Positions 1 through 64,000 of a DNA stretch of 64,000 bases are shown here, piece after piece. The stretch comes from Candidatus Magasanikbacteria bacterium CG10_big_fil_rev_8_21_14_0_10_36_32. Its GTDB lineage: Bacteria > Patescibacteriota > Patescibacteriia > Magasanikbacterales > GWA2-37-8. A program made the position numbers and the translations under genes. The stretch spans positions 151,736 through 215,735 of the forward strand of contig PFBV01000003.1 in assembly GCA_002778465.1 (NCBI GenBank). Reading direction: 5' to 3'. Numbering within the stretch: the first letter of the stretch is position 1; every line of letters begins with the position of its first letter. The notes beneath the pieces are model-generated. The model was not told the DNA's origin. It did no database searches and saw only the letters and a list, made by a program, of their open reading frames with translations.

Positions 1-632
1 ATCAATTCAGAATTCTGCGGGCGGCAAAAAACAGATTTGGTTCCACTGACGAAGTTGGTGTATTTTCAATGGAAGAAAACGGATTACAAGAAGTAAAAAA
101 TCCTTCAGCCGCTTTTTTAAATGAACGTTCAGAAAATCCAGCCGGCAATGTAATAGCCTGTTTAATGGAAGGTAGCCGTCCAATTTTAATTGAAATTCAA
201 GCCTTAGTTAATAAAACTTCTTTTGGTTATCCTGTGCGCAAAGCTAGCGGTTTTGATTTAAACCGCCTTCATGTTTTAATTGCTGTTTTGCAGAAACGAG
301 CCGGTCTTCACTTAGAACAATTTGATGTTCACTTGAACATTGTTGGAGGTTTAACAGCCAATGAACCGGCAGCAGATTTAGCCGTTGCTATGGCAGTAGT
401 CGGCGCTTATAAAGACAAACCTTTGGGCACTGATTTAGCCGCATTTGGTGAAATTGGTTTAAGTGGAGAAATCCGTCCAGTTTCTTTTACTGAAAAAAGG
501 TTAAAGGAATGTGAACAATTAGGACTCAAACGAGTTATCACCAATCTCGGTAATCAAAATAAACCTACAAAAATAAAATCACTTAAAGTCATCGGCATTA
601 AAAATATTCAGGACATTATAAAACATACATAA
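1..632 (+). CDS. radA: DNA repair protein RadA/Sms, C-terminal part (5' end lies upstream of the window)
   Basis: The frame is open from position 3. It translates to ILRAAKNRFGSTDEVGVFSMEENGL, which contains the RadA KNRFG motif, followed by a Lon-protease-like C-terminal domain. Confidence 0.85.
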   Translation, partial: QFRILRAAKNRFGSTDEVGVFSMEENGLQEVKNPSAAFLNERSENPAGNVIACLMEGSRPILIEIQALVNKTSFGYPVRKASGFDLNRLHVLIAVLQKRAGLHLEQFDVHLNIVGGLTANEPAADLAVAMAVVGAYKDKPLGTDLAAFGEIGLSGEIRPVSFTEKRLKECEQLGLKRVITNLGNQNKPTKIKSLKVIGIKNIQDIIKHT

Positions 633-659
633 AAAATACTCGGCCTAACCGAGTATTTT

Positions 660-2777
660 TTATTCAAAATGAACTGTTTTTTCCCAATCTTTAATTTTTT
701 GTTTAATACTGGGATATTTATTCAAACCAACCGCTACAACCTGTGCCGCTTGTTTAGCTTTTTTAATTATTTCTTTATCGGTAAGCTTTGCTAATCTTAA
801 ATTCATTAAACCACTTTGCATTGTGCCATAAACTTCACCAGGACCGCGAATTTCTAAATCTTTTTCTGCTAATTTAAAACCATCCGCCGTTGTTTCAAAA
901 TATTTTAAACGATCATGAACTTTTGAAGATTGACTATCTGTAAACAAAAAACAATAAGATTGGTAGTCTGCCCTACCAACCCGTCCGCGGAATTGATGTA
1001 ACTGTGCCAAACCAAAACGATCCGCTCCTTCAATCATCATTACTGAAGCATTTGGCATATCTATTCCGACCTCAACTACAGAGGTAGAAATTAAAATATC
1101 AATTTCCTTATTTTTAAACGCTTCCATTATTTTTTCTTTTTCCACAGACTTTAATTTTCCGTGTAAATAATCAACTTTTAAATCCGGAAAAATATTCTCT
1201 GATAATTTTTTATACTCAGTCATAACTGATTTTTTTTCAACACCAGCTGTCGGAAAAAAAGGATAATTTATTATTTCAATCGCGGATTCATCTTTGGTTT
1301 GAGATTCAATCAGTGGACAAATCACAAATACTTGACGCCCTAAATTAACTTGTGCACGAATAAAATTATAAGCCTTATCCCGATTGTTTGATTCCACCAA
1401 ACGAGTAGAAATTTTTTTTCTGCCAATCGGCATTTCATTAATAGTAGACATACTCAAATCACCATATAACATCAAAGCTAATGAGCGAGGAATTGGAGTA
1501 GCTGTCATACTTAAAAAATGCGCCGATAAATTATCGGTTTTATCTTTAATATTTTTTCTCTGCTCAACACCGAAACGATGTTGCTCATCTACTATTATCA
1601 AACCAACATCTTTAAACTGTACTTTTTCAGAAAGCAAAGCATGAGTACCTATTACAACTTGTACCTCGCCGTTTTTTATTTTTTTTAACAAACCAGATTT
1701 CAAATTTTTAAATTTTTCATTGTTATTTTGATTTATTTCTGCTTGTGAACGTGTTAAAAGACCTATTTGAATTTTATCACCTAATAACTTAAGTAATGTA
1801 TTATAATGCTGTCGAGCTAATATCTCCGTTGGTACCATTAAAACCGCTTGATAACCATTTAAAACGGCATTATAAATAACTATAGCCGCTACCGCCGTCT
1901 TTCCCGACCCAACATCGCCGGACAACAACCGATTCATCGGCTTTTCCAAATTAATATCTCTTAAAATTTCCCAAGCAGAAACCTTTTGTGTATTAGTTAA
2001 TACAAAGGGCAGACTGGAAACAAACTCCTTTATTTTTTTTTCCTGAAAAATCAGTTGTGGTGCTTTCTCATTTGTTTTTTTCAAACGAGATAACTCAGCT
2101 TTAAGTTGAAACAAAAATAATTCATCAAATTTTAACCGTTCTGTGCTATATTTTAAATCCTGTTCATCAACCGGAAAATGAATACCGCGCAATGCGTCAC
2201 GTAACGGCAACATATCCCATTCTTCTAAAATATCAGCCGGTAACCAATCAACTGTTTTTGCCGATAAAGCAATAATTTGAGAAATTAAAAACCTAATCTG
2301 CTTTTGAGTTAAACCGGTCGTGGCCGAATAAATTGGCACCATTCTGGCAGTATGTTTAGTTTCACCCCTAACAGCTTTTTCAAAAGTCGGACTAACAAAA
2401 TGACTCCCTATCATATCTGATTGCACTTTACCGGATAAAAATATTAAATCTCCCTGATGAAGTATTTTGGTTATATATGGCTGATTAAACCATGTCACTC
2501 TAATACTTCCGCTTTTGTCCGACACTAACGCCTCAACAATTACTTTGCGCTTCCGCCAACTACGCTTACTAACAATAAATTCCAATTTACCAAGTACGGT
2601 AGCCAATTGTCCCTCTTGTAAATCTTGAACTAATATCACTTGACGATAATCTTCATAACGAAAAGGAAAATAATATAATAAATCACCGGCAGTAAATAAT
2701 CCGAGATGTTGCAAGCGTTTGGCGGTTATTTTTCCCACCCGGCTTAAATCTTTAATTGGCGTTTTAAAATCAACCAT
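660..2777 (-). CDS. recG: ATP-dependent DNA helicase RecG
   Basis: 705 aa with an N-terminal wedge domain, a DEQH helicase core (GSGKT P-loop, VDEQHRFG) and a C-terminal RecG-like region. Confidence 0.9.
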   Translation of the reverse strand: MVDFKTPIKDLSRVGKITAKRLQHLGLFTAGDLLYYFPFRYEDYRQVILVQDLQEGQLATVLGKLEFIVSKRSWRKRKVIVEALVSDKSGSIRVTWFNQPYITKILHQGDLIFLSGKVQSDMIGSHFVSPTFEKAVRGETKHTARMVPIYSATTGLTQKQIRFLISQIIALSAKTVDWLPADILEEWDMLPLRDALRGIHFPVDEQDLKYSTERLKFDELFLFQLKAELSRLKKTNEKAPQLIFQEKKIKEFVSSLPFVLTNTQKVSAWEILRDINLEKPMNRLLSGDVGSGKTAVAAIVIYNAVLNGYQAVLMVPTEILARQHYNTLLKLLGDKIQIGLLTRSQAEINQNNNEKFKNLKSGLLKKIKNGEVQVVIGTHALLSEKVQFKDVGLIIVDEQHRFGVEQRKNIKDKTDNLSAHFLSMTATPIPRSLALMLYGDLSMSTINEMPIGRKKISTRLVESNNRDKAYNFIRAQVNLGRQVFVICPLIESQTKDESAIEIINYPFFPTAGVEKKSVMTEYKKLSENIFPDLKVDYLHGKLKSVEKEKIMEAFKNKEIDILISTSVVEVGIDMPNASVMMIEGADRFGLAQLHQFRGRVGRADYQSYCFLFTDSQSSKVHDRLKYFETTADGFKLAEKDLEIRGPGEVYGTMQSGLMNLRLAKLTDKEIIKKAKQAAQVVAVGLNKYPSIKQKIKDWEKTVHFE

Positions 2778-2811
2778 AATAATTACTATTATAGCTTATT
2801 TCAGCAAATAT

Positions 2812-2840
2812 AAAAACGTCTTTAGAAAGACGTTTTTATA
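2812..2840. terminator. Bidirectional hairpin terminator between recG and the downstream gene
   Basis: Palindrome aaaaacgtctttagaaagacgttttt with A/T runs on both sides. Confidence 0.6.
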
Positions 2841-2850
2841 TTTTAATTTA

Positions 2851-3915
2851 CTAATTTCCGTTTCTATTTTGTAATTCTTCTTTTATCTCTTCCTGTACTG
2901 GTTCAACAACAGGTGACGCAGAAATTTGTCCATTCACTCTGTTTTCAATTCTTTCCTGAACTTGATTAGCTGCTCTTAACTGTTTAGCTGCCTCAATATT
3001 ACTTTGAACTGTTTGATTGCGTATTTCTTGTTTTACTTCACGTACAGTATTTTGCGCTTCTTGTTTTATAGTTCTTCCTTCTTGCATTAATAATTCTTTT
3101 TCGCCTTGTCGTTCTTCCCGAGTTTCAATTCTTTCCTGATGTAATTCCTGTAATTGAACTTTAGCTTCTTCATCTCCAGAAGCGGCTCTTTCCAATAAAT
3201 CCTTTTTTTCTTCCTGAAACTGTTTTACCTCTGTCGCATGGGCTTCAATAAATTCTTTAACATCTTGTAAATGATTTTGAATTTCTTCCGGAATATTTTC
3301 ATTTTCTAAAGCATTAAGTAAACGCTGACTGTTTTCTATATTATTCATTCGTGTAGTTTCAAATTTTTGCAGTCGTTCCGGTGATAAAACAGCTTCAATT
3401 TTATTCATCACGGCTTCACGTTGAACCATTTGAGTGGCTGTATTGCGCAACAAAACGCGTACACGAGTATCCTCGCCATTATTAAATAATTCTTGTCGTT
3501 CTTGTATTTTTTCCATCAGCTGATTGGCCCGTTCCATAATTTTTTCAGCTTTATCTTGTAATTTTGGATTATTAACCGCTTGAGTGGCAACCATCTCTGC
3601 AATAGACATTCTTTCCTGTGCGAATTGTAATTGTTTCTCGGCTTTGGCAACAGGATTAAAAGTTAAAGCCAAAGTCACTCTCTCTCTTATATTCCGCCAA
3701 AATAATCCCAAAGTGCCGGGAACAGAAACAGTTTCGGATAAAACTTCATCATTAGCAACCGTAACTGGGATATCTTCATTTGTTACAACCACATTTTCTT
3801 CGGTTGTAACCGTTACAATACCGCCGTCGGTTGTAACTTCTGTTGTTTCTTGCGCCACAGCCGGCATGGTGCCGAGTAACAAAAATGCAGCGGCCAAAAA
3901 TATGATTTTACGCAT
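2851..3915 (-). CDS. Hypothetical secreted coiled-coil protein (signal peptide, then a Q/E-rich coiled coil)
   Basis: N-terminal MRKIIFLAAAFLLLGTMPAVAQE signal peptide. The rest is strongly helical and repetitive in charged residues. No recognizable catalytic motif. Confidence 0.5.
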   Translation of the reverse strand: MRKIIFLAAAFLLLGTMPAVAQETTEVTTDGGIVTVTTEENVVVTNEDIPVTVANDEVLSETVSVPGTLGLFWRNIRERVTLALTFNPVAKAEKQLQFAQERMSIAEMVATQAVNNPKLQDKAEKIMERANQLMEKIQERQELFNNGEDTRVRVLLRNTATQMVQREAVMNKIEAVLSPERLQKFETTRMNNIENSQRLLNALENENIPEEIQNHLQDVKEFIEAHATEVKQFQEEKKDLLERAASGDEEAKVQLQELHQERIETREERQGEKELLMQEGRTIKQEAQNTVREVKQEIRNQTVQSNIEAAKQLRAANQVQERIENRVNGQISASPVVEPVQEEIKEELQNRNGN

Positions 3916-4038
3916 ATTTATTATTAATTATTAAATAAAAGTTGGATGACAACTTACTTTAATAGTATAACACAAAAAACTTAACATTGACAACTAACCA
4001 ATAAAAAATAATCCCAATTTAAATCGGGATTATTTTTG

Positions 4039-4110
4039 TGACCTCGCAAGGAATTGAACCTTGATTTCCGGCTTCGCAGGCCAGTGTCCTATCCGTTAAA
4101 CGACGAGGTC
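4039..4110 (-). tRNA. tRNA-Arg (anticodon GCG as read)
   Basis: Reverse complement GACCTCGTCGTTTAACGGATAGGACACTGGCCTGCGAAGCCGGAAATCAAGGTTCAATTCCTTGCGAGGTCA folds as a cloverleaf. Acceptor GACCTCG/CGAGGTC, T-arm CAAGG-TTCAATT-CCTTG, anticodon loop CU-GCG-AA. Confidence 0.75.
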
Positions 4111-4195
4111 AATTCTAATAAAATATTCTGCTTATACAGCAGAACAACTAAGTATAGCAAAAAACACAAAAAAAATCAAGAGTCTCCTTGTGAAT

Positions 4196-4702
4196 TTACT
4201 GAATTTTGAATAAACGACTAATTCGATCACTCAACGGTTCCTCTTCTTGCGCCAAATCTTCCATTAAAAACTGTTTTAAATATTCTCTTGCTTCAACCGG
4301 ATTTATATCGGCCAACGGAATTGTTAAGCGATGTTTAATAACACTTTTCAATTTAAAATATAAAGTTTTTGTCTCTGGCGGATTATAAATTATCCAAAAA
4401 TTTTCCAAATCACTATAAGGATAATATTTAGTTCCCAAAACCACTCCGGAATCTGTTATGGCAAAATCCATTTGAGCCGGTTCTTGCATATCCTGCAAAA
4501 AAAGAATAATACCAAACAAAACAACTATTAAAGCAAATAAATAATTGTTTGAAACAATAGCGTAAATTATCAAAGCCGCCACTAACAATATCATCACCAC
4601 ATACCAACCGCGGCCACGACTATACTTTTCATACTCTTTAAAAATCCATTGAAAAGCAATGTCGCCCGGATTTACATTTTCTTTAGTTAAATCTTTAGGC
4701 AT
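4196..4702 (-). CDS. Hypothetical membrane protein (2 TM helices plus a C-terminal soluble domain)
   Basis: Hydrophobic stretch YVVMILLVAALIIYAIV...LIVVLFGIILF. No recognized motif. Confidence 0.45.
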   Translation of the reverse strand: MPKDLTKENVNPGDIAFQWIFKEYEKYSRGRGWYVVMILLVAALIIYAIVSNNYLFALIVVLFGIILFLQDMQEPAQMDFAITDSGVVLGTKYYPYSDLENFWIIYNPPETKTLYFKLKSVIKHRLTIPLADINPVEAREYLKQFLMEDLAQEEEPLSDRISRLFKIQ

Positions 4703-4726
4703 AATTTGATAATTTTAATATTTATG

Positions 4727-4800
4727 TGGACTCAAGAGGGATCGAACCTCTGACCTTACGGATGTGAACCGTACGCTCTAACCAGCTGAGCTATGAGTCC
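4727..4800 (-). tRNA. tRNA-Val (anticodon CAC)
   Basis: Reverse complement GGACTCATAGCTCAGCTGGTTAGAGCGTACGGTTCACATCCGTAAGGTCAGAGGTTCGATCCCTCTTGAGTCCA. Acceptor GGACTCA/TGAGTCC, anticodon loop UU-CAC-AU, T-loop TTCGATC. Confidence 0.85.
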
Positions 4801-4877
4801 TCTCCTCCTCATTATTATTGATTATACCACTGTTTTAATGAAAAATCAAGACCTCTATAAAACAATTAAATTACCTA

Positions 4878-4906
4878 TTGAAAAATAGAGGCCATTGTGT
4901 TATAAT
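4878..4906 (+). promoter_or_regulatory. Sigma70-like promoter upstream of the LCP gene
   Basis: TTGAAA, a 17-nt spacer, then TATAAT, about 6 nt before the ORF. Confidence 0.5.
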
Positions 4907-4911
4907 TTCCT

Positions 4912-6510
4912 TTGTTGCTGTACTATATTTGTATGCAAGAACCTCTAAAAAAACCACAATCCATAAACTTTTTGGATAACAATCCGGATGACCAATCGCT
5001 CAATTTTCCAGTCCAACCGCATCCGGACAAAAGGAAGAAAAACAAATTCTTTCTTTATTTTATAATTGTTGCTATCATTGTAATTTCTATCGTTGTTTGG
5101 GGAAAACAAACATCCTCCAACACATCCGGCAATTTATCTGATGAATCAACCAGTCTAACCTTATTAGAACCTAAAAAACCAGGAATTTTTAAATCAATCA
5201 AAAATTTCCTATTTTCTTCTGATGATTTATTGATTGGACAAAAAGATGATCGAATCAATATCTTATTACTTGGAGTCGGCGGATACGGACATGACGGTCC
5301 ATATTTAAGTGATACTAACATTATTGTCAGTATAAAACCAAGTACAAAAGAAGTATCAATGATTTCAGTACCTCGCGATTTAGGAGTACAAATTGAAAAT
5401 TATGGCATTTATAAAATAAATTATGCCGACGCCTTTGGTGAAAGTCGATATCCAGGTCAAGGTGGAGAATATGCCAGACAAATTTTTAACCAAACTTTCA
5501 ACCAAGAAATTCCCTATTACATCAGAGCAGATTTCTCAGCATTTAAACAAATTATTGACAGTGTCGGCGGAATTGATATTGAAGTCAAAAAATCATTTAT
5601 AGATCAGGCCTATCCGGGACAAAATTATAGTTATCAAACAATTTCTTTTAATGCTGGTTGGCAAACAATGGATGGAGAGAAAGCATTACAATTTGCCCGC
5701 TCAAGACACGGCTCAAATGGAGAAAGTTCCGACTTTGCCCGTGCCAAACGACAACAACAAATACTGGTTGCTTTAAAAGATAAAGTTTTATCTTTTGGAA
5801 CATTGGCAAATCCCGTAACTATACAAAAAATTTTAGAATCACTTTCTGGAAATATCACCACTAATTTTAATTTTACCCAGCTGGTATATTTAGTAAATTT
5901 CTTTAAAGATTTAAATAATCTTAATATAAAAAATATCACTTTAGATGATGGACCAAATGGTTATTTAACTTCATATATCACTCCAACTGGCATGTTTATT
6001 TTAGCGCCAAAATCAGGAAATTTTGATGAAATTGACGCATTAATAAATAACGTATTTAATTCAAATTTTATTGCTCAACCGCCAACAGCTTTAATTGTAC
6101 ATCCTTCCGCTTATGTTCAAACTTCAGGATTAAACAACCCATCTTCCACTATCTCCAAAATGACTCCTTTTAAAACAGTAAATGTTGAGATTAAAAATGG
6201 AACTTGGCGAGTTGGCTTGGCCGCTCGTATGCAAAACTTATTATCTGATAGCGGTTTTTCAGTATTAAATATCGGCAACAGTTTAAAAAGACCTTTACCA
6301 ACAACAACATTTTATTTAATTAACCGTTCAGTTGACAATGAAGCAGTGGTTTTATTAAATAAAAAACTACCTGGAAAAATTTCAATGGAATTACCTGATT
6401 GGTTAACTAACGAGTATGATGATCCCACTACAACAGAAGATGAAACCGGACCAAAATTCAACGATCAAATTGATATATTAATTGTTTTAGGAACAGATAC
6501 TAAAGAATAA
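4912..6510 (+). CDS. LytR-CpsA-Psr (LCP) family cell-envelope phosphotransferase with an N-terminal TM anchor
   Basis: A TM helix (FFLYFIIVAIIVISIVVW) followed by an LCP domain (ILLLGVGGYGHDGPYLSDTNIIVSI..ISVPRDL...GGEKALQFARSRH) and a LytR_C-like tail. Confidence 0.8.
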   Translation: MLLYYICMQEPLKKPQSINFLDNNPDDQSLNFPVQPHPDKRKKNKFFLYFIIVAIIVISIVVWGKQTSSNTSGNLSDESTSLTLLEPKKPGIFKSIKNFLFSSDDLLIGQKDDRINILLLGVGGYGHDGPYLSDTNIIVSIKPSTKEVSMISVPRDLGVQIENYGIYKINYADAFGESRYPGQGGEYARQIFNQTFNQEIPYYIRADFSAFKQIIDSVGGIDIEVKKSFIDQAYPGQNYSYQTISFNAGWQTMDGEKALQFARSRHGSNGESSDFARAKRQQQILVALKDKVLSFGTLANPVTIQKILESLSGNITTNFNFTQLVYLVNFFKDLNNLNIKNITLDDGPNGYLTSYITPTGMFILAPKSGNFDEIDALINNVFNSNFIAQPPTALIVHPSAYVQTSGLNNPSSTISKMTPFKTVNVEIKNGTWRVGLAARMQNLLSDSGFSVLNIGNSLKRPLPTTTFYLINRSVDNEAVVLLNKKLPGKISMELPDWLTNEYDDPTTTEDETGPKFNDQIDILIVLGTDTKE

Positions 6511-6522
6511 AAAAATAAATAT

Positions 6523-7896
6523 ATGTCTACATTGGCAAAAATCATTAATTTTAATTTACCGTCAGTTGCTTTGGTCGGTCGGGTTAATGTTGGTAAATCA
6601 ACAATTTTTAATCGTATAACCGAAACTGGACGAGCTTTAATTTCAGATATTCCCGGCACAACTAGAACACGAAACATAGGAACAGCCACTTGGCGCGGAA
6701 AACAATTTCAATTGGTAGATACTGGCGGTTTAACATTTTCTAATGATATTCCTTTAGAAGAAGACATTATTAAACAAACAGAAATGGCTTTAAAACAAGC
6801 TGATATAATTTTAATGGTAATCGATTTACAAAAAGATTTATTGCCACAAGAAAAAGAATTGGTAAAAAAAATCACTAAGCAAGGCCGTGGGAAAAAACCG
6901 ATTATTTTAGTTGGTAACAAAGCTGATTCCCCCGATTGGAGAATAAGAGCTCATGATAAAGAATGGTTAAAACTTGGTTTGGGAGAACCAATTGCTGTAT
7001 CAGGAGTCAACGGAAGTAATATCGGAGATTTATTAGATTTAGTTTATAAACATTTAAGAAAAATTAAAAAACAACCTAAAACAATAAAAGAAACAGATAT
7101 TGTTAAAATATCACTGGTTGGAAAACCAAATGTCGGAAAATCTTCACTTTTTAATAAATTAATCGGCGAACCACGGGTGATAGTCAGTTCCATGCCACAT
7201 ACTACTCGCGAACCACATGATACACTGGTTGAAGTTGAGGGTGAACACCTGTTATTTGTAGACACGGCTGGTATTCGCCGCAAAGCAAAGGTATCTGGCG
7301 AACTTGAAAAAATGGGAATTGGACAAAGTTTAGAAACAACAAAACGTTCTGACATTATTTTATTTGTTTTAGACGCTTCACAACCAATTACTGATCAAGA
7401 CAAACAATTGGGCGGTTTTCTTAACGAACATGCCAAAAGCGTTATTATTGTCGTTAATAAATGGGATTTAGCCGACGAAAACACTGACACTTTTAAAAAC
7501 AGTATAAAAAAAATGATTTTGAATTATTTTCCACATTTAGATTTCGCGCCAATAGTTTTTATTAGTGCCTTAACCGAATATCGTGTTCATCAAATATTTC
7601 CATTAATAACACAAGCGTGGCAAGCGCGGCAAATCAGTGTATCTCCAGCTGCTTTACGTGAATTTTTAAGATTAACCATCAAACACCATTTACCATCTCG
7701 CGGCAAAGGAGTCCGTCATCCACAAATTTTAAAAATTAAACAAATTGGTAACAATCCACCTGTTTTTGAAATAGATATAAAACAAAAAACTTCTTTACAT
7801 CTATCATATGTTAACTTCCTTAAAAAACGCTTAAGAGAAAAATTTGGCTTCTTTGCCACGCCAATCATAATCAAACTCACTAAATTTAAAAGATAA
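6523..7896 (+). CDS. der: Ribosome biogenesis GTPase Der (EngA)
   Basis: Two tandem G domains (GRVNVGKSTIFN... and GKPNVGKSSLFN..., DTAG, NKWD) plus a KH-like C-terminal region. Confidence 0.9.
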   Translation: MSTLAKIINFNLPSVALVGRVNVGKSTIFNRITETGRALISDIPGTTRTRNIGTATWRGKQFQLVDTGGLTFSNDIPLEEDIIKQTEMALKQADIILMVIDLQKDLLPQEKELVKKITKQGRGKKPIILVGNKADSPDWRIRAHDKEWLKLGLGEPIAVSGVNGSNIGDLLDLVYKHLRKIKKQPKTIKETDIVKISLVGKPNVGKSSLFNKLIGEPRVIVSSMPHTTREPHDTLVEVEGEHLLFVDTAGIRRKAKVSGELEKMGIGQSLETTKRSDIILFVLDASQPITDQDKQLGGFLNEHAKSVIIVVNKWDLADENTDTFKNSIKKMILNYFPHLDFAPIVFISALTEYRVHQIFPLITQAWQARQISVSPAALREFLRLTIKHHLPSRGKGVRHPQILKIKQIGNNPPVFEIDIKQKTSLHLSYVNFLKKRLREKFGFFATPIIIKLTKFKR

Positions 7897-7944
7897 TATT
7901 TTTTCCAAATCATACTCGAGTAAATTCACTTATTTATTTCAAAT

Positions 7945-8484
7945 ATGAAAATAAAAATTATTGCCGGTCTAGGTAATCCGGGAATAGAATATGCAAATTC
8001 CAAACACAATACCGGTTTTGTAATTATTGATTTAATAGCCAATATTTGCAAAGCTGACGATTTTGAATTCAATAAAAAATTTAATGCGGAAATAACTACT
8101 GGAAAAATTGGAAAAACAAAAATTATATTTATAAAACCGCAAACCTTCATGAATAACTCCGGAAAATCAATCCGTCCATTAATGAATTTTTATAAAATTA
8201 AACCTGAAAATTTAATAGTGATTCATGATGATAAAGATATTTTATTTGGGGAATTTAAAATTCAAACTAATCGCGGACCTGCCGGACATAACGGAGTAAT
8301 ATCGGTAATGAAAAACTTAAAAACAGAAAATTTTACCCGCATCCGTGTCGGCACTTCACCGTCACACAAAAGAAAAATAGGAAATATTATAAAATTTGTC
8401 ATGTCTTCTTATAGTAAACCGGAATTAAACGCCTTAAAAAAAATTTCTAAACAAATATTTGAACGGCTTGAATCAATATTGTAA
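7945..8484 (+). CDS. pth: Peptidyl-tRNA hydrolase
   Basis: MKIKIIAGLGNPGIEYANSKHNTGF is the canonical Pth N-terminus. Length 179 aa. Confidence 0.9.
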   Translation: MKIKIIAGLGNPGIEYANSKHNTGFVIIDLIANICKADDFEFNKKFNAEITTGKIGKTKIIFIKPQTFMNNSGKSIRPLMNFYKIKPENLIVIHDDKDILFGEFKIQTNRGPAGHNGVISVMKNLKTENFTRIRVGTSPSHKRKIGNIIKFVMSSYSKPELNALKKISKQIFERLESIL

Positions 8485-8498
8485 ATAAAGTTTAAATT

Positions 8499-9584
8499 AT
8501 GTCGTCTGTCTATCATGCCGCTTTAGCTTTCTTTCCCAAATTATCTTACCGCCGCTATAAAAAGCTGGCGGCTTATTTTATTAATTTCGAAAAAGTTTGG
8601 ACAGCCACATCTAACGATTTGATAAAATCTGGATTAGAACCTGGATTTGTTCAAGAATTTGTAAATTGGAGAAATCAAAAACCTTTAGATTATTATCTTG
8701 ATGTACTGGAAAAAGAAAACATAACCACAGTTTCATTACCTGACGCTAATTATCCAAAAATTTTAAAAGAAATAACTGACCCTCCGCATACTTTATTTAT
8801 ACGAGGTTGTTTACCAAATCAATCGCTGCCTGCTTTAGCGGTAGTCGGCACAAGAAAATCAACCCCTTATGGCAAACAAATTTGTGAAGATATTGTTGAA
8901 CCGCTGGCAAAACAAGGAATGGTAATCGTTAGCGGCATGGCTTTAGGAATTGATGGGATAGCCCACCTCACAACCATAAAAGCCGGCGGTTTGACTGTGG
9001 CTGTACTTGGTTCAGGTGTTGACCGTCAAAGCATCTATCCGGCCACCCATCGTCAATTGTCAGAAAAAATAATTTCCAGCGGAGGAGCAGTCATATCAGA
9101 ATATCCACCTGGTTTTACTCCAACCCAATATTCTTTTCCTGAACGCAACAGAATAATTGCCGGATTATCGCTCGGCACTTTGGTAATAGAAGCGCCGATT
9201 GAATCAGGTTCTTTAATTACTGCCAAATGTGCTTTAGATTATAATCGAGACGTATTAGCTATTCCACACCAAGCTACTTCCATATATGGCGCTGGTGCCA
9301 ATAATTTATTAAAAATGGGGGCTCGTCCAATTACTTGTGCCGAGGATATTTTAGATGCTTTTAATCTGAAAAACCTATCGGAAACAACCCATAATTGTTC
9401 AACTTTATCTCTTTTGCCAAACGAAGAAAAAATCATATCAATTTTATCACGCGAACCAAAACATGTTGATCAAATAATTAAAGAAAGTTTTTTGGATAGT
9501 GCCACCACCAACAGTTCTTTAACTATGCTAGAAATGAAAGGCCTGCTGAAAAATCTAGGCGGAATGATGTATATAAAAAGATAA
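8499..9584 (+). CDS. dprA: DNA processing protein DprA (Smf)
   Basis: Rossmann-like DprA core (LAVVGTRKSTPYG...VIVSGMALGIDG..H) and a C-terminal winged-helix-like tail. Confidence 0.85.
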   Translation: MSSVYHAALAFFPKLSYRRYKKLAAYFINFEKVWTATSNDLIKSGLEPGFVQEFVNWRNQKPLDYYLDVLEKENITTVSLPDANYPKILKEITDPPHTLFIRGCLPNQSLPALAVVGTRKSTPYGKQICEDIVEPLAKQGMVIVSGMALGIDGIAHLTTIKAGGLTVAVLGSGVDRQSIYPATHRQLSEKIISSGGAVISEYPPGFTPTQYSFPERNRIIAGLSLGTLVIEAPIESGSLITAKCALDYNRDVLAIPHQATSIYGAGANNLLKMGARPITCAEDILDAFNLKNLSETTHNCSTLSLLPNEEKIISILSREPKHVDQIIKESFLDSATTNSSLTMLEMKGLLKNLGGMMYIKR

Positions 9585-9697
9585 CGCTAATAAAATATTT
9601 GAAAAGTGAATATAATTTACCTACAATATACTATATTTGACAATAAATAATAACTAAGCTATCATAGTTTTTACTAATTTGCTCTGTTAAAAAAATT

Positions 9698-11908
9698 ATG
9701 AAAACACTAGTCATCGTAGAATCGCCGGCTAAAGCTAAGACCATTGCCAAATTTCTTGGTAAAAATTTTATAGTTAAATCTTCCTTTGGACATGTTCGTG
9801 ATTTGCCAAAAAGCAAACTCGGCATAGATATAGAAAATAATTTTACTCCTCAATATCAAGTCAGCCGTGATAAATCAAAAATAGTTAAAGAATTAAAAAC
9901 AGCGGCAACTAAAATTGATGATGTACTCTTCGCCACCGACCAAGATCGTGAGGGTGAAGCTATTTCTTGGCATTTAGCTTTTATTTTAAATATAGATGAA
10001 ACTAAAGCTAAAAGAATCACATTTCACGAAATTACCAGAAATGCCATTTTAGAAGCTGTGAAATCTCCAAGATTAATTGACATAAAATTAGTTGACGCTC
10101 AACAAGCGCGTCGTGTTTTAGATCGTTTGGTCGGTTATCAACTATCTCCTTTTCTTTGGCGTAAAGTTTCTAAAGGATTATCAGCTGGAAGAGTACAATC
10201 AGTAGCTGTTCGACTAGTAGTTGAACGTGAACGTGAGATACAAAATTTTAAAGCGGAGGAATATTGGACTTTAGAAGGAATATTCGCCGACAAAGACAGT
10301 AGAAAAAAATTTAATGGAAAACTCCATTCAATTAACGGCGAAAAACTTGGTAAAATGGATTTAAAAAACAAAGAACAAGTAGATAAAATAATCGCCGATT
10401 TAAAAAACGCCACATATAGTGTGGCATTAGCGGAAGATAAGGCCACTCAAAGATTGCCATTAGCTCCGTTTACGACTTCAACTTTACAACAGGAAGCCAA
10501 TCACAATCTTGGTTATTCAGCCAAACAAACAATGAGATTAGCTCAACAATTATATGAAGGTGTAGAATTAGGAGGAGATTCTGTTGGTTTGATTACTTAC
10601 ATGAGAACTGACTCAGTAAATTTATCAGAAAAATTTTTAATTGAAGCAAAACAAGTAATTAATGATCAGTACGGAGCCGACTATGTTGCTTCTACAACTC
10701 GTCAATATACCACAAAAAGTAAAAATGCTCAGGAGGCACACGAAGCTATTAGGCCAACCGAAGTTTTCCGAACTCCGGATTCGGTTCAACCGTTTTTAGA
10801 TAAAAAACAATTAAAACTATATGAACTTATTTGGCGACGCGCCGTTGCTTCACAAATGGCTGAAGCAAAACTTAACAATGTCACTCTTGATGTAATTTCC
10901 AACAACCAACACACTTTCCGCGCAACCGGACAAAGAGTGGTTTTTGATGGTTTCTTAAAACTTTTTCCAGAAAAAAATAAAGAACATATTTTACCAAAAA
11001 TGAATGTTGGTGACAAAGTTAAATGTCTGGAATTCAATCCTGAACAACATTCTACCGAACCGCCGGCTCGTTATTCTGATGCTACCCTAGTTAAAATATT
11101 GGAAGAATACGGCATTGGACGTCCATCAACTTATGCTCCCACGCTTGCCACTATTGAAGGACGCGGATATGTTGGTCGGGATGAAAAAAAACGTTTACAA
11201 CCGAAAGATATTGCTTTTTTGGTTAACGATTTATTAGTGCAACATTTTCCAAAAATTGTTGACTATCAATTCACCGCTCAAATGGAAGAGGATTTAGACC
11301 AAATTGCTTTAGGTAACAAACAATGGCAACCTGTGATTGCCGATTTTTATTATCCATTTAAAGAAAATTTAGAACAAAAAGATAAAGAATTAACCAAAAA
11401 AGATATAGTACAAGAAGAAACTGATATCATTTGTGAAAAATGTGGAGCGCCAATGATAAATAAATTTAGCCGTTATGGAAAATTTTTAGCTTGTTCCGCT
11501 TTTCCAAATTGTAAAAATACTAAATCATTGGATAAAGACGGAAATCCGGAAATTGAAGAAGGAGAGCCAATAACGGAAAAATGTGAAAAATGCGGCGAAG
11601 CAATGGTTAAAAAAATTGGACGTTTTGGAGCATTTCTTGCTTGTTCTGGTTATCCTAAATGTAAAAATATAAAAAATATTGATATTAAAATAGACATGGC
11701 TTGTCCAAAATGCTTAAATGGCGATGTTGTAGAACGACGCAGCCGACGAGGAAAAATTTTCTACGGTTGCAATCGCTATCCGAAATGTGATTTTGCATTA
11801 TGGAATAAACCAGCTGGAAAAACTTGTAAAATTTGCCAATCACAAATGATTTATGATAAAAAAAATCAAATCATTTGCAGTAACAAGGAATGTTCCAGTC
11901 AAAAATAA
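9698..11908 (+). CDS. topA: DNA topoisomerase I
   Basis: TOPRIM N-terminus (LVIVESPAKAKTI), active-site region (GLITYMRTDS) and three C-terminal Cys4 zinc ribbons (CEKCGAPM...C..C). Confidence 0.92.
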   Translation: MKTLVIVESPAKAKTIAKFLGKNFIVKSSFGHVRDLPKSKLGIDIENNFTPQYQVSRDKSKIVKELKTAATKIDDVLFATDQDREGEAISWHLAFILNIDETKAKRITFHEITRNAILEAVKSPRLIDIKLVDAQQARRVLDRLVGYQLSPFLWRKVSKGLSAGRVQSVAVRLVVEREREIQNFKAEEYWTLEGIFADKDSRKKFNGKLHSINGEKLGKMDLKNKEQVDKIIADLKNATYSVALAEDKATQRLPLAPFTTSTLQQEANHNLGYSAKQTMRLAQQLYEGVELGGDSVGLITYMRTDSVNLSEKFLIEAKQVINDQYGADYVASTTRQYTTKSKNAQEAHEAIRPTEVFRTPDSVQPFLDKKQLKLYELIWRRAVASQMAEAKLNNVTLDVISNNQHTFRATGQRVVFDGFLKLFPEKNKEHILPKMNVGDKVKCLEFNPEQHSTEPPARYSDATLVKILEEYGIGRPSTYAPTLATIEGRGYVGRDEKKRLQPKDIAFLVNDLLVQHFPKIVDYQFTAQMEEDLDQIALGNKQWQPVIADFYYPFKENLEQKDKELTKKDIVQEETDIICEKCGAPMINKFSRYGKFLACSAFPNCKNTKSLDKDGNPEIEEGEPITEKCEKCGEAMVKKIGRFGAFLACSGYPKCKNIKNIDIKIDMACPKCLNGDVVERRSRRGKIFYGCNRYPKCDFALWNKPAGKTCKICQSQMIYDKKNQIICSNKECSSQK

Positions 11909-12363
11909 TTATGGATGGTCAACTTAAAAATTTTCAATCTCCTTCCATTGAAAGATTGATTGCTATAATTATTTTTTCTTTTTTAGCCACTTTTACAATT
12001 TCTCGTTTAATGGTTTATTTAGTGCTTGAACATTTAATGCCAGATTTCTTTCTTACCATTAAAGGTGTCCACATACACCATTTCGCTTATGGAGTATTTA
12101 TCCTAACTGTTATCAGTTTTTATTTCATTATTGGCCAACCAACATCTGGCACCAAACGATTCCGTTGGGCAACAGCAATCTACGGTATTGGTTTAGGACT
12201 GACTTTTGACGAATTTGGAATGTGGATACATTTAGAAGATAATTATTGGATTAGACAAAGCTACGATGCTGTCATTATTATTACTTTACTGCTTTTAAAT
12301 ATCGCTTATCGAAAATTTGTGTGGCGGTGGCTAAAAGAAATATACCGTTTAGTTAAAAAATAA
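11890..12363 (+). CDS. Hypothetical membrane protein (4 TM helices)
   Basis: Hydrophobic segments. No motif recognized. Confidence 0.4.
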   Translation: MFQSKIIMDGQLKNFQSPSIERLIAIIIFSFLATFTISRLMVYLVLEHLMPDFFLTIKGVHIHHFAYGVFILTVISFYFIIGQPTSGTKRFRWATAIYGIGLGLTFDEFGMWIHLEDNYWIRQSYDAVIIITLLLLNIAYRKFVWRWLKEIYRLVKK

Positions 12364-12369
12364 ATAACT

Positions 12370-12397
12370 AAAAAATCCCTTTCAAAAGGGATTTTTT
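12370..12397. terminator. Bidirectional intrinsic terminator
   Basis: aaaaaatcccttt-caaa-agggatttttt, a perfect hairpin flanked by A and T runs. Confidence 0.7.
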
Positions 12398-12575
12398 AGT
12401 GCAGGCGCGAAGGGCGAACCTTAATGCCAATGGTGATACAAAGGGCCAATCGCGACCTGCTTCAATATTCTATCAAAAACAGTCTAAATATGCAAGAAAA
12501 AACGATTAAAATAGGAATACCGCCCCGTAAAACGGAGCGGTATTCTTTAGCACTAAAGGTTTTTTTGTATCACGA
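12398..12575 (-). ncRNA. Candidate small non-coding RNA of about 175 nt, class undetermined. Strand inferred from the flanking promoter.
   Basis: A consensus promoter (12581-12609, minus) and a terminator (12370-12397) bracket about 175 nt with no ORF. A long-range helix pairs GUGAUACAAA with UUUGUAUCAC, and internal hairpins are present (GAAUACCGC...GCGGUAUUC; CUUUAG..CUAAAG). Confidence 0.4.
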
Positions 12576-12580
12576 AAAGT

Positions 12581-12609
12581 ATTATAGCACATTTTAAGGC
12601 TCTTGTCAA
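12581..12609 (-). promoter_or_regulatory. Consensus sigma70 promoter with extended -10 (copy 1 of a 4-copy promoter module)
   Basis: Minus strand: TTGACA, then AGAGCCTTAAAATGTGC (17 nt), then TATAAT. Confidence 0.6.
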
Positions 12610-12618
12610 GTCCTGTAA

Positions 12619-14151
12619 ATGGTAATACAATTAAATTCTACTATACTCTTATATATGGGTTTAGATATTTCAATGCCAAAACCGATAACTGTCGGACATT
12701 TGGTTAAACAACTCAAAAAATATTGCCGTCCTACCGACATTGATTTTGTTAGGCTAGCTTATGATTTTGCTGCCGAAGCTCATAAAGGACAATTTCGCAA
12801 ATCAGGAGAACCATATATTAACCATCCCCTATCAGCTGCCTATCTTTTATCTAAAATTAAAATTGACACAAACATCATCGTCGCCGCTTTGCTACATGAT
12901 GTACCGGAAGATACTAATGTTTCTATACAAGAAATAGAAGAAAATTTTGGATCAGACATTGCTATTATGGTTACTGGCATCACTAAACTTGGAAAATTAA
13001 AATATCGCGGCATGGAACGATATATTGAAAACTTAAGAAAAATGTTTGTCGCCATGGCTGAAGATATGCGGGTTATTATTATTAAATTTGTTGATAGAAT
13101 TCATAACTTAATGACTTTAGATGCTCATTCTCCCGCAAAAAGACATCTCATTGCTTTAGAAAGTTTGGAAATATATGCTCCGATTGCCAATCGTTTAGGA
13201 ATGGGTGAAATAAAAGGCACACTTGAAGATTTGGCGTTTCCTTATGTTTTTCCAAAAGAATATAAAAAAGTTAAATATTTACGGGATAACCAACTGGCTG
13301 AAGAAAGTATTTATTTGGATCAGGTAATTAAAACCACAAGAAAAAAACTATTAGATGATGGTATTAAAGTTTTAGATATTCACGGTCGTGAAAAACAATT
13401 ATACAGTTTATATCAAAAACTTTTATTAAAAAATTGGGAAATAGATAAAATTCATGATATTGTAGCGGTGAGAATTATTGTTCCTGATTTAACAAATTGT
13501 TATGCCGCGTTGGGAACAATTCATCGTTTATGGAAACCGCTCAAAGGACGTATTAAAGATTATGTCGCTCAACCAAAACCAAACGGTTACAAATCACTTC
13601 ACACTACTGTATTTTGCAACGAGGGTCGAGTGGTGGAATTTCAAATTCGTACTGAAGAAATGCATAAAGAAGCCGAGTATGGTATTGCCGCCCATTGGCA
13701 TTATGATGAAAAAGGAAAATTGAAAAAAGTTCCAACTAAAGATATTGCTTGGGCTCAAGAATTAGCAAAAATACAAAAAGAAAAACTGCATAATATTTCC
13801 GATTTAGAATCTTTGAAAATTGATTTTTTTCAAAATAGAATTTTTGTTTTCACACCCAATGGCGATGTTATTGATTTGCCGGAAAACGCCACTCCGATTG
13901 ATTTCGCTTATTATATTCATTCTGAAATCGGACATAAATGCAACGGAGCAAGAATCAATGACCAAATGGTCAGTTTAGATACGGCTTTAAAAAGCGGCGA
14001 TGTGGTGGAAATTTTAACTGATAAAAATCGTAAAGGACCAAGTCCGGACTGGTTAAAAATAGTAAAAACCACCGCCGCCAAAGATAAAATAAAAAGTTAT
14101 TTGAATGGCGCCAAACGCAGCTGGATAAAAAATCTCCTGCCGTTAAAATAA
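12619..14151 (+). CDS. RelA/SpoT-family (p)ppGpp synthetase/hydrolase, short form
   Basis: An HD hydrolase domain (HPL..LLHDVPEDT), a RelA/SpoT nucleotidyltransferase domain (RIKDYVAQPKPNGYKSLHTTV..EFQIRT) and a TGS-like C-terminus. Confidence 0.85.
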   Translation: MVIQLNSTILLYMGLDISMPKPITVGHLVKQLKKYCRPTDIDFVRLAYDFAAEAHKGQFRKSGEPYINHPLSAAYLLSKIKIDTNIIVAALLHDVPEDTNVSIQEIEENFGSDIAIMVTGITKLGKLKYRGMERYIENLRKMFVAMAEDMRVIIIKFVDRIHNLMTLDAHSPAKRHLIALESLEIYAPIANRLGMGEIKGTLEDLAFPYVFPKEYKKVKYLRDNQLAEESIYLDQVIKTTRKKLLDDGIKVLDIHGREKQLYSLYQKLLLKNWEIDKIHDIVAVRIIVPDLTNCYAALGTIHRLWKPLKGRIKDYVAQPKPNGYKSLHTTVFCNEGRVVEFQIRTEEMHKEAEYGIAAHWHYDEKGKLKKVPTKDIAWAQELAKIQKEKLHNISDLESLKIDFFQNRIFVFTPNGDVIDLPENATPIDFAYYIHSEIGHKCNGARINDQMVSLDTALKSGDVVEILTDKNRKGPSPDWLKIVKTTAAKDKIKSYLNGAKRSWIKNLLPLK

Positions 14152-14163
14152 ATAAATTCAATT

Positions 14164-15165
14164 CTATTGGCTCACCCAATATTTTTGCAGAAGTTCGCTT
14201 CTGATTTTTTGCGTGTTTCCGTGTTTCAGCATCCCCAAATATGATTGTAATGTTTCCTCTTTTGGATTTTCTTTCACACTGGCAAACATCCTTCTTTTTG
14301 TCGCCCGCCGCAAAACGCGATGGTCGGGAAAATTAACCCAGCCGAGAAAATCCGCGCCGGAAGCGTAGGTTTGAATAAAAACTTTTTTATCGTGCAAAGA
14401 CAATTTCAGCCGTGTTTGTAAAAATTCGGCGATTCGTAAAATAATATTTTTAAGCCATTTTTTGTCCGCTGATAATATGGCAAAATCATCAGCGTAACGG
14501 ATATATTTTTTCGCGCGCAAATTATGTTTCATCCATTGGTCCAATTCATTCAAATAGACATTGGAAAATAATTGAGAAGTCAAATTACCCAGCGGTAAAC
14601 CGACACCGGTTTTGTTTTCGTCGGAATAACTCTCAATCACATTTTTTAACAGCCGCATAATATTTTTATTCGGGATATATTCATCTAAAATTTCCATCAA
14701 AATATTATGGTCAATGCTGGCGAAAAACTTGCGAATATCGCATTTTAATATCCAGCAAGTCCGGCTGTTATTGCGGCTTTCGCTTAAAGCCATCCGTTGA
14801 AACCGCTTGACCGCTTTGTGTGTGCCTTTATTCAGACGGCAAGAATACGAATCGGCGATGAATAACCGGTCAAAAAACGAATATAATATCCGATAAATGG
14901 CGTGATGCAACAAGCGATCGCGGACGCCGGCTTTGTGGATGTGGCGCGGCTTCGGGTCGCTGATATTAAACGCTTCGTAAGGCCCGTGCCGGTAATTTCC
15001 GCTTGCCAAATCTTCGTGAAGAGATATAATATTATCAGCTAGGTTGCGGCTGAATTCTAAAACATCAGGCTTGGATTTCTTGCCGACAACAAACTCGCCC
15101 CAGGCGAGAAATAAATTTTCAAATGAAATAATATCTTCAAAACTATGGTTCAGCTTGCTTTTCAT
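14164..15165 (-). CDS. DGR reverse transcriptase. The ORF track extends it to 15306, but the likely start is MKSKLNHSFEDIISFENLFLAWGEF, preceded by AGGA.
   Basis: RT domains with LPLGNLTSQLFSNVYLNELDQ (the DGR-specific I/LGxxxSQ motif that replaces QGxxxSP) and YADDFAILS. Size of about 333 aa is typical of DGR RTs. GC content is higher than the host background. Confidence 0.88.
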   Translation of the reverse strand: MKSKLNHSFEDIISFENLFLAWGEFVVGKKSKPDVLEFSRNLADNIISLHEDLASGNYRHGPYEAFNISDPKPRHIHKAGVRDRLLHHAIYRILYSFFDRLFIADSYSCRLNKGTHKAVKRFQRMALSESRNNSRTCWILKCDIRKFFASIDHNILMEILDEYIPNKNIMRLLKNVIESYSDENKTGVGLPLGNLTSQLFSNVYLNELDQWMKHNLRAKKYIRYADDFAILSADKKWLKNIILRIAEFLQTRLKLSLHDKKVFIQTYASGADFLGWVNFPDHRVLRRATKRRMFASVKENPKEETLQSYLGMLKHGNTQKIRSELLQKYWVSQ

Positions 15166-15185
15166 AATAATAATTCCTCTTATAA

Positions 15186-15195
15186 CCCCCCCCCC
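15186..15195. repeat. Homopolymeric C10 (G10 on the minus strand) tract between the divergent RT and avd-like starts
   Basis: tataaCCCCCCCCCCgacaa. It lies about 20 nt upstream of the RT start codon and about 8 nt upstream of the avd-like GTG start. Confidence 0.8.
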
Positions 15196-15203
15196 GACAA
15201 CCC

Positions 15204-15548
15204 GTGGTGATTGGCAAGGGTAAGGAAGCATACCAACTCTGGCTTGTTCTTCATAGAAACTTTCCCAAAACGGAACGTTTTGGTTTGGGTCAAAAAATTG
15301 ACACAATATTTTTAGAAATTTTAGAACTTGGTTATTCGGCCGGATATCTGCCGCCCGAACAGAAAACCGTCGCCTTGGGAAAAACCATCACTCGCTTGGA
15401 TATATTAAAATTTCTTTTTCAAATTGCATGGGAAAATAAACTGATTCCAAACAATAAATACATTATACTGTCTCAAAAACTGGAAGAAATCGGCCGCATG
15501 CTCGGCGGCTGGAAAAAGGGGCTTCTAAACAAAACTCCCGTAAATTAA
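15204..15548 (+). CDS. avd: Avd-like accessory protein (four-helix bundle, 23S rRNA intervening-sequence protein family), on the strand opposite to the RT and TR
   Basis: FPKTERFGLGQKID... and ...LSQKLEEIGRMLGGWKKGL match the 23S_rRNA_IVP/Avd family pattern (FPKxExxxL.sQlrRA ... eigkmL.gL). It occupies the TR-RT spacer. GTG start. Confidence 0.6.
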   Translation: MVIGKGKEAYQLWLVLHRNFPKTERFGLGQKIDTIFLEILELGYSAGYLPPEQKTVALGKTITRLDILKFLFQIAWENKLIPNNKYIILSQKLEEIGRMLGGWKKGLLNKTPVN

Positions 15549-15564
15549 ACGGGAGAAAACAACA

Positions 15565-15668
15565 GTCGCGAGAAAAGACACGGTTGCCAGCGTTCCACCT
15601 GTTCGGATTCTCAACCGAATTGGCGTTCACGTTCCAGCCGTCATCGTTCCGGTTTACGTTCACGGCGC
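15565..15668 (-). repeat. DGR template repeat (TR)
   Basis: A stretch of about 104 bp homologous to the 3' ends of both target genes. On the minus strand it reads ...AVNVNRNDDGWNVNANSVENPNRWNAGNRVFSR with many AAC codons. All 12 mismatches to VR1 fall at TR adenines. Confidence 0.85.
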
Positions 15669-15918
15669 CCGTTTTCACGCAAAAAATCATCCTTTGCACC
15701 ATTCCTTGAATACTCTTGGAATTGAATTTTATATGGGACATAAGAAGTCCTCTAATTTTTCGCGCCGATTCTTGTTTTTTTGAAAAATTTTTTTATACTC
15801 TCGCGCAAGGCATGCCCAGCACGACTCTCACAAAAAATATTTTAGATACTGTGTCACGCAAGCCGTAGCCGACGCGAAAAACACAATTTCCATTTTTATA
15901 ATAGCATAAAATTTTAGA

Positions 15919-15947
15919 TAAAAAAAGCCCCGCACAAGTGCGGGGCC
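15919..15947 (-). terminator. Intrinsic terminator of target gene 1, a conserved GC-rich hairpin also present downstream of target 2. It may also act as a DGR homing stem-loop/cruciform.
   Basis: Minus strand: GCCCCGCACTTGTGCGGGGC followed by TTTTTTT. A near-identical hairpin sits at 43985-44004. Confidence 0.65.
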
Positions 15948-16006
15948 GAAGAGCCAAAGGAACAAAGAGTTAAAGGGTCAAAAGGATAAGGATAAGGAAA
16001 CAAGAA

Positions 16007-16603
16007 TCAGCGAGAAAAGACACGGCTGCCAGCGCTCCACCTGTCCGGATCCTCAACCGAATTGGCGTGCACGTCCCAGCCGTCACCGTACCGGTGGACG
16101 TACACGGCGCGGAGCACTCCACTGACATCGCGAACATAGAAGATGTTCGTATAGCCGTTGGTGAGAAGTACGCCCGGCTCGCCGTTTGGCTGACAATTCA
16201 CCAGTTTGTAAACGCCGGCCATGGTGACTTCGGCCTTGGCTTCGCCGCCGAGGTCGTTGAGAATTTCGCAATCCAGAGAGACCTTGCTGAGGTCGTGGTG
16301 AGGACGCGAAACCGCCACATCCTTCGCTTCCTCGGTCTTGCCGTAGAACCAGGACTTAAAATTGTCGCCGATGTACAAGAACTTGATGGTGATGTTGGAC
16401 AGCTTGAAGTGGTCGGCGATGGCGAACTTGGTGACGGTGCCGACGATCAGGGCGGCGATCTGCTTGCGCAGGTCGGCGTCCTTGAGCACGCGCTCCATGT
16501 CGCTGTCATCCCCGCCGATGTCCAGCACGGCGTTGGCGATGGCCTTCATAAACCCGAAGGCCTTGCCCATCCCCTTCAGGAACTCACTCGTTTTCTTTGC
16601 CAT
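16007..16603 (-). CDS. DGR variable (target) protein 1, with the C-terminal VR spanning the last 33 codons (about 16008-16110)
   Basis: 198 aa. The C-terminus AVYVHRYGDGWDVHANSVEDPDRWSAGSRVFSR aligns to the TR with substitutions only at AAC/GAC adenines. The gene is GC-rich (about 55%), has an AAGGAG RBS, and is paralogous to the gene at 44066-44617. Confidence 0.85.
   Translation of the reverse strand: MAKKTSEFLKGMGKAFGFMKAIANAVLDIGGDDSDMERVLKDADLRKQIAALIVGTVTKFAIADHFKLSNITIKFLYIGDNFKSWFYGKTEEAKDVAVSRPHHDLSKVSLDCEILNDLGGEAKAEVTMAGVYKLVNCQPNGEPGVLLTNGYTNIFYVRDVSGVLRAVYVHRYGDGWDVHANSVEDPDRWSAGSRVFSR
16008..16110 (-). repeat. DGR variable repeat VR1
   Basis: The nucleotide alignment to the TR shows 12 differences, all at TR adenine positions on the coding strand. 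Confidence 0.85.
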
Positions 16604-16699
16604 GACACTTTCTCCTTGTTTTTGGTCTGCCTCTTGCTAACGCGACATGCGCCAGCCTATGGCTTGCCATTTTTAAAGAACATTACATTATAAGCGAAG

Positions 16700-16844
16700 C
16701 TTAAAATTACGGCGTTGCTCATATAATGAAAAATAAATTTTCCATTTATTCACAACTTGCCATTATAAGTGAAAATCTTGAAATGGCGGCGTTGTTCATA
16801 TATAGAAAACAAGGTTTTTCATCTATTCACAACTTGCCATTATA
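16700..16844. repeat. Tandem repeat, 2 copies of about 77 bp (about 80% identical), in the 5' leader of target gene 1
   Basis: Units cttaaaattacggcgttgctcatataatgaaaaataaattttccatttattcacaacttgccattat and cttgaaatggcggcgttgttcatatatagaaaacaaggtttttcatctattcacaacttgccattat. Each contains the near-palindrome AATGAAAAAT..ATTTTCCATT. Confidence 0.8.
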
Positions 16845-16867
16845 GCACATTTTGAAGGTTTTGTCAA
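16839..16867 (-). promoter_or_regulatory. Consensus sigma70 promoter (copy 2 of the module) driving the repeat-containing leader and target gene 1
   Basis: Minus strand: TTGACA, then AAACCTTCAAAATGTGC (17 nt), then TATAAT. Confidence 0.6.
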
Positions 16868-16994
16868 GGGTTTAATTTGGTTAAAATTAACCAAAACAAA
16901 AAAATATAAAATCATACCAATTCTCAATTTTCAATCAATTTTACAATTTTTAAATTTTCAACTGGCTATTTTTTTATAAAAAATACACAGCAAA

Positions 16995-17030
16995 AAATCC
17001 GACCTTTCAGCCGGATTTTTTAAATTATTT
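16995..17030. terminator. Hairpin terminator downstream of parB
   Basis: aaaaaatccgacctttcagccggatttttt. Confidence 0.5.
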
Positions 17031-17032
17031 TT

Positions 17033-17905
17033 TTACTCACCACCATCAATCTTTTTAATAATTCTACTTAATTCTTCCTTGGAAAAATAATTTATAGTAA
17101 TCACTCCTTTTTCTCCTTTTTGCGTAATAGAAACTTTAGTCCCCAAGGCCTGTCTTAATTTTTCTTCCAAATACATCAAATTAGGATCTCGCCGCTGTGA
17201 ACCACTCGGTACTTTTTTTCTTATTTGATGCTCCAATTCACGCACAGAAATTTTTTCACCCAGCATTGAAGCCAGCATATCAAGCTGTTCCGATTTATTT
17301 TTTAAACCAAGCAAGGCGCGCGACTGTCCCATACTGATTTGCTTTTCAATTAAAGCTTTTTGTATCTCATCCGGCAATTCCAATAAACGAACAATATTTG
17401 CTACAGCTGGACGACTTTTACCAACCTTATCAGACACTTGTTCCTGTGTTAAATGAAATTCATCAATCAAACGCCTATAAGCAAAAGCTTCCTCAATCGG
17501 ATTTAAATCTTCACGTTGAATATTTTCAATTAAAGCAATTTCCAACTTTTCTTCATCCGGCAACACTTTAACAATCGCCGGAACATTGGTCAAACCGGCC
17601 AATTTAGCCGCTCGCCAACGACGTTCACCTGCCACCACTTCATAATCACCATTAGGTTTTTCAATTAAAATAATCGGCTGTAAAATTCCGTATTTTTTAA
17701 CTGAATCGGATAATTTTTCCAATTCTAACGGATCAAAATGCCGTCTTGGCTGTTTTGTGTTTGGTGTAATTTGTGTAATGGGAATCAACCAAATCTTTTG
17801 CTGTCCAGACACGACTGGTTCTTGATTAATAATTTCAGATTTTTTAATTTCTTCTTTTTTACCGGTTGAAGAAATAAGCGCCCCCAAACCTCTGCCTAAA
17901 GACAT
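17033..17905 (-). CDS. parB: Chromosome partitioning protein ParB (Spo0J)
   Basis: ParB box GERRWRAA, an HTH region and a C-terminal dimerization domain. Confidence 0.9.
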   Translation of the reverse strand: MSLGRGLGALISSTGKKEEIKKSEIINQEPVVSGQQKIWLIPITQITPNTKQPRRHFDPLELEKLSDSVKKYGILQPIILIEKPNGDYEVVAGERRWRAAKLAGLTNVPAIVKVLPDEEKLEIALIENIQREDLNPIEEAFAYRRLIDEFHLTQEQVSDKVGKSRPAVANIVRLLELPDEIQKALIEKQISMGQSRALLGLKNKSEQLDMLASMLGEKISVRELEHQIRKKVPSGSQRRDPNLMYLEEKLRQALGTKVSITQKGEKGVITINYFSKEELSRIIKKIDGGE

Positions 17906-17916
17906 AAAATTGAAAA

Positions 17917-18693
17917 TTAAAATTGATTATTTTCAAAACGTTCTAAAAACTCTCTTGTTAAACGCTCATACGCCTTCGCTCCCTTTCCGCCAGGTTCATA
18001 ATGAAATATGCTTTGGCCATAACTTGGCGCTTCAGCCAAACGAACAGTGCGCGGCACCACCGAACGAAAAATATTATCCGGAAAAAATTTATACAATTCA
18101 TGCATTACTTCCTCAGACAAACGATTACGTGAATCATACATAGTCAAAACCGCGCCTAAAACTTTCAAATCAGGTTTTATATTTTCTCTAACCAAATTAA
18201 TCGTTTTTAATAATTGTCCCAGCCCTTCCAATGCATAATATTCGGCCTGAACCGGAATCAAAATATAATCAGCGGCAACCAAACCATTCAAAGTTAAAAT
18301 TCCTAGAGATGGCGGACAATCTATAATAATATAATCGTAAGCATGCTTAGCTTCAGACAAAATATCAGACAATTTATTTTCACGACCTTCCACGTTAACC
18401 AATTCAATATTGGCGCCGGCTAAATCCGGTGTAGCCGGAGCAACTCGCAAACCCTCATGTGAAGTATTGCACACAACATCATACAAACGATTTGTGCCAA
18501 TAATTGAATGATAAAGTCCTTTTTCCAATTCCGCATGTTTTATACCCAATCCGGAAGTGGCGTTTCCTTGCGGGTCTAAATCAACCAACAAAACAAATTT
18601 GCCGGCTTCAGCTAATCCGGCGGCTAAATTAACGGCGGTGGTTGTTTTACCTACCCCGCCCTTTTGATTTACAACAGAAATTACCAATGACAT
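17917..18693 (-). CDS. parA: Chromosome partitioning ATPase ParA (Soj). The ORF track extends it to 18771; the likely start is MSLVISVVNQKGG.
   Basis: Deviant Walker A motif VVNQKGGVGKTTT. Overall ParA/MinD fold signature. Confidence 0.9.
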   Translation of the reverse strand: MSLVISVVNQKGGVGKTTTAVNLAAGLAEAGKFVLLVDLDPQGNATSGLGIKHAELEKGLYHSIIGTNRLYDVVCNTSHEGLRVAPATPDLAGANIELVNVEGRENKLSDILSEAKHAYDYIIIDCPPSLGILTLNGLVAADYILIPVQAEYYALEGLGQLLKTINLVRENIKPDLKVLGAVLTMYDSRNRLSEEVMHELYKFFPDNIFRSVVPRTVRLAEAPSYGQSIFHYEPGGKGAKAYERLTREFLERFENNQF

Positions 18694-18808
18694 AACAAAA
18701 ATAAACCAATTATCTACTGTTATTTTAGCATATTTCACCAAAAAGATAAAATACCAATTATGGCTTGACAAAACTGTCTAAATAAACTACAATTGATAAC
18801 GTTAATTT

Positions 18809-18890
18809 GGGCGAGTGGCGGAATTGGTAGACGCGCACGACTCAAAATCGTGTTCCTTCGGGAGTGAGAGTTCGATTCTCTCCCCGCCCA
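18809..18890 (+). tRNA. tRNA-Leu (anticodon CAA)
   Basis: GGGCGAGTGGCGGAATTGGTAGACGCGCACGACTCAAAATCGTG...GAGAGTTCGATTCTCTCCCCGCCCA. Long variable arm (class II), anticodon loop CU-CAA-AA. Followed by a hairpin terminator at 18892-18923. Confidence 0.85.
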
Positions 18891-19053
18891 CAAAAAACTC
18901 TGACTAAAAAGTCAGAGTTTTTATCTTGACTAATCTTAAAATATATGCTATGTTTATTATATAAAATAAACTTGCTCTTTTAAAATTAATGGTTTTTAAA
19001 ATTAATTATACTCACAAAACAAACAACATCTTCTAAATAAAGGGAAATCAAAA

Positions 19054-19416
19054 ATGAACGAAAACAAAATTACTCTGATGTTTTCTCAAGTAGCTATTAA
19101 AATACTAAAGAACATTGTCATTAGACACAACATTAAACTCGCAGACGTTATATCACATGCTTTAGTATTGGTAAATTGGGCAGAAGCAGCCGACAAAAAC
19201 GGAGACATAATTTGTTTAAAAAATGGTCGAACAGGTAAAATCACTGAAATGAATTTCCTGTGGCCAAAACCCCAAACTAAACAACCAGAACAAACACCAA
19301 AGCTAGTACTGATTAACTGCAATCCTAATGCCAAACCATCACCACCTCGTCTTTTGCCACCGCTCCAATCCGTTATTGATCCGACAACCGATTCTAAAAA
19401 TCTGGAAAATAAATAA
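19054..19416 (+). CDS. Hypothetical protein, possibly with an RHH-like N-terminus and a Pro-rich tail
   Basis: ORF followed by a hairpin terminator (19437-19472). No confident motif. Confidence 0.35.
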   Translation: MNENKITLMFSQVAIKILKNIVIRHNIKLADVISHALVLVNWAEAADKNGDIICLKNGRTGKITEMNFLWPKPQTKQPEQTPKLVLINCNPNAKPSPPRLLPPLQSVIDPTTDSKNLENK

Positions 19417-19515
19417 TATTTAAAAACTGTTAATTAGTCCACCCCCAAATCATTATGGTTTGGGGGTTTTAAAAAACTTGAAAACTTTTTATTTTTTAGA
19501 TAAACTATCTCTAAT

Positions 19516-20538
19516 ATGAATTTCATCAGCATTATTATAGAGGGATACTTAATCGTGGCTGTCACGATTGTTTTTATTTTATTACGTGATTTAAAAAGAT
19601 TAAAAAATGTTTCAAAAAATAATAATCATTATCGATTTAAACATTTTTACCCGTTTTACGGACCAGGCAAAGTTTGGGCCGTGAGCGTTATTATTATATT
19701 AATGATTGGAATTATAGTTGGCATAGACAGCCGGTTTTTTGAAATTAACCATATTACAATTAAAAATACAGAGATACAAACAATTTCGATTCAACAACCT
19801 ATAAAAATTGCATGGCTAACGGATTTACAATTGGGTAATCATAAAAAAGATGCTTGGTTAAAAAAAATCATCAATAAACTGGACAACATAAAACCTGATT
19901 TAATTTTGTTGGGAGGAGATTTAATTGATAATGAAGGAAGCTATGAAAATGAAAGTCAATATTTTGAGCCATTAAAAAAAATTACCAATAAATACCCAAT
20001 TTATTATATAATGGGAAATCATGAATATGGTGTGGGTAGCGCCAGTCGTGGTCACCCGGAATGGCAAACTGGCGACCGCTCAAAAGATTTAATGAAAAAA
20101 ATGGATGAAATTGGAATACCATTGTTATTAAATCAACTTGAATGTTTAAACATCAACAACCAATCACTTTGTATATTTGGTGTTGATGATTTTTGGGCCA
20201 AACCTATTGTTTTTGACGATTTAAAAAAATGGGATCAAATTACACCTTTAATTTTTATTACACACAACCCTGATGCTGTACAATTTTGGCCATCAAACAC
20301 AAATCTTCCAATTATAACCTTGGCTGGACACACTCATGGTGGACAAGTTTGGCTACCAATTGTTAAACGCCCCCTGCTAACAGCCGAAGTTGATCTAGGA
20401 TTTAAATACTACCGCGGACTAAATTATTGGAATAATATTCCAATTTATACTTCAACCGGATTAGGTGAATCGGGTGGACCTGTTCGTTTTTGTGCCCTAC
20501 CCGAAATAAGTGTCATTGAATTAATACCCGCTAATTAA
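19516..20538 (+). CDS. Membrane-anchored calcineurin-like metallophosphoesterase
   Basis: N-terminal TM helices. Phosphoesterase motifs GDLID, GNHEY and GHTHGGQ. Confidence 0.8.
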   Translation: MNFISIIIEGYLIVAVTIVFILLRDLKRLKNVSKNNNHYRFKHFYPFYGPGKVWAVSVIIILMIGIIVGIDSRFFEINHITIKNTEIQTISIQQPIKIAWLTDLQLGNHKKDAWLKKIINKLDNIKPDLILLGGDLIDNEGSYENESQYFEPLKKITNKYPIYYIMGNHEYGVGSASRGHPEWQTGDRSKDLMKKMDEIGIPLLLNQLECLNINNQSLCIFGVDDFWAKPIVFDDLKKWDQITPLIFITHNPDAVQFWPSNTNLPIITLAGHTHGGQVWLPIVKRPLLTAEVDLGFKYYRGLNYWNNIPIYTSTGLGESGGPVRFCALPEISVIELIPAN

Positions 20539-20567
20539 AAAAATCCCCTTTCGGGGATTTTTTTAAT

Positions 20568-21050
20568 CTATGGTTTATTTTCCCAATAAGCTTCTCCTTC
20601 TTTTTCCAACTTTTCTAATCGATCATAATAATCACGTATTTCATTCAAATGAGCCAAAGCTATTTTTCCGGTTAATTCAGGATCGTCGTTGGTTACATTG
20701 GTGGAAGAATCACGGGTACCATGTTCTAATTCCACATCCAAACCTATCCTAAATTGATTAACATCCCATTTGTCCCATTTAATTCCCAATTTATCGCCAA
20801 TAATTTTAGCTTCTTCGGCAGAAAAAGATTTTTTACTATCTGTTTTTCTTTTGCTAAAAATAAAAATATATAAAATTTCCAAAACTCCCAATAAATTTAT
20901 AACCAACAACGCGCCAAACCAAATCTTCTGATTTTTCCGACCAGCAATCCACAATGCCCAGGCTTTCCAAAAAATCGTCCAAACCACCAAGATTGGCATA
21001 AAAGAAATATACAGACTCATAAACGGCCCGTAACCCATTGCTTCGTGCAT
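20568..21050 (-). CDS. Hypothetical membrane protein (2 TM helices plus a C-terminal soluble domain)
   Basis: No recognized motif. Flanked at 20541-20566 by a bidirectional terminator (aaaaaatcccctttcggggattttttt). Confidence 0.4.
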   Translation of the reverse strand: MHEAMGYGPFMSLYISFMPILVVWTIFWKAWALWIAGRKNQKIWFGALLVINLLGVLEILYIFIFSKRKTDSKKSFSAEEAKIIGDKLGIKWDKWDVNQFRIGLDVELEHGTRDSSTNVTNDDPELTGKIALAHLNEIRDYYDRLEKLEKEGEAYWENKP

Positions 21051-21077
21051 ATATTTAAAATTAATAATTAAAAAATT

Positions 21078-22370
21078 TTAAGGATATAATCGTCCGATAG
21101 TTCTTGGAAAAGGAATGCATTCGCGAACATGCTCAACGCCTGTAATCCAACGAACTGCCCGCTCCAATCCGATACCAAATCCTGAATGAGGCACACTGCC
21201 ATAACGCCGCAAATCTAAATACCATTGATAATCTTTTTCGTTCAAACCTTCTTTTTTAATTCGTTCCAGTAAAAAATCAACATTATCCTCACGTTGACTG
21301 CCACCAATCAATTCTCCGCCACCTTCGGTGGCAATTAAATCGGCGCATAATACCGCTTTTGGATTCTGCGGATCAATTTTCATATAAAAAGCCTTAATAT
21401 CTTTTGGCCATTTTTCCACAAAAATTGGCACCTCACTATTTTTAGTTAACATCACTTCATCATCATTACCCAAATCTTCACCATATTTTATATCTGAACC
21501 TAATTCATTAAGCCTTTTAATTGTTTGTTCATAAGTCAAACGAATAAAAGGCGCATCAGCTTTTTTTAATTTTTCTACATCGCGTTCTAAAATTTCCAAT
21601 TCTTCACGACAATGTTCTAAACAATAACGAATAACATAACGAACCATTCCTTCTTGAATTTTTAAATTTTCATCATGTTCAACAAATGCGGCCTCAGCAT
21701 CCATCATCCAAAATTCGGTCAGATGTCGTTTTGTTTTACTTTTTTCAGCTCTAAAAACAGGACCAAAATCATAACATCTCCCAACTGACGCAATAGCTGC
21801 TTCAATATATAATTGTCCGGATTGTGACAAATAAGCTGTTCCTAAATCAAAATAAGGCACGGGAAACAAAGTGGTAGTGCCTTCACAGGCATTGGGCGTA
21901 AAAACCGGAGAATCTACCCTGACAAAATTTTGCTGGTGCAAATATTCATTAATAGCAGTGATAATGGCGTCACGAATTATTAAAATTGCCCACTGTTTGC
22001 GACTACGCAGCCAAAGATGCCTATTTTCCATTAAAAAATCTGGTCCATGTTCTTTTTTAGCAATTGGATAATTTTCCGCTAATTGAATAATTTTTAGATT
22101 GGTTAATTGTAATTCATAAATACCTTCTTTTTTGGGATGTTTAGAAACTTTTCCAGAAATTTCTACTGAAGATTCTTGACTCACTTTTTCAACTTCTAAC
22201 CAAATTTCCACTGGTAATTCCTTTTTTGCTGCTATCGCCTGAATCCAACCAGTTCCATCACGCAACTCCAAAAAAGCAATCGGTCCGGATGAACGTTTAT
22301 TATATAACCAACCTTTAATTATAACTTCTTGACCAACAAAATCAGATAAATTTTTAATAAAAGTATTCAT
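21078..22370 (-). CDS. asnS: Asparagine--tRNA ligase (class IIb). An AspRS-type enzyme is not excluded.
   Basis: N-terminal OB fold, class II motifs (FRAE..., GGSQRE, GFGIGLER) and the C-terminal ...CIPFPRT typical of AsnRS. Confidence 0.75.
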   Translation of the reverse strand: MNTFIKNLSDFVGQEVIIKGWLYNKRSSGPIAFLELRDGTGWIQAIAAKKELPVEIWLEVEKVSQESSVEISGKVSKHPKKEGIYELQLTNLKIIQLAENYPIAKKEHGPDFLMENRHLWLRSRKQWAILIIRDAIITAINEYLHQQNFVRVDSPVFTPNACEGTTTLFPVPYFDLGTAYLSQSGQLYIEAAIASVGRCYDFGPVFRAEKSKTKRHLTEFWMMDAEAAFVEHDENLKIQEGMVRYVIRYCLEHCREELEILERDVEKLKKADAPFIRLTYEQTIKRLNELGSDIKYGEDLGNDDEVMLTKNSEVPIFVEKWPKDIKAFYMKIDPQNPKAVLCADLIATEGGGELIGGSQREDNVDFLLERIKKEGLNEKDYQWYLDLRRYGSVPHSGFGIGLERAVRWITGVEHVRECIPFPRTIGRLYP

Positions 22371-22416
22371 ACAATATTTTAATTAATACTATAATATTAC
22401 AGTACTTTTAATAATT

Positions 22417-23154
22417 TTACAAGATATTAAATCTTATCATATTAAGCTTTTTTTCACTATAATATTCAACAAATTTATAAATTGTTTGTTTTAATTTATC
22501 ATTTATTATGAGAGGAATTTTGTCCCAATCATTATTTAATAACTCACACCAAACTTTGATATCATTATTTAATAACGGCAAATAAATTTCATCATTTCTA
22601 TTTATTTTAAATATACAATCAGAACAAACAATTCCACCGGCAGTTAACTTAAAAAAAATTTCATTATATGATTTTGTTGAATTTAAAAATCTCTTGTTGC
22701 AAACAATACAGTGACTTAAAACTGGAACAAACCCCAAAACAGCAATCATTTTAACCATAAAACTAATTATTAAAACAGATGATATCTGTTTAGAATCATT
22801 TAAATAATTCAACCAACTATGCAACATGTTAAAAATTTTAATTTCTCTCTCATTTTCGTGTAATAATCTTTCAACCAAACTTACGGTGACACCTGCTAAC
22901 AAACTTTTATTTAAATCGGTTCTAATTTTGTTAAAACTATTAATCGGTTGCACACTAGCCAAACGACTTAATTCTTTTCCAGAAATAATTTCCGCTTCCA
23001 CCAAAAAAAACGGCTCCAAAAAAGCCGAATTTTTACTAATTATTTTTTTTATTCCTTTGGCTAAAACTTCAATTTTTCCTTTTTCTAAAGTATACAAAAT
23101 GATTATCTGGTCAGTTTCTCGAAAATTACGCCTGGACAAAACAAACGCAATCAT
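22417..23154 (-). CDS. recO: DNA repair protein RecO
   Basis: N-terminal OB fold (MIAFVLSRRNFRETDQIIILYT) and a C-x2-C...C-x2-C zinc motif. Confidence 0.8.
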   Translation of the reverse strand: MIAFVLSRRNFRETDQIIILYTLEKGKIEVLAKGIKKIISKNSAFLEPFFLVEAEIISGKELSRLASVQPINSFNKIRTDLNKSLLAGVTVSLVERLLHENEREIKIFNMLHSWLNYLNDSKQISSVLIISFMVKMIAVLGFVPVLSHCIVCNKRFLNSTKSYNEIFFKLTAGGIVCSDCIFKINRNDEIYLPLLNNDIKVWCELLNNDWDKIPLIINDKLKQTIYKFVEYYSEKKLNMIRFNIL

Positions 23155-23537
23155 ATTTTTTGCCTTGTTAAATAAGTTTCTAAAATTAGCATGGCTGATT
23201 TTTCATCACGACTTACTTCACCACCTAATTGATCAGCAGCTTGTGAAGAAAAACGTTCATCAACAAACTCCATCGGCAAAGATATTTGTTTTTTAATACC
23301 CTCAACAAAATTTCTAACTCTTTCAGTATTAGGACACTCCTGTCCTTGTTGATTTAATGGCAAGCCAAAAATTATTTTATCCGGCTTTTCCGTCATAACT
23401 AATTTAATAAGATTTTGGCTTATTTCAGCCAAATTTTTACCAACAATCAAACCAAATGGTAAAACAATTTTCAAATCTGTATCCACCCAAGCTAACCCCA
23501 TTTTTTTGGTACCAAAATCAATTGATAAAATATTCAT
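23151..23537 (-). CDS. ruvX: Holliday junction resolvase-like RuvX/YqgF
   Basis: MNILSIDFGTKKMGLAWVD and the RNase H-like YqgF signature. Confidence 0.85.
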   Translation of the reverse strand: MNILSIDFGTKKMGLAWVDTDLKIVLPFGLIVGKNLAEISQNLIKLVMTEKPDKIIFGLPLNQQGQECPNTERVRNFVEGIKKQISLPMEFVDERFSSQAADQLGGEVSRDEKSAMLILETYLTRQKI

Positions 23538-23542
23538 ATTTT

Positions 23543-24370
23543 TTATTTAATTTCTCCAGGCCGTCGTGTCACTACTACTGGACCATTTTCTTTTATAATA
23601 ATTGTATGCTCAAAATGCGCACAAATTGACTTATCTGCCATTTCTATTGTCCACCCATCTTTATTTGTTTTAACTCTATGACTACCAAGAGAAATCATTG
23701 GTTCTAAAGCCAAAACCATTCCCGGCTGTAAAATAACATTTTCTAATTTTTTATCAAAATAATTCGGTATTCGCGGTTCTTCATGAACAGCATGACCAAC
23801 TCCATGACCGACCAAATCACGCACTATACCATAATTACCTTGCGAACGAACATAATTTTCAATTGACCGCCCAATATCAGCCACACTATTCCCTGGCTGA
23901 GCCGCCCTTATGCCACATTCCAAAGCTTCCTTGGTAACTTTAACCAACTCTTTAATTTTTGGCAAAGTAACGCCAACTAAAACCGTAATTGATGTATCAG
24001 TAAAAAATCCATGTCTTTTTTGTTTAAAAATTTTTAATTTTTTTTGATAACGAGGATACTCCATTCCAATATCAATACTTAACAGATCCCCTTCATGTAA
24101 AACTGTTTCTTTTTTTGCAATACCATGAACTAACTCTTGATTTAAGGAAGCACAAATCGTGGCTGGAAACGGAGGATCATAATAACTTGAAGAATAACCT
24201 TTAAACGACGGTTTTCCTCCAGCTTTAATAATCATTTTTTCCGCCGCCTGATCAATTTCCCAAGTAGAAACTCCCGGTTTGCACATTGCCGCTAATTTAG
24301 ACAATATTTGACCAAGAATTTTACCGCCTTTTCTTATTTCTTCCAATTCTTTTGTGGTTTTAATCAACAT
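23543..24370 (-). CDS. map: Methionine aminopeptidase type I
   Basis: Pita-bread fold metal ligands (D..D..H..E..E) and VGHGVGHAVHEEP. Confidence 0.9.
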   Translation of the reverse strand: MLIKTTKELEEIRKGGKILGQILSKLAAMCKPGVSTWEIDQAAEKMIIKAGGKPSFKGYSSSYYDPPFPATICASLNQELVHGIAKKETVLHEGDLLSIDIGMEYPRYQKKLKIFKQKRHGFFTDTSITVLVGVTLPKIKELVKVTKEALECGIRAAQPGNSVADIGRSIENYVRSQGNYGIVRDLVGHGVGHAVHEEPRIPNYFDKKLENVILQPGMVLALEPMISLGSHRVKTNKDGWTIEMADKSICAHFEHTIIIKENGPVVVTRRPGEIK

Positions 24371-24373
24371 AAA

Positions 24374-25036
24374 TTATGATTTAATAGCTCTGTCCACTTC
24401 AACTTCCACTTCTTCAATTGTACCCATTCCATCAACTATTTTTAATTTATTTAAATTTTTGTAATAATCTACAATTGGCTGCAACGCTACACTACCTTGT
24501 CTATCAATGCGATCCTTGATTACTTCCTCGTTATCATCATGACGTATTTTTAAATTTCCGCCACATTTCGGGCATTTTATATAGTCTTTAGCTTTACCAA
24601 CCCATGGAATTATTTCCTGACAAGCCTCACAAACACGCCGTTTAGTTAATCTAGCAAAAGCTTCTTCGTCACTAATCATAATCGCCACTGCTAAAAATTC
24701 TTTTTCTAAAGCTTTTTTTTCTAAATAATTTTGCAATTCTTCGGCCTGATTCACGGTTCTAATTGCCCCATCAAAAACAACTCCTTGTCCGAAAATATTT
24801 TCTTCTATTACATTAAAAACTAATTTTAAAATAAACCAATCCGGCGCTAATTTACCTAATTGAATAGAATCATTAATAATCACTTTTTCTTCATCGGTTA
24901 AATCAGTCCTGTTAATCATGTTGCGCAATAAATCACCGGTGGAAACATGTTTATAACCATATTTAGCTGACACCTTTTTAGCTTGTGTTCCTTTGCCGGA
25001 ACCCGGTGGACCAATAAAAATCAAAAATTTTTTCAT
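24374..25036 (-). CDS. adk: Adenylate kinase. Likely start MKKFLIFIGPPGSGKGT; the ORF track extends it to 25069.
   Basis: P-loop GPPGSGKGTQ and a LID domain with a C-x2-C...C-x2-C zinc motif. Confidence 0.9.
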   Translation of the reverse strand: MKKFLIFIGPPGSGKGTQAKKVSAKYGYKHVSTGDLLRNMINRTDLTDEEKVIINDSIQLGKLAPDWFILKLVFNVIEENIFGQGVVFDGAIRTVNQAEELQNYLEKKALEKEFLAVAIMISDEEAFARLTKRRVCEACQEIIPWVGKAKDYIKCPKCGGNLKIRHDDNEEVIKDRIDRQGSVALQPIVDYYKNLNKLKIVDGMGTIEEVEVEVDRAIKS

Positions 25037-25037
25037 A

Positions 25038-25340
25038 TTATGAAAAATGTTGTGAAAAATAATTTTCAAAAACTTTCATTAACTTAATTCTATCATTTTT
25101 ACTAATTTTTTTAGACTTTTCTAAATATCTTAATGTTTCAAAAATCTTTCTCAAAGAAATTTTTCCATCTGAATGACGAGCTAACAAAACAGCTTTCTCC
25201 ACCGTATTTTCTTCATTTTCACTCACATTTGGTAAATGAATGGAATTAAATAAACGATGAATCTCTTGTTCATTAATAATTTTTTCCTGATTGGAATATT
25301 TACCAGCGCTTCCGCCGAAAAATACGCTAAAAAATGACAT
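25038..25340 (-). CDS. Hypothetical small protein between secY and adk
   Basis: 100-aa ORF with no homology recognized. It occupies the position where infA/rpmJ usually sit. Confidence 0.3.
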   Translation of the reverse strand: MSFFSVFFGGSAGKYSNQEKIINEQEIHRLFNSIHLPNVSENEENTVEKAVLLARHSDGKISLRKIFETLRYLEKSKKISKNDRIKLMKVFENYFSQHFS

Positions 25341-25410
25341 AAAATAAAAATTAAAAAGAAATTACTGCTTCCATTATAATAACAGATTAAACCTGATTTT
25401 TCAACAATTA

Positions 25411-25438
25411 AAATCCCCGCTTAAAAGCGGGGATTTTA
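25411..25438. terminator. Bidirectional hairpin terminator
   Basis: aaaatccccgcttaaaagcggggatttt. Confidence 0.6.
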
Positions 25439-25459
25439 TATTTTTTTATTATTTAATTT

Positions 25460-26737
25460 TTATACATGATCGTATTCATGCATCATCATCTGTGCTTCAA
25501 TTTGTTTGGCTGTCTCAATAGCTACTGCTACCACGATCAAAATACTAGTACCACCAATAGTCAAAACCTGCGAACCGGTAAAAACTTGTAAAATCAACGG
25601 CAATACGGCAATCAAACCCAAAAACGACGCACCAACTAAATTAATTCTCTTAACCACTCCGCCAATATAACTTTCGGTTTCGTTGCCCGGACGAATTCCA
25701 GGTACAAAACCACCTTGTTTTTGTAAATTTTCAGCGATTTTTTTCGGATGAAAAATAACAGAAGTGTAGAAAAAAGTAAAACCAAACACCATGCCAAAAT
25801 AAGCTAAGCCGTAAAATAATTGATTATTAAATAATCTAATGATAAATTCTGCAATATCCTTAATCCATTCCGCCCGAGCGTTAATAAAAAATTGCGCTAA
25901 CATTGGAGGTATCACAACTAAAGAGATGGCAAAAATAATAGGAATTACACCTGCCATATTAACTCTTAACGGCAAATGAGTGTTTGATCCTCCATAAACA
26001 TGATTACCGCGAACCTGTTTGGCATAACTTACCGGAATATTACGTTGACCTTCATTAACAAATACTACTCCCACCACAGTTAACACCGCAACCGCAACAA
26101 ACATTAAAATTGTATAAAAATTAGAAGAACTATAATTTACAAATGCTCCAGCCATTGAACTTGGCATTCCAGAAACAATGCCGGCAAAAATCAATAAAGA
26201 AATACCATTACCAACTTTTCGTTCTGAAATTAATTCTCCTAACCAAACTAAAAACATTGTACCGGCAGTAATACCAACCATAATGGTTAACATCTGAAAA
26301 AAAGTCATATCAACCGGTAAAATTGATTTTCCAGAAGCTCCCAACATTCTAATCATGGCAAATGATTGTAAAAATGCCAACGGAACAGTCAACCAGCGAG
26401 TATACATATTTATACGCTGATGTCCGCTTTCACCTTCTTTAGACATTTCTTCCAATTTAGGAACAATCATTGTTAATAATTGGAAAATGATTGATGAAGT
26501 AATGTACGGCGCCACTCCCAACATGATTAAAGAAAAATTCATGATTGTTCCGCCAGAAAATAAATCAAGCATTTTAAACATTTGCTGGCCTTGTAAAAAA
26601 TCACGCAAATTTTCAACATTAACTCCGGGCACCGGAATATGGGCAACTAAACGAAAAATTACCAAAAGACCCAAAACAATTAAAATATTATTTCTAACAT
26701 CTTTGGTTTTCCAAATTTTCATTATTTTATCCCACAT
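25460..26737 (-). CDS. secY: Preprotein translocase SecY
   Basis: 10-TM SecY signature. Confidence 0.92.
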   Translation of the reverse strand: MWDKIMKIWKTKDVRNNILIVLGLLVIFRLVAHIPVPGVNVENLRDFLQGQQMFKMLDLFSGGTIMNFSLIMLGVAPYITSSIIFQLLTMIVPKLEEMSKEGESGHQRINMYTRWLTVPLAFLQSFAMIRMLGASGKSILPVDMTFFQMLTIMVGITAGTMFLVWLGELISERKVGNGISLLIFAGIVSGMPSSMAGAFVNYSSSNFYTILMFVAVAVLTVVGVVFVNEGQRNIPVSYAKQVRGNHVYGGSNTHLPLRVNMAGVIPIIFAISLVVIPPMLAQFFINARAEWIKDIAEFIIRLFNNQLFYGLAYFGMVFGFTFFYTSVIFHPKKIAENLQKQGGFVPGIRPGNETESYIGGVVKRINLVGASFLGLIAVLPLILQVFTGSQVLTIGGTSILIVVAVAIETAKQIEAQMMMHEYDHV

Positions 26738-26770
26738 AATATTAAGATTTGAATAATAACCTTAATTTTA

Positions 26771-27211
26771 TTATTTAATTTCACCGCCAACTTTTTCAAT
26801 AGCTTCTTTTGCGCCTTTTGTGCATTTCAAACCTTCTACTGTCAATTTCTTGGTCAAAGTGCCTTTTAAAACTATTTTAGCCGCAGAACTATTAATGCTA
26901 ATAATTTTTTTATCTTTTAAAACGGTTAAATTAACAGTTTCTCCATCTTTAAATTTTTTATCTAAATCATATAGATAAATTTCAATCGGTTTAACAGCTA
27001 AACTTTTAAAACCGCCCAACTTTGGGGTGGACTGCATCATTCTTTTAAAAGCTTTGGTGTGTAAACGATGACTACCTCCGGAACGAGCTGTCTGTCCCTT
27101 ACCTCCGCGCGTTGAATAAGTGCCATGTCCGGAAGCATTGCCGCGTCCAACTCTTTTCATTCCACGTTTTGAACCTTTAGATGGTTTAATTGTGTGAATA
27201 GCTAATGTCAT
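26771..27211 (-). CDS. rplO: 50S ribosomal protein L15
   Basis: Gly/Arg-rich N-terminus RGGKGQTARSG. Confidence 0.9.
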   Translation of the reverse strand: MTLAIHTIKPSKGSKRGMKRVGRGNASGHGTYSTRGGKGQTARSGGSHRLHTKAFKRMMQSTPKLGGFKSLAVKPIEIYLYDLDKKFKDGETVNLTVLKDKKIISINSSAAKIVLKGTLTKKLTVEGLKCTKGAKEAIEKVGGEIK

Positions 27212-27221
27212 AATCTAAATT

Positions 27222-27767
27222 TTAATTTGTTTTTTCTTCAATTTTTATGTTCTTTGCAACTTGTAAACGACGACGTCCAGTTTTAAAACTTTGCAAAGCT
27301 TCAAAAGTCGCTTTAGCAATAGCAATCTTATTTTTTGTTTTTCCTAAAATTTTTGAAGAAATATTAGGAATACCTGCCAAATCTAAAACCGCTCTAACTG
27401 CCCCACCGGCAATAATACCAGATCCTTCTGGGGCTGGTTTCAACATAATTTTAGCCGCCTTAAATTTAGAATAAACCATATGTGGAATAGTAGCTTTGAC
27501 AATCGGCACAGTAATTATATGTTTACGAGCCTGCTTAACAGATTTTTCTACCCCCAACTGCACATCCTTACCCTTTGCTAATCCAAAACCAACCCTGCCA
27601 TGACGATCTCCCAAAATAACACAAGCTCGAAAACTTAAATGTTTTCCACCCTTAGTTACACGGGTTACTCTTGCTAAATCTAAAATATATTGATCAAATT
27701 CTTTTTTTTCTTCTCTGGGGCGACGATCGCCTCTTCTTCCACCTGATTTATTCATCATACAAATCAA
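27222..27767 (-). CDS. rpsE: 30S ribosomal protein S5
   Basis: S5 dsRBD and C-terminal domain. No L30 gene lies between S5 and L15. Confidence 0.9.
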   Translation of the reverse strand: MICMMNKSGGRRGDRRPREEKKEFDQYILDLARVTRVTKGGKHLSFRACVILGDRHGRVGFGLAKGKDVQLGVEKSVKQARKHIITVPIVKATIPHMVYSKFKAAKIMLKPAPEGSGIIAGGAVRAVLDLAGIPNISSKILGKTKNKIAIAKATFEALQSFKTGRRRLQVAKNIKIEEKTN

Positions 27768-27770
27768 AAA

Positions 27771-28163
27771 TTAAATTTTTAAACCACCATCTCTGGCACC
27801 TTCGGCCACCGCAGCTACTCGGCCATGGTAACTATAACCACCACGATCCAAAATAGCACGAGTAATATTTTTGTCTTTAGCTTTTTCCGCCAACAACTGT
27901 CCGGCTGTATAAGCAACGGCTATTTTGGTTGATTTTCCCTCAACTTTAACCTTCTTTACTTCGTCAGTGGAAACAGCACACAAAGTTTTACCGGTAGTAT
28001 CATCAATTAATTGCAAAATCATCCTTCGTAAACCACGAAATACCGATAAACGCGGACATTCTGCCGTACCGGACAAAACCATTCTAATCCGATGATGACG
28101 AACTTGTCTTAAATTGTTTTTTGTTTTTTTAAATAATCTTCTCATACTAATTATTGATATCAA
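27771..28163 (-). CDS. rplR: 50S ribosomal protein L18
   Basis: L18 family sequence in conserved order. Confidence 0.9.
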   Translation of the reverse strand: MISIISMRRLFKKTKNNLRQVRHHRIRMVLSGTAECPRLSVFRGLRRMILQLIDDTTGKTLCAVSTDEVKKVKVEGKSTKIAVAYTAGQLLAEKAKDKNITRAILDRGGYSYHGRVAAVAEGARDGGLKI

Positions 28164-28165
28164 AA

Positions 28166-28714
28166 TTATTTGCTGGATTTTGTTGCTGTCTTGCCGGCTT
28201 TACGACGAATAACTTCATCAACATATTTAATACCTTTACCTTTATAAGGTTCTGGTTTTCTTAAATTTCTAATTTGGGCAGCAGTTTCTCCAACTAATTG
28301 TTTATCAATTCCTGAAACTGTAACTACATTTTTCTCCACAGCAAATTTAATTCCAGCAGGTAATTTAAAAAGTATCGGGTGAGAAAAGCCTAATTCTAAA
28401 TTTAAAGCCTCGCCTTTTAATGACACTTTATAACCAACGCCATTAATTTCCAATTGTTTTTGAAAACCATTTGTTACACCATCAAGCATATTTTCTATTA
28501 AACTGGAAAAAGTGCCCCATAAAGAACGATCTTTTTTGTCTTCTGTATTTACCACCATAACAGCAATTTCTCCGTTATTAATAGAAATAGTAACACGAGG
28601 ATGTATAACTTGGCGTAATTCTCCTTTTGGACCGCGAACAATCAATTCATTACCAGATATTTCCACGGTTACACCTTGCGGAATAGTTCTTATTTTTTTA
28701 CCTATACGCGACAT
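28166..28714 (-). CDS. rplF: 50S ribosomal protein L6
   Basis: MSRIGKK...two L6 alpha-beta repeats. Confidence 0.9.
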   Translation of the reverse strand: MSRIGKKIRTIPQGVTVEISGNELIVRGPKGELRQVIHPRVTISINNGEIAVMVVNTEDKKDRSLWGTFSSLIENMLDGVTNGFQKQLEINGVGYKVSLKGEALNLELGFSHPILFKLPAGIKFAVEKNVVTVSGIDKQLVGETAAQIRNLRKPEPYKGKGIKYVDEVIRRKAGKTATKSSK

Positions 28715-28734
28715 ACATTTATGCTTAAAACTGA

Positions 28735-29124
28735 TTAGTAAACTTCACATAATAATTCTCCACCTATTTTTGCATGATACGCTTCCAGACCTGTCATTAC
28801 TCCCTTGGGGGTGGACACTATTGATAAACCAAACCCATTTAACACTTTAGCTATTTCATCTTTTTTAACATAACGACGATGTCCCGGTCTACTGATTCGC
28901 TTTAATTCATGAACCGCCGGTTCACCAGCTTCGTATTTTAATTTAAAAATCAATTCGGGCTTGGTCCCAGATGTTTTTTCAATATTTTCCAAATAGCCTT
29001 CCCTTACCAAAATATCACCTACGGCCATTTTAATATTGGAAAATGGCAAAATAACTTCTTTTTTGTGAACTAAAGAAGCATTGCGAATTCTAGTAAGCAT
29101 GTCAGCAATCGGGTCAGTCATCAT
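28735..29124 (-). CDS. rpsH: 30S ribosomal protein S8
   Basis: MTDPIADMLTRIRNA. Confidence 0.9.
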   Translation of the reverse strand: MMTDPIADMLTRIRNASLVHKKEVILPFSNIKMAVGDILVREGYLENIEKTSGTKPELIFKLKYEAGEPAVHELKRISRPGHRRYVKKDEIAKVLNGFGLSIVSTPKGVMTGLEAYHAKIGGELLCEVY

Positions 29125-29164
29125 AGCTTTATAAAATTATTATTGATAATTAAATTAAATATTT

Positions 29165-29350
29165 TTACCAACTTGATTTTCTTACACCTGGAATTTTTCC
29201 ATCATTAGCCAGTTCGCGGAAACAAATACGACACAAGCCAAAACATCCCATAAAACCATGTTGGCGTCCGCATTTCCAACAACGACGAACAATACGTGTA
29301 GAAAATTTCGGTTTGCGGTTTGATTTTGCGATTTGTGATTCTGTAGCCAT
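29165..29350 (-). CDS. rpsZ: 30S ribosomal protein S14 type Z (zinc-binding, 61 aa)
   Basis: C-x2-C...C-x2-C zinc ribbon (CWKCGR...CRIC). Confidence 0.88.
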   Translation of the reverse strand: MATESQIAKSNRKPKFSTRIVRRCWKCGRQHGFMGCFGLCRICFRELANDGKIPGVRKSSW

Positions 29351-29354
29351 ACAA

Positions 29355-29894
29355 TTACTTTACAAAAGGAAATCCTAAATGAGTTAATAAAGCCCTACCC
29401 TCTTGGGCACTTTTAGTGGTGGAATTAATTGTTATTTCCATTCCATGCGACTTGTCTAATTCACCTGATTTTATTTCCGGAAAAGACATATTTTCCTTAA
29501 AACCAATGGTAAAATTACCTTGCTTATCAAAACCCTTGTCAGAAATTCCATGAAAATCTCTCATACGAGGAAATGTGACATTTAATAATTTTTCCAAAAA
29601 ATAATACATTCTTGGTCCGCGCATGGTAACCACCACGCCAATTTCCATACCTTCACGAATTTTAAAATTAGAAATAGCTTTTTTAGCTTTAGTGCGAACC
29701 GTTTTTTGACCGGTAATTTTTACCAAATTTTTTTCCACATTTTCAATATAATTTGGTTCTTTCAAAAAACGACCAACACCAACATTAATAACGACTTTTT
29801 TAATTTTCGGCACTTCCATTAAACTTTTATAACCCATCTCTTTCATCAAAGCCGGAACTACTTCTTTTTTGTATTTTTCGTATAAATTATTCAT
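29355..29894 (-). CDS. rplE: 50S ribosomal protein L5. Likely start MNNLYEKYKK; the ORF track extends it to 29984 and overlaps L24.
   Basis: L5 family sequence in conserved order. Confidence 0.85.
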   Translation of the reverse strand: MNNLYEKYKKEVVPALMKEMGYKSLMEVPKIKKVVINVGVGRFLKEPNYIENVEKNLVKITGQKTVRTKAKKAISNFKIREGMEIGVVVTMRGPRMYYFLEKLLNVTFPRMRDFHGISDKGFDKQGNFTIGFKENMSFPEIKSGELDKSHGMEITINSTTKSAQEGRALLTHLGFPFVK

Positions 29895-29898
29895 ATTT

Positions 29899-30207
29899 TT
29901 AATCAATAAACTCATTGCATTGGCGGCAAACTCGTTTTTTTGTTTTACCGTCAACTTTATAACCAACACGCACGACCTTAGCACATTTTGGACAAATTAA
30001 CATAACATTACTGATATTCATCGGAGCAGCCAATTCAATTACTTGTCCTTTTTCTCCGCGTTTTTGCGGACGTAAATGTTTCTTCATTATATGTAAACCT
30101 TCTACTACTACCCTATCAGAATCTGAAAAAACCTGTATAACCTTCCCCTCTTTTCCTCGATCTTTGCCGGTAATAGCTTTAACTTTGTCATTAACTTTAA
30201 TTTTCAT
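29899..30207 (-). CDS. rplX: 50S ribosomal protein L24
   Basis: KOW motif MKIKVNDKVKAITGKDRGKEGKV. Confidence 0.9.
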   Translation of the reverse strand: MKIKVNDKVKAITGKDRGKEGKVIQVFSDSDRVVVEGLHIMKKHLRPQKRGEKGQVIELAAPMNISNVMLICPKCAKVVRVGYKVDGKTKKRVCRQCNEFID

Positions 30208-30242
30208 ATTTATATTTTATAATTTTCGTAATTTCCATGTAA

Positions 30243-30614
30243 TTATAATACTTCCGGAGCTAAAGAAATAATTTTTTGAAAACCCTTCGTTCTTAATTCA
30301 CGAGCAACCGGTCCGAAAATACGAGAACCCTTTGGTTCTTTGGTTTTTCTGTCAACAATAACAGCAGCATTTTCATCAAAACGAATATAAGTTCCATCTT
30401 TGCGTCTAATTTCTTTTTTTTGACGAACTATAACTGCATGGACCACTTCACTTTTTCTAATTAAACCTCTTGGTGCGGCTTTTTTTACGGCACAAGTAAC
30501 AATGTCGCCAATAATCGCATATCTCTTTTTGTAACCGCCGAGTACACGAATACACTGGAGCAATTTCGCTCCTGTATTATCCGCTACCGCTATCATTGTG
30601 CGATGTTGTAACAT
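30243..30614 (-). CDS. rplN: 50S ribosomal protein L14
   Basis: [11 protein letters not shown]... Confidence 0.9.
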
Positions 30615-30636
30615 ATTCTTCTAATTTATCGATAAA

Positions 30637-30915
30637 TTATTTCTGATTCAAAATTTTAACCAATCTCCAACGTTTGGTCTTTGATATTGGACGACATTCA
30701 ACAAATACTACTTTATCACCCATTTTAGCTTCTGATTTTTCATCATGAACATGATATTTTTTATTAACCCGATAAAACTTCTTGTATTTCGGGTGTAATT
30801 TTCTGTTCTCAACATTTACTGTAATAGTTTTATTCATAGCAACAGAAACAGTCTCTCCTGTTAATTCACGTTTTATCTTTTTGATTGTTTTTAAATCTTG
30901 ATCCATAATAATCAA
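30637..30915 (-). CDS. rpsQ: 30S ribosomal protein S17
   Basis: OB fold, conserved order. Confidence 0.88.
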   Translation of the reverse strand: MIIMDQDLKTIKKIKRELTGETVSVAMNKTITVNVENRKLHPKYKKFYRVNKKYHVHDEKSEAKMGDKVVFVECRPISKTKRWRLVKILNQK

Positions 30916-30923
30916 ATTATTTT

Positions 30924-31133
30924 TTAAATCGCTTTGGTTAACACAGTGTTAATTCTGGCAATAATTTTTTTGACAATTTTTATTTTATTAACTTGTTTTA
31001 ATTGTTGACTCTGTATTTTAAAACGCAACTGGCGCAATTCATTTTTTTGCTCCGTTAATAAAGCTTGTAATTCTTTTTTGCTTTTATTTTTAATTTCAGA
31101 AAAATCCATATTATCAAATTTATTTTTTTTCAA
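30924..31133 (-). CDS. rpmC: 50S ribosomal protein L29
   Basis: Small helical protein in the L16-L29-S17 order. Confidence 0.85.
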
Positions 31134-31533
31134 TATATTTAGTTCTTACGCTAATTTTATAACCAGCCATTTTCATCGCATCCATTGCTGATTCTTTTGT
31201 AATACCGCCCATTTCAAACAATATCGTACCCGGTTTCACTACACAAATATAATGATCCGGTGCGCCTTTACCTCCACCCATCGGCGTTTCATTGCCTTTT
31301 TTGGTAACTGGCTTATCTGGAAATATTCTAATCCAAATTTTTCCACCGCGGCGGACATAACGAGTCAAAACACGACGAGCTGCTTCAATTTGACGACTGG
31401 AAATCCATCCGTGTCCTCCGCTTTTTAAACCAAATTCACCAAAAGATAACGTATTGGTACGTGTCGCCACTCCTTCTTGACGACGGCGGCCTTTATGCCA
31501 CTTGCGGTGTTTTACTTTTTTAGGTAACAACAT
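31120..31533 (-). CDS. rplP: 50S ribosomal protein L16
   Basis: [17 protein letters not shown]. Confidence 0.9.
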
Positions 31534-31550
31534 AAAAAATCAAAAATATT

Positions 31551-32228
31551 TTACTCTTTTTCTTCAGTTTTTTTAGCAAATTTATCCCGTCGGCCAAAAA
31601 CCTCTCCATGATAAACCCAAACTTTAATACCTATTTTTCCATAAATCGTGTGAGCCTCAACAAAAGCATAGTCAACATCACTGCGCAACGTGATTAAAGA
31701 CATTTTACCCGCACCCAAAACTTCCCTTCTGGCAATTTCCACACCATTCAAACGACCGGACATTTTAATTTTAACTCCGCGCGCGCCAGCGGCCATTACT
31801 TTCTCAATCGCGTGTTTCATTACACGTCGGAAAGGCATACGTTTTTCAATTTCTGAAACAAGATTCTGTCCGATAATCTGAGCTGATAGGGCCGGTTGTT
31901 TTACCGGTTGAATATTAAGTTTTACTTTTATTTTTCCTTGTAAACATTTTTTTTCAATTTCTTTTCTCAAAATATCCAAACCTTGTCCACTGCGTCCAAT
32001 AATTACACCTGGTTTGGCTGCTAAAATAAAAATTTGCAATTCCTTTGGTGTTCTTTCAATACTAATAGCATCAATCCCCGCCTCTTTCAATTTAACGGCT
32101 AATAATTTACGAATTTCCACTTCTTGTTTCAAAACCTGAGGAAAATTTTCTTTTTTCGCATACCATTTTGAATCCCACGGATAAATGAAAGGAGTGCGAT
32201 AAATTTTTGGATGTACTTTGTGACCCAT
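31551..32228 (-). CDS. rpsC: 30S ribosomal protein S3
   Basis: MGHKVHPKIYR...KH domain. Confidence 0.9.
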   Translation of the reverse strand: MGHKVHPKIYRTPFIYPWDSKWYAKKENFPQVLKQEVEIRKLLAVKLKEAGIDAISIERTPKELQIFILAAKPGVIIGRSGQGLDILRKEIEKKCLQGKIKVKLNIQPVKQPALSAQIIGQNLVSEIEKRMPFRRVMKHAIEKVMAAGARGVKIKMSGRLNGVEIARREVLGAGKMSLITLRSDVDYAFVEAHTIYGKIGIKVWVYHGEVFGRRDKFAKKTEEKE

Positions 32229-32237
32229 AGAAAATTA

Positions 32238-32636
32238 TTATTTTTTTGTTTTAACTTTTTTTGCTTCAACTTTTTTTGTTTTAACTTTTTTTGCTTCAAC
32301 TTTTTCTTCAATTAAAACCAAATTGATATGGGAGGTTCTTTCTCTAATCGGGGTAGCACGTCCATGAGCTTTAGGCATCCATCGTTTCAAAACAGGACCA
32401 CCGTCTACGGTAATACTCTTCACTCGTAAATTATCAACTTCCAATTGAAAATTGTTTTTAGCATTTGCAACAGCTGATTTTAATAATTTCAACAAATATC
32501 TGGCCGCTTTTTTATTCATTAAAGACAAGCGGTCAATCGCTGTTGAAACTTTCCTTCCACGCATTAAATCAGCGACTAGTCTGACTTTTCGCGGACCCAT
32601 TCTTAAAAAACTTAATTTTGCTTTTACTTCCTGCAT
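32238..32636 (-). CDS. rplV: 50S ribosomal protein L22 with a Lys-rich C-terminal tandem repeat
   Basis: L22 core. The C-terminus (EE)KVEAKKVKTKKVEAKKVKTKK is encoded by a perfect 33-nt tandem duplication at about 32241-32306. Confidence 0.88.
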   Translation of the reverse strand: MQEVKAKLSFLRMGPRKVRLVADLMRGRKVSTAIDRLSLMNKKAARYLLKLLKSAVANAKNNFQLEVDNLRVKSITVDGGPVLKRWMPKAHGRATPIRERTSHINLVLIEEKVEAKKVKTKKVEAKKVKTKK

Positions 32637-32646
32637 ATTATTTTAA

Positions 32647-32961
32647 TTATTTTTTAGGCGCTGAAGATGAAGCATTGGCTGCCGCTTCCTGCTCTTTAGC
32701 CATCTTACCACCATGTCTGGTAAATTTACGGGTTGGCGAAAATTCACCCAACCGATGACCTACCATATTTTCATCCACAAACACACTAATAAAATCTTTT
32801 CCATTATGAACCAAAAAAGTCATTCCGACCATTTCCGGAGAAATAACACAAGCACGTGACCAAGTTTTTATTGGTTGGCGTTTTCCGGTGGCTTTCAAAG
32901 CAGCCACTTTTTTCAAAACTCGCGGATCAAGATAAGGTCCTTTTTTTAAACTTCTAGACAT
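32647..32961 (-). CDS. rpsS: 30S ribosomal protein S19
   Basis: [10 protein letters not shown]... Confidence 0.9.
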
Positions 32962-32967
32962 ACTTAT

Positions 32968-33804
32968 TTATTTGCGTCGTGATTTAATAATAAATTTATT
33001 ACTCCATTTTTCCGGTTTTCTGGTACGCACACCCATAGCAGTTTTTCCGTAAACAGTTTGCGGACCACGTTTCTGACCAATCGGACTATGACCTTCACCA
33101 CCACCATGCGGATGATCAACCGGATTCATATTTTTACCTTTAACAGTCGGTTTAATACCACGGTGGCGCATTCTTCCGGCTTTACCCCAACGAATCAAAC
33201 GTCGATCTGAATTTCCCAAAACACCAACAGAGGCGGATCCTTTTTTTAATACAGCTCTGATTTCTCCGGATGGTAATTTAATTTGAGCATATTCTCCTTC
33301 AAAACCAACCAATTGGGCGGACATTCCTGCTGAACGAACTAATTGTCCTCCTTTGCCAGGAGTTAATTCAATGTTATATACAAATAAACCAGTGGGAATA
33401 TTCATCAACGGCATCCGGCAACCATTCTTAGTTTCAATTGTTTTGTCGGATGACATTACTTTATCGCCCACTTTTAAATTTGTCGGGCATAAAATATATG
33501 ATTTAGTTCCATCATCATATTTTATTAAAGCAATACGCGGACTGCGATTCGGATCATATTCAATAGCTAATACTTCAGCCGAAATATCAAATTTTTGTCG
33601 TTTAAAATCAACCAAACGATAAAATTTCTTAGCACCACCACTTTTATGTCGAACGGTAATAATTCCTTGATTATTACGACCGGATTGCGGACGCAAAATG
33701 CGAATCAATGATTTTTCTGGTTCTTTTTTTGTAACATCAGAAAAAGAATCAACACTTGAAAAGCGTCGTCCCGGAGTGGTTGGTTTGTAAACTTTAACTG
33801 GCAT
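32968..33804 (-). CDS. rplB: 50S ribosomal protein L2
   Basis: L2 signature ...HPHGGGEG. Confidence 0.92.
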   Translation of the reverse strand: MPVKVYKPTTPGRRFSSVDSFSDVTKKEPEKSLIRILRPQSGRNNQGIITVRHKSGGAKKFYRLVDFKRQKFDISAEVLAIEYDPNRSPRIALIKYDDGTKSYILCPTNLKVGDKVMSSDKTIETKNGCRMPLMNIPTGLFVYNIELTPGKGGQLVRSAGMSAQLVGFEGEYAQIKLPSGEIRAVLKKGSASVGVLGNSDRRLIRWGKAGRMRHRGIKPTVKGKNMNPVDHPHGGGEGHSPIGQKRGPQTVYGKTAMGVRTRKPEKWSNKFIIKSRRK

Positions 33805-33831
33805 ATTATTTAAAATGTTTTATTTTTGTTT

Positions 33832-34269
33832 TTATACTCCTTCGTGAATAGTAATTGTTTTTCCAATCGGCAAAGTCACCAAGGCTTTTTTATAATCAGA
33901 ACGACGTCCATTGTTACGTCCAAATCTGACACTTTTACCTTGAACATTAACCATATTTACTGCAATTGGTTTTATGCCGTACAATTCATTAACTGCTCGT
34001 TTTATCTGTTCTTTCGTAGCTTGTCTGGACACTATAAAACCATATTTATTCAAACTCTCCATAACCGCTGTTTTTTCGGTTACCAAAGGTTTAATAATAA
34101 TTTTTTCAGCCAACAAACCAGCGGCTTTTTGTTCTGATTTTTCCTTTTTCGTTTCATTTTCAACGATAGCCTCTTTAATTTTTTCTTTTTGAACTTTCGG
34201 TGTTTTGGCCGATTTGACAGTTCTGGCTTTCTTTTCTTCTTGTTTTTTCCAGCGATCTAATAAACCCAT
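33832..34269 (-). CDS. rplW: 50S ribosomal protein L23 with an N-terminal extension of about 50 aa rich in Lys and Glu
   Basis: C-terminal L23 domain. N-terminal extension KKQEEKKARTVKSAKTPKVQKEK.... Confidence 0.85.
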   Translation of the reverse strand: MGLLDRWKKQEEKKARTVKSAKTPKVQKEKIKEAIVENETKKEKSEQKAAGLLAEKIIIKPLVTEKTAVMESLNKYGFIVSRQATKEQIKRAVNELYGIKPIAVNMVNVQGKSVRFGRNNGRRSDYKKALVTLPIGKTITIHEGV

Positions 34270-34289
34270 ATTTCTAAAATTATTTGAAA

Positions 34290-34919
34290 TTATTTGCTAA
34301 AAACTTCTTCTATTTTTTTAACAGCATCTTTACTGGCTACTACTGCGCTATTCTTTAACAATTCCATAACATTAATATCTTCAGCTCGCATAGTTTCCAC
34401 TTTTGGTAAATTTTTTGTCATTCGAATAACTTTAATATCTTTACCGGCGGTTAAAACTAAAACAGTTTTTGTTTTTATTGGTAATTCTTTTAAGAAAGCG
34501 GCAAATACTTTTGTTTTCTGATCGGTAAAATTAAAATCTTCAATAACTAGTAATGTTTCGTTTTGAGCTTTGTCAGTCAAGCACATTTTAATGGCTGAAC
34601 GACGAATTTTTTTATTAATTTTTGTTTTATAATTTCTAGTTGATAAAGGACCAAAAGTCACACCTCCGCCCTTCCAAATAGGAGAACGAATTGAACCATG
34701 TCTAGCTCTTCCAGTACCTTTCTGGGCCCACGGTTTTTTACCACCACCACTTACTTCGCCTTTTGTCTTGGTGTCAGCCCAAGGTTCGCGCTGATTATTG
34801 GTTTGTTGGACAAAAACTGTGTGAACAATTTCCGGTTTTATCGCAACATTAAACACAACATCCGAAACTTCCATTGTGCCGATTGATTTTCCAGTTAAAT
34901 TGTAAACTTTTAATTTCAT
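34290..34919 (-). CDS. rplD: 50S ribosomal protein L4
   Basis: L4 family sequence in conserved order. Confidence 0.9.
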   Translation of the reverse strand: MKLKVYNLTGKSIGTMEVSDVVFNVAIKPEIVHTVFVQQTNNQREPWADTKTKGEVSGGGKKPWAQKGTGRARHGSIRSPIWKGGGVTFGPLSTRNYKTKINKKIRRSAIKMCLTDKAQNETLLVIEDFNFTDQKTKVFAAFLKELPIKTKTVLVLTAGKDIKVIRMTKNLPKVETMRAEDINVMELLKNSAVVASKDAVKKIEEVFSK

Positions 34920-34945
34920 ATTTTTTTCAAAAACTAAATCGGAAA

Positions 34946-35692
34946 TTAATTGTCTTTATTTTCCGTATTTTCTTCCACTTTGATTTCTTCTGCTGTCGGG
35001 GTTTCTGTTACCAGAGTTTCTGTTACCGGAGTTTCAACACTATTCTTCTTCTCTACTTTCAATTCACCAGGACCGATAATAATAACTGTAGCATTTCTTC
35101 CTCCCGGCAAAGCGCCTTTAACTAAAATTTCATTTTCTGATGGATTAACTTGGACAATTTCTAAATTCTTAACCGTCACTTGTTGTCCACCCATTCTTCC
35201 AGCCATACGCATTCCTTTGAAGACACGTTGTACACCGCCCGCGCCAATACTGCCTGGAGCACGTAAATTATCTTTATGTCCGTGAGAAGCAGGACCACCG
35301 GCAAAATGATGACGTTTAACCACACCCGCAAAACCTTTGCCTTTAGAAATTCCTATTACTTCCACAACATCTCCCACATCAAAAGTGGAAACTGTAACAT
35401 CATCACCTCTTTGCCAATCACCAATTTTATCCACAGAAAAGTCATGTAAAACACGGACGGGTCTCAAATCTTTCAAATGTCCGGCTTGTGGTTTTTTTAA
35501 ACGAAAAGCTTTAACTTCATTAAAACCAAGCTGCACAGCAGACTGTTGTTTATTTCCTCCAATTTTAATTTGCGTGATTTGGCATGGTCCGGCCTGAACT
35601 TTGGTAACCGGAACTACTTCGCCAGTCGGCGAAAATACCTGGGTCATGCAAATTTTCTTTCCTAAAATAAATTTCATATGTTTAATCGTCAT
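34946..35692 (-). CDS. rplC: 50S ribosomal protein L3 with an acidic C-terminal extension
   Basis: L3 core. The tail ...VETPVTETLVTETPTAEEIKVEENTENKDN. Confidence 0.9.
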   Translation of the reverse strand: MTIKHMKFILGKKICMTQVFSPTGEVVPVTKVQAGPCQITQIKIGGNKQQSAVQLGFNEVKAFRLKKPQAGHLKDLRPVRVLHDFSVDKIGDWQRGDDVTVSTFDVGDVVEVIGISKGKGFAGVVKRHHFAGGPASHGHKDNLRAPGSIGAGGVQRVFKGMRMAGRMGGQQVTVKNLEIVQVNPSENEILVKGALPGGRNATVIIIGPGELKVEKKNSVETPVTETLVTETPTAEEIKVEENTENKDN

Positions 35693-36065
35693 TGCTCCAT
35701 ATTCTGATTTTCATCAGAACTCCCATCCCTGAGATGGAGATAACTTATTAAATTATTCTTCTAACAAAAAACTAGAAGCAGCAACATCGAATTAACAAAA
35801 AAATTATGATGTTCTTGCTTCTAGCCTTTTTCGCAAATGCGAACCCTTTTTCAAAAAATATTTGATTCAGGTTTATTTCTTAAAAATTTAAGAAATAAAA
35901 ATTGGCTTTTATTATTAATTTTCAATATGTTTTCTCCCTGCTTTTCCGTTATGCTTAAATGTTTTTTGATCCCGAATATCGGAATACAAATCTTATTTAT
36001 TTAAAACGGTCAGCAAATTTCTTATAGAGCTTACTCTGTTTTAAAAAATCTGTCAAGCCCTTGCT

Positions 36066-36407
36066 TTACATTTTAATTTCAACATCAACACCCGCCGGTA
36101 AACTCAAACTCATAAGGGCATCAACGCATTTTGGTGAAGCGTTCAGAATATCAATCAAACGTTTATGAGTACGCATTTCAAATTGTTCGCGCGCATTCTT
36201 ATGAACAAAAGTTGAACGATTGACTGTGAAAATATTTTTCTCAGTCGGCAATGGAACAGGACCAACCACTGTAGCTTCGTTGCGCTCAGCGGTATCAATT
36301 ATGGTCTTGGTAGCCTGATCAATAACTTTATTGTCATAAGCGCGAATTTTTATGCGAATTCGACTTATTTCACCAGTTTTTTTAGTTGTCGCAGTAGCTG
36401 CTTTCAT
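36066..36407 (-). CDS. rpsJ: 30S ribosomal protein S10
   Basis: ...IRIKIRAYD... Confidence 0.9.
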   Translation of the reverse strand: MKAATATTKKTGEISRIRIKIRAYDNKVIDQATKTIIDTAERNEATVVGPVPLPTEKNIFTVNRSTFVHKNAREQFEMRTHKRLIDILNASPKCVDALMSLSLPAGVDVEIKM

Positions 36408-36471
36408 GTTTTTTAATTCAATGGACTAAAGAACTTTTGTTAAATTAGATAAATCTCATATTATCTGCGTT

Positions 36472-36516
36472 CCGCTCGGAAATGAAAATAAATTTTCATT
36501 TCACTCGCTTCACTTG
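36472..36516. repeat. Palindromic element (GAAATGAAAAT-AA-ATTTTCATTTC) in the S10 leader. Related to the element at 43348-43391 and to the DGR-target leader repeats.
   Basis: ccgctcggaaatgaaaataaattttcatttcactcgcttcacttg, about 75-80% identical to the 77-bp repeat unit core (gctcatataatgaaaaataaatttttcatctattcacaacttg). Confidence 0.6.
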
Positions 36517-36523
36517 ATAACAG

Positions 36524-36557
36524 AAAAGGGGGTGTTTTGGTTATACACCCCCCATCT
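36524..36557 (-). terminator. Intrinsic terminator downstream of tuf
   Basis: Minus strand: GGGGGGTGTATAACCAAAACACCCCC followed by TTTT. Confidence 0.6.
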
Positions 36558-36560
36558 ACT

Positions 36561-37751
36561 TTATTTAATAATTTTACTTACCACAGCGGCGCCAACAGTG
36601 CGTCCGCCTTCGCGAATAGCGAATTTCATTTTTTCTTCAATAGCAACCGGTTTAATTAATTTGATAATCAAATTAACGGTATCGCCAGGCATAACCATTT
36701 CTGTGCCGGCCGGTAAAGTGACTTCACCGGTAACATCGGTTGTTCGGACATAAAATTGTGGTTTATATCCATTAAAAAACGGTTTGTGACGACCACCTTC
36801 TTCTTTGTTCAATACGTAAACTTGAGCTTCAAATTCAGTGTGTGGAGTAATAGAACCCGGTTTAGCCAAAACCATACCACGTTCAACTTCTTCTTTCTTA
36901 ACACCACGAAGCAAGATGCCGGCATTATCACCAGCTTGACCTTCTTTCAAGCTCTTGTTAAACATTTCAATACCGGTAACCACTGTCTTTTGTGGTTCAT
37001 CGGTCAAACCAACGATAGAAATTTCATCGTTGACATGAATAACACCGCGATCAATACGACCGGTTACAACGGTACCGCGGCCTTCAATAGAGAAGACATC
37101 TTCAACGGCCATCAAAAACGGCTTATCAATTTCACGTTGCGGATCCGGGATATATTCATCTAATGTTTTCAAAAGTTCTAAAACAGGTTTAGTTACTTCT
37201 TCATCAGTCGGATTTTCCAAAGCTTTTAAGGCTGAACCACGGATAATTGGAGTGGTATCACCAGGAAATTCATATTTATTTAACAAATCACGAACTTCGG
37301 CTTCAACCAAATCAATCAATTCCGGATCGGAAACTTGATCAACTTTGTTCAAAAACACAACAATGCGAGGCACACCAACTTGGCGAGACAACAAAATGTG
37401 TTCGCGAGTCTGTGGCATCGGACCATCGGCGGCTGACACAACAACAATCGCGCAGTCCATCTGGGCGGCGCCGGTAATCATGTTTTTGATATAATCGGCA
37501 TGGCCCGGACAATCTACATGAGCATAATGTCGTTTTTCGGTTTCATATTCCACATGAGCAGTGGAAATAGTAATACCGCGGGATTTTGATTCTGGAGCTT
37601 TGTCCAAATCTTCAACACCCTTTTTTTGCGCAGTCATTCCGCGCGCGTTCATCACCTGCAAAATTGCAGCGGTAAGAGTAGTCTTACCATGGTCAACGTG
37701 GCCAATAGTACCAACGTTAACGTGCGGCTTGTTTCTCAAAAACTCAGCCAT
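36561..37751 (-). CDS. tuf: Elongation factor Tu
   Basis: [19 protein letters not shown]. 396 aa. Confidence 0.95.
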
Positions 37752-37989
37752 ATTAATAATTACGCTTTACGGCACTGACCCGAGTGGTCGGGCAGATTTG
37801 TTATCCAGCCGTTATTATTTTAAATAAGCCAACAACTTTTTGACTAATTAATAAGCGGTTTATTTCTTATTAATCAAGCATTTTTTTATTAAATTGACAG
37901 CTTGATTTACCAGTATAGCAGATTTTAAAAAAAATGCAAGGGGTTAACCTGTGGACAACCGATTTTACCTAAAATACGCCAAAAAACCA

Positions 37990-38505
37990 TTATTCTATCG
38001 GTTCCAAATAAAATTTTTCCTCTTCTCCCCCGTCTTCCGGCAAATCGGTCAATGATTCCTCAACACCAAAACCTGCTGGAACACTTTCTTCTGTTTTACT
38101 CTTTTCAACTAATTTTGGTTCTTTGTTTTCAATAATTTCTTCGTTTTTTTCAGAAAAATATTCTTTATTTTTTAATACATCACCTAAAGCAACCATATTT
38201 CCGGCGGCCGCCTTAATAATTTTTGGTTGTATTGCCGGTTTTATTTCTTTTTTTAATTCAACTTCAACCGATTCATCCAACGGCTGAGCAGAACGCCAAT
38301 AAGCCACATCACGATTTATTTTATTCATCATTTCTTCTTCGCTTAATTTGGCAATATCCCGGCCGACTTCATTATTTAAAAGTTTTTCATAATCTGACAA
38401 AGTCATTAAAGCAAAAACTTCTTCTGTTTCATTATCAGCCACAAAACAACGTTCGCCGGTACGGCGAATTAAATTTAAAAGTTGTTTTAATTGATTATCC
38501 TTCAT
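37990..38505 (-). CDS. Hypothetical acidic protein
   Basis: 171 aa with a Glu/Asp-rich C-terminus. No motif recognized. Confidence 0.35.
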   Translation of the reverse strand: MKDNQLKQLLNLIRRTGERCFVADNETEEVFALMTLSDYEKLLNNEVGRDIAKLSEEEMMNKINRDVAYWRSAQPLDESVEVELKKEIKPAIQPKIIKAAAGNMVALGDVLKNKEYFSEKNEEIIENKEPKLVEKSKTEESVPAGFGVEESLTDLPEDGGEEEKFYLEPIE

Positions 38506-38648
38506 ATTATAAATAGAAAGTTAAAAGTTTCTTTCCCACACATTATAACAGTAAAAATTAAAAAGTCAAGCCCTTGACATACACTAATTTTTATGATAAA
38601 AAAAGACAGTTCTTTTCAAACATACAATAAAAAAACAAGGAGTAAAAA

Positions 38649-38888
38649 ATGTTAGATTCGACAAAAAAAGAAACTTTTAACTATTTACTTTTAGTAATTG
38701 ACTATCTCAAACAAAAAAAGGAAGCTGCATTTTACGAAATGGAACAAACACTCAGTCGGCGGCTGAACAAAGAAGAAACTAAACGGCGGCTAAGCAGACA
38801 AGAAATTCGTAACGCTATTTATAAACTGATGGACTTGGGCATAATCAGAGTCAACGACAAACTCAAATTTGAATTGACTCCGAATTAA
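38649..38888 (+). CDS. Hypothetical small protein
   Basis: 79 aa. Followed by a hairpin terminator (aaaccgccgatcaaaggcggttttt, about 38908-38932). Confidence 0.35.
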   Translation: MLDSTKKETFNYLLLVIDYLKQKKEAAFYEMEQTLSRRLNKEETKRRLSRQEIRNAIYKLMDLGIIRVNDKLKFELTPN

Positions 38889-38948
38889 TTTTGTTCTTTA
38901 AGACACAAACCGCCGATCAAAGGCGGTTTTTCTATTTTAAAACCCCCC

Positions 38949-38977
38949 TTGACAAAACCCTCAAAATGTGCTATAAT
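38949..38977 (+). promoter_or_regulatory. Consensus sigma70 promoter (copy 3 of the module)
   Basis: TTGACA, then AAACCCTCAAAATGTGC (17 nt), then TATAAT. Confidence 0.6.
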
Positions 38978-39051
38978 ATAATGGTATTTAATTAAAGATT
39001 TTGGCTAAAATATCACTATTTAAGCCAAATTTAAACCTTAATTTTAAACAT

Positions 39052-39213
39052 ATGGGAGAAACATTCAATCCGCAAGAAGAAGCTTTCTTTAAAAAAGGTG
39101 ATGAAATGTCAGAAAAAAATGAAACTTTAGCTCAAGGCGAAACCACGGTTGGCGCCAAAAAAGCTGAAGAAGTTGAAAAAGATACTGACAGTTGGTTTGA
39201 AGACAAACAATAA
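39052..39213 (+). CDS. Small acidic protein of 53 aa. Alternatively this short promoter-to-terminator unit is an sRNA.
   Basis: Lies between the consensus promoter and a strong terminator (aaaaaaccccgctgataaagcggggtttttt, 39226-39256). No convincing RBS. The ORF-track start at 39001 uses a non-ATG codon. Confidence 0.3.
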   Translation: MGETFNPQEEAFFKKGDEMSEKNETLAQGETTVGAKKAEEVEKDTDSWFEDKQ

Positions 39214-39255
39214 AAATATTAAAAAACCCCGCTGATAAAGCGGGGTTTTTTAATA

Positions 39256-39579
39256 TTACCATTTTCGTTCGTAACTGTTAGAATCAAAAAATCCTATTTC
39301 AGACGGACGAATTATATCCATTTCTTCTTCAGCTATGATTTTAGCAACATTTATTGCTTCTGTGGTCGGGGGTTGTGAATATCTTTTCAATTCATTCTGA
39401 TAACGTTGAACGCTGCTCCAACCTCTTTTTTCCGTTGGCGGAATATTTTCTTCAAAAGATTGCCTTCCCTGAAGACTTGGATCAAATTCGCTAATATGCG
39501 AAGGTTTCCAATCTTTAGGAGTTACACCAACTTGTTCCATGTGTGGAATCAATGAATCACCACGATATTTTGATGCCAT
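39256..39579 (-). CDS. Hypothetical protein
   Basis: 107 aa, no motif recognized. Confidence 0.35.
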   Translation of the reverse strand: MASKYRGDSLIPHMEQVGVTPKDWKPSHISEFDPSLQGRQSFEENIPPTEKRGWSSVQRYQNELKRYSQPPTTEAINVAKIIAEEEMDIIRPSEIGFFDSNSYERKW

Positions 39580-39704
39580 ATTTTTTATATTATATTTAAA
39601 TTATAACAAAAAAACAGTCAAAAGTCAATTAAACTAAACGGCTGCCAACAAAAAATCCGACCCCGCCTTTAAAGGCGAAACCGGATTATTTTTCCAAATC
39701 GTAA

Positions 39705-39944
39705 TTAAATTTTCTTAAATACCACTTTACTCATCAAACAAGTATTGCTCTGCTGACAATGTCGCGTATTGAAAGTATAATCTTTTTGAAATTTTAAATT
39801 AACTACATCATAAGGACATTGGATTATTTGTCCGCCGATAAAATAATTAGCAAATCTACATTTGTTCTCAGCTATAGTTTTTGTGCTTTCAAAAACTCCC
39901 CTCTTAGAAACATGGATCTCCATATTGCCATCATATTTTTCCAA
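39705..39944 (-). CDS. Small Cys-rich protein (5 Cys) immediately downstream of the radical SAM gene. Possibly a split-off twitch/SPASM-like auxiliary domain or a partner peptide.
   Basis: CRFANYFIGGQIIQC (a C-x8-G-x4-C arrangement) ... C-x5-C. A 3-nt gap to the upstream ORF implies translational coupling. Confidence 0.35.
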   Translation of the reverse strand: MEKYDGNMEIHVSKRGVFESTKTIAENKCRFANYFIGGQIIQCPYDVVNLKFQKDYTFNTRHCQQSNTCLMSKVVFKKI

Positions 39945-39947
39945 AAA

Positions 39948-40601
39948 TTAATGGACCAAATCTTTATATTCCAAAACGGGCATTGTAATTTTTGTATCTG
40001 TAAAAAATTCTTTTTTCGGATTATCCAATTCTCTAATGCTGGATATAAAAAATACATCGCAAGAATAATTTGATTCCAATTCTTTGGCGGTGGATAATAA
40101 ATCTTCCAAATCGCTTGTCTTGGAAACCATATAACAAACTTCAAACGGAATATCGGTTTTAGGCAAATTATCAACTGATTTTAAATTACCCGATTTGCAA
40201 TATAATGAAATTCTTAGTTTCGCGCCTTGAAAATCTTCTTTTTTGTATTTGTTTAAAAAATAACCGTTGGTATAAATAGTGGTTTTTAAATAATGGTCTT
40301 TATTAATTTTTAACATCTCTTTCAGATTCGGATGAAGCAACGGCTCACCGCCCAAAATATTAATTTGCTGTCCGCCTTTAGTTATAAATTGTTCTACAAC
40401 TTTTTTATATTCATCCAAACTGATGTTGGAATTATCTGCCATGGCGTTGCGAGCAAAACATCCGTCGCATTTTAAATTACAACAATTAGTAATGAAAATT
40501 TGAAGGGTATTTCTTCGTCCAGTCGGTAATTCTTCATATTTATTCCAAGGGAAAAACATAGTTTTTAAATCAAAAATAATAATGTAATGACACACTAGCA
40601 A
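39948..40601 (-). CDS. Small radical SAM protein (QueE/NrdG-size class). Likely start MFFPWNKYEEL.
   Basis: Radical SAM cluster motif C-x3-C-x2-C (CNLKCDGC) and a glycine-rich SAM-binding motif GGEPLLHP. Confidence 0.7.
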   Translation of the reverse strand: MLVCHYIIIFDLKTMFFPWNKYEELPTGRRNTLQIFITNCCNLKCDGCFARNAMADNSNISLDEYKKVVEQFITKGGQQINILGGEPLLHPNLKEMLKINKDHYLKTTIYTNGYFLNKYKKEDFQGAKLRISLYCKSGNLKSVDNLPKTDIPFEVCYMVSKTSDLEDLLSTAKELESNYSCDVFFISSIRELDNPKKEFFTDTKITMPVLEYKDLVH

Positions 40602-40680
40602 AAAATATGAACGGCGTCAAGTGATTTCATTTGTAATAACTACAGCTTCCAAAAAGACAATAGAACTCATTAACAAAAAA

Positions 40681-40712
40681 TCACCCCGAATTTTCGGGGT
40701 GATTTTTTAATT
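40681..40712. terminator. Bidirectional hairpin terminator downstream of fusA
   Basis: aaaatcaccccgaattttcggggtgatttttt. Confidence 0.65.
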
Positions 40713-40716
40713 GATT

Positions 40717-42792
40717 TTATTTCTGTTTTCCGGTAATGATATTTTGCGCTACATTATTCGGCACATCGGCATAATTGGCAAATTCCATTGTGGAACTGGC
40801 TCGGCCCTGTGACATATTGCGCAAAGAAGTGACATAACCAAACATGCTGGCTAACGGAACAATCGCTTTAACAACTTTCATTTGTCCGCGATCGGTCATT
40901 TCCTGAATTTGTCCTCGTTTGGAATTCAAATCACCAATCACATCACCCATAAATTGTTCCGGAGTCACTACTTCCACTTTCATAATCGGTTCCATAATTA
41001 CAGGATTGGCTTTTCGACAAGCGGCTTGAAACGCCATTGAACCGGCCATTTTGAAAGACATTTCGGATGAATCAACTTCATGATAAGAACCATCATAACA
41101 AGTAACCTTGATATCCACCACCGGATAACCAGCTTGAATACCGCGAGTTAAAGATTCTTTTACACCTTTTTCAATTGCCGGAATATATTCACGAGGAATA
41201 ACACCGCCTTTAACTTCATCAACAAACTCAAAACCCTTTCCTGGTTCTTGAGGTTCAACCCGCAACCAGCAATGACCATATTGTCCGCGACCGCCGGATT
41301 GTTTGATATATTTGCCTTCAGCTTCAGCTTCATTTCTTACAGTTTCTTTGTAAGCAACTTGCGGAGCACCGACATTCGCCTCAACTTTAAATTCGCGTTT
41401 CATGCGATCAACAATAATATCTAAATGCAACTCGCCCATACCGGCAATAATTGTCTGTAAAGTTTCTTCATCAGTATGAACTTTAAAAGTCGGATCTTCT
41501 TCTGCCAGTTTCTGCATAGCCATGCCGATTTTTTCCTGATCAGCTTTTGTTTTAGGTTCAATAGCAATAGAAATAACTGGTTCCGGAAATACAATTTTTT
41601 CCAAAACAATCGGATGATTAGGATCGCACAAAGTGTCACCGGTGATGGTATTTTTTAAACCGATGGCGGCGGCGATTTCTCCGGAATAAACTTCATTCAC
41701 ATCTTCACGATGATTAGCATGCATTCGAACAATTCTTCCTAAACGCTCTTTTTGTCCATTGGAAGAATTAAGCAAATAACTGCCAGCAGTTATCATGCCG
41801 GAATAAACACGGAAAAAAATCAATCGTCCGACAAACGGATCAGTGGCTACTTTAAAAGCTAGAGCCGCAAAAGGTTCTTCGTCAGAAGCTTGGCGACTTA
41901 CTTCAGCTTCAGTATCAGGATCAATACCTTTTACCGGCGGTAAATCAGTCGGAGACGGCAAATACCAAACAACTGAGTCTAACATCATTTGAACGCCAAT
42001 ATTTGACAACGCCGATCCGCAAAGAACCGGATAAATTTCACTTTTTAAAACTTGTTGGCGAATACCGGCTTTGATTTCTTCATTAGTTAAAGTTTCACCG
42101 TTTAAATACCGATTAGTATAATCATCGTTAACTTCTGAAACTTTTTCCACCAATTTTTTTCTATGTTCAATAACCAAATCTTTCATATCATCCGGAATCG
42201 GAATTTCAATGACATTTTCTCCGTTTTTACCTTCAAATTTAAAAGCTTTTTCTTCAATCAAATCAACTAAACCAGTAAAAGTTCCTTCAGCGCCGATTGG
42301 CAACTGAACGGCGTAAGCCTGATTAGACAAACGTTCTCGGATTGAAGCTAAACTCATATAAAAATCCGCGCCCATTTTATCCATCTTGTTAATAAAAGCG
42401 ACACGAGAAACATGATATTTGTCAGCCTGATGCCAAACCGTTTCTGATTGAGGTTCCACACCTTGTGAACCATCAAACACGGCTACCGCTCCGTCTAAAA
42501 CACGCAATGAGCGTTCTACTTCCACAGTAAAATCAACGTGTCCTGGAGTATCAATAATATTGATACGAAAACCTTTCCAAAAACAAGTGGTGGCGGCTGA
42601 AGTAATGGTAATTCCACGTTCTCTTTCCTGTTCCATCCAATCCATTTCCGCGGCTCCTTCATGGACTTCTCCAATTTTATGTTTTTTTCCGGTATAGAAT
42701 AAAACACGCTCGGTGGCAGTTGTTTTGCCGGCATCAATATGAGCCATGATACCGATATTACGTGTCTTGTCCAAAGTATATTCACGAGGCAT
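40717..42792 (-). CDS. fusA: Elongation factor G
   Basis: [21 protein letters not shown]. 691 aa. Confidence 0.95.
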
Positions 42793-42828
42793 ATAACGAT
42801 TTTGATTAAAAAGTTATAAAATTAAAAA

Positions 42829-43305
42829 TTATTTGGCAAAACGGGCGAAATGAGCAAAAGCTTTATTGGCTTCAGCCATACGATGAACATCATCTCTCTT
42901 TTTGATAGCATCACCGACTCCTTCAACTGTTTCCATTAAAACTTCCGCTAACTTTTCCGACATTTTTTTGCCTTTACGTCCGCGAGCCGCATCAATAATC
43001 CAACGGAAAGCCAAAGCGTTTTGGCGTTCTCCTCTAACAGGCAACGGAACTTGATAGTTGGCGCCACCAACGCGTCGTGAACGAACTTCAACTTGCGGCG
43101 AAATAAGCTGAATTGCTTCTTCAAAAATTTTAATCGGATCTTTTTTAGTAGTGACAGCAATTTGGTCCAAAGCATTATAAACAATGGTTTGGGCGGTTAT
43201 TTTTTTACCACCCATCATCACATAATTTATAAACTTGCCCAAAATGACATGTCCATATTTAGGATCAGGCTTCAAAACCCTTTTAATTACTTGTTTACCT
43301 CTCAT
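42829..43305 (-). CDS. rpsG: 30S ribosomal protein S7
   Basis: S7 family sequence in rpsL-rpsG-fusA order. Confidence 0.9.
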   Translation of the reverse strand: MRGKQVIKRVLKPDPKYGHVILGKFINYVMMGGKKITAQTIVYNALDQIAVTTKKDPIKIFEEAIQLISPQVEVRSRRVGGANYQVPLPVRGERQNALAFRWIIDAARGRKGKKMSEKLAEVLMETVEGVGDAIKKRDDVHRMAEANKAFAHFARFAK

Positions 43306-43347
43306 AATATTTTAAATTAGAAATTGGAAATTAGAAATTATTTTTTA

Positions 43348-43391
43348 GCTGAGTGGGATAAATGAAAATTTATTTTCATTTCCGAGCGAAC
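43348..43391. repeat. Palindromic element (second copy, inverted orientation) in the S12-S7 intergenic spacer
   Basis: Minus-strand reading: gttcgctcggaaatgaaaataaattttcatttatcccactcagc, near-identical in its core to 36472-36516. Confidence 0.6.
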
Positions 43392-43409
43392 AACAAAAAT
43401 ATGCTTTAT

Positions 43410-43838
43410 TTATTGTTTAACCGCTTTCGGTCTCTTGCTGCCATAAATACTGCGTCCGCGTCGACGAGATTCAATACCTTGAGTATCATAAACTCCGCGA
43501 ACGATATGATAACGAACACCCGGTAAATCTTTCACGCGACCGCCGCGCAACAAAACAATTGAGTGCTCCTGTAAATTATGTCCTTCACCCGGAATGTAAG
43601 CAATAACTTCCATACCATTGGACAAACGAACTTTTGCCACTTTTCTCAAAGCCGAATTCGGTTTCTTTGGTGTAGTGGTATAAACTTTAGTACAAACTCC
43701 GCGTTTAAAAGACGAACCCTTTGAAAGCACGGTTTTCTTGCGGTGTAAATTGTCGGTCATAAATTGCAAAGCAGGGGTTTTTGATTTAACCACCTTGTTT
43801 TTGCGACCTTTCCGCAATACCTGATTAATAGTAGGCAT
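43410..43838 (-). CDS. rpsL: 30S ribosomal protein S12
   Basis: [13 protein letters not shown]...[11 protein letters not shown]. Confidence 0.95.
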
Positions 43839-43977
43839 AGTACAAAATTTTTAATTTATAATTTATATTTTTTTGAATAAAAAAGACTGAACGAAATGCT
43901 CAGCCACGAGTTTTTGTTTAGTCTCACGTTCTGCGAATAGAATACATTATTTTTATAAATGTGTCAATAGTTATTAA

Positions 43978-44006
43978 AGTGGATAAAAAGGCCCCGCATA
44001 AATGCG
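43978..44006 (-). terminator. Intrinsic terminator of target gene 2 (conserved GC hairpin)
   Basis: Minus strand: GCCCCGCATTTATGCGGGGC followed by CTTTTTAT. Confidence 0.6.
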
Positions 44007-44065
44007 GGGCCGAAGAGCCAAAGGAACAAAGGGTCAAAGAGTCAAAAAATATAAGGGAACAAGAA

Positions 44066-44617
44066 TCAGCAAGAGAATACGCGGAGGTCGGCGCACCACC
44101 TGCTCGGAAACCCAACCGAATGGGCGCGCACGTCCCAGCCGCCATCGAGCCGGTTCACATACACAGCGCGAAGCACCCTGTTGACATCGAGAACATAGAA
44201 AATGTTCGCATAGCCGTTGGTGAGAAGTACGCCCGCCTCGCCATTTGGCTGGATCTTCAAGAGCTCATAGATGCCGGACATAGTAACTTCGACCTTAGCT
44301 TTGCCGCCGAGGTCATCAATAATTTCGCAATCCAACGAAGCCGCCTTACAGAGGTCGTGGTGAGGATGCGGAACAACCAAATCCTTTACTTCTTCAGTCT
44401 TGCTGTAAAACCACAACTTGAAGTTGTCGCCGATATAACTGAACTTTACTGCGGCGTTGGACAGCGTGAAATTGTCGGCGACAACGAACTTATTGACAGC
44501 GGTTTCCAAAAATCCATCCGGATTCTTGAGGAACTTCTGAAAATTGGCGGACGTAACTCGTCCGGCCTCCACCTGCCTAAAAAATTCCTTCATCTGTTTG
44601 AAACTGGGTTGTAACAT
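44066..44617 (-). CDS. DGR variable (target) protein 2, a remote paralog, with VR2 at about 44067-44168. Likely start MLQPSFKQ (AGGAG RBS); the ORF track extends it to 44635.
   Basis: The C-terminal 130 aa are homologous to target 1. The final 33 codons (AVYVNRLDGGWDVRAHSVGFPSRWCADLRVFSC) align to the TR with about 20 substitutions at TR adenines plus about 8 non-adenine changes. GC-rich. Confidence 0.8.
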   Translation of the reverse strand: MLQPSFKQMKEFFRQVEAGRVTSANFQKFLKNPDGFLETAVNKFVVADNFTLSNAAVKFSYIGDNFKLWFYSKTEEVKDLVVPHPHHDLCKAASLDCEIIDDLGGKAKVEVTMSGIYELLKIQPNGEAGVLLTNGYANIFYVLDVNRVLRAVYVNRLDGGWDVRAHSVGFPSRWCADLRVFSC

Positions 44618-44720
44618 TCTATCATCTCCTTGCATCCGCAGTATTTAAACAATACATCCGACATCATTGCCAAACATACTGCCAATAAACCTGACGGACA
44701 CGGTAAAAAGAACCGATGTT

Positions 44721-44749
44721 TTAATATCATAAAAAATATCTCCTGTCAA
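44721..44749 (-). promoter_or_regulatory. Proximal promoter for target gene 2
   Basis: Minus strand: TTGACA, 17 nt, TATTAA. Confidence 0.45.
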
Positions 44750-44753
44750 TCAG

Positions 44754-44787
44754 ACAAAAAAATGCCCTCAACATTTCTGTTGAGGGC
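44754..44787 (-). terminator. Intrinsic terminator between the upstream small ORF and target gene 2
   Basis: Minus strand: GCCCTCAACAGAAATGTTGAGGGC followed by TTTTTTT. Confidence 0.55.
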
Positions 44788-44833
44788 AAAAGAGCGAAGA
44801 AAAGCGGCTTGACCACTTTTTGGTGATGGGCTA

Positions 44834-45010
44834 TTACTTTTCCGGGGTGAAAATGGAGAGCGTGTAGCAACTCAGGCAGTTGCACTGAATGCGAGAAATG
44901 CGGATACATCTCGTTTTGCGGTTGATGCTGAAGTATCGATGAACCATATGAATTTTGGTTTCCTGACAAGTATCACACATAAGCCACTCAAACTTCATTT
45001 TAGAAATCAT
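44834..45010 (-). CDS. Putative small zinc-ribbon protein of 58 aa. The ORF track offers a longer 92-aa form that starts inside the tandem repeat.
   Basis: MKFEWLMCDTCQETKIH...RCIRISRIQCNC, i.e. C-x2-C ... C-x7-C-x-C. Lies between the repeat-bearing leader and target 2. Confidence 0.3.
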   Translation of the reverse strand: MISKMKFEWLMCDTCQETKIHMVHRYFSINRKTRCIRISRIQCNCLSCYTLSIFTPEK

Positions 45011-45076
45011 TTTCTGCTCCTGTTTTTGTTTTATCCGCTCGCTATTAGCGATTGGAATATCATTGTTAAAGAACAA

Positions 45077-45226
45077 TTTATAAATAAAACTTGAAATTAC
45101 TGCGTTGCTCATATAATGAAAAATAAATTTTTCATCTATTCACAACTTGTGTGTTTATAAATAAAACTTGAAATTACTGCGTTGCTCATATAATGAAAAA
45201 TAAATTTTTCATCTATTCACAACTTG
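45077..45226. repeat. Tandem repeat, 2 near-identical copies of about 77 bp, same family as 16700-16844
   Basis: tttataaataaaacttgaaattactgcgttgctcatataatgaaaaataaatttttcatctattcacaacttg occurs twice. Confidence 0.85.
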
Positions 45227-45228
45227 AA

Positions 45229-45257
45229 ATTATAGCACATTTTTGGGTTTTTGTCAA
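45229..45257 (-). promoter_or_regulatory. Consensus sigma70 promoter (copy 4 of the module)
   Basis: Minus strand: TTGACA, then AAAACCCAAAAATGTGC (17 nt), then TATAAT. Confidence 0.6.
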
Positions 45258-45291
45258 ATATTATGTTTTTACAAAAAATAAACTTTAACCA

Positions 45292-45876
45292 TTGAAAAAA
45301 TATCAGTTTTATAATATAGTATGTGTGTTGAATCAACCTAACATTATGAACCCAGAAAAACCTATTGCTCAATTTTTTGATGGTGAACGCCAAGTTAAAA
45401 TTCTGCCACCGGAACAGGAAGATATTTATAATATCCAAAAAAATATTCCAACTGTAAATATTGAAATAACCGCCGAAGAAGCAAAATCAAAAAGCTCTTT
45501 AGATAAAATAACATTTCTGCCGGAAGATGAGAAAGAATTAAAACTTAAAGGAAAAATATCCCCTGAACGAATAAAAAAATATTTAAAACCGGAAAATGGC
45601 GAAAGATTGGAAATTTTTAAAATATCAAAAGCAAAAATAAATTTAATCGCTTTCCAAAATGTAGATGAGCGTCGAGCCGGGTTATTCGCCTATTACGCCG
45701 GAACAAATAAACAACCATTAACTTATACCGAGTTACTGCTCGCCTTTCACAAAAACGGATGGATGAAAGAAATAGGCATGTTGGAAGATGAAATAAAAAA
45801 ACGCAGTTTAGATACCGACAGTTTAATTTATTATTTTCCGGCCGATACAGTTTACGGACGTAAAAAAACAAAATAA
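45292..45876 (+). CDS. Hypothetical protein
   Basis: 194 aa, no motif recognized. Confidence 0.35.
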   Translation: MKKYQFYNIVCVLNQPNIMNPEKPIAQFFDGERQVKILPPEQEDIYNIQKNIPTVNIEITAEEAKSKSSLDKITFLPEDEKELKLKGKISPERIKKYLKPENGERLEIFKISKAKINLIAFQNVDERRAGLFAYYAGTNKQPLTYTELLLAFHKNGWMKEIGMLEDEIKKRSLDTDSLIYYFPADTVYGRKKTK

Positions 45877-45880
45877 AATT

Positions 45881-47929
45881 TTACAAATCATCAATATCTC
45901 TAAGGAAACTCCCGGGAGATATTTTTTTTGGCTGAAATTCTTCCTCCTCTGAAATATAAGATACACCTGCCTCCGAATCATTAAACGAAGTATTGTGGTT
46001 ACTAATGAGAAGAGAGTGGTCTTCCAATAAATCCGGACTAATTTCTTCCAAAAACACACTCGGACCAGTAAGTGAATCGCCGAATGAACCGCCGGACATT
46101 GGATAAGTCAAATATAAATTTTCCTTCGCCCGAGTGATGCCAACATAAAATAACCGGCGTTCTTCTTCCAAACCGCCATCTTCGCGCAAAGCCCGATCGT
46201 TAGGAAAAGCGCCACGCGCCACATTCATAATAAAAACATTTTTCCATTCCAAACCCTTAGCTTGATGGAGGGTAGATAAAATAATTCTATCCGAAGAAAC
46301 CACGCGCTTACCATTTTTTAAAGCAAAATTTTCCGCCAAAGCCGCTTCAGCCAAAAAATCATCCAAAGAATCGTGTTGCTTGGCGAAAATAATTAATTGT
46401 TTTAAATCACTTAATCTCTCAGCGGCGTCTAAATATTCACTGGATAAATAATCAGCATAAGGAGACTCAACCACCACTTCAATCATATCCGACGGTTTTT
46501 TCTCCGAAGACATTAAGGCTGAATAAATATTAAGAAAATTTTGCCATCCGCCGGTCGCCCTATCTCCCAATGATTCACCGATTTGTTTTAACTCATCAAT
46601 ATTTGCCGCACCGGTAGACATTGAAATAATTTTCATCGCACCAGCCGGACCAATTCCTTCTTCGTGTAATAATACCCGAAGCCAAGCGGATGTATCCGAC
46701 GGATTATGCCGCAATCGTAAATAAGCCAAAACATCTTTAATGTGCGCCCGTTCAAAAAACCTCAATCCACCGCGATAATCATATCCTATTCCACGCCGTA
46801 CCAATTCCATTTCCAATTGTTGAGAATGATATGCCGCACGGAACAACACGGCGATTTCCGATGTTGCTGTGCCGGCTTTTAATTTTTTTTCAATTTCACC
46901 GGCGATAAACTTGGCTTCTGATGACTGATCCAAATGCGGTTTAAGCAACGGTTTGGCGCCGCCAAATAAAATTGTTTTTAAAACTTTCTTATACTGTTTT
47001 AAATTTTTTGAAATAATACTGTTAGCCACATCCAAAACGGTTTGATAAGAACGATAATTGGTTTCTAATTTAAAAACCTTAGCACCCAAATAATCACATT
47101 CAAAATTCAAAATATTTTTAACATCGGCGGCGCGGAAAGAATAAATACTTTGCGCATCATCGCCAACCACCAAAACATTATTATGAACCGAGGATAATTT
47201 TTTAATAATAGATGACTGTAAACGATTGGTGTCCTGATATTCATCAACTAAAATATACTGAAACTGTTCAGATAATCGTCGACAAATTTCAGGATTCTGT
47301 AAAAGCAAAAGTAAATTAACCAACAAATCATCAAAATCCATGGCATTGGCTTCTTTTTTTGATTTTGAATATTCACAAGCAATTTTTTCCAAAACAGGAA
47401 CATATTCAAACCAATTCGGATATTTCAAATCCACCACATCGGACAACGGTAATTCGGCGTTTCGGCTAAAACTAATAATATTTTTAATAGCGCCGATGGA
47501 AGGAAATTTTTTTTCAACCGTTGTATCTTTACAATTTTTAACACAAATTTTTAACAACGACTCGCTGTCATCCTCATCTAAAATGGTAAAATTATTTTTA
47601 TAATCAAGCAATGAAGAATATTTCCTTAAAATTTTGTGAGCAATACTGTGAAAAGTTCCCGCCCAAGGCAAACGACTGTCGCGGCCAGTTAAATTTTTCA
47701 CTCGATTAACCATTTCCGCCGACGCTTTATTGGTAAAAGTCAATAATAAAATTTTATCCTCAGAAATTCCTTTTTCCAACAAATAAGCGACACGGTAAGT
47801 GACTACTCTGGTTTTTCCGGAACCAGCGCCGGCTAAAACCAAACAAGGACCGTCGCCCTGATAGACGACGGCCAATTGTTCTTGGTTAAGTTCTGTCGGA
47901 AAATCAATCATGTAAATTTTGTTTACCAA
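45881..47929 (-). CDS. ATP-dependent DNA helicase UvrD/PcrA family
   Basis: AGAGSGKT Walker A, DEYQDT, a UvrD-like C-terminal helicase domain, and an acidic tail. Confidence 0.9.
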   Translation of the reverse strand: MVNKIYMIDFPTELNQEQLAVVYQGDGPCLVLAGAGSGKTRVVTYRVAYLLEKGISEDKILLLTFTNKASAEMVNRVKNLTGRDSRLPWAGTFHSIAHKILRKYSSLLDYKNNFTILDEDDSESLLKICVKNCKDTTVEKKFPSIGAIKNIISFSRNAELPLSDVVDLKYPNWFEYVPVLEKIACEYSKSKKEANAMDFDDLLVNLLLLLQNPEICRRLSEQFQYILVDEYQDTNRLQSSIIKKLSSVHNNVLVVGDDAQSIYSFRAADVKNILNFECDYLGAKVFKLETNYRSYQTVLDVANSIISKNLKQYKKVLKTILFGGAKPLLKPHLDQSSEAKFIAGEIEKKLKAGTATSEIAVLFRAAYHSQQLEMELVRRGIGYDYRGGLRFFERAHIKDVLAYLRLRHNPSDTSAWLRVLLHEEGIGPAGAMKIISMSTGAANIDELKQIGESLGDRATGGWQNFLNIYSALMSSEKKPSDMIEVVVESPYADYLSSEYLDAAERLSDLKQLIIFAKQHDSLDDFLAEAALAENFALKNGKRVVSSDRIILSTLHQAKGLEWKNVFIMNVARGAFPNDRALREDGGLEEERRLFYVGITRAKENLYLTYPMSGGSFGDSLTGPSVFLEEISPDLLEDHSLLISNHNTSFNDSEAGVSYISEEEEFQPKKISPGSFLRDIDDL

Positions 47930-48576
47930 TCTTTCGTCGGATTTTCCAATTCTTCAATTATCTGTTCTCTTACTTTTTTTAAAGTACCTTCAAAAAAAAG
48001 ATATTCACTGTCACTTTGTAAAAATATTTTAACTTCAAAACGCGGTTCATTGCCTTTTTTTCCCCCATTTTTTTCTTTCTTAATGCAAATAATATCTTTG
48101 ATTTTATCTTGTAATCCACGATTTTCAAAAAAAATTCTTAATACTTCCGTCGCTGCTTTGGATGAATCTTCGTTTAATACTTCCGTTCTAAAAGATTTTA
48201 ACGAGGGTTTTTCATCAATCATCTCTTCTTCCAAATCTTTTTCTGGAACAAATGTTTTTTTACGCGGTGCAAATTTTTCCGCTTCAGCCAACAATTTTGG
48301 AATAGTTTTATTTTTTAATACTATTCTGGCTTTTTTAGTATTTTCTGCCTGCTCATCATATTGAATTAAAAATTTTTCAGTATAACGAACCCTTTTTTCT
48401 CCTTCAGGCGTAGTGTACTCTTCAATTAAACCATCTTCAATAGCAAAATTATAATCACCATTATCAGGATCCGGACGACCAAAATACGTGCGCTCGCCAA
48501 CCGCAAAATCGACTTGTCTCGGATAATTCATTTTTTCTTTTTTATCAGAAATTTCAGGACAGTATCTTTCGTTCAT
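47923..48576 (-). CDS. Hypothetical protein
   Basis: 217 aa, charged residues, no motif recognized. Confidence 0.35.
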   Translation of the reverse strand: MNERYCPEISDKKEKMNYPRQVDFAVGERTYFGRPDPDNGDYNFAIEDGLIEEYTTPEGEKRVRYTEKFLIQYDEQAENTKKARIVLKNKTIPKLLAEAEKFAPRKKTFVPEKDLEEEMIDEKPSLKSFRTEVLNEDSSKAATEVLRIFFENRGLQDKIKDIICIKKEKNGGKKGNEPRFEVKIFLQSDSEYLFFEGTLKKVREQIIEELENPTKDW

Positions 48577-48677
48577 AAAATTAAATTAATTAAAAATCAT
48601 CCTTATCATAACAAAGATTGATTTTTTGGTCAAAGGGTGTTAAATTAAATCATAAAAACACTATCAATTATATAAAT

Positions 48678-49841
48678 ATGAAAACAAACAATTTTTTCAA
48701 AATTATCCATAAAGATAAAAAAACACGCGCTAGAATCGGCATTATTCACACTGATCATGGCGATATTGAAACTCCGGTTTTTATGCCGGTAGGAACGCAA
48801 GCGACAGTAAAAACTCTTGACCAAACTGATTTGAATGATTTAAAAACTAAAATTATTCTGGGCAATATTTATCATCTGCATTTACGCCCAGGTGAAAATT
48901 TAATTTCTAAATTCGGTGGTTTGCACAAATTCATGAATTGGAACAAACCGATTTTAACTGACAGCGGAGGATTTCAAGTGTTCAGTTTAGGTTTGCAAAA
49001 AACAAATAAAAACGGTGAAAATTTAATAAAAATTGATGAAAATGGCGTAACTTTTCGTTCACATATTGACGGCTCAAAACATCGTTTCACACCGGAAAAC
49101 GCTACGCAAATCCAGCACAAAATAGGCGCTGATATTATTATGGCTTTTGACGAATGTACACCTGATTCGGCTGATTTAAAATATACAAAAGAAGCGATGG
49201 AACGAACACATCGCTGGGCTAAACGATGTGTTAAGGAACATAAAAAATTAAATAAAAAAAATAATTACCAACAATTTTTATTTGGTATAATCCAGGGCGC
49301 AAATCATAAAAATCTACGGCAAGAATCAGCTAAATTTATTTCCCAATTAGATTTTGACGGAATTGCCATCGGCGGAGAATCAATCGGATATAATATGAAA
49401 GCGACAAAAAATATTTTGAACTGGGTGTGGCCTTTTATTCCTGAAAACAAACCCCACTATGCCATGGGGGTAGGATTATCACCGACTGACCTGTTGGAAG
49501 TAATTGCCGGCGGGATTGATATGTTTGATTGTGTAGCTCCAACTCGCCTTGCTCGACACGGTATGTTTTTTGTTCACGATAAAAAAAATAAATTCCGATT
49601 AAATATTACCAACGCCACTTTTACCAAAGACAGTAAACCGATTGATGACAAATGCTCCTGCTTAACTTGTAAAAATTATTCCAGAGCTTATCTACACCAT
49701 CTTTTTACGACCGATGAACTAACCGGTATGCGATTAGCTACTATTCATAATATTCATTTTATGTTGGAATTGATGAATAAAACGCGTCAAGCGATAAAAA
49801 ATAATAAATTTTCCGAATTCAAAAAAACTTGGTATAAATAA
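48678..49841 (+). CDS. tgt: Queuine tRNA-ribosyltransferase (tRNA-guanine transglycosylase). The ORF track starts at 48618.
   Basis: TPVFMPVGT, LTDSGGFQ, zinc site C-x-C-x2-C...H (CSCLTCKNYSRAYLHH). Confidence 0.9.
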   Translation: MKTNNFFKIIHKDKKTRARIGIIHTDHGDIETPVFMPVGTQATVKTLDQTDLNDLKTKIILGNIYHLHLRPGENLISKFGGLHKFMNWNKPILTDSGGFQVFSLGLQKTNKNGENLIKIDENGVTFRSHIDGSKHRFTPENATQIQHKIGADIIMAFDECTPDSADLKYTKEAMERTHRWAKRCVKEHKKLNKKNNYQQFLFGIIQGANHKNLRQESAKFISQLDFDGIAIGGESIGYNMKATKNILNWVWPFIPENKPHYAMGVGLSPTDLLEVIAGGIDMFDCVAPTRLARHGMFFVHDKKNKFRLNITNATFTKDSKPIDDKCSCLTCKNYSRAYLHHLFTTDELTGMRLATIHNIHFMLELMNKTRQAIKNNKFSEFKKTWYK

Positions 49842-49926
49842 AATAAACTCAAAAAACCCGCTAAAAGCGGGTTTTTTGTTTTATAAAATAATTCCTACTG
49901 TCCGATGGGTGAATAAAAACAAAGTA

Positions 49927-49955
49927 TTGACAAAATCATAAAAATATGTTATTAT
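49927..49955 (+). promoter_or_regulatory. Promoter of the GC-rich single-gene cassette
   Basis: TTGACA, 17 nt, then TATTAT preceded by TG (extended -10). Confidence 0.5.
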
Positions 49956-50020
49956 ACTCCGTTGTTCTTTAGAAAAATAACTAAACGGCCATTAATGGCC
50001 CAAAAACAAGGAGAAAAACA

Positions 50021-50305
50021 ATGAAATATCCGACAATGTTCATTGCTCGCGTGATGATAACTCTGCCAGAACAGAAACAGCTTCGCGCCGCACTGAACTC
50101 CGGCGTGGACACCCCTGTCGGTGAATATCTCTATCAGATGTGCTACTTCAAGCTCACTCCGGACTACATCCTCAATAAAGTAAGAATGCCGCCCGGCACA
50201 AAGGAACGACAAATAGCCCAAAGAATTCTGAAATGTCGTGAACTCTACGCCGAATGGCGCCGTCTCTACATCAAGGAATGGCGCCAGACAAAACAAAAAA
50301 ATTAA
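50021..50305 (+). CDS. Hypothetical protein of 94 aa encoded by a GC-rich gene with foreign-looking codon usage
   Basis: GC is about 48% against a background of about 32%. Uses codons such as CTG, CGC, GCC and TCC. Has its own promoter, an AAGGAG RBS and a terminator at 50339-50375 (gacccccgcg...cgggggtc then tttt). Confidence 0.5.
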   Translation: MKYPTMFIARVMITLPEQKQLRAALNSGVDTPVGEYLYQMCYFKLTPDYILNKVRMPPGTKERQIAQRILKCRELYAEWRRLYIKEWRQTKQKN

Positions 50306-50338
50306 CCTCGTCAGCCGACTGCTCTTTTCCAAAAAAAA

Positions 50339-50375
50339 GACCCCCGCGACTATAATTGTCCGGGGGTCATTTTAA
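50339..50375 (+). terminator. Intrinsic terminator of the GC-rich cassette
   Basis: GACCCCCGCGACTATAATTGTCCGGGGGTC followed by ATTTT. Confidence 0.6.
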
Positions 50376-50386
50376 TTTTATGATGA

Positions 50387-50815
50387 TTATTTAACAAGAC
50401 ATTCTCTTCCTTGAATAATATCCATCGCGCCGGGAGTAGCGCCTTTTATCAACTCATCAGTTCTTTCCTTGCCAAGTTTATCCAAAAAACATTCCTGCAT
50501 AGCCGGCGTTATTTCTGTCGGCAACAAATCAACATTAACTCCCAAATTTTCTAAAGTTTTTTCTTGTTCTGCGTTAAGCAACGGGTTTTTATCATTAGAC
50601 ACATTTGTTTTTTCAACATTAACATCGACGACAGAAGAATTTTCGGTTATATTTTGGCTTAAATAACTATTAATAATCCCACCGATTAATTTTACCCTTA
50701 AATTCATCGGATTAAAAACAATAATAATTAGAGATACTATGGCTAATAAAATTATTATGACCAATGACTGTATTATTTTTTTCATAAAATTAATTAAAAT
50801 ATTTATTAATGACAA
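50387..50815 (-). CDS. Hypothetical membrane-anchored or secreted protein
   Basis: N-terminal TM helix or signal sequence (IIQSLVIIILLAIVSLIIIVF). Confidence 0.35.
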   Translation of the reverse strand: MSLINILINFMKKIIQSLVIIILLAIVSLIIIVFNPMNLRVKLIGGIINSYLSQNITENSSVVDVNVEKTNVSNDKNPLLNAEQEKTLENLGVNVDLLPTEITPAMQECFLDKLGKERTDELIKGATPGAMDIIQGRECLVK

Positions 50816-50852
50816 TTACAACTTGCTTGGTTGTAATTTTTATTTTAAAAAA

Positions 50853-51176
50853 TTAATCTGCTATTCTTAAATTCATGCCTAGCGCCAATTCAATTGCTAA
50901 TCTCACATTTTCCTTATCACTCACTTCTCCCAGAGTTCCGCTGTAAAAAGTTATTTTTCCTTGTTTAGGAAAAATCCATCCACCTTCTAAATCACGCCTA
51001 TCTTTATCCCGCGTCATTTTACCATGTCCTGATTTTGCCACAGTCACAACAAAATTGTCTTTGTTCACAGCATAAGCCAACTGATCAATTTTTTTTAAAT
51101 TAACTCCTTCCAGTTCAAAGGACTTGCGAACTTCATAGGGACTATAATGTTGAAATTCATTTTGAAATTTTTCCAT
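50853..51176 (-). CDS. Hypothetical protein
   Basis: 107 aa, no motif recognized. Confidence 0.3.
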   Translation of the reverse strand: MEKFQNEFQHYSPYEVRKSFELEGVNLKKIDQLAYAVNKDNFVVTVAKSGHGKMTRDKDRRDLEGGWIFPKQGKITFYSGTLGEVSDKENVRLAIELALGMNLRIAD

Positions 51177-51254
51177 AAAAAATAATTATAAACAAACTTA
51201 TTGTAAGTTTATCATAAAAAGCATATAATTTCAAATGTATTTTACTTTAACTTT

Positions 51255-51716
51255 ATGATACACATTAATTTAATTTGTCTTGGAAAACTTAAAGAAAAAT
51301 TTTGGCGTGAAGCCGAAAATGAATACCTAAAACGTTTATCTGCTTTCTCTAAAATAAAAATTCATGAATTAAAGGAAGAATCATTTAATGAAAAAAATTC
51401 GCCTAAAATCATAAAACAAAAAGAGGCGGAGAAAATTTTATCAATTTTAAAAAAACAAGACGGTTTAATTATTGCGCTAGATGAACACGGCCAACAATTT
51501 TCTTCAATTGCTTTTGCCGAAAAAATAAAACCAGCCGGAAAAATTACTTTTATTATCGGCGGACCGCTTGGTTTAGATGAATCTGTTTTAAAAATCGCCA
51601 ATTTAAAACTTTCCCTGTCATCAATGACTTTTACCCACCAAATGGTTCGGGTAATTCTTTGGGAACAAACTTACCGGGCAATGATGATTAATAGCAACAG
51701 AAAATATCACTATTGA
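51255..51716 (+). CDS. rlmH: 23S rRNA (pseudouridine1915-N3)-methyltransferase RlmH
   Basis: SPOUT fold. MIHINLICLGKLKEKFW...ALDEHGQ...FIIGGPLGL. Confidence 0.85.
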   Translation: MIHINLICLGKLKEKFWREAENEYLKRLSAFSKIKIHELKEESFNEKNSPKIIKQKEAEKILSILKKQDGLIIALDEHGQQFSSIAFAEKIKPAGKITFIIGGPLGLDESVLKIANLKLSLSSMTFTHQMVRVILWEQTYRAMMINSNRKYHY

Positions 51717-51911
51717 TTGCTAAAAACTGTAAATCTGTTAGAATAAACATAATCCCCGCGCCAAGAGCGGCGGGGTATCTGGACAAGTTTTTTAAAAGCA
51801 GTGTCGGCTCCGCCGACATTATTCACACTATTGTCCGCTTATCCTGCGACAAAATCACAGAATAATCGCGGACTTTTAATAAAGAGACTTTTCTTTCTTA
51901 TATTATATATT

Positions 51912-52895
51912 ATGAACAAAAAAGAAATTATCGTATCCGGCATTCAGCCAACAGGAAATCTGCATATCGGCAATTATTTGGGCGCTGTAAAAAAATGGGT
52001 GGAACTGCAAAATTCCGGTAAATATGAAATGTACATTTTTATCGCTGATTTGCACGCCTTAACCGGAAAAATGACAGCTGACGAACTGCGGACACAAATT
52101 AACAAAACTTGCGCCGAATTGCTGGCGGCCGGCATTGACCCGAAAAAAACCACTTTTTTTGTTCAATCACACATTCAGGAACATGCCGAACTGGCCTGGA
52201 TTTTTAATTGTGTCACACCGATAAATGAACTAGAACGAATGACCCAATATAAAGATAAGGTAGCGCAATTTAAAAATGCCACCGCTGGACTGTTTACTTA
52301 TCCAATTCTGCAAGCGGCAGATATTTTGCTTTATCATGGTGACTTGGTGCCGGTCGGACAAGATCAAATACAGCATGTGGAATTAACCCGCGACACTGCC
52401 CGCTGGTTTAACAATAAATACGAACAATATTTTCCTGAAACAAAACACTTGCTCACTCCGACGCCAAAAATTATGAGCTTGCTTGAACCCAATAAAAAAA
52501 TGAGTAAAAGTTTGGGACAAGACCATGTGATTGAATTATCTGACGAACCGGAAATTATAGAAAACAAAATTAAAAAAGCGGTCACTGCCACAGAAGGAGG
52601 AGGTGTGGCACCGGGTGTGGCCAACTTATTGGTCTTAATAAAAGAATTTGGTGACCAAAAAACTTATGAAAAATTTATCCAAATGGAAAAAGATAAAACC
52701 ATCCGCTATGGAGATTTAAAAAAAGAATTAGGCGAAGCTGTTGGCAAATATTTTTCCAACTTTCGAACCGAACGGGCTAAACTTTTGAGAGATGAAAAAA
52801 AATTAACCAAGATAATGTCAGTCGGAACAAAAAAAGCTAAAAAGGTCGCGGAAAAAACCATGATTGACATCAGAAAAATAATCGGTCTTAAATAA
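51912..52895 (+). CDS. trpS: Tryptophan--tRNA ligase. The ORF track starts at 51801; the likely start is MNKKEII.
   Basis: Class I HIGH motif (GIQPTGNLHIGNYLG) and KMSKS. Confidence 0.88.
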   Translation: MNKKEIIVSGIQPTGNLHIGNYLGAVKKWVELQNSGKYEMYIFIADLHALTGKMTADELRTQINKTCAELLAAGIDPKKTTFFVQSHIQEHAELAWIFNCVTPINELERMTQYKDKVAQFKNATAGLFTYPILQAADILLYHGDLVPVGQDQIQHVELTRDTARWFNNKYEQYFPETKHLLTPTPKIMSLLEPNKKMSKSLGQDHVIELSDEPEIIENKIKKAVTATEGGGVAPGVANLLVLIKEFGDQKTYEKFIQMEKDKTIRYGDLKKELGEAVGKYFSNFRTERAKLLRDEKKLTKIMSVGTKKAKKVAEKTMIDIRKIIGLK

Positions 52896-52901
52896 AATTT
52901 T

Positions 52902-53180
52902 ATGTCTGAAACAATAGAACCATCTTTTGGTGATTCTCGTAATATTATTGAGAAATTTGACCAAATTACCAATGAAGATATTGCGTCAGTCAGAAACAAA
53001 ATCCTTCCAGAATGTTTAGAGGAATTTGATTCTCTAAATCAAGAAACAAAAATGCGATTTGCTCTTTTAAACAAACTGTCACCGTCTGAAATTAAACAAA
53101 TACTGACCGCCGGATATCTGCCTGGTTTACACAATATTAAAAACGAATTAACAAAATATTACTTACTCACTAACCAATAA
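52902..53180 (+). CDS. Hypothetical protein
   Basis: 92 aa, no motif recognized. Confidence 0.3.
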   Translation: MSETIEPSFGDSRNIIEKFDQITNEDIASVRNKILPECLEEFDSLNQETKMRFALLNKLSPSEIKQILTAGYLPGLHNIKNELTKYYLLTNQ

Positions 53181-53182
53181 TT

Positions 53183-53593
53183 ATGGAAAATCAAACTGCG
53201 CCCGCTTCTGCTAAAATAATTATCATTAAAAATATATATTTTTACCTTGTTTCGTTTGTCGCTTTAATGATGGTGGTTTTTGCTTTGGCTAATTTGATAA
53301 ATATTGCTTTAAAAACTTGGGTTTTTACTAATGCGGATAATTTTTACTATGGTCCGATTTCAACAGAATGCGGTATTCTGGTAAAATCAACCGACTCTGC
53401 AGAAAATGCCACCACCAGACAAATGACTCCTGAGGAGTGCATTAAACAAGACGAAACTAATCGCCAACGTGAAAAAGACAGTCAAGCTTCCCAAAAACAA
53501 CGCGATGCTGTGCGTGATATATCTTTAATTGTTGTTGGTATTCCGCTATTTATTCTTCATTGGCGCGCTTTAAGAAAAAAAGAAAATGTCTAA
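53183..53593 (+). CDS. Hypothetical membrane protein
   Basis: Two TM helices. Confidence 0.35.
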   Translation: MENQTAPASAKIIIIKNIYFYLVSFVALMMVVFALANLINIALKTWVFTNADNFYYGPISTECGILVKSTDSAENATTRQMTPEECIKQDETNRQREKDSQASQKQRDAVRDISLIVVGIPLFILHWRALRKKENV

Positions 53594-54161
53594 TCGACGC
53601 TGGATAAAACAAATAATTTTTATCGCGCTGGCCTTGGTATTGATTATTCCTAGCTGGCGATTTATTGACAAAAAAATAATCAAACAAAAAAAAGATATTC
53701 AATCGTCATCTGTTATTAATAATATGATTTTAAATAGTATTGCTTTTAAGCGTAATGGTTATTTGCCGGCAAAATACTCATGTGACGGTCTTAATGTAAA
53801 TCCTCCGCTAAAAATTACAGAAATTCCTACTAATGCTTCCAGTTTAGTTTTAATTTTTAACGATCCGGATACGGACACCGGACAATGGACTCATTGGTTA
53901 TTATGGAATATTTCTCCTACCACAAAAATAATCGAAGAAAATAATATACCAGAAGAAGCGATTGTCGGCCAAAATGATTTTGGAAACAAAAAATATGAAG
54001 GACCTTGTCCGCCAAATGGTACACATCATTATATTTTTGAACTTTATGCTTTGGACAATAAATTAAATCTGCCGGATGGGGCCGATAAAAATATGGTAAA
54101 AGAAGCCATGATTGGACACATAATCACCCAAACAGAATTAACCGGACTTTACAGTCGTTAA
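53586..54161 (+). CDS. YbhB/YbcL (PEBP/RKIP) family protein, membrane-anchored
   Basis: PEBP motifs DPDTD...GQWTHWLLWNI and GPCPPNGTHHYIFELYALD. Confidence 0.8.
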   Translation: MSNRRWIKQIIFIALALVLIIPSWRFIDKKIIKQKKDIQSSSVINNMILNSIAFKRNGYLPAKYSCDGLNVNPPLKITEIPTNASSLVLIFNDPDTDTGQWTHWLLWNISPTTKIIEENNIPEEAIVGQNDFGNKKYEGPCPPNGTHHYIFELYALDNKLNLPDGADKNMVKEAMIGHIITQTELTGLYSR

Positions 54162-54164
54162 AAT

Positions 54165-54647
54165 ATGACAACAAAACTACAATTACAAAAAGGTTTTTCT
54201 GCCGCAATCAATGAGGCAAAAAAAGGTATCCGCCAAAAACATGGCGGACCTTTCGGCGCGGCTATAATTAAAAATGAAAAAATTATAGCTCTTGGACACA
54301 ATACTGTTTTAAAAAATAACGATCCAACCGCTCATGCCGAAATAAATGCCATACGCGCCGCGACAAAAAAATTAAAATCTCCACATCTAAAAAATTGTAT
54401 TTTAATCGCCACTTCTGAACCATGCCCAATGTGCTTAACAACATCATACTGGGCAAAAATAAAAGCCATTTATTATGCTCTGCCAAAATCGGTTGCCGAC
54501 GATGCCGGGTTTCAAGATAATTTTATTTATAAAGATTTGGCCAAACCAATAAAAAAAAGAAAATTAAAATTAATTTGTTTTCCTTCTTCTATTAAAGACA
54601 GTAAAATGATTTTTACCGACTGGAAAAAAACCGGAAAATTATACTAA
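54165..54647 (+). CDS. Nucleoside deaminase (CDA fold, TadA/guanine deaminase-like)
   Basis: HAEINAI and PCPMC zinc-binding motifs. Confidence 0.75.
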   Translation: MTTKLQLQKGFSAAINEAKKGIRQKHGGPFGAAIIKNEKIIALGHNTVLKNNDPTAHAEINAIRAATKKLKSPHLKNCILIATSEPCPMCLTTSYWAKIKAIYYALPKSVADDAGFQDNFIYKDLAKPIKKRKLKLICFPSSIKDSKMIFTDWKKTGKLY

Positions 54648-54776
54648 AAACTAAATTATCTAAATCACCACTCTATTCCGTCTCATTGACGGAATTTTGT
54701 TTATTGACAATTAACCAATTTAATGATATATAAATAATATTAGAGTTCTTTTAAAACACAACCAAAAAGGAGAAAA

Positions 54777-55985
54777 ATGTTCACCAAAAAAATTTTGGAG
54801 CGTTATGCGCAAGTCTTGGTTTGGGCTTTAGAGCAAGCAAGGGCTGGTTCGGGTGGAATTTACCGCCCTGGCGATATTGTATCAATAACTTTCCACATCG
54901 GCGGCTTAAAGTTGGCAGAAGCTGTCCATAAAACACTTCTGTCCAAAGGTCTCTGTCCTGTTCTTGAATTAAGACAAACCGCCGGAATGGAATCAAATTT
55001 CTACAAATTAGCCAATGACCAGCAAATGGAATTTCGCACTCCTTGGTGCGACCAGCTATGCCATTCGTTAAACGGCGATATTTATATCTTGGCTCCGGAT
55101 TCTATTTCCCATCTGGTCAAAACTGATCCAAAAAAACTTTCCCGGCGGGCGATAATTTTAAAACAAGGCCAAAAAATTCTTGAGAAACGTGAAGAATGTG
55201 GAGAATACGGATGGACACTCTGTTGCTTGCCAACCGCCGCTCAAGCTGCGGCAGCCGGAATGACTATTCGTGAATATGGCAACGAAATCATCCGAGCCTG
55301 TTATTTAGACAATAATAATCCGGTTGCAATCTGGGAATCTTTAACAAGAAAATCACAACACATCAAAAACTGGTTAAAACAACTAGATATCAGACATGTT
55401 CATGTTGAATCAGATAATATCGACTTATCGGTCAATATCGGACAAGATAGAAAATGGGTTGGTTTTTCCGGTTGCAATATCCCGGGTTTTGAAATTTTTA
55501 CTTCACCGGATTATCGTGGCACCAATGGTATCTACTACTCCAATATGCCATCCTATCGTCTCGGACACTTAATTCGTGGCGTAAGGCTGGAATTCAAACA
55601 GGGCGATGTCGTCCGTGCCACAGCTGAAGAAGGTGAGGATTTTCTGCGCGGACAACTAAATACCGATACCGGTGCAAAACGTTTGGGTGAATTTTCGCTG
55701 ACCGACAAAAGAATGTCGCCAATCAGCCGTTTCATGGCAGAAACGCTCTACGACGAAAACGTCGGCAATCCAAATGGAAATTGCCACGTGGCCATCGGTA
55801 ACAGCTATAGTGATACATACAGTGGAAACGAACAGTTAAACGACGAAAAAAAATCACTGCTCGGCTTCAACGATTCAGCCATCCACTGGGATTTGGTCAA
55901 TACCGAATCAAAACGCGTCACCGCCCTTCTTAAAGGCGGTGTAAAAAAAGTAATCTACGACGACGGAATCTTTTTGGTTGATTAA
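54777..55985 (+). CDS. Aminopeptidase, M29 (AmpS/PepS) family
   Basis: About 400 aa. The region ...GEFSLTD...NVGNPNGNCHVAIGNSY...IHWDLV is typical of thermophilic-metalloprotease M29 family members. Confidence 0.7.
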   Translation: MFTKKILERYAQVLVWALEQARAGSGGIYRPGDIVSITFHIGGLKLAEAVHKTLLSKGLCPVLELRQTAGMESNFYKLANDQQMEFRTPWCDQLCHSLNGDIYILAPDSISHLVKTDPKKLSRRAIILKQGQKILEKREECGEYGWTLCCLPTAAQAAAAGMTIREYGNEIIRACYLDNNNPVAIWESLTRKSQHIKNWLKQLDIRHVHVESDNIDLSVNIGQDRKWVGFSGCNIPGFEIFTSPDYRGTNGIYYSNMPSYRLGHLIRGVRLEFKQGDVVRATAEEGEDFLRGQLNTDTGAKRLGEFSLTDKRMSPISRFMAETLYDENVGNPNGNCHVAIGNSYSDTYSGNEQLNDEKKSLLGFNDSAIHWDLVNTESKRVTALLKGGVKKVIYDDGIFLVD

Positions 55986-56036
55986 AATTTTTTAATCTTT
56001 AAGCCCTCTGTAATGCAGAGGGCTTTTTTAAAAAAA

Positions 56037-56954
56037 CTAAACTTTTCTGTTGCGTACAATAACAAAAACCAAAAAAATAGTCATTAAAGCAATTAATCCA
56101 AATAAACCAAACACCACCGTCGGTTTATCCGCCAAAGGCAATCTGGACAAATTCATTCCATAAATTCCAGCCAACAAAGTTAAAGGCATTAATCCTACTG
56201 AAATAAAAGTCAAAATACTGATTACCCGATTTGTGTGTTGTGAAATAAGAGATTCATTTGTCCAATGCAATCCATCAATCATATCTTTAAAATTTTCCAC
56301 TTCCACCCACATTTTTTCTATATAATCATGAATGTTGTCAAAATAATCACCCATTTCCTGAGGAATAAAGTCACGGTTGATGTTAGTCATGGTGGCTAAA
56401 GTAAATCTTTGAGGATCAAGTATCCGGCGCAATGTTAAAACGGAACGACGGATATAAGCTAAATCATGAGCCACGCTTTTTAATTCATTCTCATAAACAT
56501 TATCCTCAACTCGTCCAATTTGATTATCAATTAAATCAATCACCGCGTATGATTCGCGAAATAATTTTTCCATTAATTTATACAAAATAAAACTCGGACT
56601 TTTGTCTAACCACATCTTTTTAAATTTGGCGCTTTGGGCTATTTTATTAAAAAAATTTTCAAATGCCGGAAATGGTTTTTGAGAAATTGTTATCAATGTA
56701 TCGCCGGTAATAAAAATATCCACCTCTAAACCGCGCGTTCTTCTATTTTCTTGGTCATAATAAGGAAAAATAGCAATCAAAAAAAGATAATACTTATAAA
56801 CATCCAGCTTTGGACGCTGTTGTTCAGACATTACGTCTTCAATATCCAATGTATGAAATTTAAAATTATCCTTAAGATAATTTTCTGTTTCCTCATTAAC
56901 ACTATCAATATATATCCAACGTCCTTTTTTGCCGGTCAATTCTTGAATAGCCAT
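56037..56954 (-). CDS. corA: CorA-family magnesium transporter. Likely start MAIQELTGKK; the ORF track extends it to 57077.
   Basis: Two C-terminal TM helices with a YGMN motif (GIYGMNLSRLP). Confidence 0.8.
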   Translation of the reverse strand: MAIQELTGKKGRWIYIDSVNEETENYLKDNFKFHTLDIEDVMSEQQRPKLDVYKYYLFLIAIFPYYDQENRRTRGLEVDIFITGDTLITISQKPFPAFENFFNKIAQSAKFKKMWLDKSPSFILYKLMEKLFRESYAVIDLIDNQIGRVEDNVYENELKSVAHDLAYIRRSVLTLRRILDPQRFTLATMTNINRDFIPQEMGDYFDNIHDYIEKMWVEVENFKDMIDGLHWTNESLISQHTNRVISILTFISVGLMPLTLLAGIYGMNLSRLPLADKPTVVFGLFGLIALMTIFLVFVIVRNRKV

Positions 56955-57133
56955 AAATTTAAATATTAGCCATAATTTAATTAAATTTATTATATCAAAA
57001 AAATAACTAATCCTCAACAACCAAACTAACAAATTAATACTTGACAAAAGTTTAATTTTGTTGTATAAATATATCACTTAAACAAGTGGGATCCTGACCA
57101 CTCGGGAGTTTGTACCACTAACATTTTATTCAT

Positions 57134-57811
57134 ATGTCAAAAAGAATGGACGCTTTACGCGCCAAAATAGACAAAAACAAAGTGTATCCGATTGACGAAG
57201 CGATTGCTTTGATCAAAGACACATCAAATGTTAAATTTGATGCCAGCGTGGAAATTCACGCTTTGTTGGGTGTTGACCCAAAAAAAGGTGAACAACAAAT
57301 TCGCGCCACCGTTGTCTTGCCTCACGGCACAGGTAGATCAAAAAAAGTCGCCGCTTTTGTTTCTTCTGAAAAAGAAAAAGAAGCCAAAGAAGCCGGGGCT
57401 GATTTTATCTACGGTGAAGAAGAAATTAAAAAAATTAAAGATACGGGTAAAATTGAATTTGATATCGCTGTCACCACTCCTGATATGATGCCGAAACTGG
57501 CCGCTATCGCTAAAGTGTTAGGACCTAAAGGTTTGATGCCAAACCCAAAAACAGAAACAGTCGGTCCAAATGTCAAAAAAATGGTTGAAGAATTAAAAAA
57601 AGGAAAAATTACTTTTAAAAATGATGATACGGCCAATGTTCATCAAAGCATCGGCAAAATCAGTTTCAGCAACGATCAACTAAAAGAAAATTACACGGCT
57701 TTTTTAGAAGCATTGCAAAAAGCCAAACCGGCAACAACCAAAGGAACTTATGTAAAAAATTTGGTTATTTCCAGCAGTATGGGCCCGGGAATAAAAATTT
57801 CCGACAAATAA
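57134..57811 (+). CDS. rplA: 50S ribosomal protein L1, with no adjacent rplK
   Basis: L1 family. ...GTGRSKKVAAF..., 225 aa. Followed by a hairpin terminator (aaaaaaaatccctcgtttttacgagggatttttt, about 57820-57852). Confidence 0.9.
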   Translation: MSKRMDALRAKIDKNKVYPIDEAIALIKDTSNVKFDASVEIHALLGVDPKKGEQQIRATVVLPHGTGRSKKVAAFVSSEKEKEAKEAGADFIYGEEEIKKIKDTGKIEFDIAVTTPDMMPKLAAIAKVLGPKGLMPNPKTETVGPNVKKMVEELKKGKITFKNDDTANVHQSIGKISFSNDQLKENYTAFLEALQKAKPATTKGTYVKNLVISSSMGPGIKISDK

Positions 57812-57899
57812 AAACAATCAAAAAAAATCCCTCGTTTTTACGAGGGATTTTTTCTTGTCAAAAAGTTACTCAGCTGATAAAATATCGGTATAATTTTAT

Positions 57900-58388
57900 A
57901 TGATTCAAAACCGCCAACGTCCAGACTGGGACGAATATTTTATGGAAATCGCCAATGCAGCCGCCAAACGCGCCACTTGTGATCGCGGATATAGCGGCTG
58001 TGTTATTACACGCGAAAAACAAATTTTAGTCACCGGTTATGTCGGTTCACCAGCCGGATTACCTCATTGTGATGAGATTGGACATAAAATTAAAACTGTC
58101 ACTCACGAAGATGGACATCAAAGTCAACACTGCCAACGAACCGCCCATGCCGAAGCTAACGCCATCTGTCAGGCGGCAAAAATTGGAACTTCTGTTAACA
58201 AAGGAACTCTCTATTGCAAAATGACACCTTGCGCCGCTTGCGCCAAAATGATAATCAATTCCGGAATCGTCCGAGTGGTCTGCGACAAACGTTATCACGA
58301 GGGACAAGAAACTGAAGAACTATTCAAGACCGCAAACATAGAATTAAAATATTTTGATGGTAAGCTTGAACATTATGACAAACAATAA
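57900..58388 (+). CDS. dCMP deaminase
   Basis: HAEANAI and PCAACA zinc motifs. Confidence 0.85.
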   Translation: MIQNRQRPDWDEYFMEIANAAAKRATCDRGYSGCVITREKQILVTGYVGSPAGLPHCDEIGHKIKTVTHEDGHQSQHCQRTAHAEANAICQAAKIGTSVNKGTLYCKMTPCAACAKMIINSGIVRVVCDKRYHEGQETEELFKTANIELKYFDGKLEHYDKQ

Positions 58389-58935
58389 AATTATTTTTGG
58401 TTTTACCGGACAATTATCATGTGGAAAAGGAACGGCAGCTAAATATTTGGAACAAAAATATAATGCTCAAACTTACCGCTTTTCTACTAAACTGAGAAAC
58501 CTGCTTGATGCTATATATATAGAACACTCGCGCGACGCAATGATAAAAATGTCGGAAGCTGTGCGATCAATTTTTGGCGAAGATATTTTAGCTAAAGCGA
58601 TGGCTAAAGATGCCGCCAATGATTCAAATCCAATTGTTGTGGTTGAAGGAATCCGCCGGCCAGCTGACATTGAATTTCTTAAAGAACTGCCTAATTTTAT
58701 TTTAGTTGAAATTTTTGCCGAACCAGAAACAAGATACCAGCGTCTGATCAAACGCAGAGAAAATTCCGATGATAATTCAAAAACTTACAAACAATTTTTA
58801 GCCGACCACCAACGTCCAACTGAACTGAGTATTTCACAAGTAACACCCGAAGCGGTAGAACATATTGATAACAACGGAACAGTGGAAGACTTAAACAAAC
58901 AACTTGATGTTTTAATTAAAAAATATGCAAATTAA
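58354..58935 (+). CDS. P-loop nucleotide kinase of unknown specificity (predicted dNMP/nucleoside kinase within a dTTP-synthesis cluster)
   Basis: Walker A-like FGFTGQLSCGKGT. Lies between dCMP deaminase and dut. Confidence 0.45.
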   Translation: MMVSLNIMTNNKIIFGFTGQLSCGKGTAAKYLEQKYNAQTYRFSTKLRNLLDAIYIEHSRDAMIKMSEAVRSIFGEDILAKAMAKDAANDSNPIVVVEGIRRPADIEFLKELPNFILVEIFAEPETRYQRLIKRRENSDDNSKTYKQFLADHQRPTELSISQVTPEAVEHIDNNGTVEDLNKQLDVLIKKYAN

Positions 58936-59356
58936 AATAAAAAGATTAGACAAAACTCTTCCTTTGCCAAAATATCATACTGATGGCGCAGCGGCTTTTG
59001 ATTTTTATGCGCGTGAATCAGGTGTCATAGAACCAAAAACAATAAAACAAATACCAACAAATTTAATTATTGCCACTCCACCGGGTTTTATGATGCTGAT
59101 TGCATCTCGTTCTAGTCTAGGCGTCAAAAAAGGATTGATGCTTTCTAATTGTGTCGGTATTTTAGATAGTGACTATTGCGGACCAAAAGACGAGATTCTG
59201 CTTTCGCTTCATAATTTTACCGACAAACCAATTACTGTTGAGCGAGGTGAGCGACTGGCTCAAGGTATAATTATCAAAATAGAACAAGCGGATTGGAATG
59301 AAGTTGAAGAAATGGACATGCCAACTCGTGGCGGATTTGGCAGCACAGGAAAATAA
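58925..59356 (+). CDS. dut: dUTP diphosphatase
   Basis: GILDSDYCG (motif 3) and the C-terminal RGGFGSTG. Confidence 0.88.
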   Translation: MQIKIKRLDKTLPLPKYHTDGAAAFDFYARESGVIEPKTIKQIPTNLIIATPPGFMMLIASRSSLGVKKGLMLSNCVGILDSDYCGPKDEILLSLHNFTDKPITVERGERLAQGIIIKIEQADWNEVEEMDMPTRGGFGSTGK

Positions 59357-59364
59357 CAATTATT

Positions 59365-60237
59365 ATGAAAAATTATTTAGATATCGTTCAACGAATTATT
59401 GAGCAAGGCGAACAAAAAGAAAACCGCACCGGAATAGATGCTATTTCCATTGCCGGCGCTTTTTTTGAACATGATATGTCACAAGGTTTCCCTTTATTGA
59501 CCACAAAAAAAATGCCATTTAAAATAATTGCCACCGAACTTGAATTTTTTATCAAAGGTATTACCGACAAACAATGGTTAAAAGACAGAAATTGCCATAT
59601 TTGGGATGAATGGTGTTCACCAAAAAAAATTCCTTACGGACACGATGAAATCACTAAACAAAAAATGGCGGATGAACGTGACTTGGGGCCAATCTACGGT
59701 TTTCAATGGAGACATTTTAATGCCGATTATAATTCATTTGATTCAGATTATTCCGGACAAGGAGTAGACCAATTAAAAAATTTGGTAGAAAAATTAAAAT
59801 CAAATCCAACAGACCGCCGAATGATTGTTTCAGCGTGGAATCCATCTAAACTTTCAGAAATGGCCTTACCGCCATGTCACTATTCTTTTCAAGTTACGGT
59901 TATTGGAGACAAATTAAATTTATTATGGAATCAACGTTCAGTAGATACTATGCTGGGATTGCCATTTAACATCGCTTCCTATGCTTTATTATTACATTTA
60001 CTGGCCAAAGAAACCGGTTTAAAAGAAGGAAAACTGGTTGGTTTCTTAGCTGATACTCATATTTACGTTAATCATTTAGAAGGTGCGCGTGAACAACTAA
60101 ACCGTGATTCAAACATATATATTTTACCAACAATCACCACTGAAAATTTCACTTCAATTTTCAACTGGCAAGCAACTGATTCTAAACTAGAAAATTATCA
60201 AAGTCATCCTAAAATAAACTTTTCAATCGCCGTATGA
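59365..60237 (+). CDS. thyA: Thymidylate synthase ThyA
   Basis: RRMIVSAWNP and ALPPCH (catalytic Cys). Confidence 0.92.
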   Translation: MKNYLDIVQRIIEQGEQKENRTGIDAISIAGAFFEHDMSQGFPLLTTKKMPFKIIATELEFFIKGITDKQWLKDRNCHIWDEWCSPKKIPYGHDEITKQKMADERDLGPIYGFQWRHFNADYNSFDSDYSGQGVDQLKNLVEKLKSNPTDRRMIVSAWNPSKLSEMALPPCHYSFQVTVIGDKLNLLWNQRSVDTMLGLPFNIASYALLLHLLAKETGLKEGKLVGFLADTHIYVNHLEGAREQLNRDSNIYILPTITTENFTSIFNWQATDSKLENYQSHPKINFSIAV

Positions 60238-60743
60238 AAACAATACTTTTAATGGCTATAACTGCTGACGGAAAAATTGGAAAACATTCAAAACATTTAG
60301 CTGATTGGACTAGTAAGGCAGATAAAAAAATATTCGTAGCGGAAACTAAAAAAGCCGGCGTGATTGTAATGGGACAAACAACGTTTGACACAATCGGAAA
60401 ACCTTTGCCTAATCGTTTAAACGTTGTAATGAATTTAAATCCAGATAAAACAAAAAATATTTTAGAGCAATTGGAATTTACCAACAGTCCGCCTAAAAAA
60501 TTACTTGACGAATTATCTGAACGCGGGTTTGAAACCGTTATCCTTGGTGGTGGCGCAACTATTAATGGTCTTTTTCTTGATGCCGAATTGATAGATGAAA
60601 TATGGCTGACCGTTGAACCAAAAATTTTTGGTTCCGGATTATCTCTTTTTAACAATGTCGATGTAAATTTATCACTTGAATTAATTTCTTTAGAAAAAAT
60701 TGATACTAACGTTTTACAAATACGGTACAGGGTTATTAAGTAA
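60234..60743 (+). CDS. folA: Dihydrofolate reductase
   Basis: MAITADGKIG...ILGGGATI (DHFR/RibD C-terminal fold). Start overlaps the thyA stop. Confidence 0.8.
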   Translation: MKTILLMAITADGKIGKHSKHLADWTSKADKKIFVAETKKAGVIVMGQTTFDTIGKPLPNRLNVVMNLNPDKTKNILEQLEFTNSPPKKLLDELSERGFETVILGGGATINGLFLDAELIDEIWLTVEPKIFGSGLSLFNNVDVNLSLELISLEKIDTNVLQIRYRVIK

Positions 60744-60786
60744 CCTATCCACTTCAAATAAACACCAAATTTTTGATTTATTTTTT

Positions 60787-61491
60787 ATGTTCATAATGCT
60801 AGACGGTATTGATGGTTGTGGAAAAAGCACTATTATTCAAGCTTGGAAAGACTATCTAACAACGCAAGGTAATGCTATTTTTGATTTAAAAAAATATTGG
60901 CAAGAAACTGGCCGTTATCCAGAGTTTTCAGAATTAAAAAATTATACTTTTATTTTTAGTTGCGAACCAACTTACGTCGGAATTGGAAATGTCATTCGTC
61001 AAGAATTAGTCAAAAATGGAAACAATTACCCGGCTAAAGCCACTGCTGAAGCATTCTCGCTAGATCGATTAATTTTATACACCAAACTAATTATTCCTCT
61101 GATTAAAAATGGTTGTTGTGTTATTCAAGACCGCGGGGTCAGTTCTTCGTTGGCATACCAAACAACTCAAAATCCTGAACTCACTTTAAAATTTTTATCT
61201 TCATTAACCGGCAATAAACTGGCTTTAACATATCGTCCGGATTATTTAGTTCTGCTTGATTTAAAACCGGAAGAAGCAATCAAAAGATTAGGTAAACGGA
61301 CCAACAAAAAAGACGACGCTATTTTTGAAAAATTAAGTTTTTTAAAAAAACTTTATAAACAATATCATTCTTCCGCTTTTAAAAAAATTTTCACCAAACA
61401 TGGATCAAAAATTAATTTATTGCCGACAAACGTAAAAATTGATATAATGAAACAACAGGCTGTTGATTTATTAAAAACAATTTTAAATTAA
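60787..61491 (+). CDS. tmk: Thymidylate kinase. The ORF track starts at 60700.
   Basis: MFIMLDGIDGCGKST P-loop. DR(G) motif. Confidence 0.85.
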   Translation: MFIMLDGIDGCGKSTIIQAWKDYLTTQGNAIFDLKKYWQETGRYPEFSELKNYTFIFSCEPTYVGIGNVIRQELVKNGNNYPAKATAEAFSLDRLILYTKLIIPLIKNGCCVIQDRGVSSSLAYQTTQNPELTLKFLSSLTGNKLALTYRPDYLVLLDLKPEEAIKRLGKRTNKKDDAIFEKLSFLKKLYKQYHSSAFKKIFTKHGSKINLLPTNVKIDIMKQQAVDLLKTILN

Positions 61492-61501
61492 TTCAATTTT
61501 T

Positions 61502-62275
61502 ATGCTTATTTCCGCCCCAGACATCATTAAACAAAGTTGGTATTTATACGCAAAACATTGGAAAAAACTTTTACCCTATATGGGTTGGCTTTTGATTCCC
61601 AACGTAATACTTGGTCTATCGGGTCTCATTAGTTTATATTTGGATAAATACATTAAAGTTGGTCCTTTTATTTTAATAAACAATATAGTAATAACAGCTA
61701 TTTTTGTTGCCAGTATTGTATTTTCACTTTGGGTAACTATTGCCACAACAAAATTTTTGAAAGAAACTATTACCAACCAACCAACAATTCAATTTAAAGA
61801 AAACTTGATGGTTACCAGCACTTTGCTTTGGCCGGTGATTTATACTTCTGTCTTTGTTATGTTAATAGTTGCCGGCGGAACTTTATTGCTGATTATTCCA
61901 GGTATAATATTCAGCGTCTGGTATGCGTTTGCTTTTTACGCTGTTATTTTTGACAATCAAAAAGGCACCAAGGCTATGCAATTCAGTAAAAATTTAGTTA
62001 CCGGACGATGGTGGATTATTCTTTTGCGATTAGCTGTTCCAAGCATATTTTTCGGATTAATACTGGTTACAATAAATTACATAATAAATTTTGGATTAAA
62101 TTTTATTTTAACCGATTCAGCTTATACTGTAATTACAGGATTATTAACCAGCACGGTTAATGTTTTAATTGCGCCCCTAACAGCCTTAACCGGTATTTTG
62201 CTTTACCTCAGCGCTAAAGAAAATCCTGTGCAGATTATTCCACCACCGACAAATATTACTCCTCAAACCAAATAA
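61502..62275 (+). CDS. Hypothetical polytopic membrane protein (about 6 TM helices)
   Basis: Hydrophobic segments. Terminator at about 62283-62310 (aaaaccccgttgtaaaaaacggggttttt). Confidence 0.4.
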   Translation: MLISAPDIIKQSWYLYAKHWKKLLPYMGWLLIPNVILGLSGLISLYLDKYIKVGPFILINNIVITAIFVASIVFSLWVTIATTKFLKETITNQPTIQFKENLMVTSTLLWPVIYTSVFVMLIVAGGTLLLIIPGIIFSVWYAFAFYAVIFDNQKGTKAMQFSKNLVTGRWWIILLRLAVPSIFFGLILVTINYIINFGLNFILTDSAYTVITGLLTSTVNVLIAPLTALTGILLYLSAKENPVQIIPPPTNITPQTK

Positions 62276-62402
62276 ATAAAAACCCCGTTGTAAAAAACGG
62301 GGTTTTTAAATTCACCTAAAAAATAAATATCATTTTCGCTTATTCCAAAATAAAAACGCCCCGAATTAATCGAGGCGTATATGAACGCATTGGATAGGAA
62401 CT

Positions 62403-63233
62403 TTAATCAACAAATTCAAGGAATTCGTTGATTTCGTCTTCAAGCTGATCATACGTCCGACTGCCGAGCATGTCGCCGTAACGCACTCCATCGTTGTAAA
62501 AAATGAAAAATGGGATTGATTCAAAACCAAACTGATCCCCCAATCCCTGAATTACTGTCGTTTCCACCTCAATAATGGTGATCAATTTTTCATCACGAAT
62601 ATATTCGTAATTTTCATCCAACAGCTCATCGCCATATTGAATGGAGGCAAGTTCCAATCGAGGTACCATATAATTACAAGGTGGACACCAAAAAGCGCCA
62701 AACTTAACCAAAACCGGAGTTGAATTATCCTCAAGCATTTCAATGAATTCTTCGTAAGTTTCGGGATGCAACACTTCTGATTCATAGCGATCAATCAAAA
62801 CTTGAGCGCTGATCGTTATATTATCTTCGGTTACATCATAACCATCAAAACTTAGTTCGGACATTTCTACACCATAACTGAAAAACTTAATAGTCGGCGC
62901 AACTGTCACATCAGCATATGAAAAAACTTTTGGCGCCGTATCATAACCTACCTTTGCCAACCACAGCCAAGGCAAATTGCTATTCGTTACGGTAGAAGCG
63001 GCGCTAAGGTAAGGATCCACATCATAATTTTCACTCCTAATGAAAATCACCAATACATTGCTCTGCTGAGTCACCCAGTCGTACTGATCTTGATTTTGAA
63101 TCTCAAAAATCTCTCCCTCGTTCCACGTGTAATGCAATTCGTTTTCATTTGAATTAGAATCGCAAGAACTGAAAAAACACGCCAACATCGCGACAAAAAA
63201 CATCAGGGGAAAAAACTTAAGTCCGTTTCTCAT
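62403..63233 (-). CDS. Thioredoxin-like lipoprotein (N-terminal unknown domain plus a C-terminal Trx fold with WCPPC)
   Basis: Signal peptide with lipobox (LACFFSSC). Active site WCPPC. Confidence 0.7.
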   Translation of the reverse strand: MRNGLKFFPLMFFVAMLACFFSSCDSNSNENELHYTWNEGEIFEIQNQDQYDWVTQQSNVLVIFIRSENYDVDPYLSAASTVTNSNLPWLWLAKVGYDTAPKVFSYADVTVAPTIKFFSYGVEMSELSFDGYDVTEDNITISAQVLIDRYESEVLHPETYEEFIEMLEDNSTPVLVKFGAFWCPPCNYMVPRLELASIQYGDELLDENYEYIRDEKLITIIEVETTVIQGLGDQFGFESIPFFIFYNDGVRYGDMLGSRTYDQLEDEINEFLEFVD

Positions 63234-63441
63234 CTGAATTCTCCTTTCGACCTATCTAAGGTCAAGGTGTTGTAAAAGAACAATTAAACCATTATAGACA
63301 TGGCTGTTGATTTTTGTCAAACATAACACTATTAAATAATCAAACTCAAATAAATTAATAAATTAATTTACCAATAAAAAACTCCCCATTCGCCTCCGTC
63401 AATTGACGAATAGCAAATAGGGAGCAAATCAAACAGATATA

Positions 63442-64000
63442 TTAATCTGAAAGACTATTGAGGAATGCATCAATATCAGATGCTAGTGTCTCATAATAAC
63501 GACTGCCGAGCATATCGCCGTAACGCACTCCATCGTTGTAAAAAACGAAAAATGGAATAGCGCTAAAACCATACGTCGCACCCATACTGGGAACTTCATC
63601 AACATCCACATCAATAATGGTAATCAACTTCTCTTCGCGAACCAAATCACCATTTTCATCCAAAAGATCATCTCCATATTCAATGGAAGCCAGCTCCAAT
63701 CGTGGAATCATGAAATTGCACGGTCCGCACCAAGTGGCGCCGAACTTGACCAAAATCGGATTGGTCGGATCTGACAGCATCGTCTCCAACTCGGAGGCTG
63801 TCTCCGCCTTAATCACATCCGCTTGGTAACGATCAATCAGAATTTGAGCATTGACTGCTACTTGTTCCGCGGAAGCTTCATCGATCAAATCCATTTCTGT
63901 CATTTCTACGCCGTAACTGAAAAACTTGAGGGTTGGTGCGGTTTCCACACCGGCATTTTCAAATACTTCCGGCGCGTCGCTCATTTCCACTTTTGCCAAC
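63442..64000 (-). CDS. Thioredoxin-like protein, a paralog of 62403-63233. The N-terminus lies beyond the window end.
   Basis: WCGPC active site. About 55% aa identity to the neighbouring paralog. A near-identical stretch of about 60 nt (cgactgccgagcat.tcgccgtaacgcactccatcgttgtaaaaaa) is shared at the DNA level. Confidence 0.7.
   Translation of the reverse strand, partial: LAKVEMSDAPEVFENAGVETAPTLKFFSYGVEMTEMDLIDEASAEQVAVNAQILIDRYQADVIKAETASELETMLSDPTNPILVKFGATWCGPCNFMIPRLELASIEYGDDLLDENGDLVREEKLITIIDVDVDEVPSMGATYGFSAIPFFVFYNDGVRYGDMLGSRYYETLASDIDAFLNSLSD

What the first reader, a model, noticed from the sequence alone, without database searches (positions are those of the whole stretch)
16007..16603. 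Small cytoplasmic-looking DGR variable protein family with the VR as the extreme C-terminus
Both targets are about 185-198 aa, have no signal peptide or TM segment, and have divergent N-terminal 60-90 aa followed by a conserved domain (...SNAAVKFSYIGDNFKLWFYSKTEEVKDLVVPHPHHDLCKA.SLDCEI.DDLGGKAKVEVTM.G.Y.L...QPNGE.GVLLTNGY.NIFYV.DV..VLRAVYV...). The VR runs to the stop codon and ends R-V-F-S-R/C. Most characterized DGR targets are surface-displayed C-type-lectin or Ig-fold proteins. A short intracellular-looking target with these motifs does not match families I can name and may be a new variable-protein scaffold, or a CLec-fold minimal domain.
Basis: inference. Interest (0 to 1): 0.6.

Follow-up and report, generated by a model that had tools for sequence, protein, structure and literature searches.

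The report
Small CPR-type DGR variable protein
This is a real, small hypervariable protein gene serviced by a diversity-generating retroelement in a tiny-genome (CPR-type) bacterium. It belongs to a very large family that is already listed in DGR catalogues but has no assigned fold, location or function, and its genes are oddly GC-rich islands.

Summary
The minus-strand gene at 16007-16603 encodes a 198-aa protein (T1) whose last 33 codons are a DGR variable region. It differs from the template repeat (15568-15668) at 11 positions, all template adenines. The reverse transcriptase, an inverted Avd gene and a second target (T2, 44066-44617) complete the element.

T1 and T2 have no signal peptide, TM segment or possible N-terminal extension, and no Pfam, NCBIfam, PHROG or PDB-sequence match.

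The family is large and nearly confined to Patescibacteria: about 3,900 clusters at 50% identity and 196 loci in species-representative genomes. About half of the loci examined repeat the layout target, TR, inverted Avd, RT.

AlphaFold gives a confident 140-aa alpha/beta domain (pLDDT 90) with no significant Foldseek neighbour. Its secondary-structure order fits a C-type-lectin fold, but that is unproven.

The kind is not new. Wu 2018 and Roux 2021 already list family members as unclassified CPR targets, note the lack of membrane signals, and predict new CLec variants.

One unexpected result: in 77 of 77 loci the target ORF is richer in GC than its flanks (mean +11.6 points), through a shift at synonymous sites. 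I could not explain this.

The parts
16007..16603 (-). T1: cassette-adjacent DGR variable protein gene, 198 aa plus stop
   Evidence: ORF. The exact protein is on 8 public contigs from at least 4 samples. 67 word-indexed homologues and about 3,900 representative clusters.
16010..16110 (-). VR1: variable region, residues about 166-198, running to the last sense codon
   Evidence: 11 mismatches to the TR, all at TR adenines, none at other bases. 15 variable codons, 10 of them AAY in the TR, giving about 1e14 possible peptides.
16433..16603 (-). N-terminal helical module of T1 (residues 1-57), a swappable 'handle'
   Evidence: AF2 predicts three helices at pLDDT 45-70. The same module heads a different DGR-targeted C-terminal domain in P0059-P0067.
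16010..16432 (-). Conserved alpha/beta domain carrying the VR (residues 58-198)
   Evidence: AF2 domain model has pLDDT 90.3 and pTM 0.86. Conserved motifs include LLTNGYANIFYVRD...RAV.V.W.G.GW.V.A.SV..P..W..G.RVFSR.
16612..16617 (-). Shine-Dalgarno AAGGAG, 8 nt before the T1 ATG
   Evidence: Sequence read directly.
16839..16867 (-). Consensus sigma-70-type promoter (TTGACA-17-TGnTATAAT), about 236 nt upstream of T1
   Evidence: 12/12 hexamer match. It lies in tandem units of about 76 nt at 16664-16844. Function is inferred.
15926..15947 (-). 9-bp GC-rich hairpin with a 4-nt loop and a T-run, 62 nt after the T1 stop: an intrinsic terminator and possibly the DGR target hairpin/cruciform
   Evidence: Conserved with compensatory changes after T2. 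DGR targets usually carry 7-10 bp GC stems with 4-nt loops downstream of the VR (PMC3240598). Here the loop is not GRNA and the distance is longer.
15568..15668 (-). TR: template repeat, encoding AVNVNRNDDGWNVNANSVENPNRWNAGNRVFSR
   Evidence: The 92-aa ORF 15463-15741 over it is a decayed copy of the target 3' end, not a gene (read directly).
15204..15548 (+). Avd accessory protein, encoded on the strand opposite to target, TR and RT
   Evidence: Pfam bAvd E=5.6e-15 and NCBIfam DivGenRetAVD E=3e-19. The inverted orientation is conserved in related loci.
14164..15165 (-). DGR reverse transcriptase. The ORF extends to 15306; the likely start is MKSKLNH at 15165
   Evidence: RVT_1 E=1e-22. Motifs LGNLTSQ and YADD are present.
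44066..44617 (-). T2: remote paralogous target, 183 aa from the SD-supported Met (the ORF extends to 44635)
   Evidence: P0189 has the same N-terminal sequence.
44069..44169 (-). VR2: variable region of T2, partly diverged from the TR
   Evidence: 17 mismatches at TR adenines and 7 at other bases, clustered at the 3' end.
43990..44011 (-). Hairpin plus T-run after T2, homologous to the one after T1
   Evidence: The 3' flanks are 90% identical over 63 nt. Fold.

Best explanation
T1 is the cassette-adjacent variable protein of a chromosomal, CPR-type diversity-generating retroelement, and T2 is a second, remote target of the same element.

Mechanism. The RT, with Avd, copies TR RNA into cDNA and misincorporates opposite template adenines. 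The cDNA then overwrites the last ~100 nt of the target gene. This randomises 15 codons, 10 of them AAY, for about 1e14 possible peptides.

Structure. In the predicted structure these codons lie at alternating positions of a beta-hairpin (residues 164-182) and in the following loop. The invariant last strand (RVF) and the invariant Trp176 and Trp189 frame that surface. The protein is an N-terminal helical handle of about 55 aa, which is exchangeable between target families, followed by a compact alpha/beta domain of about 140 aa. That domain is probably a trimmed, highly diverged C-type-lectin-like fold.

Function. It most likely acts as a soluble binding module of diversifiable specificity. 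With no export or anchoring signal in T1, T2 or about 97% of relatives, I lean to a cytoplasmic location, or one that depends on a partner bound by the handle (about 0.5), over classical surface display.

Shown: the DGR parts, adenine-specific TR/VR differences, family size and taxonomy, conserved cassette layout, lack of signals, and a confident domain model.

Inferred: ligand binding, fold class, location, and current activity.
For: - TR/VR1 mismatches are 11 at adenines and 0 elsewhere.
- RT carries LGNLTSQ and YADD, and Avd is recognised.
- AAY codon pattern and the diversity estimate.
- The layout target, TR, inverted Avd, RT recurs in about 40 of 83 related loci, with adenine-dominated mismatches such as 23:0, 16:0, 18:0 and 20:0.
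- The best 80 of 196 genome loci are almost all labelled Patescibacteria/CPR lineages.
- The family has 3,901 representative clusters, nearly all 170-280 aa.
- AF2 gives pLDDT above 90 for residues 61-198, and variable positions map to strands 164-172 and 175-182 and the next loop.
- Secondary-structure order is beta0-beta1-alpha-beta-alpha-alpha-beta2-beta3-beta4-beta5, like the CLec core described in PMC5006420.
- The only long structural alignments (more than 100 columns, TM 0.35-0.42) are to C-type lectin domains.
- There is no SP or TM, and the start codon is well supported.
- T1 and T2 share conserved 3' flanks with a GC hairpin.
- The literature describes this class of CPR targets.
Against: - No structural hit is significant. 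The best Foldseek E-values are 0.89 (PDB) and 0.33 (BFVD), and C-type lectin domains drop out of the top 50 when the domain-only model is searched.
- There is no sequence or profile link to FGE-type CLec domains.
- The beta1-beta5 pairing that defines the fold could not be checked, because no coordinates were available.
- Location is argued from missing signals only. A few relatives do carry a lipoprotein signal (P0164) or a Sec-like signal (P0069) ahead of the usual N-terminus, so the domain can work outside the cell.
- The same VR1 allele is found in at least 4 samples and in P0001. Ongoing diversification is therefore not shown, although that look-up finds only identical proteins.
- VR2 carries 7 non-adenine differences.
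Confidence: 0.8

Rival explanations
1. The VR-bearing domain is a new variable-protein scaffold, not a CLec fold. It would be a third structural solution for DGR hypervariation, beside CLec and the disputed Ig-like type.
For: - A confident model (pLDDT 90.3, pTM 0.86) has no Foldseek neighbour with E below 0.3 in PDB or BFVD.
- Mtd, TvpA, AvpA and TaqVP chains are not among the top 50 of 201-241 matches.
- hhalign against an FGE-sulfatase C-terminal profile gives 2.4% probability.
- No Pfam hit in any of 49 members.
- Wu 2018 could not assign such CPR VRs to any fold.
Against: - The secondary-structure order, the C-terminal VR, the invariant last strand and the invariant aromatic residues all fit the CLec pattern.
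- The only long alignments are to C-type lectin domains.
Confidence: 0.3
2. The protein is exported or surface-associated like classical DGR targets. Export would use an unrecognised signal or a partner bound by the N-terminal helical handle, and the protein would mediate attachment of the episymbiont to host cells or particles.
For: - Rare relatives carry a lipoprotein signal peptide (P0164, MKKSLVLTLVLALFASFVISGC) or a Sec-type signal with two tandem domains (P0069). One protein has five tandem domains (P0068), which is adhesin-like.
- The N-terminal handle is shared between different variable domains, as expected for a docking or targeting module.
- The general DGR pattern is surface display (PMC8144416).
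Against: - About 97% of 289 family sequences have no signal-like N-terminus. Only about 4 of the 212 database proteins screened look signal- or TM-like.
- The T1 and T2 starts are fixed by strong Shine-Dalgarno sites, with no room for an extension.
- No secretion or pilus genes recur next to the cassette; the neighbours are unrelated housekeeping genes.
- Only crude heuristics were used, not SignalP or DeepTMHMM.
Confidence: 0.35
3. T1 and/or T2 are relics: former DGR targets that are no longer diversified, with frozen VRs.
For: - The identical T1 protein, including the VR, occurs on 8 contigs from at least 4 samples, and P0001 differs only outside the VR.
- VR2 has 7 non-adenine mismatches, concentrated at the 3' end where target recognition occurs.
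Against: - VR1 has no non-adenine mismatch in about 100 nt.
- RT, Avd and TR are intact, with catalytic motifs present.
- The 3' flank and hairpin are conserved at both targets.
- The exact-match look-up can only find identical alleles, and assemblies report the consensus.
Confidence: 0.15

Closest known systems
Unclassified CPR DGR targets: the 'misc'/UVR classes with architecture B3 in Wu et al. 2018, and the clade-2 'other' (non-membrane) target clusters of Roux et al. 2021, first surveyed by Paul et al. 2017
   Same: Small proteins from Patescibacteria with a C-terminal VR and no TM or known domain. The cassette has a rearranged avd/TR order or orientation. Family members with the LLTNGYANIFY motif are literally present in the Roux target FASTA, labelled 'misc'.
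   Different: Those papers did not define this family, its size, its predicted structure, its shared N-terminal handle or its GC anomaly. I could not read Paul et al. 2017, so what it says about this family is unknown to me.
AvpA, the Nanoarchaeota DGR variable protein (new CLec subclass; Handa et al. 2016)
   Same: A small single-domain target from an ultra-small symbiont. It was unclassifiable by sequence or modelling, has a short VR (27 aa, 12 variable residues, 10 AAY codons, about 1e13 variants), an invariant last strand encoded next to the IMH, and an invariant aromatic residue at the base of the site.
   Different: AvpA's VR is internal, with 46 residues after it, and it carries three large inserts. 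Here the VR ends at the stop codon and the domain is only about 140 aa. A family profile search of PDB sequences found no CLec chain.
FGE-type CLec variable proteins: Mtd (Bordetella phage BPP-1), TvpA (Treponema denticola) and the PF03781 FGE-sulfatase targets
   Same: C-terminal VR, AAY-rich TR, and a ligand-binding surface built from C-terminal strands and loops. By eye the motifs resemble each other (G.GW ... P..W..G.RVF versus GGSW ... P..R....GFR).
   Different: No hmmscan hit to PF03781 in 49 members. hhalign probability is 2.4% and there is no Foldseek hit. There is no trimerising phage-fibre N-terminus (Mtd) and no lipobox (TvpA). The domain is about half the size.
DGR targets thought to act inside the cell, such as STAND/P-loop NTPase or kinase fusions (Wu 2018 categories b and g; Roux 2021 'microbial cell regulation')
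   Same: No export signal, so a possible cytoplasmic role for a hypervariable binder.
   Different: T1 and T2 have no NTPase, kinase or other effector domain, only a 40-57 aa helical handle.

Membership tests
DGR variable protein (target gene) | VR/TR repeat pair whose differences fall at TR adenines | tested here: met
   VR1: 11 of 11 mismatches at TR adenines over about 100 nt. VR2: 17 at adenines and 7 elsewhere. The same pattern is seen in related loci.
DGR variable protein (target gene) | Nearby DGR-type reverse transcriptase ([ILV]GxxxSQ, YxDD) and an Avd accessory protein | tested here: met
   RVT_1 E=1e-22; LGNLTSQ and YADD present; bAvd E=5.6e-15; DivGenRetAVD E=3e-19.
DGR variable protein (target gene) | AAY-rich template, so that variable codons avoid stops | tested here: met
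   10 AAY codons among 15 variable codons; only Arg188 (AGG) and 4 GAN codons differ.
DGR variable protein (target gene) | Cis elements 3' of the VR: an IMH-type end and a GC-rich hairpin/cruciform with a 4-nt loop | tested here: inconclusive
   A 9-bp GC stem with a 4-nt loop is conserved after both targets. It lies 62 nt from the stop (4-34 bp in phage DGRs), its loop is TTGT or TTTA rather than GRNA, and it also looks like an ordinary terminator.
DGR variable protein (target gene) | Ongoing diversification (VR heterogeneity within a population) | not testable with these tools
   No read data were available. The exact-match look-up found the same allele in at least 4 samples, and a 25-mer scan found only a different family member.
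FGE-sulfatase-type CLec domain (PF03781; Mtd/TvpA class) | Sequence or profile match to PF03781 | tested here: not met
   No hit at E up to 10 in 49 members. hhalign of A4 against a 50-sequence PF03781 C-terminal profile gave 2.4% probability.
FGE-sulfatase-type CLec domain (PF03781; Mtd/TvpA class) | Structural superposition on Mtd, TvpA or FGE | tested here: not met
C-type lectin fold in the broad sense (DGR CLec core as in PMC5006420) | Antiparallel pairing of the N- and C-terminal strands (beta1/beta5) | not testable with these tools
   The structure tool returns no coordinates or contacts. Only strands 18-21 and 137-139 of the domain model are known.
C-type lectin fold in the broad sense (DGR CLec core as in PMC5006420) | Two helices followed by a beta2-beta3-beta4 sheet that carries the binding site, in that order | tested here: inconclusive
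   The order E-E-H-E-H-H-H-E-E-E-E fits. Weak long alignments to BDCA2, CD72, MCL, rhodocetin and a herpesvirus C-type lectin give TM 0.35-0.42 and E of 0.8 or more.
C-type lectin fold in the broad sense (DGR CLec core as in PMC5006420) | Invariant last strand encoded at the VR 3' end, and an invariant aromatic residue at the base of the variable surface | tested here: met
   R194-V-F-S-R has no TR adenines. W176 and W189 are invariant in the TR and at least 90% conserved in the family.
AvpA-like archaeal CLec subclass | Sequence similarity to AvpA and an internal VR followed by a C-terminal extension | tested here: not met
   The profile search of PDB sequences found only a chance serpin hit. 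Here the VR ends at the stop codon.
CPR-type DGR (architecture B3 of Wu 2018 / clade 2 of Roux 2021) with non-membrane targets | Patescibacterial host, rearranged avd/TR orientation, and a target without TM or known domains | tested here: met
   Avd is on the opposite strand between TR and RT, here and in about 40 related loci. There is no TM or SP. Family members are in the published target set. I did not see the B3 diagram itself, so equating this layout with B3 is an inference.
Lipoprotein DGR targets (TvpA/LdtA type) | N-terminal lipoprotein signal peptide with a lipobox Cys | tested here: not met
   Absent from T1 and T2. Present in one distant relative, P0164.

The most novel reading that the evidence does not exclude
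The ~140-aa VR domain is a minimal hypervariable scaffold that forms a new fold or a new CLec subclass, and it works inside the cell, docked through an exchangeable helical handle. In addition, DGR target ORFs in CPR bacteria are kept as GC3-rich islands by a process tied to being a DGR target. That process could be GC-biased conversion among paralogous targets or selection at the RNA or DNA level, and it has not been described.
Probability: 0.2. Interest if true: 0.75.

Novelty: new member of a known kind. Interest (0 to 1): 0.42.

Why it matters
CPR bacteria are among the heaviest users of DGRs, yet nobody knows what their variable proteins bind or where they act. Roux et al. 2021 state openly that it is undecided whether CPR targets are truly non-membrane proteins.

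This window offers a clean, complete example of what appears to be one of the largest such families. It comes with a confident domain model, defined variable positions, a fixed start codon and two targets. That makes it a practical candidate for crystallography, localisation studies and binding screens.

The family-wide GC3 island, if confirmed across DGR targets, would point to an unrecognised constraint or mutational process acting on hypermutation targets. It could also serve as a composition-based marker for finding orphan targets.

Tried and rejected
1. Dual coding. Long antisense ORFs cover T1 (16067-16693, 208 aa) and T2 (43961-44614, 217 aa). Only 16 of 84 family genes keep that frame open (mean 2.3 stops), so they are by-products of GC-rich third positions.
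2. GC richness as a footprint of adenine mutagenesis. A and T are depleted about equally at third positions, and positions 1 and 2 look like the host, so the effect is not adenine-specific.
3. GC excess tied to being next to the RT. Local targets show +0.102 and remote targets +0.081, p=0.24.
4. The by-eye FGE-sulfatase motif resemblance was not supported by hhalign.
5. A search with the N-terminal 58 aa alone returned nothing because of the word prefilter.
6. A 25-mer scan of metagenomes for VR1 allelic variants found only a 73%-identical family member.
8. PHROGs and PADLOC gave no hit for the targets.
9. I tried to test GC islands in phage DGR targets as a control. The FGE-type hits in the phage collection were not clearly DGR targets, so I abandoned it.
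10. Paul et al. 2017 is not held. Literature searches found no report of GC-rich DGR target genes.
11. Single-linkage clustering of the N-terminal regions lumped everything together through the conserved linker. Regex classes are only rough.

Full report
**What is there**

The minus-strand ORF at 16007-16603 encodes a 198-aa protein, T1. Its ATG is preceded by AAGGAG with an 8-nt spacer. Upstream there are in-frame stops with no earlier start codon, so the N-terminus is fixed.

Going downstream on the same strand, the locus contains:
- a GC-rich hairpin with a T-run at 15926-15947;
- a 101-nt template repeat (TR) at 15568-15668;
- an Avd gene on the opposite strand at 15204-15548 (Pfam bAvd E=5.6e-15, NCBIfam DivGenRetAVD E=3e-19);
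- a reverse transcriptase at 14164-15165 with the DGR motif LGNLTSQ and YADD.

The last ~100 nt of T1 (VR1, 16010-16110) differ from the TR at 11 positions. All 11 are TR adenines and none is another base.

A paralog, T2, lies 28 kb away at 44066-44617. Its start is set by its Shine-Dalgarno site, and the database protein P0189 has the same N-terminal sequence. It is 60% identical to T1 over 165 aa. Its VR2 has 17 adenine and 7 non-adenine differences from the TR. The 3' flanks of T1 and T2 are 90% identical over 63 nt, including the hairpin.

**The diversified surface**

The TR encodes AVNVNRNDDGWNVNANSVENPNRWNAGNRVFSR. Fifteen codons contain adenine and ten are AAY, giving about 1e14 possible peptides.

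AlphaFold2, run with a 56-sequence alignment, predicts three N-terminal helices at low confidence (pLDDT 45-70) and a confident domain from residue 61 onward (pLDDT above 90). The domain-only model has pLDDT 90.3 and pTM 0.86.

The variable codons fall at alternating positions of strands 164-172 and 175-182 and in the loop before the last strand. W176, W189 and the final R-V-F are invariant. This is how solved DGR variable proteins organise a binding site (PMC5006420).

**The family**

- A word-indexed search found 67 relatives of about 200 aa, none with a Pfam domain.
- An exhaustive profile search found 3,901 representative clusters at 50% identity (1,008 with E of 1e-30 or lower), nearly all 170-280 aa. 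One protein has five tandem domains and two have two.
- In species-representative genomes 196 loci encode a relative. The best 80 are almost all labelled Patescibacteria/CPR lineages such as Paceibacterota, Yanofsky-, Vogel-, Taylor-, Doudna- and Giovannonibacteria.
- About 40 of 83 loci repeat the layout target, TR (about 350 nt downstream), inverted Avd, RT. The others are remote targets like T2.
- TR/VR mismatches in those loci are overwhelmingly at adenines, for example 23:0, 16:0, 18:0 and 20:0. A few apparent exceptions are alignment-boundary artefacts of my ungapped method.

**What the protein is not**

T1, T2 and the 49 aligned members have no Pfam or NCBIfam match. There is no PHROG or PADLOC match. 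Neither phmmer nor a family profile finds a match among PDB sequences.

I recalled an FGE-sulfatase-like motif pattern and tested it. A consensus written from memory did retrieve PF03781 proteins. hhalign of the family profile against a 50-sequence PF03781 C-terminal profile gave only 2.4% probability.

Foldseek found nothing significant:
- full-length model against PDB, best E=0.89;
- domain-only model against PDB, best E=0.89;
- domain-only model against BFVD, best E=0.33.

**Location**

Hydropathy and signal-like heuristics find no TM segment or signal peptide in T1, T2 or the great majority of 212 database relatives. About four exceptions exist:
- P0164 has a textbook lipoprotein signal (…FVISGC) placed in front of the usual N-terminus.
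- P0069 has a Sec-like signal and two domains.
- P0088 and P0107 have hydrophobic N-termini.

The N-terminal 40-80 aa form a fast-evolving helix-GG-helix region (for example …LGG……FLRG/KE), followed by a conserved linker.

The T1 version of this handle (MAKK.SEFLKGMGKAF…AVLDIGGDDSD…) also heads proteins with a different C-terminal domain (P0059-P0067). At least one of these, P0060, is itself a DGR target with the same cassette layout. The handle is therefore an exchangeable module, as Roux et al. anticipated for DGR targets.

Gene neighbourhoods share nothing except the DGR cassette; the flanking genes are unrelated housekeeping genes. I lean to a soluble protein that is cytoplasmic or partner-docked. 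This is inference from absence, and the signal-bearing relatives show the domain can function outside the cell.

**Activity**

VR1 carries only adenine-site changes, so the element has acted on it. The identical T1 protein, VR included, is present on 8 contigs from at least 4 samples, and P0001 differs only at residue 100. Current diversification is therefore unproven, although that look-up cannot see non-identical alleles. VR2's non-adenine changes cluster at its 3' end, so T2 may be drifting out of the system even though its 3' flank elements are conserved.

**Comparison with the literature**

- Wu et al. 2018 compiled 126 CPR DGRs. They could not decide the fold of their VRs (UVR1-6 plus 45 ungrouped) and found architecture B3 in 90% of them.
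- Roux et al. 2021 report that CPR (clade 2) targets typically lack TM or known domains. They say it is unresolved whether these are true non-membrane targets, and they predict that such VR domains are new CLec variants.
- Proteins with this family's signature motif (LLTNGYANIFY…) are in their target FASTA, labelled 'misc'.

The finding is thus a new, well-resolved member of a known but uncharacterised kind, not a new kind.

**An unexpected property**

T1 is 58% GC (GC3 0.80) in a 34% GC window where other genes have GC3 of 0.24-0.30. T2 has GC3 0.62, and RT and Avd are close to host values.

This holds across the family:
- In 77 of 77 loci with enough flank the target ORF is richer in GC than its surroundings. 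The mean excess is +11.6 points, with targets at 0.55±0.05 against flanks of 0.33-0.63.
- The excess starts at the start codon and stops at the stop codon.
- It is a third-position effect. Target third positions are C .37, G .29, A .15, T .19, against host C .22, G .23, A .25, T .30. Positions 1 and 2 are host-like.
- A and T are depleted about equally, so this is not the adenine signature.
- It does not differ between RT-adjacent and remote targets.
- It is not explained by an overlapping antisense gene.
- Two targets of a different C-terminal family that share the handle show it too: P0060 has GC3 0.90 in a 45% GC genome, and P0066 is 51% GC against 34%.

I found no report of this and have no tested explanation. 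GC-biased conversion among paralogous targets, selection on mRNA or DNA properties, and repeated transfer are all open. Generality beyond these CPR families was not tested.

**Verdict**

Interest is moderate. It comes mainly from the size of the family, the confident but unmatched domain model, the exchangeable handle and the unexplained GC island.

Noticed in passing
window 16007-16603 and 44066-44617; loci L001-L085: DGR target ORFs are GC-rich islands. T1 has GC3 0.80 and T2 0.62, against host values of 0.24-0.30. In 77 of 77 related loci the target is richer in GC than its flanks (mean +11.6 points). The excess is confined to the ORF and to third codon positions, with A and T depleted about equally. 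It is also seen in a different target family (P0060, P0066). Unexplained.
   Followed up: partly
window 15204-15548 (+), versus TR 15568-15668 (-) and RT 14164-15165 (-): Avd is encoded on the opposite strand, between TR and RT, so any RNA continuing from the TR towards the RT would be antisense to avd. The same inversion is seen in about 40 related loci. It probably corresponds to the 'B3' architecture that Wu 2018 reports for 90% of CPR DGRs.
   Followed up: partly
window 15535-15555 (-): A 7-bp hairpin plus T-run (CTCCCGTTTAATTTACGGGAG TTTTG) starts about 13 nt after the TR and overlaps the avd stop region on the other strand. It could end a short TR RNA or be part of the RNA structure used for cDNA priming.
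   Followed up: no
window 16664-16867: The T1 upstream region holds about 2.5 tandem copies of a unit of roughly 76 nt (82% and 74% identity). Next to the uppermost copy and just overlapping its end is a perfect extended sigma-70 promoter (TTGACA-17-TGnTATAAT, 16867->16839, minus strand), implying a 5' leader of about 230 nt.
   Followed up: partly
window 16067-16693 (+) and 43961-44614 (+): Antisense ORFs of 208 and 217 aa span both target genes. Family-wide this frame is open in only 16 of 84 genes, so they are by-products of GC-rich third positions, not genes.
   Followed up: yes
P0059-P0067; L084 6001-6567; L085 6001-6612: The T1 N-terminal ~55-aa module (MAKK.SEFLKGMGKAF..AVLDIGGDDSD..) is fused to an unrelated C-terminal domain that ends in a W/G-rich stretch. 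At least P0060 of this group is a DGR target with the same cassette layout. This is evidence of domain shuffling among CPR DGR targets.
   Followed up: partly
P0068 (926 aa), P0069 (379 aa), P0164 (234 aa): There are rare architectural variants: five tandem copies of the domain (P0068), a Sec-like signal peptide with two copies (P0069), and a lipoprotein signal peptide ahead of the normal N-terminus (P0164). Their genomic contexts could not be looked up.
   Followed up: no
window 15463-15741 (-): The 92-aa ORF over the TR reads like a decayed copy of the target's 3' end (…RMIFCVKTG-AVNVNRNDDGW… versus …NIFYVRDVSGVLRAVYVHRYGDGW…). This suggests the TR arose by duplication of the target's 3' end.
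   Followed up: no
window 16091-16093 (T1 residue 171) and the matching T2 codon: The family's nearly invariant Trp in V.V.W.G.GW is Arg (CGG) in T1, T2 and the TR of this genome.
   Followed up: no
L088-L091: The exact T1 protein, with the same parA-parB / T1 / RT / relA neighbourhood, is assembled from at least four independent samples (ENA ERZ27293414, JGI 3300004209 and 3300004210, SRR6240784). The organism therefore recurs and the consensus VR1 allele is stable.
   Followed up: partly

What the first reader, a model, noticed from the sequence alone, without database searches (positions are those of the whole stretch)
16700..16844. Tandem repeats of about 77 bp in the leaders of both DGR targets, related to a palindrome in r-protein operon spacers
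Two-copy tandem repeats lie between a strong promoter and each target gene (16700-16844 and 45077-45226). Each unit contains the near-palindrome AATGAAAAAT-AA-ATTTT(T/C)CATT followed by TTCACAACTTG. The same core, GCTCGGAAATGAAAATAAATTTTCATTTC(ACTCGC)TTCACTTG, occurs singly in the S10-operon leader (36472-36516) and, inverted, in the S12-S7 spacer (43348-43391). These are places where ribosomal-protein autoregulatory RNA structures are expected. The shared element may be a protein-binding operator or an RNA hairpin that couples target expression to a translational or ribosomal-protein regulator. It may also be a small repeat family that has spread.
Basis: seen in the sequence. Interest (0 to 1): 0.6.

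Follow-up and report, generated by a model that had tools for sequence, protein, structure and literature searches.

The report
Dispersed hairpin repeat inserted in promoters
The 77-base tandem repeats upstream of the two hypervariable (DGR) genes are worn copies of a small hairpin-forming repeat family found across ultra-small bacteria (Patescibacteria) and some Bacteroidales. They were inserted recently next to strong promoters and inside ribosomal-protein operons, and they are not a conserved ribosomal-protein control element.

Summary
Four 77-nt units (two tandem pairs) and two single relatives are present, and chance does not explain them.

The main interpretation fails. Relatives with 84-85% identical EF-G have tuf-S10 spacers of 59-62 nt and S12-S7 spacers of 21-25 nt, against 153 and 104 nt here. 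The closest DGR-target homologue has the same promoter but no unit. All copies are therefore lineage-specific insertions. The S12-S7 copy is antisense to transcription.

A covariance model built only from other genomes finds exactly these six sites in the window (E 6e-19 to 0.045). The family is a roughly 65-nt irregular hairpin with:
- a variable, covarying closing stem;
- conserved AAGCGAG / CGAGCGAG internal loops;
- the tip GAAAUGAAAAUUUAUUUUCAUUUC.

It occurs in many Patescibacteria and some Bacteroidales, in both orientations, often just after T-tracts, and in tandem arrays. It matches no Rfam family.

Most likely this is a REP/ERIC-like interspersed repeat, and its presence in the DGR leaders is incidental. 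The real motif shared by the DGR-target and S10 leaders is a boxA-like sequence (GTTCTTTAA) immediately downstream of the units. A functional RNA or ssDNA role for the hairpin is not excluded.

The parts
16780..16842 (-). Unit 1a of locus 1 (promoter-proximal). A degenerate hairpin-repeat copy. Its 5' closing-stem strand TAATGGC overlaps the -10 box.
   Evidence: R1 covariance model: 17.0 bits, E=0.045. Folds at -16.6 kcal/mol, z=-4.9.
16706..16765 (-). Unit 1b of locus 1 (promoter-distal hairpin-repeat copy).
   Evidence: R1: 28.4 bits, E=2e-5. Folds at -18.1 kcal/mol, z=-4.5.
45170..45232 (-). Unit 2a of locus 2 (promoter-proximal).
   Evidence: R1: 29.6 bits, E=1e-5. TRF: 100% identical 77-nt tandem.
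45093..45155 (-). Unit 2b of locus 2 (promoter-distal). The closing stem P1 is broken.
   Evidence: R1: 21.3 bits, E=0.003, with P1 mismatches marked.
36458..36522 (-). Canonical family member in the tuf-rpsJ spacer, in the sense orientation, directly after the tuf terminator T-tract.
   Evidence: R1: 75.7 bits, E=6e-19. Absent from the relatives' 59-62-nt spacers.
43339..43403 (+). Canonical family member in the rpsL-rpsG (S12-S7) spacer, antisense to the operon.
   Evidence: R1: 52.7 bits, E=2e-12. Absent from the relatives' 21-25-nt spacers.
16839..16867 (-). Consensus sigma-70 promoter TTGACA-17-TGcTATAAT that drives the locus-1 leader.
   Evidence: 12 of 12 hexamer matches with an extended -10. 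It is one of four copies of the same 29-nt promoter.
45229..45257 (-). The same consensus promoter, driving the locus-2 leader.
16671..16681 (-). boxA-like motif GTTCTTTAAAA, immediately after the last unit of locus 1.
   Evidence: Exact match to GYTCTTTAANA (consensus from PMC5725501). A GTTCTTT-type motif 5-14 nt after the -10 in most of about 40 homologous target leaders (exact GTTCTTTGA/GTTCTTTAA in some; read by eye, not counted).
45064..45074 (-). boxA-like motif GTTCTTTAACA, immediately after the last unit of locus 2.
   Evidence: Exact match to GYTCTTTAANA. Compare E. coli rrn UGCUCUUUAACAA (PMC2724277).
36424..36434 (-). boxA-like motif GTTCTTTAGTC in the S10 leader, about 24 nt after the hairpin repeat. 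It is conserved in the relatives' short spacers.
   Evidence: Alignment A4: the relatives have GGTTCTTTATC and CGTTCTTTACC just before the rpsJ ATG.
36528..36553 (-). tuf intrinsic-terminator hairpin that precedes the S10-spacer copy. It predates the insertion.
   Evidence: The hairpin GGGGGGTG...CACCCCC plus T-tract is conserved in L116 and L117, which lack the repeat.

Best explanation
The 77-nt units are two tandem, partly degenerate copies of a short (about 65 nt) hairpin-forming interspersed repeat. The repeat belongs to a family spread through Patescibacteria and also present in some Bacteroidales.

In this Magasanikbacteria genome the repeat landed in four places:
- once between the -10 box and the boxA-like leader of a strong promoter module, which now exists in two copies (in front of DGR target 1, and in front of a small ORF upstream of DGR target 2);
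- once behind the tuf terminator;
- once, inverted, between rpsL and rpsG.

The family behaves like REP/ERIC-type selfish or semi-domesticated DNA. Shown here:
- It inserts in extragenic spots of highly expressed operons, in either orientation.
- It prefers the position right after T-tracts.
- It forms genome-specific subfamilies.
- It readily makes tandem arrays.

Inferred, not shown: spread happens through a single-stranded hairpin intermediate recognised by a trans-acting enzyme, which would explain the covarying stems and conserved unpaired bases.

In the DGR leaders the units are simply transcribed as 5'-UTR stem-loops upstream of boxA. Any effect on target expression (for example 5'-end protection) is secondary. 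They are not an r-protein operator.
For: Family membership:
- Model R1, built only from nine foreign sequences, finds exactly the six window sites and nothing else below E=1.
- There are 42 members in 30 sources.

Insertion status:
- The relatives' S12-S7 and tuf-S10 spacers are 21-25 and 59-62 nt, against 104 and 153 nt here.
- The closest target homologue (64% aa identity) has TTGACAAAACCGCCAAAATGTGATATAAT, then 24 nt, then GTTCTTTAC, with no unit.
- About 40 other target leaders have promoter then boxA without the unit.

Repeat-like behaviour:
- Both orientations occur relative to genes: the window S12 copy, the inverted pairs flanking atpB-atpE in L145 and rplJ-rplL in L183, and copies abutting divergent start codons in L121, L021 and L135.
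- Tandem arrays occur with periods of 69 nt (JBDRCM01 MAG), 86 and 172 nt (Saccharibacteria) and 77 nt (here).
- Contigs break at copies.
- Mean within-genome identity is 0.75, against 0.61 between genomes.
- A T-run of at least 5 lies directly 5' of the element in 11 of 34 members, against 5% background.

Hairpin structure:
- 91.7% of cells are paired, against 75.5% in shuffles and at most 55% in slid controls.
- 19 of 23 pairs show compensatory changes.
- The window units fold with z-scores of -2.9 to -4.9.

No Rfam family matches.
Against: - The closing stem P1 is the most variable part and the interior is the most conserved. That is the reverse of a MITE with conserved terminal inverted repeats.
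- The internal loops are asymmetric and conserved across phyla. G-U pairs outnumber A-C 47 to 16 on the written strand. This pattern fits a strand-specific functional RNA as well as it fits an ssDNA transposition substrate.
- There is no presence/absence or copy-number polymorphism among seven assemblies of this population.
- Three independent cases place the hairpin just upstream of a boxA-like motif: the DGR promoter module, the S10 leader, and the Paceibacterota 16S leader. That looks non-random.
- In oral Saccharibacteria the element sits at what appears to be the same locus in loci from several species (same 534-aa neighbour at the same distance in four; tRNA-Ser tandem array read only in L227).
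- Density in this genome is low: 4 loci in about 73 kb.
Confidence: 0.6

Rival explanations
1. The hairpin is a functional cis-acting RNA module. Transcribed in the sense orientation, it forms a protein-recognised irregular stem-loop (tandem G-A loops). Placed before boxA, as boxB precedes boxA in rrn leaders, it would help assemble a termination-resistant or 5'-protected transcript for rRNA, S10 and the DGR variable-protein genes. Antisense and other stray copies would be by-products.
For: - Strong covariation with a variable closing stem, as in riboswitch P1 helices.
- A G-U bias on one strand and conserved asymmetric loops.
- The hairpin lies directly upstream of boxA-like motifs in three independent contexts.
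- It lies about 240 nt upstream of 16S rRNA in three Paceibacterota-like genomes.
- The window boxA motifs match GYTCTTTAANA exactly (PMC5725501, PMC2724277).
- For the first unit, the transcript would start at the foot of the hairpin, which is the geometry of a 5' stabiliser.
Against: - Homologous DGR-target leaders in about 40 relatives keep promoter and boxA without this hairpin.
- Many members are antisense to the flanking genes or lie between convergent genes.
- The u-type copies have lost the conserved loops (17-30 bits, against 53-84 for canonical members), and unit 2b has lost P1.
- rrn boxB is dispensable for antitermination in E. coli (PMC2724277).
Confidence: 0.25
2. The palindrome is a double-stranded DNA operator for a dimeric transcription factor that co-regulates the DGR targets with the str/S10 ribosomal-protein operons.
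For: - A 20-22-bp near-perfect palindrome sits just downstream of a strong promoter, at +15 to +40 and again 77 bp later.
- The same core occurs near r-protein genes.
Against: - Outer stems covary, which a sequence-specific dsDNA site would not need.
- The conserved flanks are asymmetric.
- The r-protein copies are not at promoters. One follows a terminator inside the tuf-S10 spacer and one lies between co-transcribed rpsL and rpsG. Both are missing in relatives.
- Members occur between convergent genes and in long tandem arrays in other genomes.
Confidence: 0.05
3. The elements are ribosomal-protein autoregulatory mRNA structures (L4/S10-leader or S7 str-operon sites) that the DGR targets have copied.
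For: Location in the tuf-rpsJ and rpsL-rpsG spacers.
Against: - Absent from orthologous spacers of relatives with 84-85% identical EF-G.
- The S12-S7 copy is antisense.
- No Rfam r-protein leader reaches more than 14-17 bits.
- The same element lies next to atp genes, secE-nusG, AAA-ATPase genes and tRNA-linked repeats elsewhere.
Confidence: 0.02
4. The tandem units are an RNA antitoxin or sRNA array (type III toxin-antitoxin-like) processed into 77-nt RNAs that act on the downstream protein.
For: Layout: promoter, then tandem direct repeats, then a small ORF, then a terminator in locus 2.
Against: - The same unit occurs singly in unrelated spacers and across phyla.
- The downstream genes differ between the two loci.
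- The downstream proteins have no Pfam match.
- The units in locus 1 have diverged to about 77% identity.
Confidence: 0.02

Closest known systems
REP/BIME elements (repetitive extragenic palindromes mobilised by RAYT transposases) of Enterobacteria and Pseudomonas
   Same: - Short imperfect palindromes confined to extragenic spots, often between genes of one operon or after terminators.
- Both orientations and clustered copies.
- Genome-specific subfamilies.
- Hairpin maintained by compensatory changes, with conserved unpaired bases.
   Different: - No GTAG-type 5' tetranucleotide; the element usually follows a T-tract with TAT.
- Clusters are direct tandems, not alternating orientations.
- No RAYT gene was found in the DNA held.
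- The stem is AT-rich.
- The same core sequence is shared across phyla, which is unusual for REPs.
ERIC/IRU and other transcribed intergenic repeat units (about 127 nt imperfect palindromes)
   Same: - A conserved central inverted repeat.
- Sits inside transcribed intergenic regions of operons in either orientation.
- Presence or absence differs between related species.
   Different: - About half the length.
- A different sequence.
- The closing stem varies while the internal loops are conserved.
MITEs such as Correia, RUP and Nezha
   Same: - Small, non-coding and multi-copy.
- Can land in promoters and alter 5' UTRs.
- Short direct repeats flank the window units (TATAAT-like; TTATC at the S10 copy).
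   Different: In MITEs the terminal inverted repeats are the conserved, transposase-binding part. Here the termini (P1) are the least conserved part. Target-site duplication could not be established.
rrn / lambda nut antitermination leaders (boxB hairpin plus boxA)
   Same: - A hairpin immediately upstream of a boxA-like GTTCTTTAA(C/A)A motif, downstream of a consensus promoter.
- One occurrence lies in a 16S rRNA leader.
   Different: - The hairpin is absent from most homologous boxA leaders.
- It occurs in many places without boxA.
- No evidence exists for Nus-factor or N-like protein binding.
RtT RNA / tyrT tRNA-linked tandem repeats (Rfam RF00391)
   Same: In Saccharibacteria the hairpin is embedded in 172-nt tandem units that follow tRNA-Ser, and each unit ends in a copy of the tRNA 3' end. 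These units give sub-threshold RtT hits (28 bits, against a gathering score of 45).
   Different: The window copies are not tRNA-linked and give no RtT signal.

Membership tests
Ribosomal-protein autoregulatory leader (S10/L4 leader, S7 str site) | Structure conserved at the orthologous position in related genomes | tested here: not met
   Three relatives (EF-G 84-85% identical) have S12-S7 spacers of 21-25 nt, and the two whose loci reach the tuf-S10 spacer have 59-62 nt, none with the element.
Ribosomal-protein autoregulatory leader (S10/L4 leader, S7 str site) | Lies in the sense strand of the regulated mRNA | tested here: not met
   The S12-S7 copy is on the + strand while the operon is on the - strand. 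The S10 copy is sense.
Ribosomal-protein autoregulatory leader (S10/L4 leader, S7 str site) | Matches a curated r-protein leader model | tested here: not met
   Rfam gathering and E-value searches give only noise (L20_leader 13.9 bits, L10_leader 13.9 bits).
REP/BIME (RAYT-associated) | Short extragenic imperfect palindromes, multi-copy, in both orientations | tested here: met
   Six copies in the window and 42 in the held loci, in both orientations.
REP/BIME (RAYT-associated) | Conserved 5' GTAG-type tetranucleotide next to the hairpin | tested here: not met
   The 5' flank is a T-tract followed by TAT in many members; no GTAG is present.
REP/BIME (RAYT-associated) | A RAYT (Y1/HUH) transposase gene in the genome, typically flanked by inverted repeats | tested here: inconclusive
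Whole genomes were not available.
MITE | Conserved terminal inverted repeats | tested here: not met
   The terminal stem P1 shows UA, AU, CG and GC at the same columns and is the least conserved part.
MITE | Target-site duplication | tested here: inconclusive
   TATAAT(GG)/TATAAA direct repeats bound each 77-nt unit, and TTATC flanks the S10 copy. The empty sites in relatives are too diverged to prove duplication.
rrn-type antitermination leader (boxB-boxA) | BoxA consensus downstream of the promoter | tested here: met
   GTTCTTTAAAA and GTTCTTTAACA match GYTCTTTAANA exactly (PMC5725501). The position is conserved in about 40 homologous leaders.
rrn-type antitermination leader (boxB-boxA) | NusB/NusE binding and termination-resistant transcription | not testable with these tools
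   Needs binding and transcription assays.
Type III toxin-antitoxin RNA array | Tandem repeats specific to the locus, followed by a terminator and an endoribonuclease toxin gene | tested here: not met
   The units are members of a dispersed family. The downstream proteins have no Pfam match and differ between loci.
RtT / tRNA-linked repeats (RF00391) | Tandem units downstream of a tRNA gene, each ending with the tRNA 3' end | tested here: not met
   True for the Saccharibacteria variant but not for any window copy. The window tRNAs are at 4038-4800 and 18809-18891.

The most novel reading that the evidence does not exclude
The hairpin is not junk. It is a protein-recognised structured RNA (or single-stranded DNA) module conserved from Patescibacteria to Bacteroidales. 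Together with boxA it builds an rRNA-like (boxB-boxA) leader. This organism has recruited that leader, in duplicate, to drive termination-resistant or 5'-protected expression of its DGR variable-protein genes, and it also marks the S10 (NusE) operon.
Probability: 0.12. Interest if true: 0.75.

Novelty: new variant of a known kind. Interest (0 to 1): 0.42.

Why it matters
- It removes a tempting but wrong link between DGR targets and ribosomal-protein autoregulation.
- It defines, with a working covariance model, a hairpin-repeat family that matches no Rfam 15 family and was not found in two literature searches. The family is shared by many candidate-phyla-radiation lineages and some Bacteroidales. 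It has clear covariation and conserved non-canonical loops, and no known mobilising enzyme or binding protein.
- Such repeats break assemblies, reshape promoters and operon spacers in very small genomes, and may reveal a new ssDNA or RNA recognition system.
- The analysis also exposed that DGR target genes of these bacteria carry consensus promoters followed by a boxA-like motif and often a long conserved hairpin. This suggests rRNA-style transcription control of hypervariable proteins.

Tried and rejected
- Rfam at gathering and E-value thresholds, on the window and on 18 family-bearing loci: only tRNAs, 16S and noise. The sub-threshold RtT hit (TM7 unit, 28 bits against a gathering score of 45) and the STnc150 hit (L159, 31 bits against 60) were inspected and judged not to identify the family.
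- Viral-contig scans with two patterns: only chance hits.
- A plus-strand promoter inside each unit (TTGAAA-15-TATAAT): rejected, because nothing lies downstream on that strand in locus 1 and the spacing is poor.
- DnaA-box or origin reading of TTATTCACA next to parAB: rejected, because the same units occur 28 kb away and the GC skew shows no switch.
- Known operator consensus sequences (Rex, ArgR, Fur/Zur, CodY) recalled from memory: none fits the spacing.
- A tiny conserved peptide (MKIYFHF...) across the palindrome: the reading frames and stop positions differ between members.
- Internal outward promoters (TTTTCA-16/17-GATAAT on both strands): not general, because P1 covaries to non-promoter sequences.
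- A second, downstream hairpin as a fixed part of the element: on average no more stable than background.
- Copy-number polymorphism among assemblies of the same population: none.
- HUH transposase search in the held DNA: negative.
- Literature searches by sequence string and by topic found no description of this family.

Full report
**What is in the sequence**

The window is about 33% G+C and carries a genuine diversity-generating retroelement (DGR) on the minus strand.
- The reverse transcriptase is at 14164-15306 (Pfam RVT_1).
- A bAvd-like protein is at 15204-15548.
- The template repeat lies around 15568-15668.
- Two paralogous targets end in variable repeats: 16007-16603 and 44066-44635.
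- All TR-to-VR1 differences fall at TR adenines.

Directly upstream of target 1, and about 440 nt upstream of target 2, lies the same perfect promoter, TTGACA-17-TGcTATAAT. Two 77-nt units follow it immediately.
- In locus 2 the units are 100% identical (TRF score 300).
- In locus 1 they are about 77% identical.
- The near-palindrome and the CAAGTTGTGAAT block occur far more often than in shuffled sequence.
- Two single relatives share a 29-nt exact inverted match. One is in the tuf-rpsJ spacer (sense), the other in the rpsL-rpsG spacer (antisense).

In locus 2 the promoter and repeats are followed by a 58-aa Cys-rich ORF, a terminator, and a second promoter before target 2.

**The copies are recent insertions**

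The organism is a Candidatus Magasanikbacteria MAG (EF-G 100% identical). Three relatives with 84-85% identical EF-G keep the gene order rpsL, rpsG, fusA; two of the loci extend on to tuf and rpsJ.
- Their S12-S7 spacers are 21-25 nt, against 104 nt here.
- Their tuf-S10 spacers are 59-62 nt, against 153 nt here.
- The tuf terminator hairpin and a GTTCTTTA motif before rpsJ are conserved. The palindromic element is the extra material.

The closest DGR-target homologue (64% aa identity) has the same promoter (TTGACAAAACCGCCAAAATGTGATATAAT). It then has 24 nt and GTTCTTTAC, with no unit.

About 40 more distant target homologues also have a consensus promoter, in most of them followed after 5-14 nt by a GTTCTTT-type (boxA-like) motif (exact GTTCTTTGA/GTTCTTTAA in some). 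None has the unit. The one exception is a contig from the same species.

In both window loci this motif follows the last unit directly (TATAATGTAATGTTCTTTAAAAA and TATAAATTGTTCTTTAACAA). The two-unit block therefore sits as an insertion between the -10 box and the ancestral start of the leader.

**The units belong to a large family**

About 40 of these are clearly homologous elements.
- In Patescibacteria they occur in Magasanik-, Parcu-, Nealson-, Portnoy- and Saccharibacteria, Paceibacterota and Minisyncoccia.
- In Bacteroidales they occur in Enterocola, Muribaculaceae and Bacteroidaceae.

All fold into the same irregular hairpin, from the base to the tip:
- closing stem P1 (5-13 bp, sequence variable);
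- a short GCG/CGC helix;
- an internal loop;
- a GY/GC helix;
- a tandem GA/GA loop;
- a G-C pair and a bulge;
- a 10-bp distal stem GAAAUGAAAA/UUUUCAUUUC capped by UUUA.

I built a covariance model (R1) from nine foreign members only. With filters off it finds exactly the six window sites and nothing else below E=1:

| Site | Bits |
|---|---|
| tuf-S10 spacer copy | 75.7 |
| S12-S7 spacer copy | 52.7 |
| unit 2a | 29.6 |
| unit 1b | 28.4 |
| unit 2b | 21.3 |
| unit 1a | 17.0 |

The 9.2 kb beyond the window end holds no further copy.

On 42 aligned members:
- 91.7% of cells are paired, against 75.5% in column shuffles and at most 55% when partners are slid;
- 19 of 23 pairs show compensatory changes.

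The caveat is that this alignment was fitted to the model.

G-U pairs outnumber A-C 47 to 16 on the written strand. No Rfam 15 family matches, and two literature searches found no description.

**How the family behaves**

- Members lie in extragenic positions of housekeeping operons. Examples are between secE and nusG, after rplL, before rplJ, around atpB-atpE, about 240 nt before 16S rRNA, and after small genes between convergent neighbours.
- Orientation relative to flanking genes is mixed. Some copies abut divergent start codons.
- A T-run of five or more, usually the U-tract of an intrinsic terminator, lies immediately 5' in 11 of 34 members, against 5% background.
- Copies within a genome resemble each other more than copies in other genomes (0.75 against 0.61). 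Several pairs are 98-100% identical, including their flanks.
- Tandem arrays recur: 69 nt in one MAG (often at contig ends), 86 and 172 nt in Saccharibacteria, and 77 nt here.
- In oral Saccharibacteria (read in full in L227) the hairpin is embedded in tRNA-Ser-linked tandem units that weakly resemble E. coli RtT.
- One Bacteroidales locus shows a second element with the same base but a different tip. The family is therefore broader than my search pattern.

**Interpretation**

These properties are those of REP/ERIC-like interspersed hairpin repeats:
- lineage-specific insertion;
- both orientations;
- genome-specific subfamilies;
- tandem amplification;
- a preference for terminator-proximal and promoter-proximal AT-rich sites.

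I take that as the best explanation (confidence about 0.6). The u-type units in the DGR leaders are degenerate members. They have lost the AAGCGAG/CGAGCGAG loops, and in unit 2b the closing stem as well. This argues that their presence there is incidental.

They are transcribed as 5'-UTR stem-loops, with z-scores of -2.9 to -4.9. The promoter + two units + boxA module was copied between the two loci, and the sequence after boxA is unrelated between them.

That the family moves through a single-stranded hairpin recognised by an HUH-type enzyme is inference only.

**What speaks for a function instead**

- The variable-but-paired closing stem, the conserved asymmetric loops and the G-U bias are also the signature of a protein-binding RNA.
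- In three independent contexts the hairpin sits just before a boxA-like motif: the DGR promoter module, the S10 leader, and a 16S leader.
- The window motifs GTTCTTTAAAA and GTTCTTTAACA match the published BoxA consensus GYTCTTTAANA and the E. coli rrn sequence UGCUCUUUAACAA (PMC5725501; PMC2724277). In E. coli, rrn leaders have a boxB hairpin before boxA.
- I give a functional cis-RNA reading about 0.25. The mixed orientations, the absence of the hairpin from homologous boxA leaders and the decay of the u-type copies all count against it.
- A dsDNA operator (0.05), an r-protein autoregulatory site (0.02) and a type III TA-like array (0.02) are poorly supported.

**Verdict**

The regulatory coupling to ribosomal proteins is not supported by the palindrome. 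If any such coupling exists, it runs through the boxA-like motif, which binds NusB-S10 in model bacteria.

The family itself is, to my knowledge and by Rfam, undescribed, and it has unusual features for a bacterial repeat. I rate it a new variant of a known kind, with moderate interest.

Noticed in passing
window 16671-16681(-), 45064-45074(-), 44705-44713(-), 36424-36434(-); loci L013-L091 and L245 upstream of target genes: DGR target genes of this organism and about 40 Patescibacteria relatives are preceded by a consensus TTGACA-17-TATAAT promoter. A boxA-like motif (GTTCTTTGA/GTTCTTTAA, matching GYTCTTTAANA) follows 5-25 nt later. This suggests rRNA-style Nus-factor control of hypervariable protein genes. 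The S10 (NusE) leader carries a similar motif, which is conserved in relatives.
   Followed up: partly
L016, L017, L020, L022, L035, L038, L047, L053, L055, L064, L087 (about 30-150 nt upstream of the target start codons): Many homologous target leaders share a long conserved hairpin after boxA: GCGAaTTTCGCCACAGC...GCTGTGGCGAAAcCAA..GGC.AAGCCC.ACAGC. This is a candidate structured 5' leader RNA specific to this DGR target family. The window targets lack it.
   Followed up: no
window 12581-12609(-), 16839-16867(-), 38949-38977(+), 45229-45257(-): The same 29-nt consensus promoter occurs four times. The copy at 12609 is followed only by a roughly 100-nt stretch ending in a strong hairpin plus T-tract (GAATACCGCTCCGTTTTACGGGGCGGTATTC, about 12545-12510), which could be a small RNA. 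The copy at 38949 drives a 56-aa ORF (39043-39213) with its own terminator.
   Followed up: no
window 44834-45010(-), 44763-44788(-), 44721-44749(-): Three features lie between the locus-2 repeat module and target 2: a 58-aa Cys-rich (CxxC...CxCxxC) ORF with no Pfam match, an intrinsic terminator, and a separate TTGACA-17-TATTAA promoter with its own GTTCTTTTT motif. Target 2 therefore has its own transcription start.
   Followed up: partly
window 15926-15947(-) and 43990-44011(-); 15921-15983 vs 43985-44047: A 90% conserved 63-nt block with a GC-rich hairpin (GGCCCCGCAnnTGCGGGGC plus T-tract) lies just 3' of both variable repeats. This is the position of the hairpin/cruciform known to assist DGR retrohoming, and it doubles as a terminator.
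   Followed up: no
L227 1219-1870 (TM7 oral taxon 351), and the orthologous loci L128, L203, L205, L209, L217, L229: A tRNA-Ser(GGA) gene is followed by three tandem units of about 172 nt. Each unit ends in a copy of the tRNA 3' end (AATCCTCTCGCTTCCGCCA) and contains the conserved hairpin. Rfam gives sub-threshold RtT hits (28 and 21 bits). The arrangement looks like repeated integration at the tRNA T-loop.
   Followed up: partly
L135 330-400(-): A second element next to the first has the same base (AAGCGAGTGAAGATGCA...TGCATCTTCCGAGCG) but a different loop. The family is therefore larger than the AAAATTTATTTT-tipped subset that was searched for.
   Followed up: no
L121 4380-4410 and 5095-5130(-); L188 about 4640-4675(-): The palindrome AAAATACCTTGGTATTTT directly follows the hairpin repeat in both a Magasanikbacteria and a Parcubacteria genome. 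This suggests a larger composite repeat unit shared between distant lineages.
   Followed up: no
window 62403-63233(-) and 63442-63999(-): Two adjacent thioredoxin-domain paralogues are 73-77% identical at the DNA level over several blocks (repeat families D4, D6, D7). This is a local tandem gene duplication.
   Followed up: no
window 32241-32305: A perfect 30-nt (15-nt sub-period) tandem repeat, TTTTTTTGYTTYAAC, lies at the 3' end of a minus-strand ribosomal-protein-cluster ORF (32238-32636). It encodes a Lys/Val/Glu-rich repeat tail.
   Followed up: no

Follow-up and report, generated by a model that had tools for sequence, protein, structure and literature searches.

A second, non-adjacent target gene of a DGR in a Magasanikbacteria genome, with a variable repeat in step with the template at its centre and drifted at its 3' end

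The stretch of DNA analyzed here (hereafter the window) comprises 64,000 nucleotides of contig PFBV01000003.1 from Candidatus Magasanikbacteria bacterium CG10_big_fil_rev_8_21_14_0_10_36_32, and contains a DGR. Its reverse transcriptase (RT) gene (14164–15165, minus strand) encodes a protein of 333 aa from an ATG at 15165 that matches Pfam RVT_1 (E=7.9e-23) and shows in translation the motifs LGNLTSQ and YADD, as expected of a DGR-type RT. The accessory gene avd (15204–15548; Pfam bAvd, E=5.6e-15) lies on the plus strand, opposite to the RT and to the template repeat (TR; 15568–15668, minus strand), which carries eight AAC and two AAT codons and is followed closely by a conserved hairpin, CTCCCG-loop-CGGGAG (15535–15555, minus strand). 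Target gene 1 (16007–16603, minus strand) is adjacent to the RT and contains the variable repeat VR1 at 16010–16110. A repeat search found three copies of the 101-nt repeat in the window, namely the TR, VR1 and a variable repeat, VR2 (44069–44169, minus strand), that is located 28.5 kb from the TR on the same contig. Besides these three, no TR-like sequence was found in the 64-kb window, nor was any further RT or Avd. Target 1 and target 2 are both oriented in the inferred direction of replication, the arrangement favoured for retrohoming (PMC12875486).

VR2 belongs to target gene 2 (44066–44617, minus strand), recognized by its ORF, its ribosome-binding site and its paralogy to target 1. The likeliest start is the ATG at 44617, preceded at 8 nt by the ribosome-binding site AAGGAG and giving a protein of 183 aa; an in-frame ATG at 44635 extends the ORF to 189 aa. 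The ORF is intact and ends with a TGA stop codon (44066–44068, minus strand), and VR2 ends at the last sense codon. The variable repeat is accordingly placed as in DGR targets, at the 3' end of the ORF, with the TR adenines in the first and second positions of AAC-type codons. The two target proteins showed 60% identity over 165 aa (BLASTP, E=9e-71), so that the paralogy proposed in an earlier note on this DNA was borne out. Target protein 2 had no Pfam match, no signal peptide or transmembrane segment was recognized in it, and only 30 homologues were found; it belongs to a small family of DGR variable proteins that lacks annotation and occurs mostly in Patescibacteria. The third-closest homologue (P0003) proved not to be a third target of the window TR; it comes from another sample.

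Downstream of target gene 2 and on the same strand lie rpsL (43410–43838), rpsG and fusA, in agreement with the location 5' of these genes given in the earlier note. Target gene 2 and rpsL are set apart by two terminator-like hairpins along with a promoter-like site, making co-transcription with the str operon unlikely. The two transcription units are separated by terminators. There is no sign that the position next to rpsL is functional, and it looks incidental. On the upstream side, two tandem 77-nt repeats (45086–45257, minus strand) are found behind a perfect TTGACA-17-TATAAT promoter, and the same arrangement of promoter and tandem repeats exists at target locus 1 (16696–16867). Independent contigs of 65–168 kb from several samples spanned the target 2 locus at 100% identity, and hence faulty assembly does not account for it.

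The 3' flank and hairpin are 90% identical between both targets over 63 nt (15921–15983 versus 43985–44047). Between VR2 and the hairpin, four CTYNG motifs are arrayed at an exact spacing of 8 nt (44011–44039, minus strand); target 1 has an array of the same period at 15947–15967. In the window such arrays were found at both target flanks only, with 0.01 expected by chance, and in 669 kb of family loci 26 out of 28 arrays were located at most 200 nt downstream of a target gene. A period of 9 nt (CTTTGNNNNCTTTG) showed no enrichment, the actual one being 8 nt. The GC-rich hairpin of target 2 (43990–44011, minus strand) has a 9-bp stem and a TTTA loop, and is followed by a T-run; that of target 1 (15927–15946) has the same stem and a CTTG loop. 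The claim that both targets share their 3' flank and hairpin was thus upheld, except that the loops differ. The target 2 hairpin is an intrinsic terminator and may double as a DGR target hairpin. A GC-rich inverted repeat is present downstream of the IMH in about a third of DGRs, and target 2 has its hairpin in that position. As for the proposal that a target cassette had been duplicated, it holds only in part: the loci are mosaics whose N-terminal modules differ, locus 2 includes a small additional ORF, and the shared 3'-flank motifs are conserved throughout the lineage and not just between the two copies.

VR2 aligned to the TR without gaps. It was changed at 17 of the 25 TR adenines and at 8 of the 76 other positions (Fisher P=6.7e-8), that is, mismatches were essentially confined to TR adenines, as in DGR variable repeats, and the changes fell in AAC codons. 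About 20 adenine-templated and about 8 other changes had been claimed previously; the pattern and the second figure were correct, whereas the first one is 17. VR1 differed from the TR by 11 mismatches, all at adenines and none elsewhere. VR1 and VR2 differed from each other at 16 adenine sites, which means that ordinary gene conversion cannot account for their similarity. The eight non-adenine changes of VR2 (T5, T11, C80, A82, C89, A92, C95 and T99, numbered by TR position) were clustered (permutation P=0.002), six of them falling in the last 22 nt, consistent with several such changes having been noticed near the 3' end.

The central part of VR2 (TR positions 12–79; 44091–44158, minus strand; 68 nt) was in step with the TR. 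It contained 15 of the 17 adenine-site changes and none at the 47 non-adenine sites, 21 third codon positions included. By contrast, the gene bodies of targets 1 and 2 differed at 72 of 327 sites (22%; 32% at third codon positions), with a longest identical run of 26 nt. The difference between centre and gene bodies was significant whether the counts were compared directly (Fisher P=3.5e-5), the 22% divergence was taken as the expectation (P=8e-6) or third positions alone were considered (0/21 against 32%, P=3e-4). It follows that TR-templated cDNA entered VR2 after the duplication and that the repeat was rewritten from this TR, or from an identical one, once the paralogues had diverged. With RT, Avd and TR at 14164–15668 on the same contig, target 2 was confirmed as a genuine second, non-adjacent target of this DGR.

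A TR of another DGR located outside the window, with ends matching those of VR2, might have served this repeat instead. In favour of this, the eight non-adenine differences are grouped towards the two ends of the repeat, a pattern that a sister TR deviating in these parts would produce; the window is only part of the genome, and some genomes of the lineage carry paralogues that misfit their local TR. However, all 47 central non-adenine sites agree with the local TR, so that any second TR must have been copied very recently, the window contains no second TR, RT or Avd, and the IMH core of VR2 fits the primer-like RNA segment of the local element (see below). A scan of metagenome_contigs with a VR pattern in which adenine sites were left free retrieved the target 2 contig itself and one unrelated locus (L002, an unrelated target of 142 aa whose VR is 85% identical), which also speaks against another TR but carries little weight, as this collection does not include the DGR locus. 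The same scan gave no match in genome_contigs, and the species representatives in that collection hence do not include this organism. Overall, we regard service by another TR as improbable.

The 3' end of VR2 (TR positions 80–101; 44069–44090, minus strand; 22 nt) was diverged at 6 of 20 non-adenine sites, approximately the overall rate of the paralogues. Four of these six changes are synonymous and at third positions, the other two being G->D and R->C; considering all eight non-adenine changes, six are synonymous third-position changes and six are transitions. That the changes at the 3' end are mostly synonymous indicates that the protein is still under purifying selection. Four of the six are at most 12 nt away from the inferred cDNA start. 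The segment directly upstream of the IMH core contains four mismatches to the TR, and these could weaken annealing at VR2. Wu et al. described DGRs in which one of two targets had seven differences other than adenine-to-N and the other only adenine-to-N changes, and suggested non-canonical mutagenesis by the RT for such cases (PMC5758913). It is, however, very improbable that the DGR itself produced the non-adenine differences of VR2, since the preponderance of synonymous third-position changes and of transitions is that of neutral drift under purifying selection, the 47 central sites were spared, and VR1 has no such difference.

Upstream of the TR, alignment of related loci delimited a conserved structured RNA domain with helices P1–P3 (15672–15790, minus strand). 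Together with the hairpin that follows the TR, it showed compensatory changes at 25 of 28 pairs (RNAalifold). The domain matched Rfam RT-16 weakly (25.7 bits, for a gathering score of 50), and neither the window's DGR region nor any of 12 related loci contained an Rfam family at gathering score. A primer-like 'anti-IMH' segment, AAACAAGAATCGGCGC (15762–15777, minus strand), is located at the 5' base of helix P1; in reverse complement it corresponds to the IMHs of VR1 and VR2. The IMH core of target 1 is located at 15998–16008 (minus strand); that of target 2, GATTCTTGTTC (44057–44067, minus strand), overlaps the stop codon and has target-type discriminator bases, the target-type motif GATTCTTGTT being kept after VR2. 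The IMH* of the TR, GACTGTTGTTT (15557–15567, minus strand), departs from the target type at the two discriminator positions typical of the lineage. VR2 is therefore followed by an IMH distinct from that of the TR and of the same type as that of VR1.

The reverse complement of segment 15767–15777, GATTCTTGTTT, was matched at 11/11 positions by VR1, 10/11 by VR2 and 9/11 by the TR, whose mismatches sit at the discriminator positions. Predicted energies for the duplex with this RNA segment were −24.9, −21.5 and −14.1 kcal/mol, respectively, so that RNA located beside the inferred cDNA start is predicted to pair better with the target IMH than with IMH*. Whether the 3' end of VR2 retains an IMH, a point raised in the earlier note, is answered by its target-type core and 10/11 complementarity. 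The same two positions separate VR from TR across 27 loci: VR matched the anti-IMH at core positions 0–4 in 93–96% of them, whereas the TR matched at positions 2 and 4 in just 26% and 41%. Covariation was evident in these loci from 195 matches out of 297 (159.7 ± 5.7 in permutations) and from the fraction of paired cells, 83% versus 72% in shuffles, of which 0/500 reached as high a value. Seven of eight pairs had changes on both sides, and slid registers were 29–46% paired. Across these loci, the IMH motif covaries with a complementary segment of the conserved structured RNA. Such pairing is not a new idea, having been proposed for BPP-1 by Naorem et al. in 2017 (PMC5703328).

The drifted 3' end could also mean that target 2 has been retired, i.e. 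that it was once diversified, that its mismatched end now bars homing, and that only ordinary mutation acts on it. Six non-adenine changes in 22 nt, one of which replaces a conserved Gly (GGC->GAC), would fit this, as would the invariance of VR2 in every assembly recovered. In addition, in the same-genome pairs L043/L053 and L024/L066, the remote paralogues L053 and L066 misfit their local TRs by 15–18 non-adenine mismatches, indicating that decay of remote copies does occur in the lineage. However, VR1 is just as invariant and hence invariance does not tell the targets apart; both repeats were constant across at least nine assemblies, but these are 99.9–100% identical and the comparison has low power. 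No strain variant of VR2 appeared in the scan of metagenome_contigs, which also missed the TR and VR1 of the window. The absence of ordinary substitutions at the 47 central sites would make any retirement recent relative to the age of the duplication, the ORF, IMH core, repeat array and hairpin of target 2 are all intact, and the mostly synonymous changes at the 3' end indicate that purifying selection on the protein persists. The view of target 2 as an older or decaying target that is homed inefficiently is therefore right for its last 22 nt, which have drifted, but is at odds with the synchronized centre, the intact target-type IMH and the position of four of the 3' changes beside the inferred cDNA start. 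We consider retirement possible, albeit unlikely.

As a whole, the explanation that best accounts for these observations, and one that we hold to be quite probable, is that 44066–44617 is a trans target of the single DGR of the window, with homing by a proposed RNA-primer mechanism. The TR would be transcribed together with the conserved structured 5' RNA domain, and the RT-Avd complex would copy it into cDNA with misincorporation opposite adenines. The cDNA, probably still joined to the primer segment (AAACAAGAAUC, 15767–15777), would then anneal to the sense strand of the target, the primer segment pairing with the target IMH core (GATTCTTGTT). The two matching bases are missing from the IMH* of the TR itself (GACTGTTGTT), which would make transfer directional. 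The primer role and the boundary of transfer are taken from BPP-1 by analogy, and target 2 may still be active at present. Two non-exclusive reasons are likely for the 3' drift of VR2: the drifted segment adjoins the cDNA start, where markers may not transfer, and the remote copy may be homed into less often, or with resolution at a point further upstream. Against full homing, the changes at TR positions 80 and 82 lie between mutated AAC codons, in a zone that full-length homing should overwrite. The difference between the hairpin loops of the two targets (TTTA and CTTG) also counts against this explanation, given the importance of the loop sequence in BPP-1 (PMC3240598).

More tentatively, and with odds that we would place somewhat below even, targets of this kind may be defined by a portable code consisting of an IMH core that pairs with the primer-like segment of the 5' RNA plus the CTYNG array, an element not described before. 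Any paralogue bearing it, wherever in the genome, would be rewritten in trans, and resolution several nucleotides upstream of the cDNA start would leave the last 10–20 nt of remote VRs free to drift without their centres falling out of step. If so, comparative rather than experimental support for the RNA-primer:IMH model of directionality would be provided for the first time by the covariation in 27 loci, and retrohoming would have a new cis element in the array of 8-nt period. The contrast between the synchronized centre and the drifted 3' end of VR2 may be read as a natural record of the point at which transfer of information begins. Covariation between the sequence following the VR and the RNA is relevant to the way in which DGR cDNA locates and enters its target, which a 2026 paper still calls unknown. 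Comparison within the lineage also revealed the conserved repeat array downstream of targets, and covariation and array together suggest simple retargeting rules for such elements.

In BPP-1, the segment equivalent to the 3' end of VR2 is not co-converted, as markers are not transferred beside the cDNA start (PMC5703328). Inspection of the BPP-1 sequence showed that spacer nucleotides 48–56, the last of which is the priming A56, show complementarity to the IMH at 9/9 positions and to IMH* at 6/9. The element described here resembles BPP-1 in that the target IMH differs from the IMH* of the TR at few positions, in having a GC-rich hairpin with a 4-nt loop downstream of the target, and in that an RNA segment abutting the cDNA start, to which a primer role is assigned here by analogy, is complementary to the IMH and not to IMH*. 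Both elements even share the IMH string GATTCTTG. They differ in the location of the primer-like segment, which is in the spacer 3' of the TR in BPP-1 but, in the present element, about 100 nt upstream of the TR and at the base of the structured domain; avd is here also on the opposite strand. The hairpin, the loop sequence of which matters in BPP-1 (PMC3240598), lies about 55–60 nt from the VR, compared with 4–34 bp in BPP-1-type elements; its loop is not GRNA, and the gap between VR and hairpin is filled by the 8-nt-period array. The structured RNA is, like RT-16 (Rfam RF03019; Weinberg et al. 2017, PMC5737381), situated beside reverse-transcriptase genes and shares with it the block AUAAAAUaCA...stem...GGUG, but its match is below threshold (25.7 versus 50 bits) and the primer-like segment is outside the matched part of the model.

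A second, non-adjacent target is not new in itself. Wu et al. (2018) found remote targets in 45 of 372 DGRs, and the DGR of Treponema denticola has seven (PMC5758913). As in those systems, a paralogue tens of kb from RT and TR, with a C-terminal VR, is served in trans by one set of RT, Avd and TR; unlike them, target 2 contrasts a fully synchronized centre with a drifted 3' end, and at least 21 of 70 target-family loci have no RT nearby. The element is similar to CPR DGR clade 2 of Roux et al. 2021 (PMC8144416) in its AT-rich, Patescibacteria-like host, its short target without Pfam domain, and its interchangeable N-terminal modules fused to a conserved C-terminal variable domain. In that study remote targets were undetectable because contigs were short (PMC8144416), whereas an adjacent and a remote target are found here on one contig. 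This single contig shows a CPR DGR serving a distant paralogue, a kind of case that large surveys missed through short contigs; according to one survey, CPR DGRs are usually single-target. Given the many target-family loci without a nearby RT, target repertoires of CPR DGRs are probably underestimated.

The 70 loci of the target family were found in genome_contigs, mostly in Patescibacteria MAGs, by a search for related loci seeded with an alignment subset of 11 sequences. About 30 have a full RT adjoining the target, and the at least 21 mentioned above lack an RT within 3–6 kb, so that remote copies are frequent in the lineage. Target, opposite-strand avd and RT follow each other in this order in 33 of 34 RT- or Avd-linked related loci, the exception being L072, with avd and RT upstream of its target. 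A TR was looked for in L035 and not found. In another same-genome pair, L022/L030, the remote VR differed from the TR of that genome by 23 adenine and 6 other mismatches. The pairs L043/L053 and L024/L066 speak neither for nor against activity at remote copies.

The assemblies that were recovered, among them a 513-kb contig carrying target 1, differed from the window only in two SNPs within the gene body of target 1, a further SNP at 8461, an indel of 14 nt between rpsL and rpsG, and the loss of one copy of the 77-nt repeat.

A repeat search of the window returned three copies of a 101-nt repeat, at 15568–15668, 16010–16110 and 44069–44169. The first adjoins a reverse transcriptase gene (RT; 14164–15165; RVT_1, E=7.9e-23), with a bAvd gene on the strand opposite to RT (15204–15548; E=5.6e-15), and is the template repeat (TR) of a diversity-generating retroelement (DGR). 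The other two copies, VR1 and VR2, form the 3' termini of a pair of paralogous ORFs, targets 1 and 2, which are 60% identical over 165 aa. Target 2 lies on the minus strand, with a TGA stop at 44066–44068 and its likeliest start at ATG 44617, preceded 8 nt upstream by AAGGAG; an alternative in-frame ATG at 44635 gives a 189-aa ORF. In ungapped comparisons, all 11 mismatches between TR and VR1 fall at TR adenines, and VR2 is changed at 17 of 25 adenines and at 8 of the 76 other sites (Fisher P=6.7e-8). The gene, repeats and flanks that the earlier note had described are thus present where it placed them, far beyond chance; the paralogy that it proposed is confirmed, and its estimate of about 20 adenine and about 8 other changes in VR2 was close to the count. 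Independent contigs of 65–168 kb from several samples cover the target 2 locus at 100% identity, so this locus is not an assembly artefact.

To ask whether VR2 is a fossil, the divergence of the paralogues was taken from 109 aligned codons upstream of the VR. Divergence of these gene bodies is 22% over all sites and 32% at third codon positions, and their longest identical run is 26 nt. In the centre of VR2 (TR positions 12–79), 47 of 47 non-adenine sites, including 21 third codon positions, are identical to TR, and the same segment holds 15 of the 17 adenine-site changes. The identity of the centre has P=8e-6 at the gene-body divergence rate and P=3e-4 for third positions alone; the direct comparison with the gene bodies gave Fisher P=3.5e-5, and a permutation of the clustering P=0.002. 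Plain gene conversion as the source of this pattern was rejected because it cannot yield a VR1 and a VR2 that differ from each other, as observed, at 16 adenine sites, and purifying selection is likewise unable to produce it. The VR2 centre was written from the TR of the window, or from a TR identical to it, once the paralogues had diverged.

The non-adenine differences of VR2 lie at TR positions 5, 11, 80, 82, 89, 92, 95 and 99. Six of the eight are within the last 22 nt, where 6 of 20 non-adenine sites differ from TR, approximately the paralogue level. Likewise, six of the eight are synonymous third-position changes, the remaining two being G->D and R->C, a pattern that resembles drift in a gene whose protein is under purifying selection rather than errors made by the RT. 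Positions 89, 92, 95 and 99 are 2–12 nt from the inferred cDNA start. In the Bordetella phage DGR BPP-1, markers within ~5–10 nt of the cDNA start (TR107–112; start TR117) were not transferred (PMC5703328) and, by analogy, these four positions may lie in a zone that homing never overwrites. A full-length homing event in the recent past is difficult to square only with the changes at positions 80 and 82. The proposal of an older or decaying target is therefore partly supported: the last 22 nt have diverged, but the centre was rewritten after the duplication, with recognition elements kept.

The exact target 2 protein, with the genes around it, was found again in at least nine assemblies (ENA ERZ272934xx, several JGI samples and Logan SRR62407xx), which are 99.9–100% identical to the window, the population being near-clonal at consensus level. 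VR1 and VR2 are both invariant across these assemblies, so that comparing their variability, as the earlier note had proposed, cannot discriminate between a live and a fossil target. The only differences seen were three SNPs, of which two lie in the target 1 gene body and the third at 8461, and two length changes: a 14-nt indel between rpsL and rpsG, and the loss, in one assembly (L012/L016), of one 77-nt repeat copy upstream of target 2.

Recognition elements were analyzed by aligning 28 TR/VR pairs of the lineage, which share a boundary after conserved ...VFSR codons. Beyond it, targets read (A/G)ATTC(Y).. where TRs have (A/G/T)ACT(N)...; two discriminator positions, shared by nearly all pairs, set VR apart from TR. 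In the window, the recognition motif (IMH) is CTGATTCTTGTT in VR1 and VR2 alike, and TR carries CGACTGTTGTT; VR2 therefore retains the target-type discriminators, a check that the earlier note had proposed. Upstream of TR, a structured RNA domain (15672–15790, minus strand) is conserved in the same region of 26 related loci (alignment A6). RNAalifold predicted four helices, namely P1, P2 and P3 upstream of TR and a hairpin after it; 25 of 28 pairs, those of the hairpin included, show compensatory changes. An Rfam search with the domain upstream of TR gave no family at the gathering score, and RT-16 was sub-threshold at 25.7 bits.

A primer-like segment (15762–15777, minus strand; AAACAAGAATCGGCGC) lies immediately 5' of helix P1, and its reverse complement corresponds to the IMH core of targets. 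The segment is complementary to the IMH cores of both targets (15998–16010 and 44057–44069), and its distal half to the 3' flank of TR itself. Predicted duplex energies with this segment were -24.9, -21.5 and -14.1 kcal/mol for VR1, VR2 and TR, respectively. Registers of segment and IMH core were fixed independently and then compared over 27 loci. The complement of the segment matched VR at core positions 0–4 in 93–96% of the loci, whereas only 26% and 41% matched TR at the two discriminator positions; against the TR flank, positions 5–10 matched in 59–89%. Segment–VR matches amounted to 195, and segment–TR-flank matches to 219, versus 160 ± 6 in permutations for each. In a count of structure pairs, 83% of cells were paired versus 72% in shuffles (0 of 500 as high), slid registers being only 29–46% paired. 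Changes occurred on both sides in seven of eight pairs, and independent compensatory variants include AACTC, AATTG, GATTG, GATCC and AAGTA. This covariation supports a putative primer–IMH pairing.

In BPP-1, spacer nucleotides 48–56 (AGGUGGUCA), ending at the priming A56, are analogous to this segment, as their complementarity extends over 9 of 9 positions of the VR IMH and over 6 of 9 in IMH*, the TR counterpart; the same preference was reported by Naorem et al. (2017; PMC5703328). The idea of primer–IMH pairing is thus not new; what is new is the comparative support and the layout since, unlike in BPP-1, the primer-like segment is 5' of TR. By analogy, the RNA domain upstream of TR may fill the role of the BPP-1 spacer, which is 3' of TR.

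Between VR and the downstream hairpin, both targets carry CTYNG motifs exactly 8 nt apart (15947–15967 for target 1 and 44011–44039 for target 2, minus strand; typical unit ACCCTTTG). In the window, the three-unit pattern occurs solely at the two target flanks (0.01 expected by chance). In 56 flanks of the family, CTYNG occurs 4.1 times per 90 nt versus 0.64 in the background (~6.5-fold), with 88 cases of successive motifs 8 nt apart, and of the 28 arrays present in 669 kb of family loci, 26 follow a target gene by no more than 200 nt and share its strand. The array is present in nearly all targets of the family, adjacent and remote alike (3' flanks of L020–L084), and is absent from TR flanks. 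It may be a cis element through which targets are recognised or, alternatively, an element of the 3' UTR. With its 9-bp stem, 4-nt loop and T-run, the hairpin is an ordinary intrinsic terminator and may double as the DGR target hairpin, although it is farther from the VR than in BPP-1-type elements (PMC3240598).

The 3' flanks (15921–15983 and 43985–44047) are 90% identical. The duplication of a target cassette that had been proposed is partly right, but the flanks are more than a trace of duplication since they carry the CTYNG array, and the two loci are mosaics. Identity between them is 82% for the promoter plus a shared upstream block of 77-nt repeats and 79% for the C-terminal 130 codons, with no relation between their N-terminal modules. 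A Cys-rich 58-aa ORF (CxxC...C..CxCxxC; 44834–45010, minus strand), which has a good ribosome-binding site and a terminator of its own (44763–44788), sits between the 77-nt repeats and target 2 and has no counterpart in locus 1. A weaker promoter-like site, read by eye, precedes target 2. A sequence from another metagenome (protein P0030; L091 1–203, aligned to 44502–44704) shares with target 2, at 83% nucleotide identity, the 5' UTR and the first 40 aa, which are fused there to an unrelated C-terminal domain that ends ...SWCGDGWHDGCRFLAVPK. This fits module shuffling among putative DGR targets and the modular evolution described for them.

The target family is small: 30 proteins in 5.8 billion, with no Pfam domain in any of the 30. 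Its members share the conserved C-terminal motif GVLLTNGYANIFYV..D..GVLRAVYV.W..DGW.V.A.SV..P..W..G.RVFSR. According to Roux et al., recognisable domains are missing from CPR targets, which look modular (PMC8144416). Scanning one genome per species gave 70 family loci, nearly all in Patescibacteria MAGs. A full-length RT adjoins the target in ~30 of the 70; four more have an Avd match beside the target and no full-length RT match, the contig or locus ending first in most of them. The order target, opposite-strand avd, RT is kept in 33 of these 34 loci, the exception (L072) having avd and RT upstream of the target, and, of 31 loci examined, 28 were confirmed to hold a TR located between the target and avd. 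No RT or Avd was found in the 3–6 kb flanks of at least 21 loci.

Five genomes have family copies on two contigs, and three of them allowed a comparison of remote VR and TR within one genome. One remote VR (L022/L030) fits, with 23 adenine and 6 other mismatches, several of the latter near the 3' end; the remote copies in L053 and L066 no longer fit the local TR. Together with the RT-less loci, these genomes show that remote paralogues are common in the lineage, in both maintained and decayed states. Two further loci (L038 6682–6810 and L039 2024–2224) have a 43–71-aa RT remnant right after the target gene and look like decayed DGR cassettes leaving orphan targets. A 142-aa protein from another metagenome (L002 142–570, minus strand), with VR DNA 85% identical to VR1, has an unrelated N-terminus and a 25-aa tail after the VR, which is thus internal to the gene.

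Non-adjacent targets were documented in 45 of 372 DGRs, some with non-adenine differences in one target, and a single target was described as the usual state of CPR DGRs (PMC5758913); the survey of Roux et al. was, by their own account, unable to detect remote targets (PMC8144416). Target 2 is well supported as a real second target of a Patescibacteria-type DGR, a new instance of a known arrangement. Side results of interest to DGR specialists are the covariation supporting primer–IMH pairing, the structured 5' RNA domain, the 8-nt array and the many target loci of this lineage that lack an RT.

Target 2 ends 228 nt upstream of rpsL (43410–43838), which is followed by rpsG and fusA on the same minus strand. 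The interval contains the terminator of the target, a promoter-like site (43939–43967) and a second terminator-like hairpin, a layout in which no functional link to the str operon was found. Homologues in other genomes have unrelated housekeeping contexts, as in L017/L018, where no TR was found within 10 kb. The location is regarded as incidental, except for a shared orientation co-directional with replication. Coding-strand GC skew is +0.22 for minus-strand and -0.01 for plus-strand genes of the window, suggesting that minus is the leading strand and that both targets, like the ribosomal operons, are in the orientation that favours retrohoming according to a 2026 study (PMC12875486). GC content is 58% in target 1 and 50% in target 2 versus a window average of 35.5%, and GC3 is 80% and 62% versus ~30–36% in fusA and rpsL, which suggests a foreign origin, or a bias from the DGR or from codon usage; target 2 is nearer to host composition than target 1.

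The two tandem 77-nt repeats (16696–16867 and 45086–45257, minus strand) are directly behind a perfect TTGACA-17-TATAAT promoter, and each repeat contains a palindrome (ATGAAAAAT..ATTTTTCAT) and a short ORF starting MSNAV or MNNAA; the repeats were not found in related loci. Further copies of the promoter are at 38949–38977 (plus strand) and 12581–12610 (minus strand), the latter pointing into an intergenic region with a terminator-like hairpin (GAATACCGC..GCGGTATTC) ~45 nt downstream, so that 12510–12580 (minus strand) may encode a short non-coding RNA. Finally, a G10 homopolymer (C10 on the plus strand; 15186–15195), identical in all assemblies seen, occupies the 38-nt gap between the divergent starts of RT (ATG 15165) and avd (GTG 15204) and might switch the DGR on and off by a slipped-strand mechanism.
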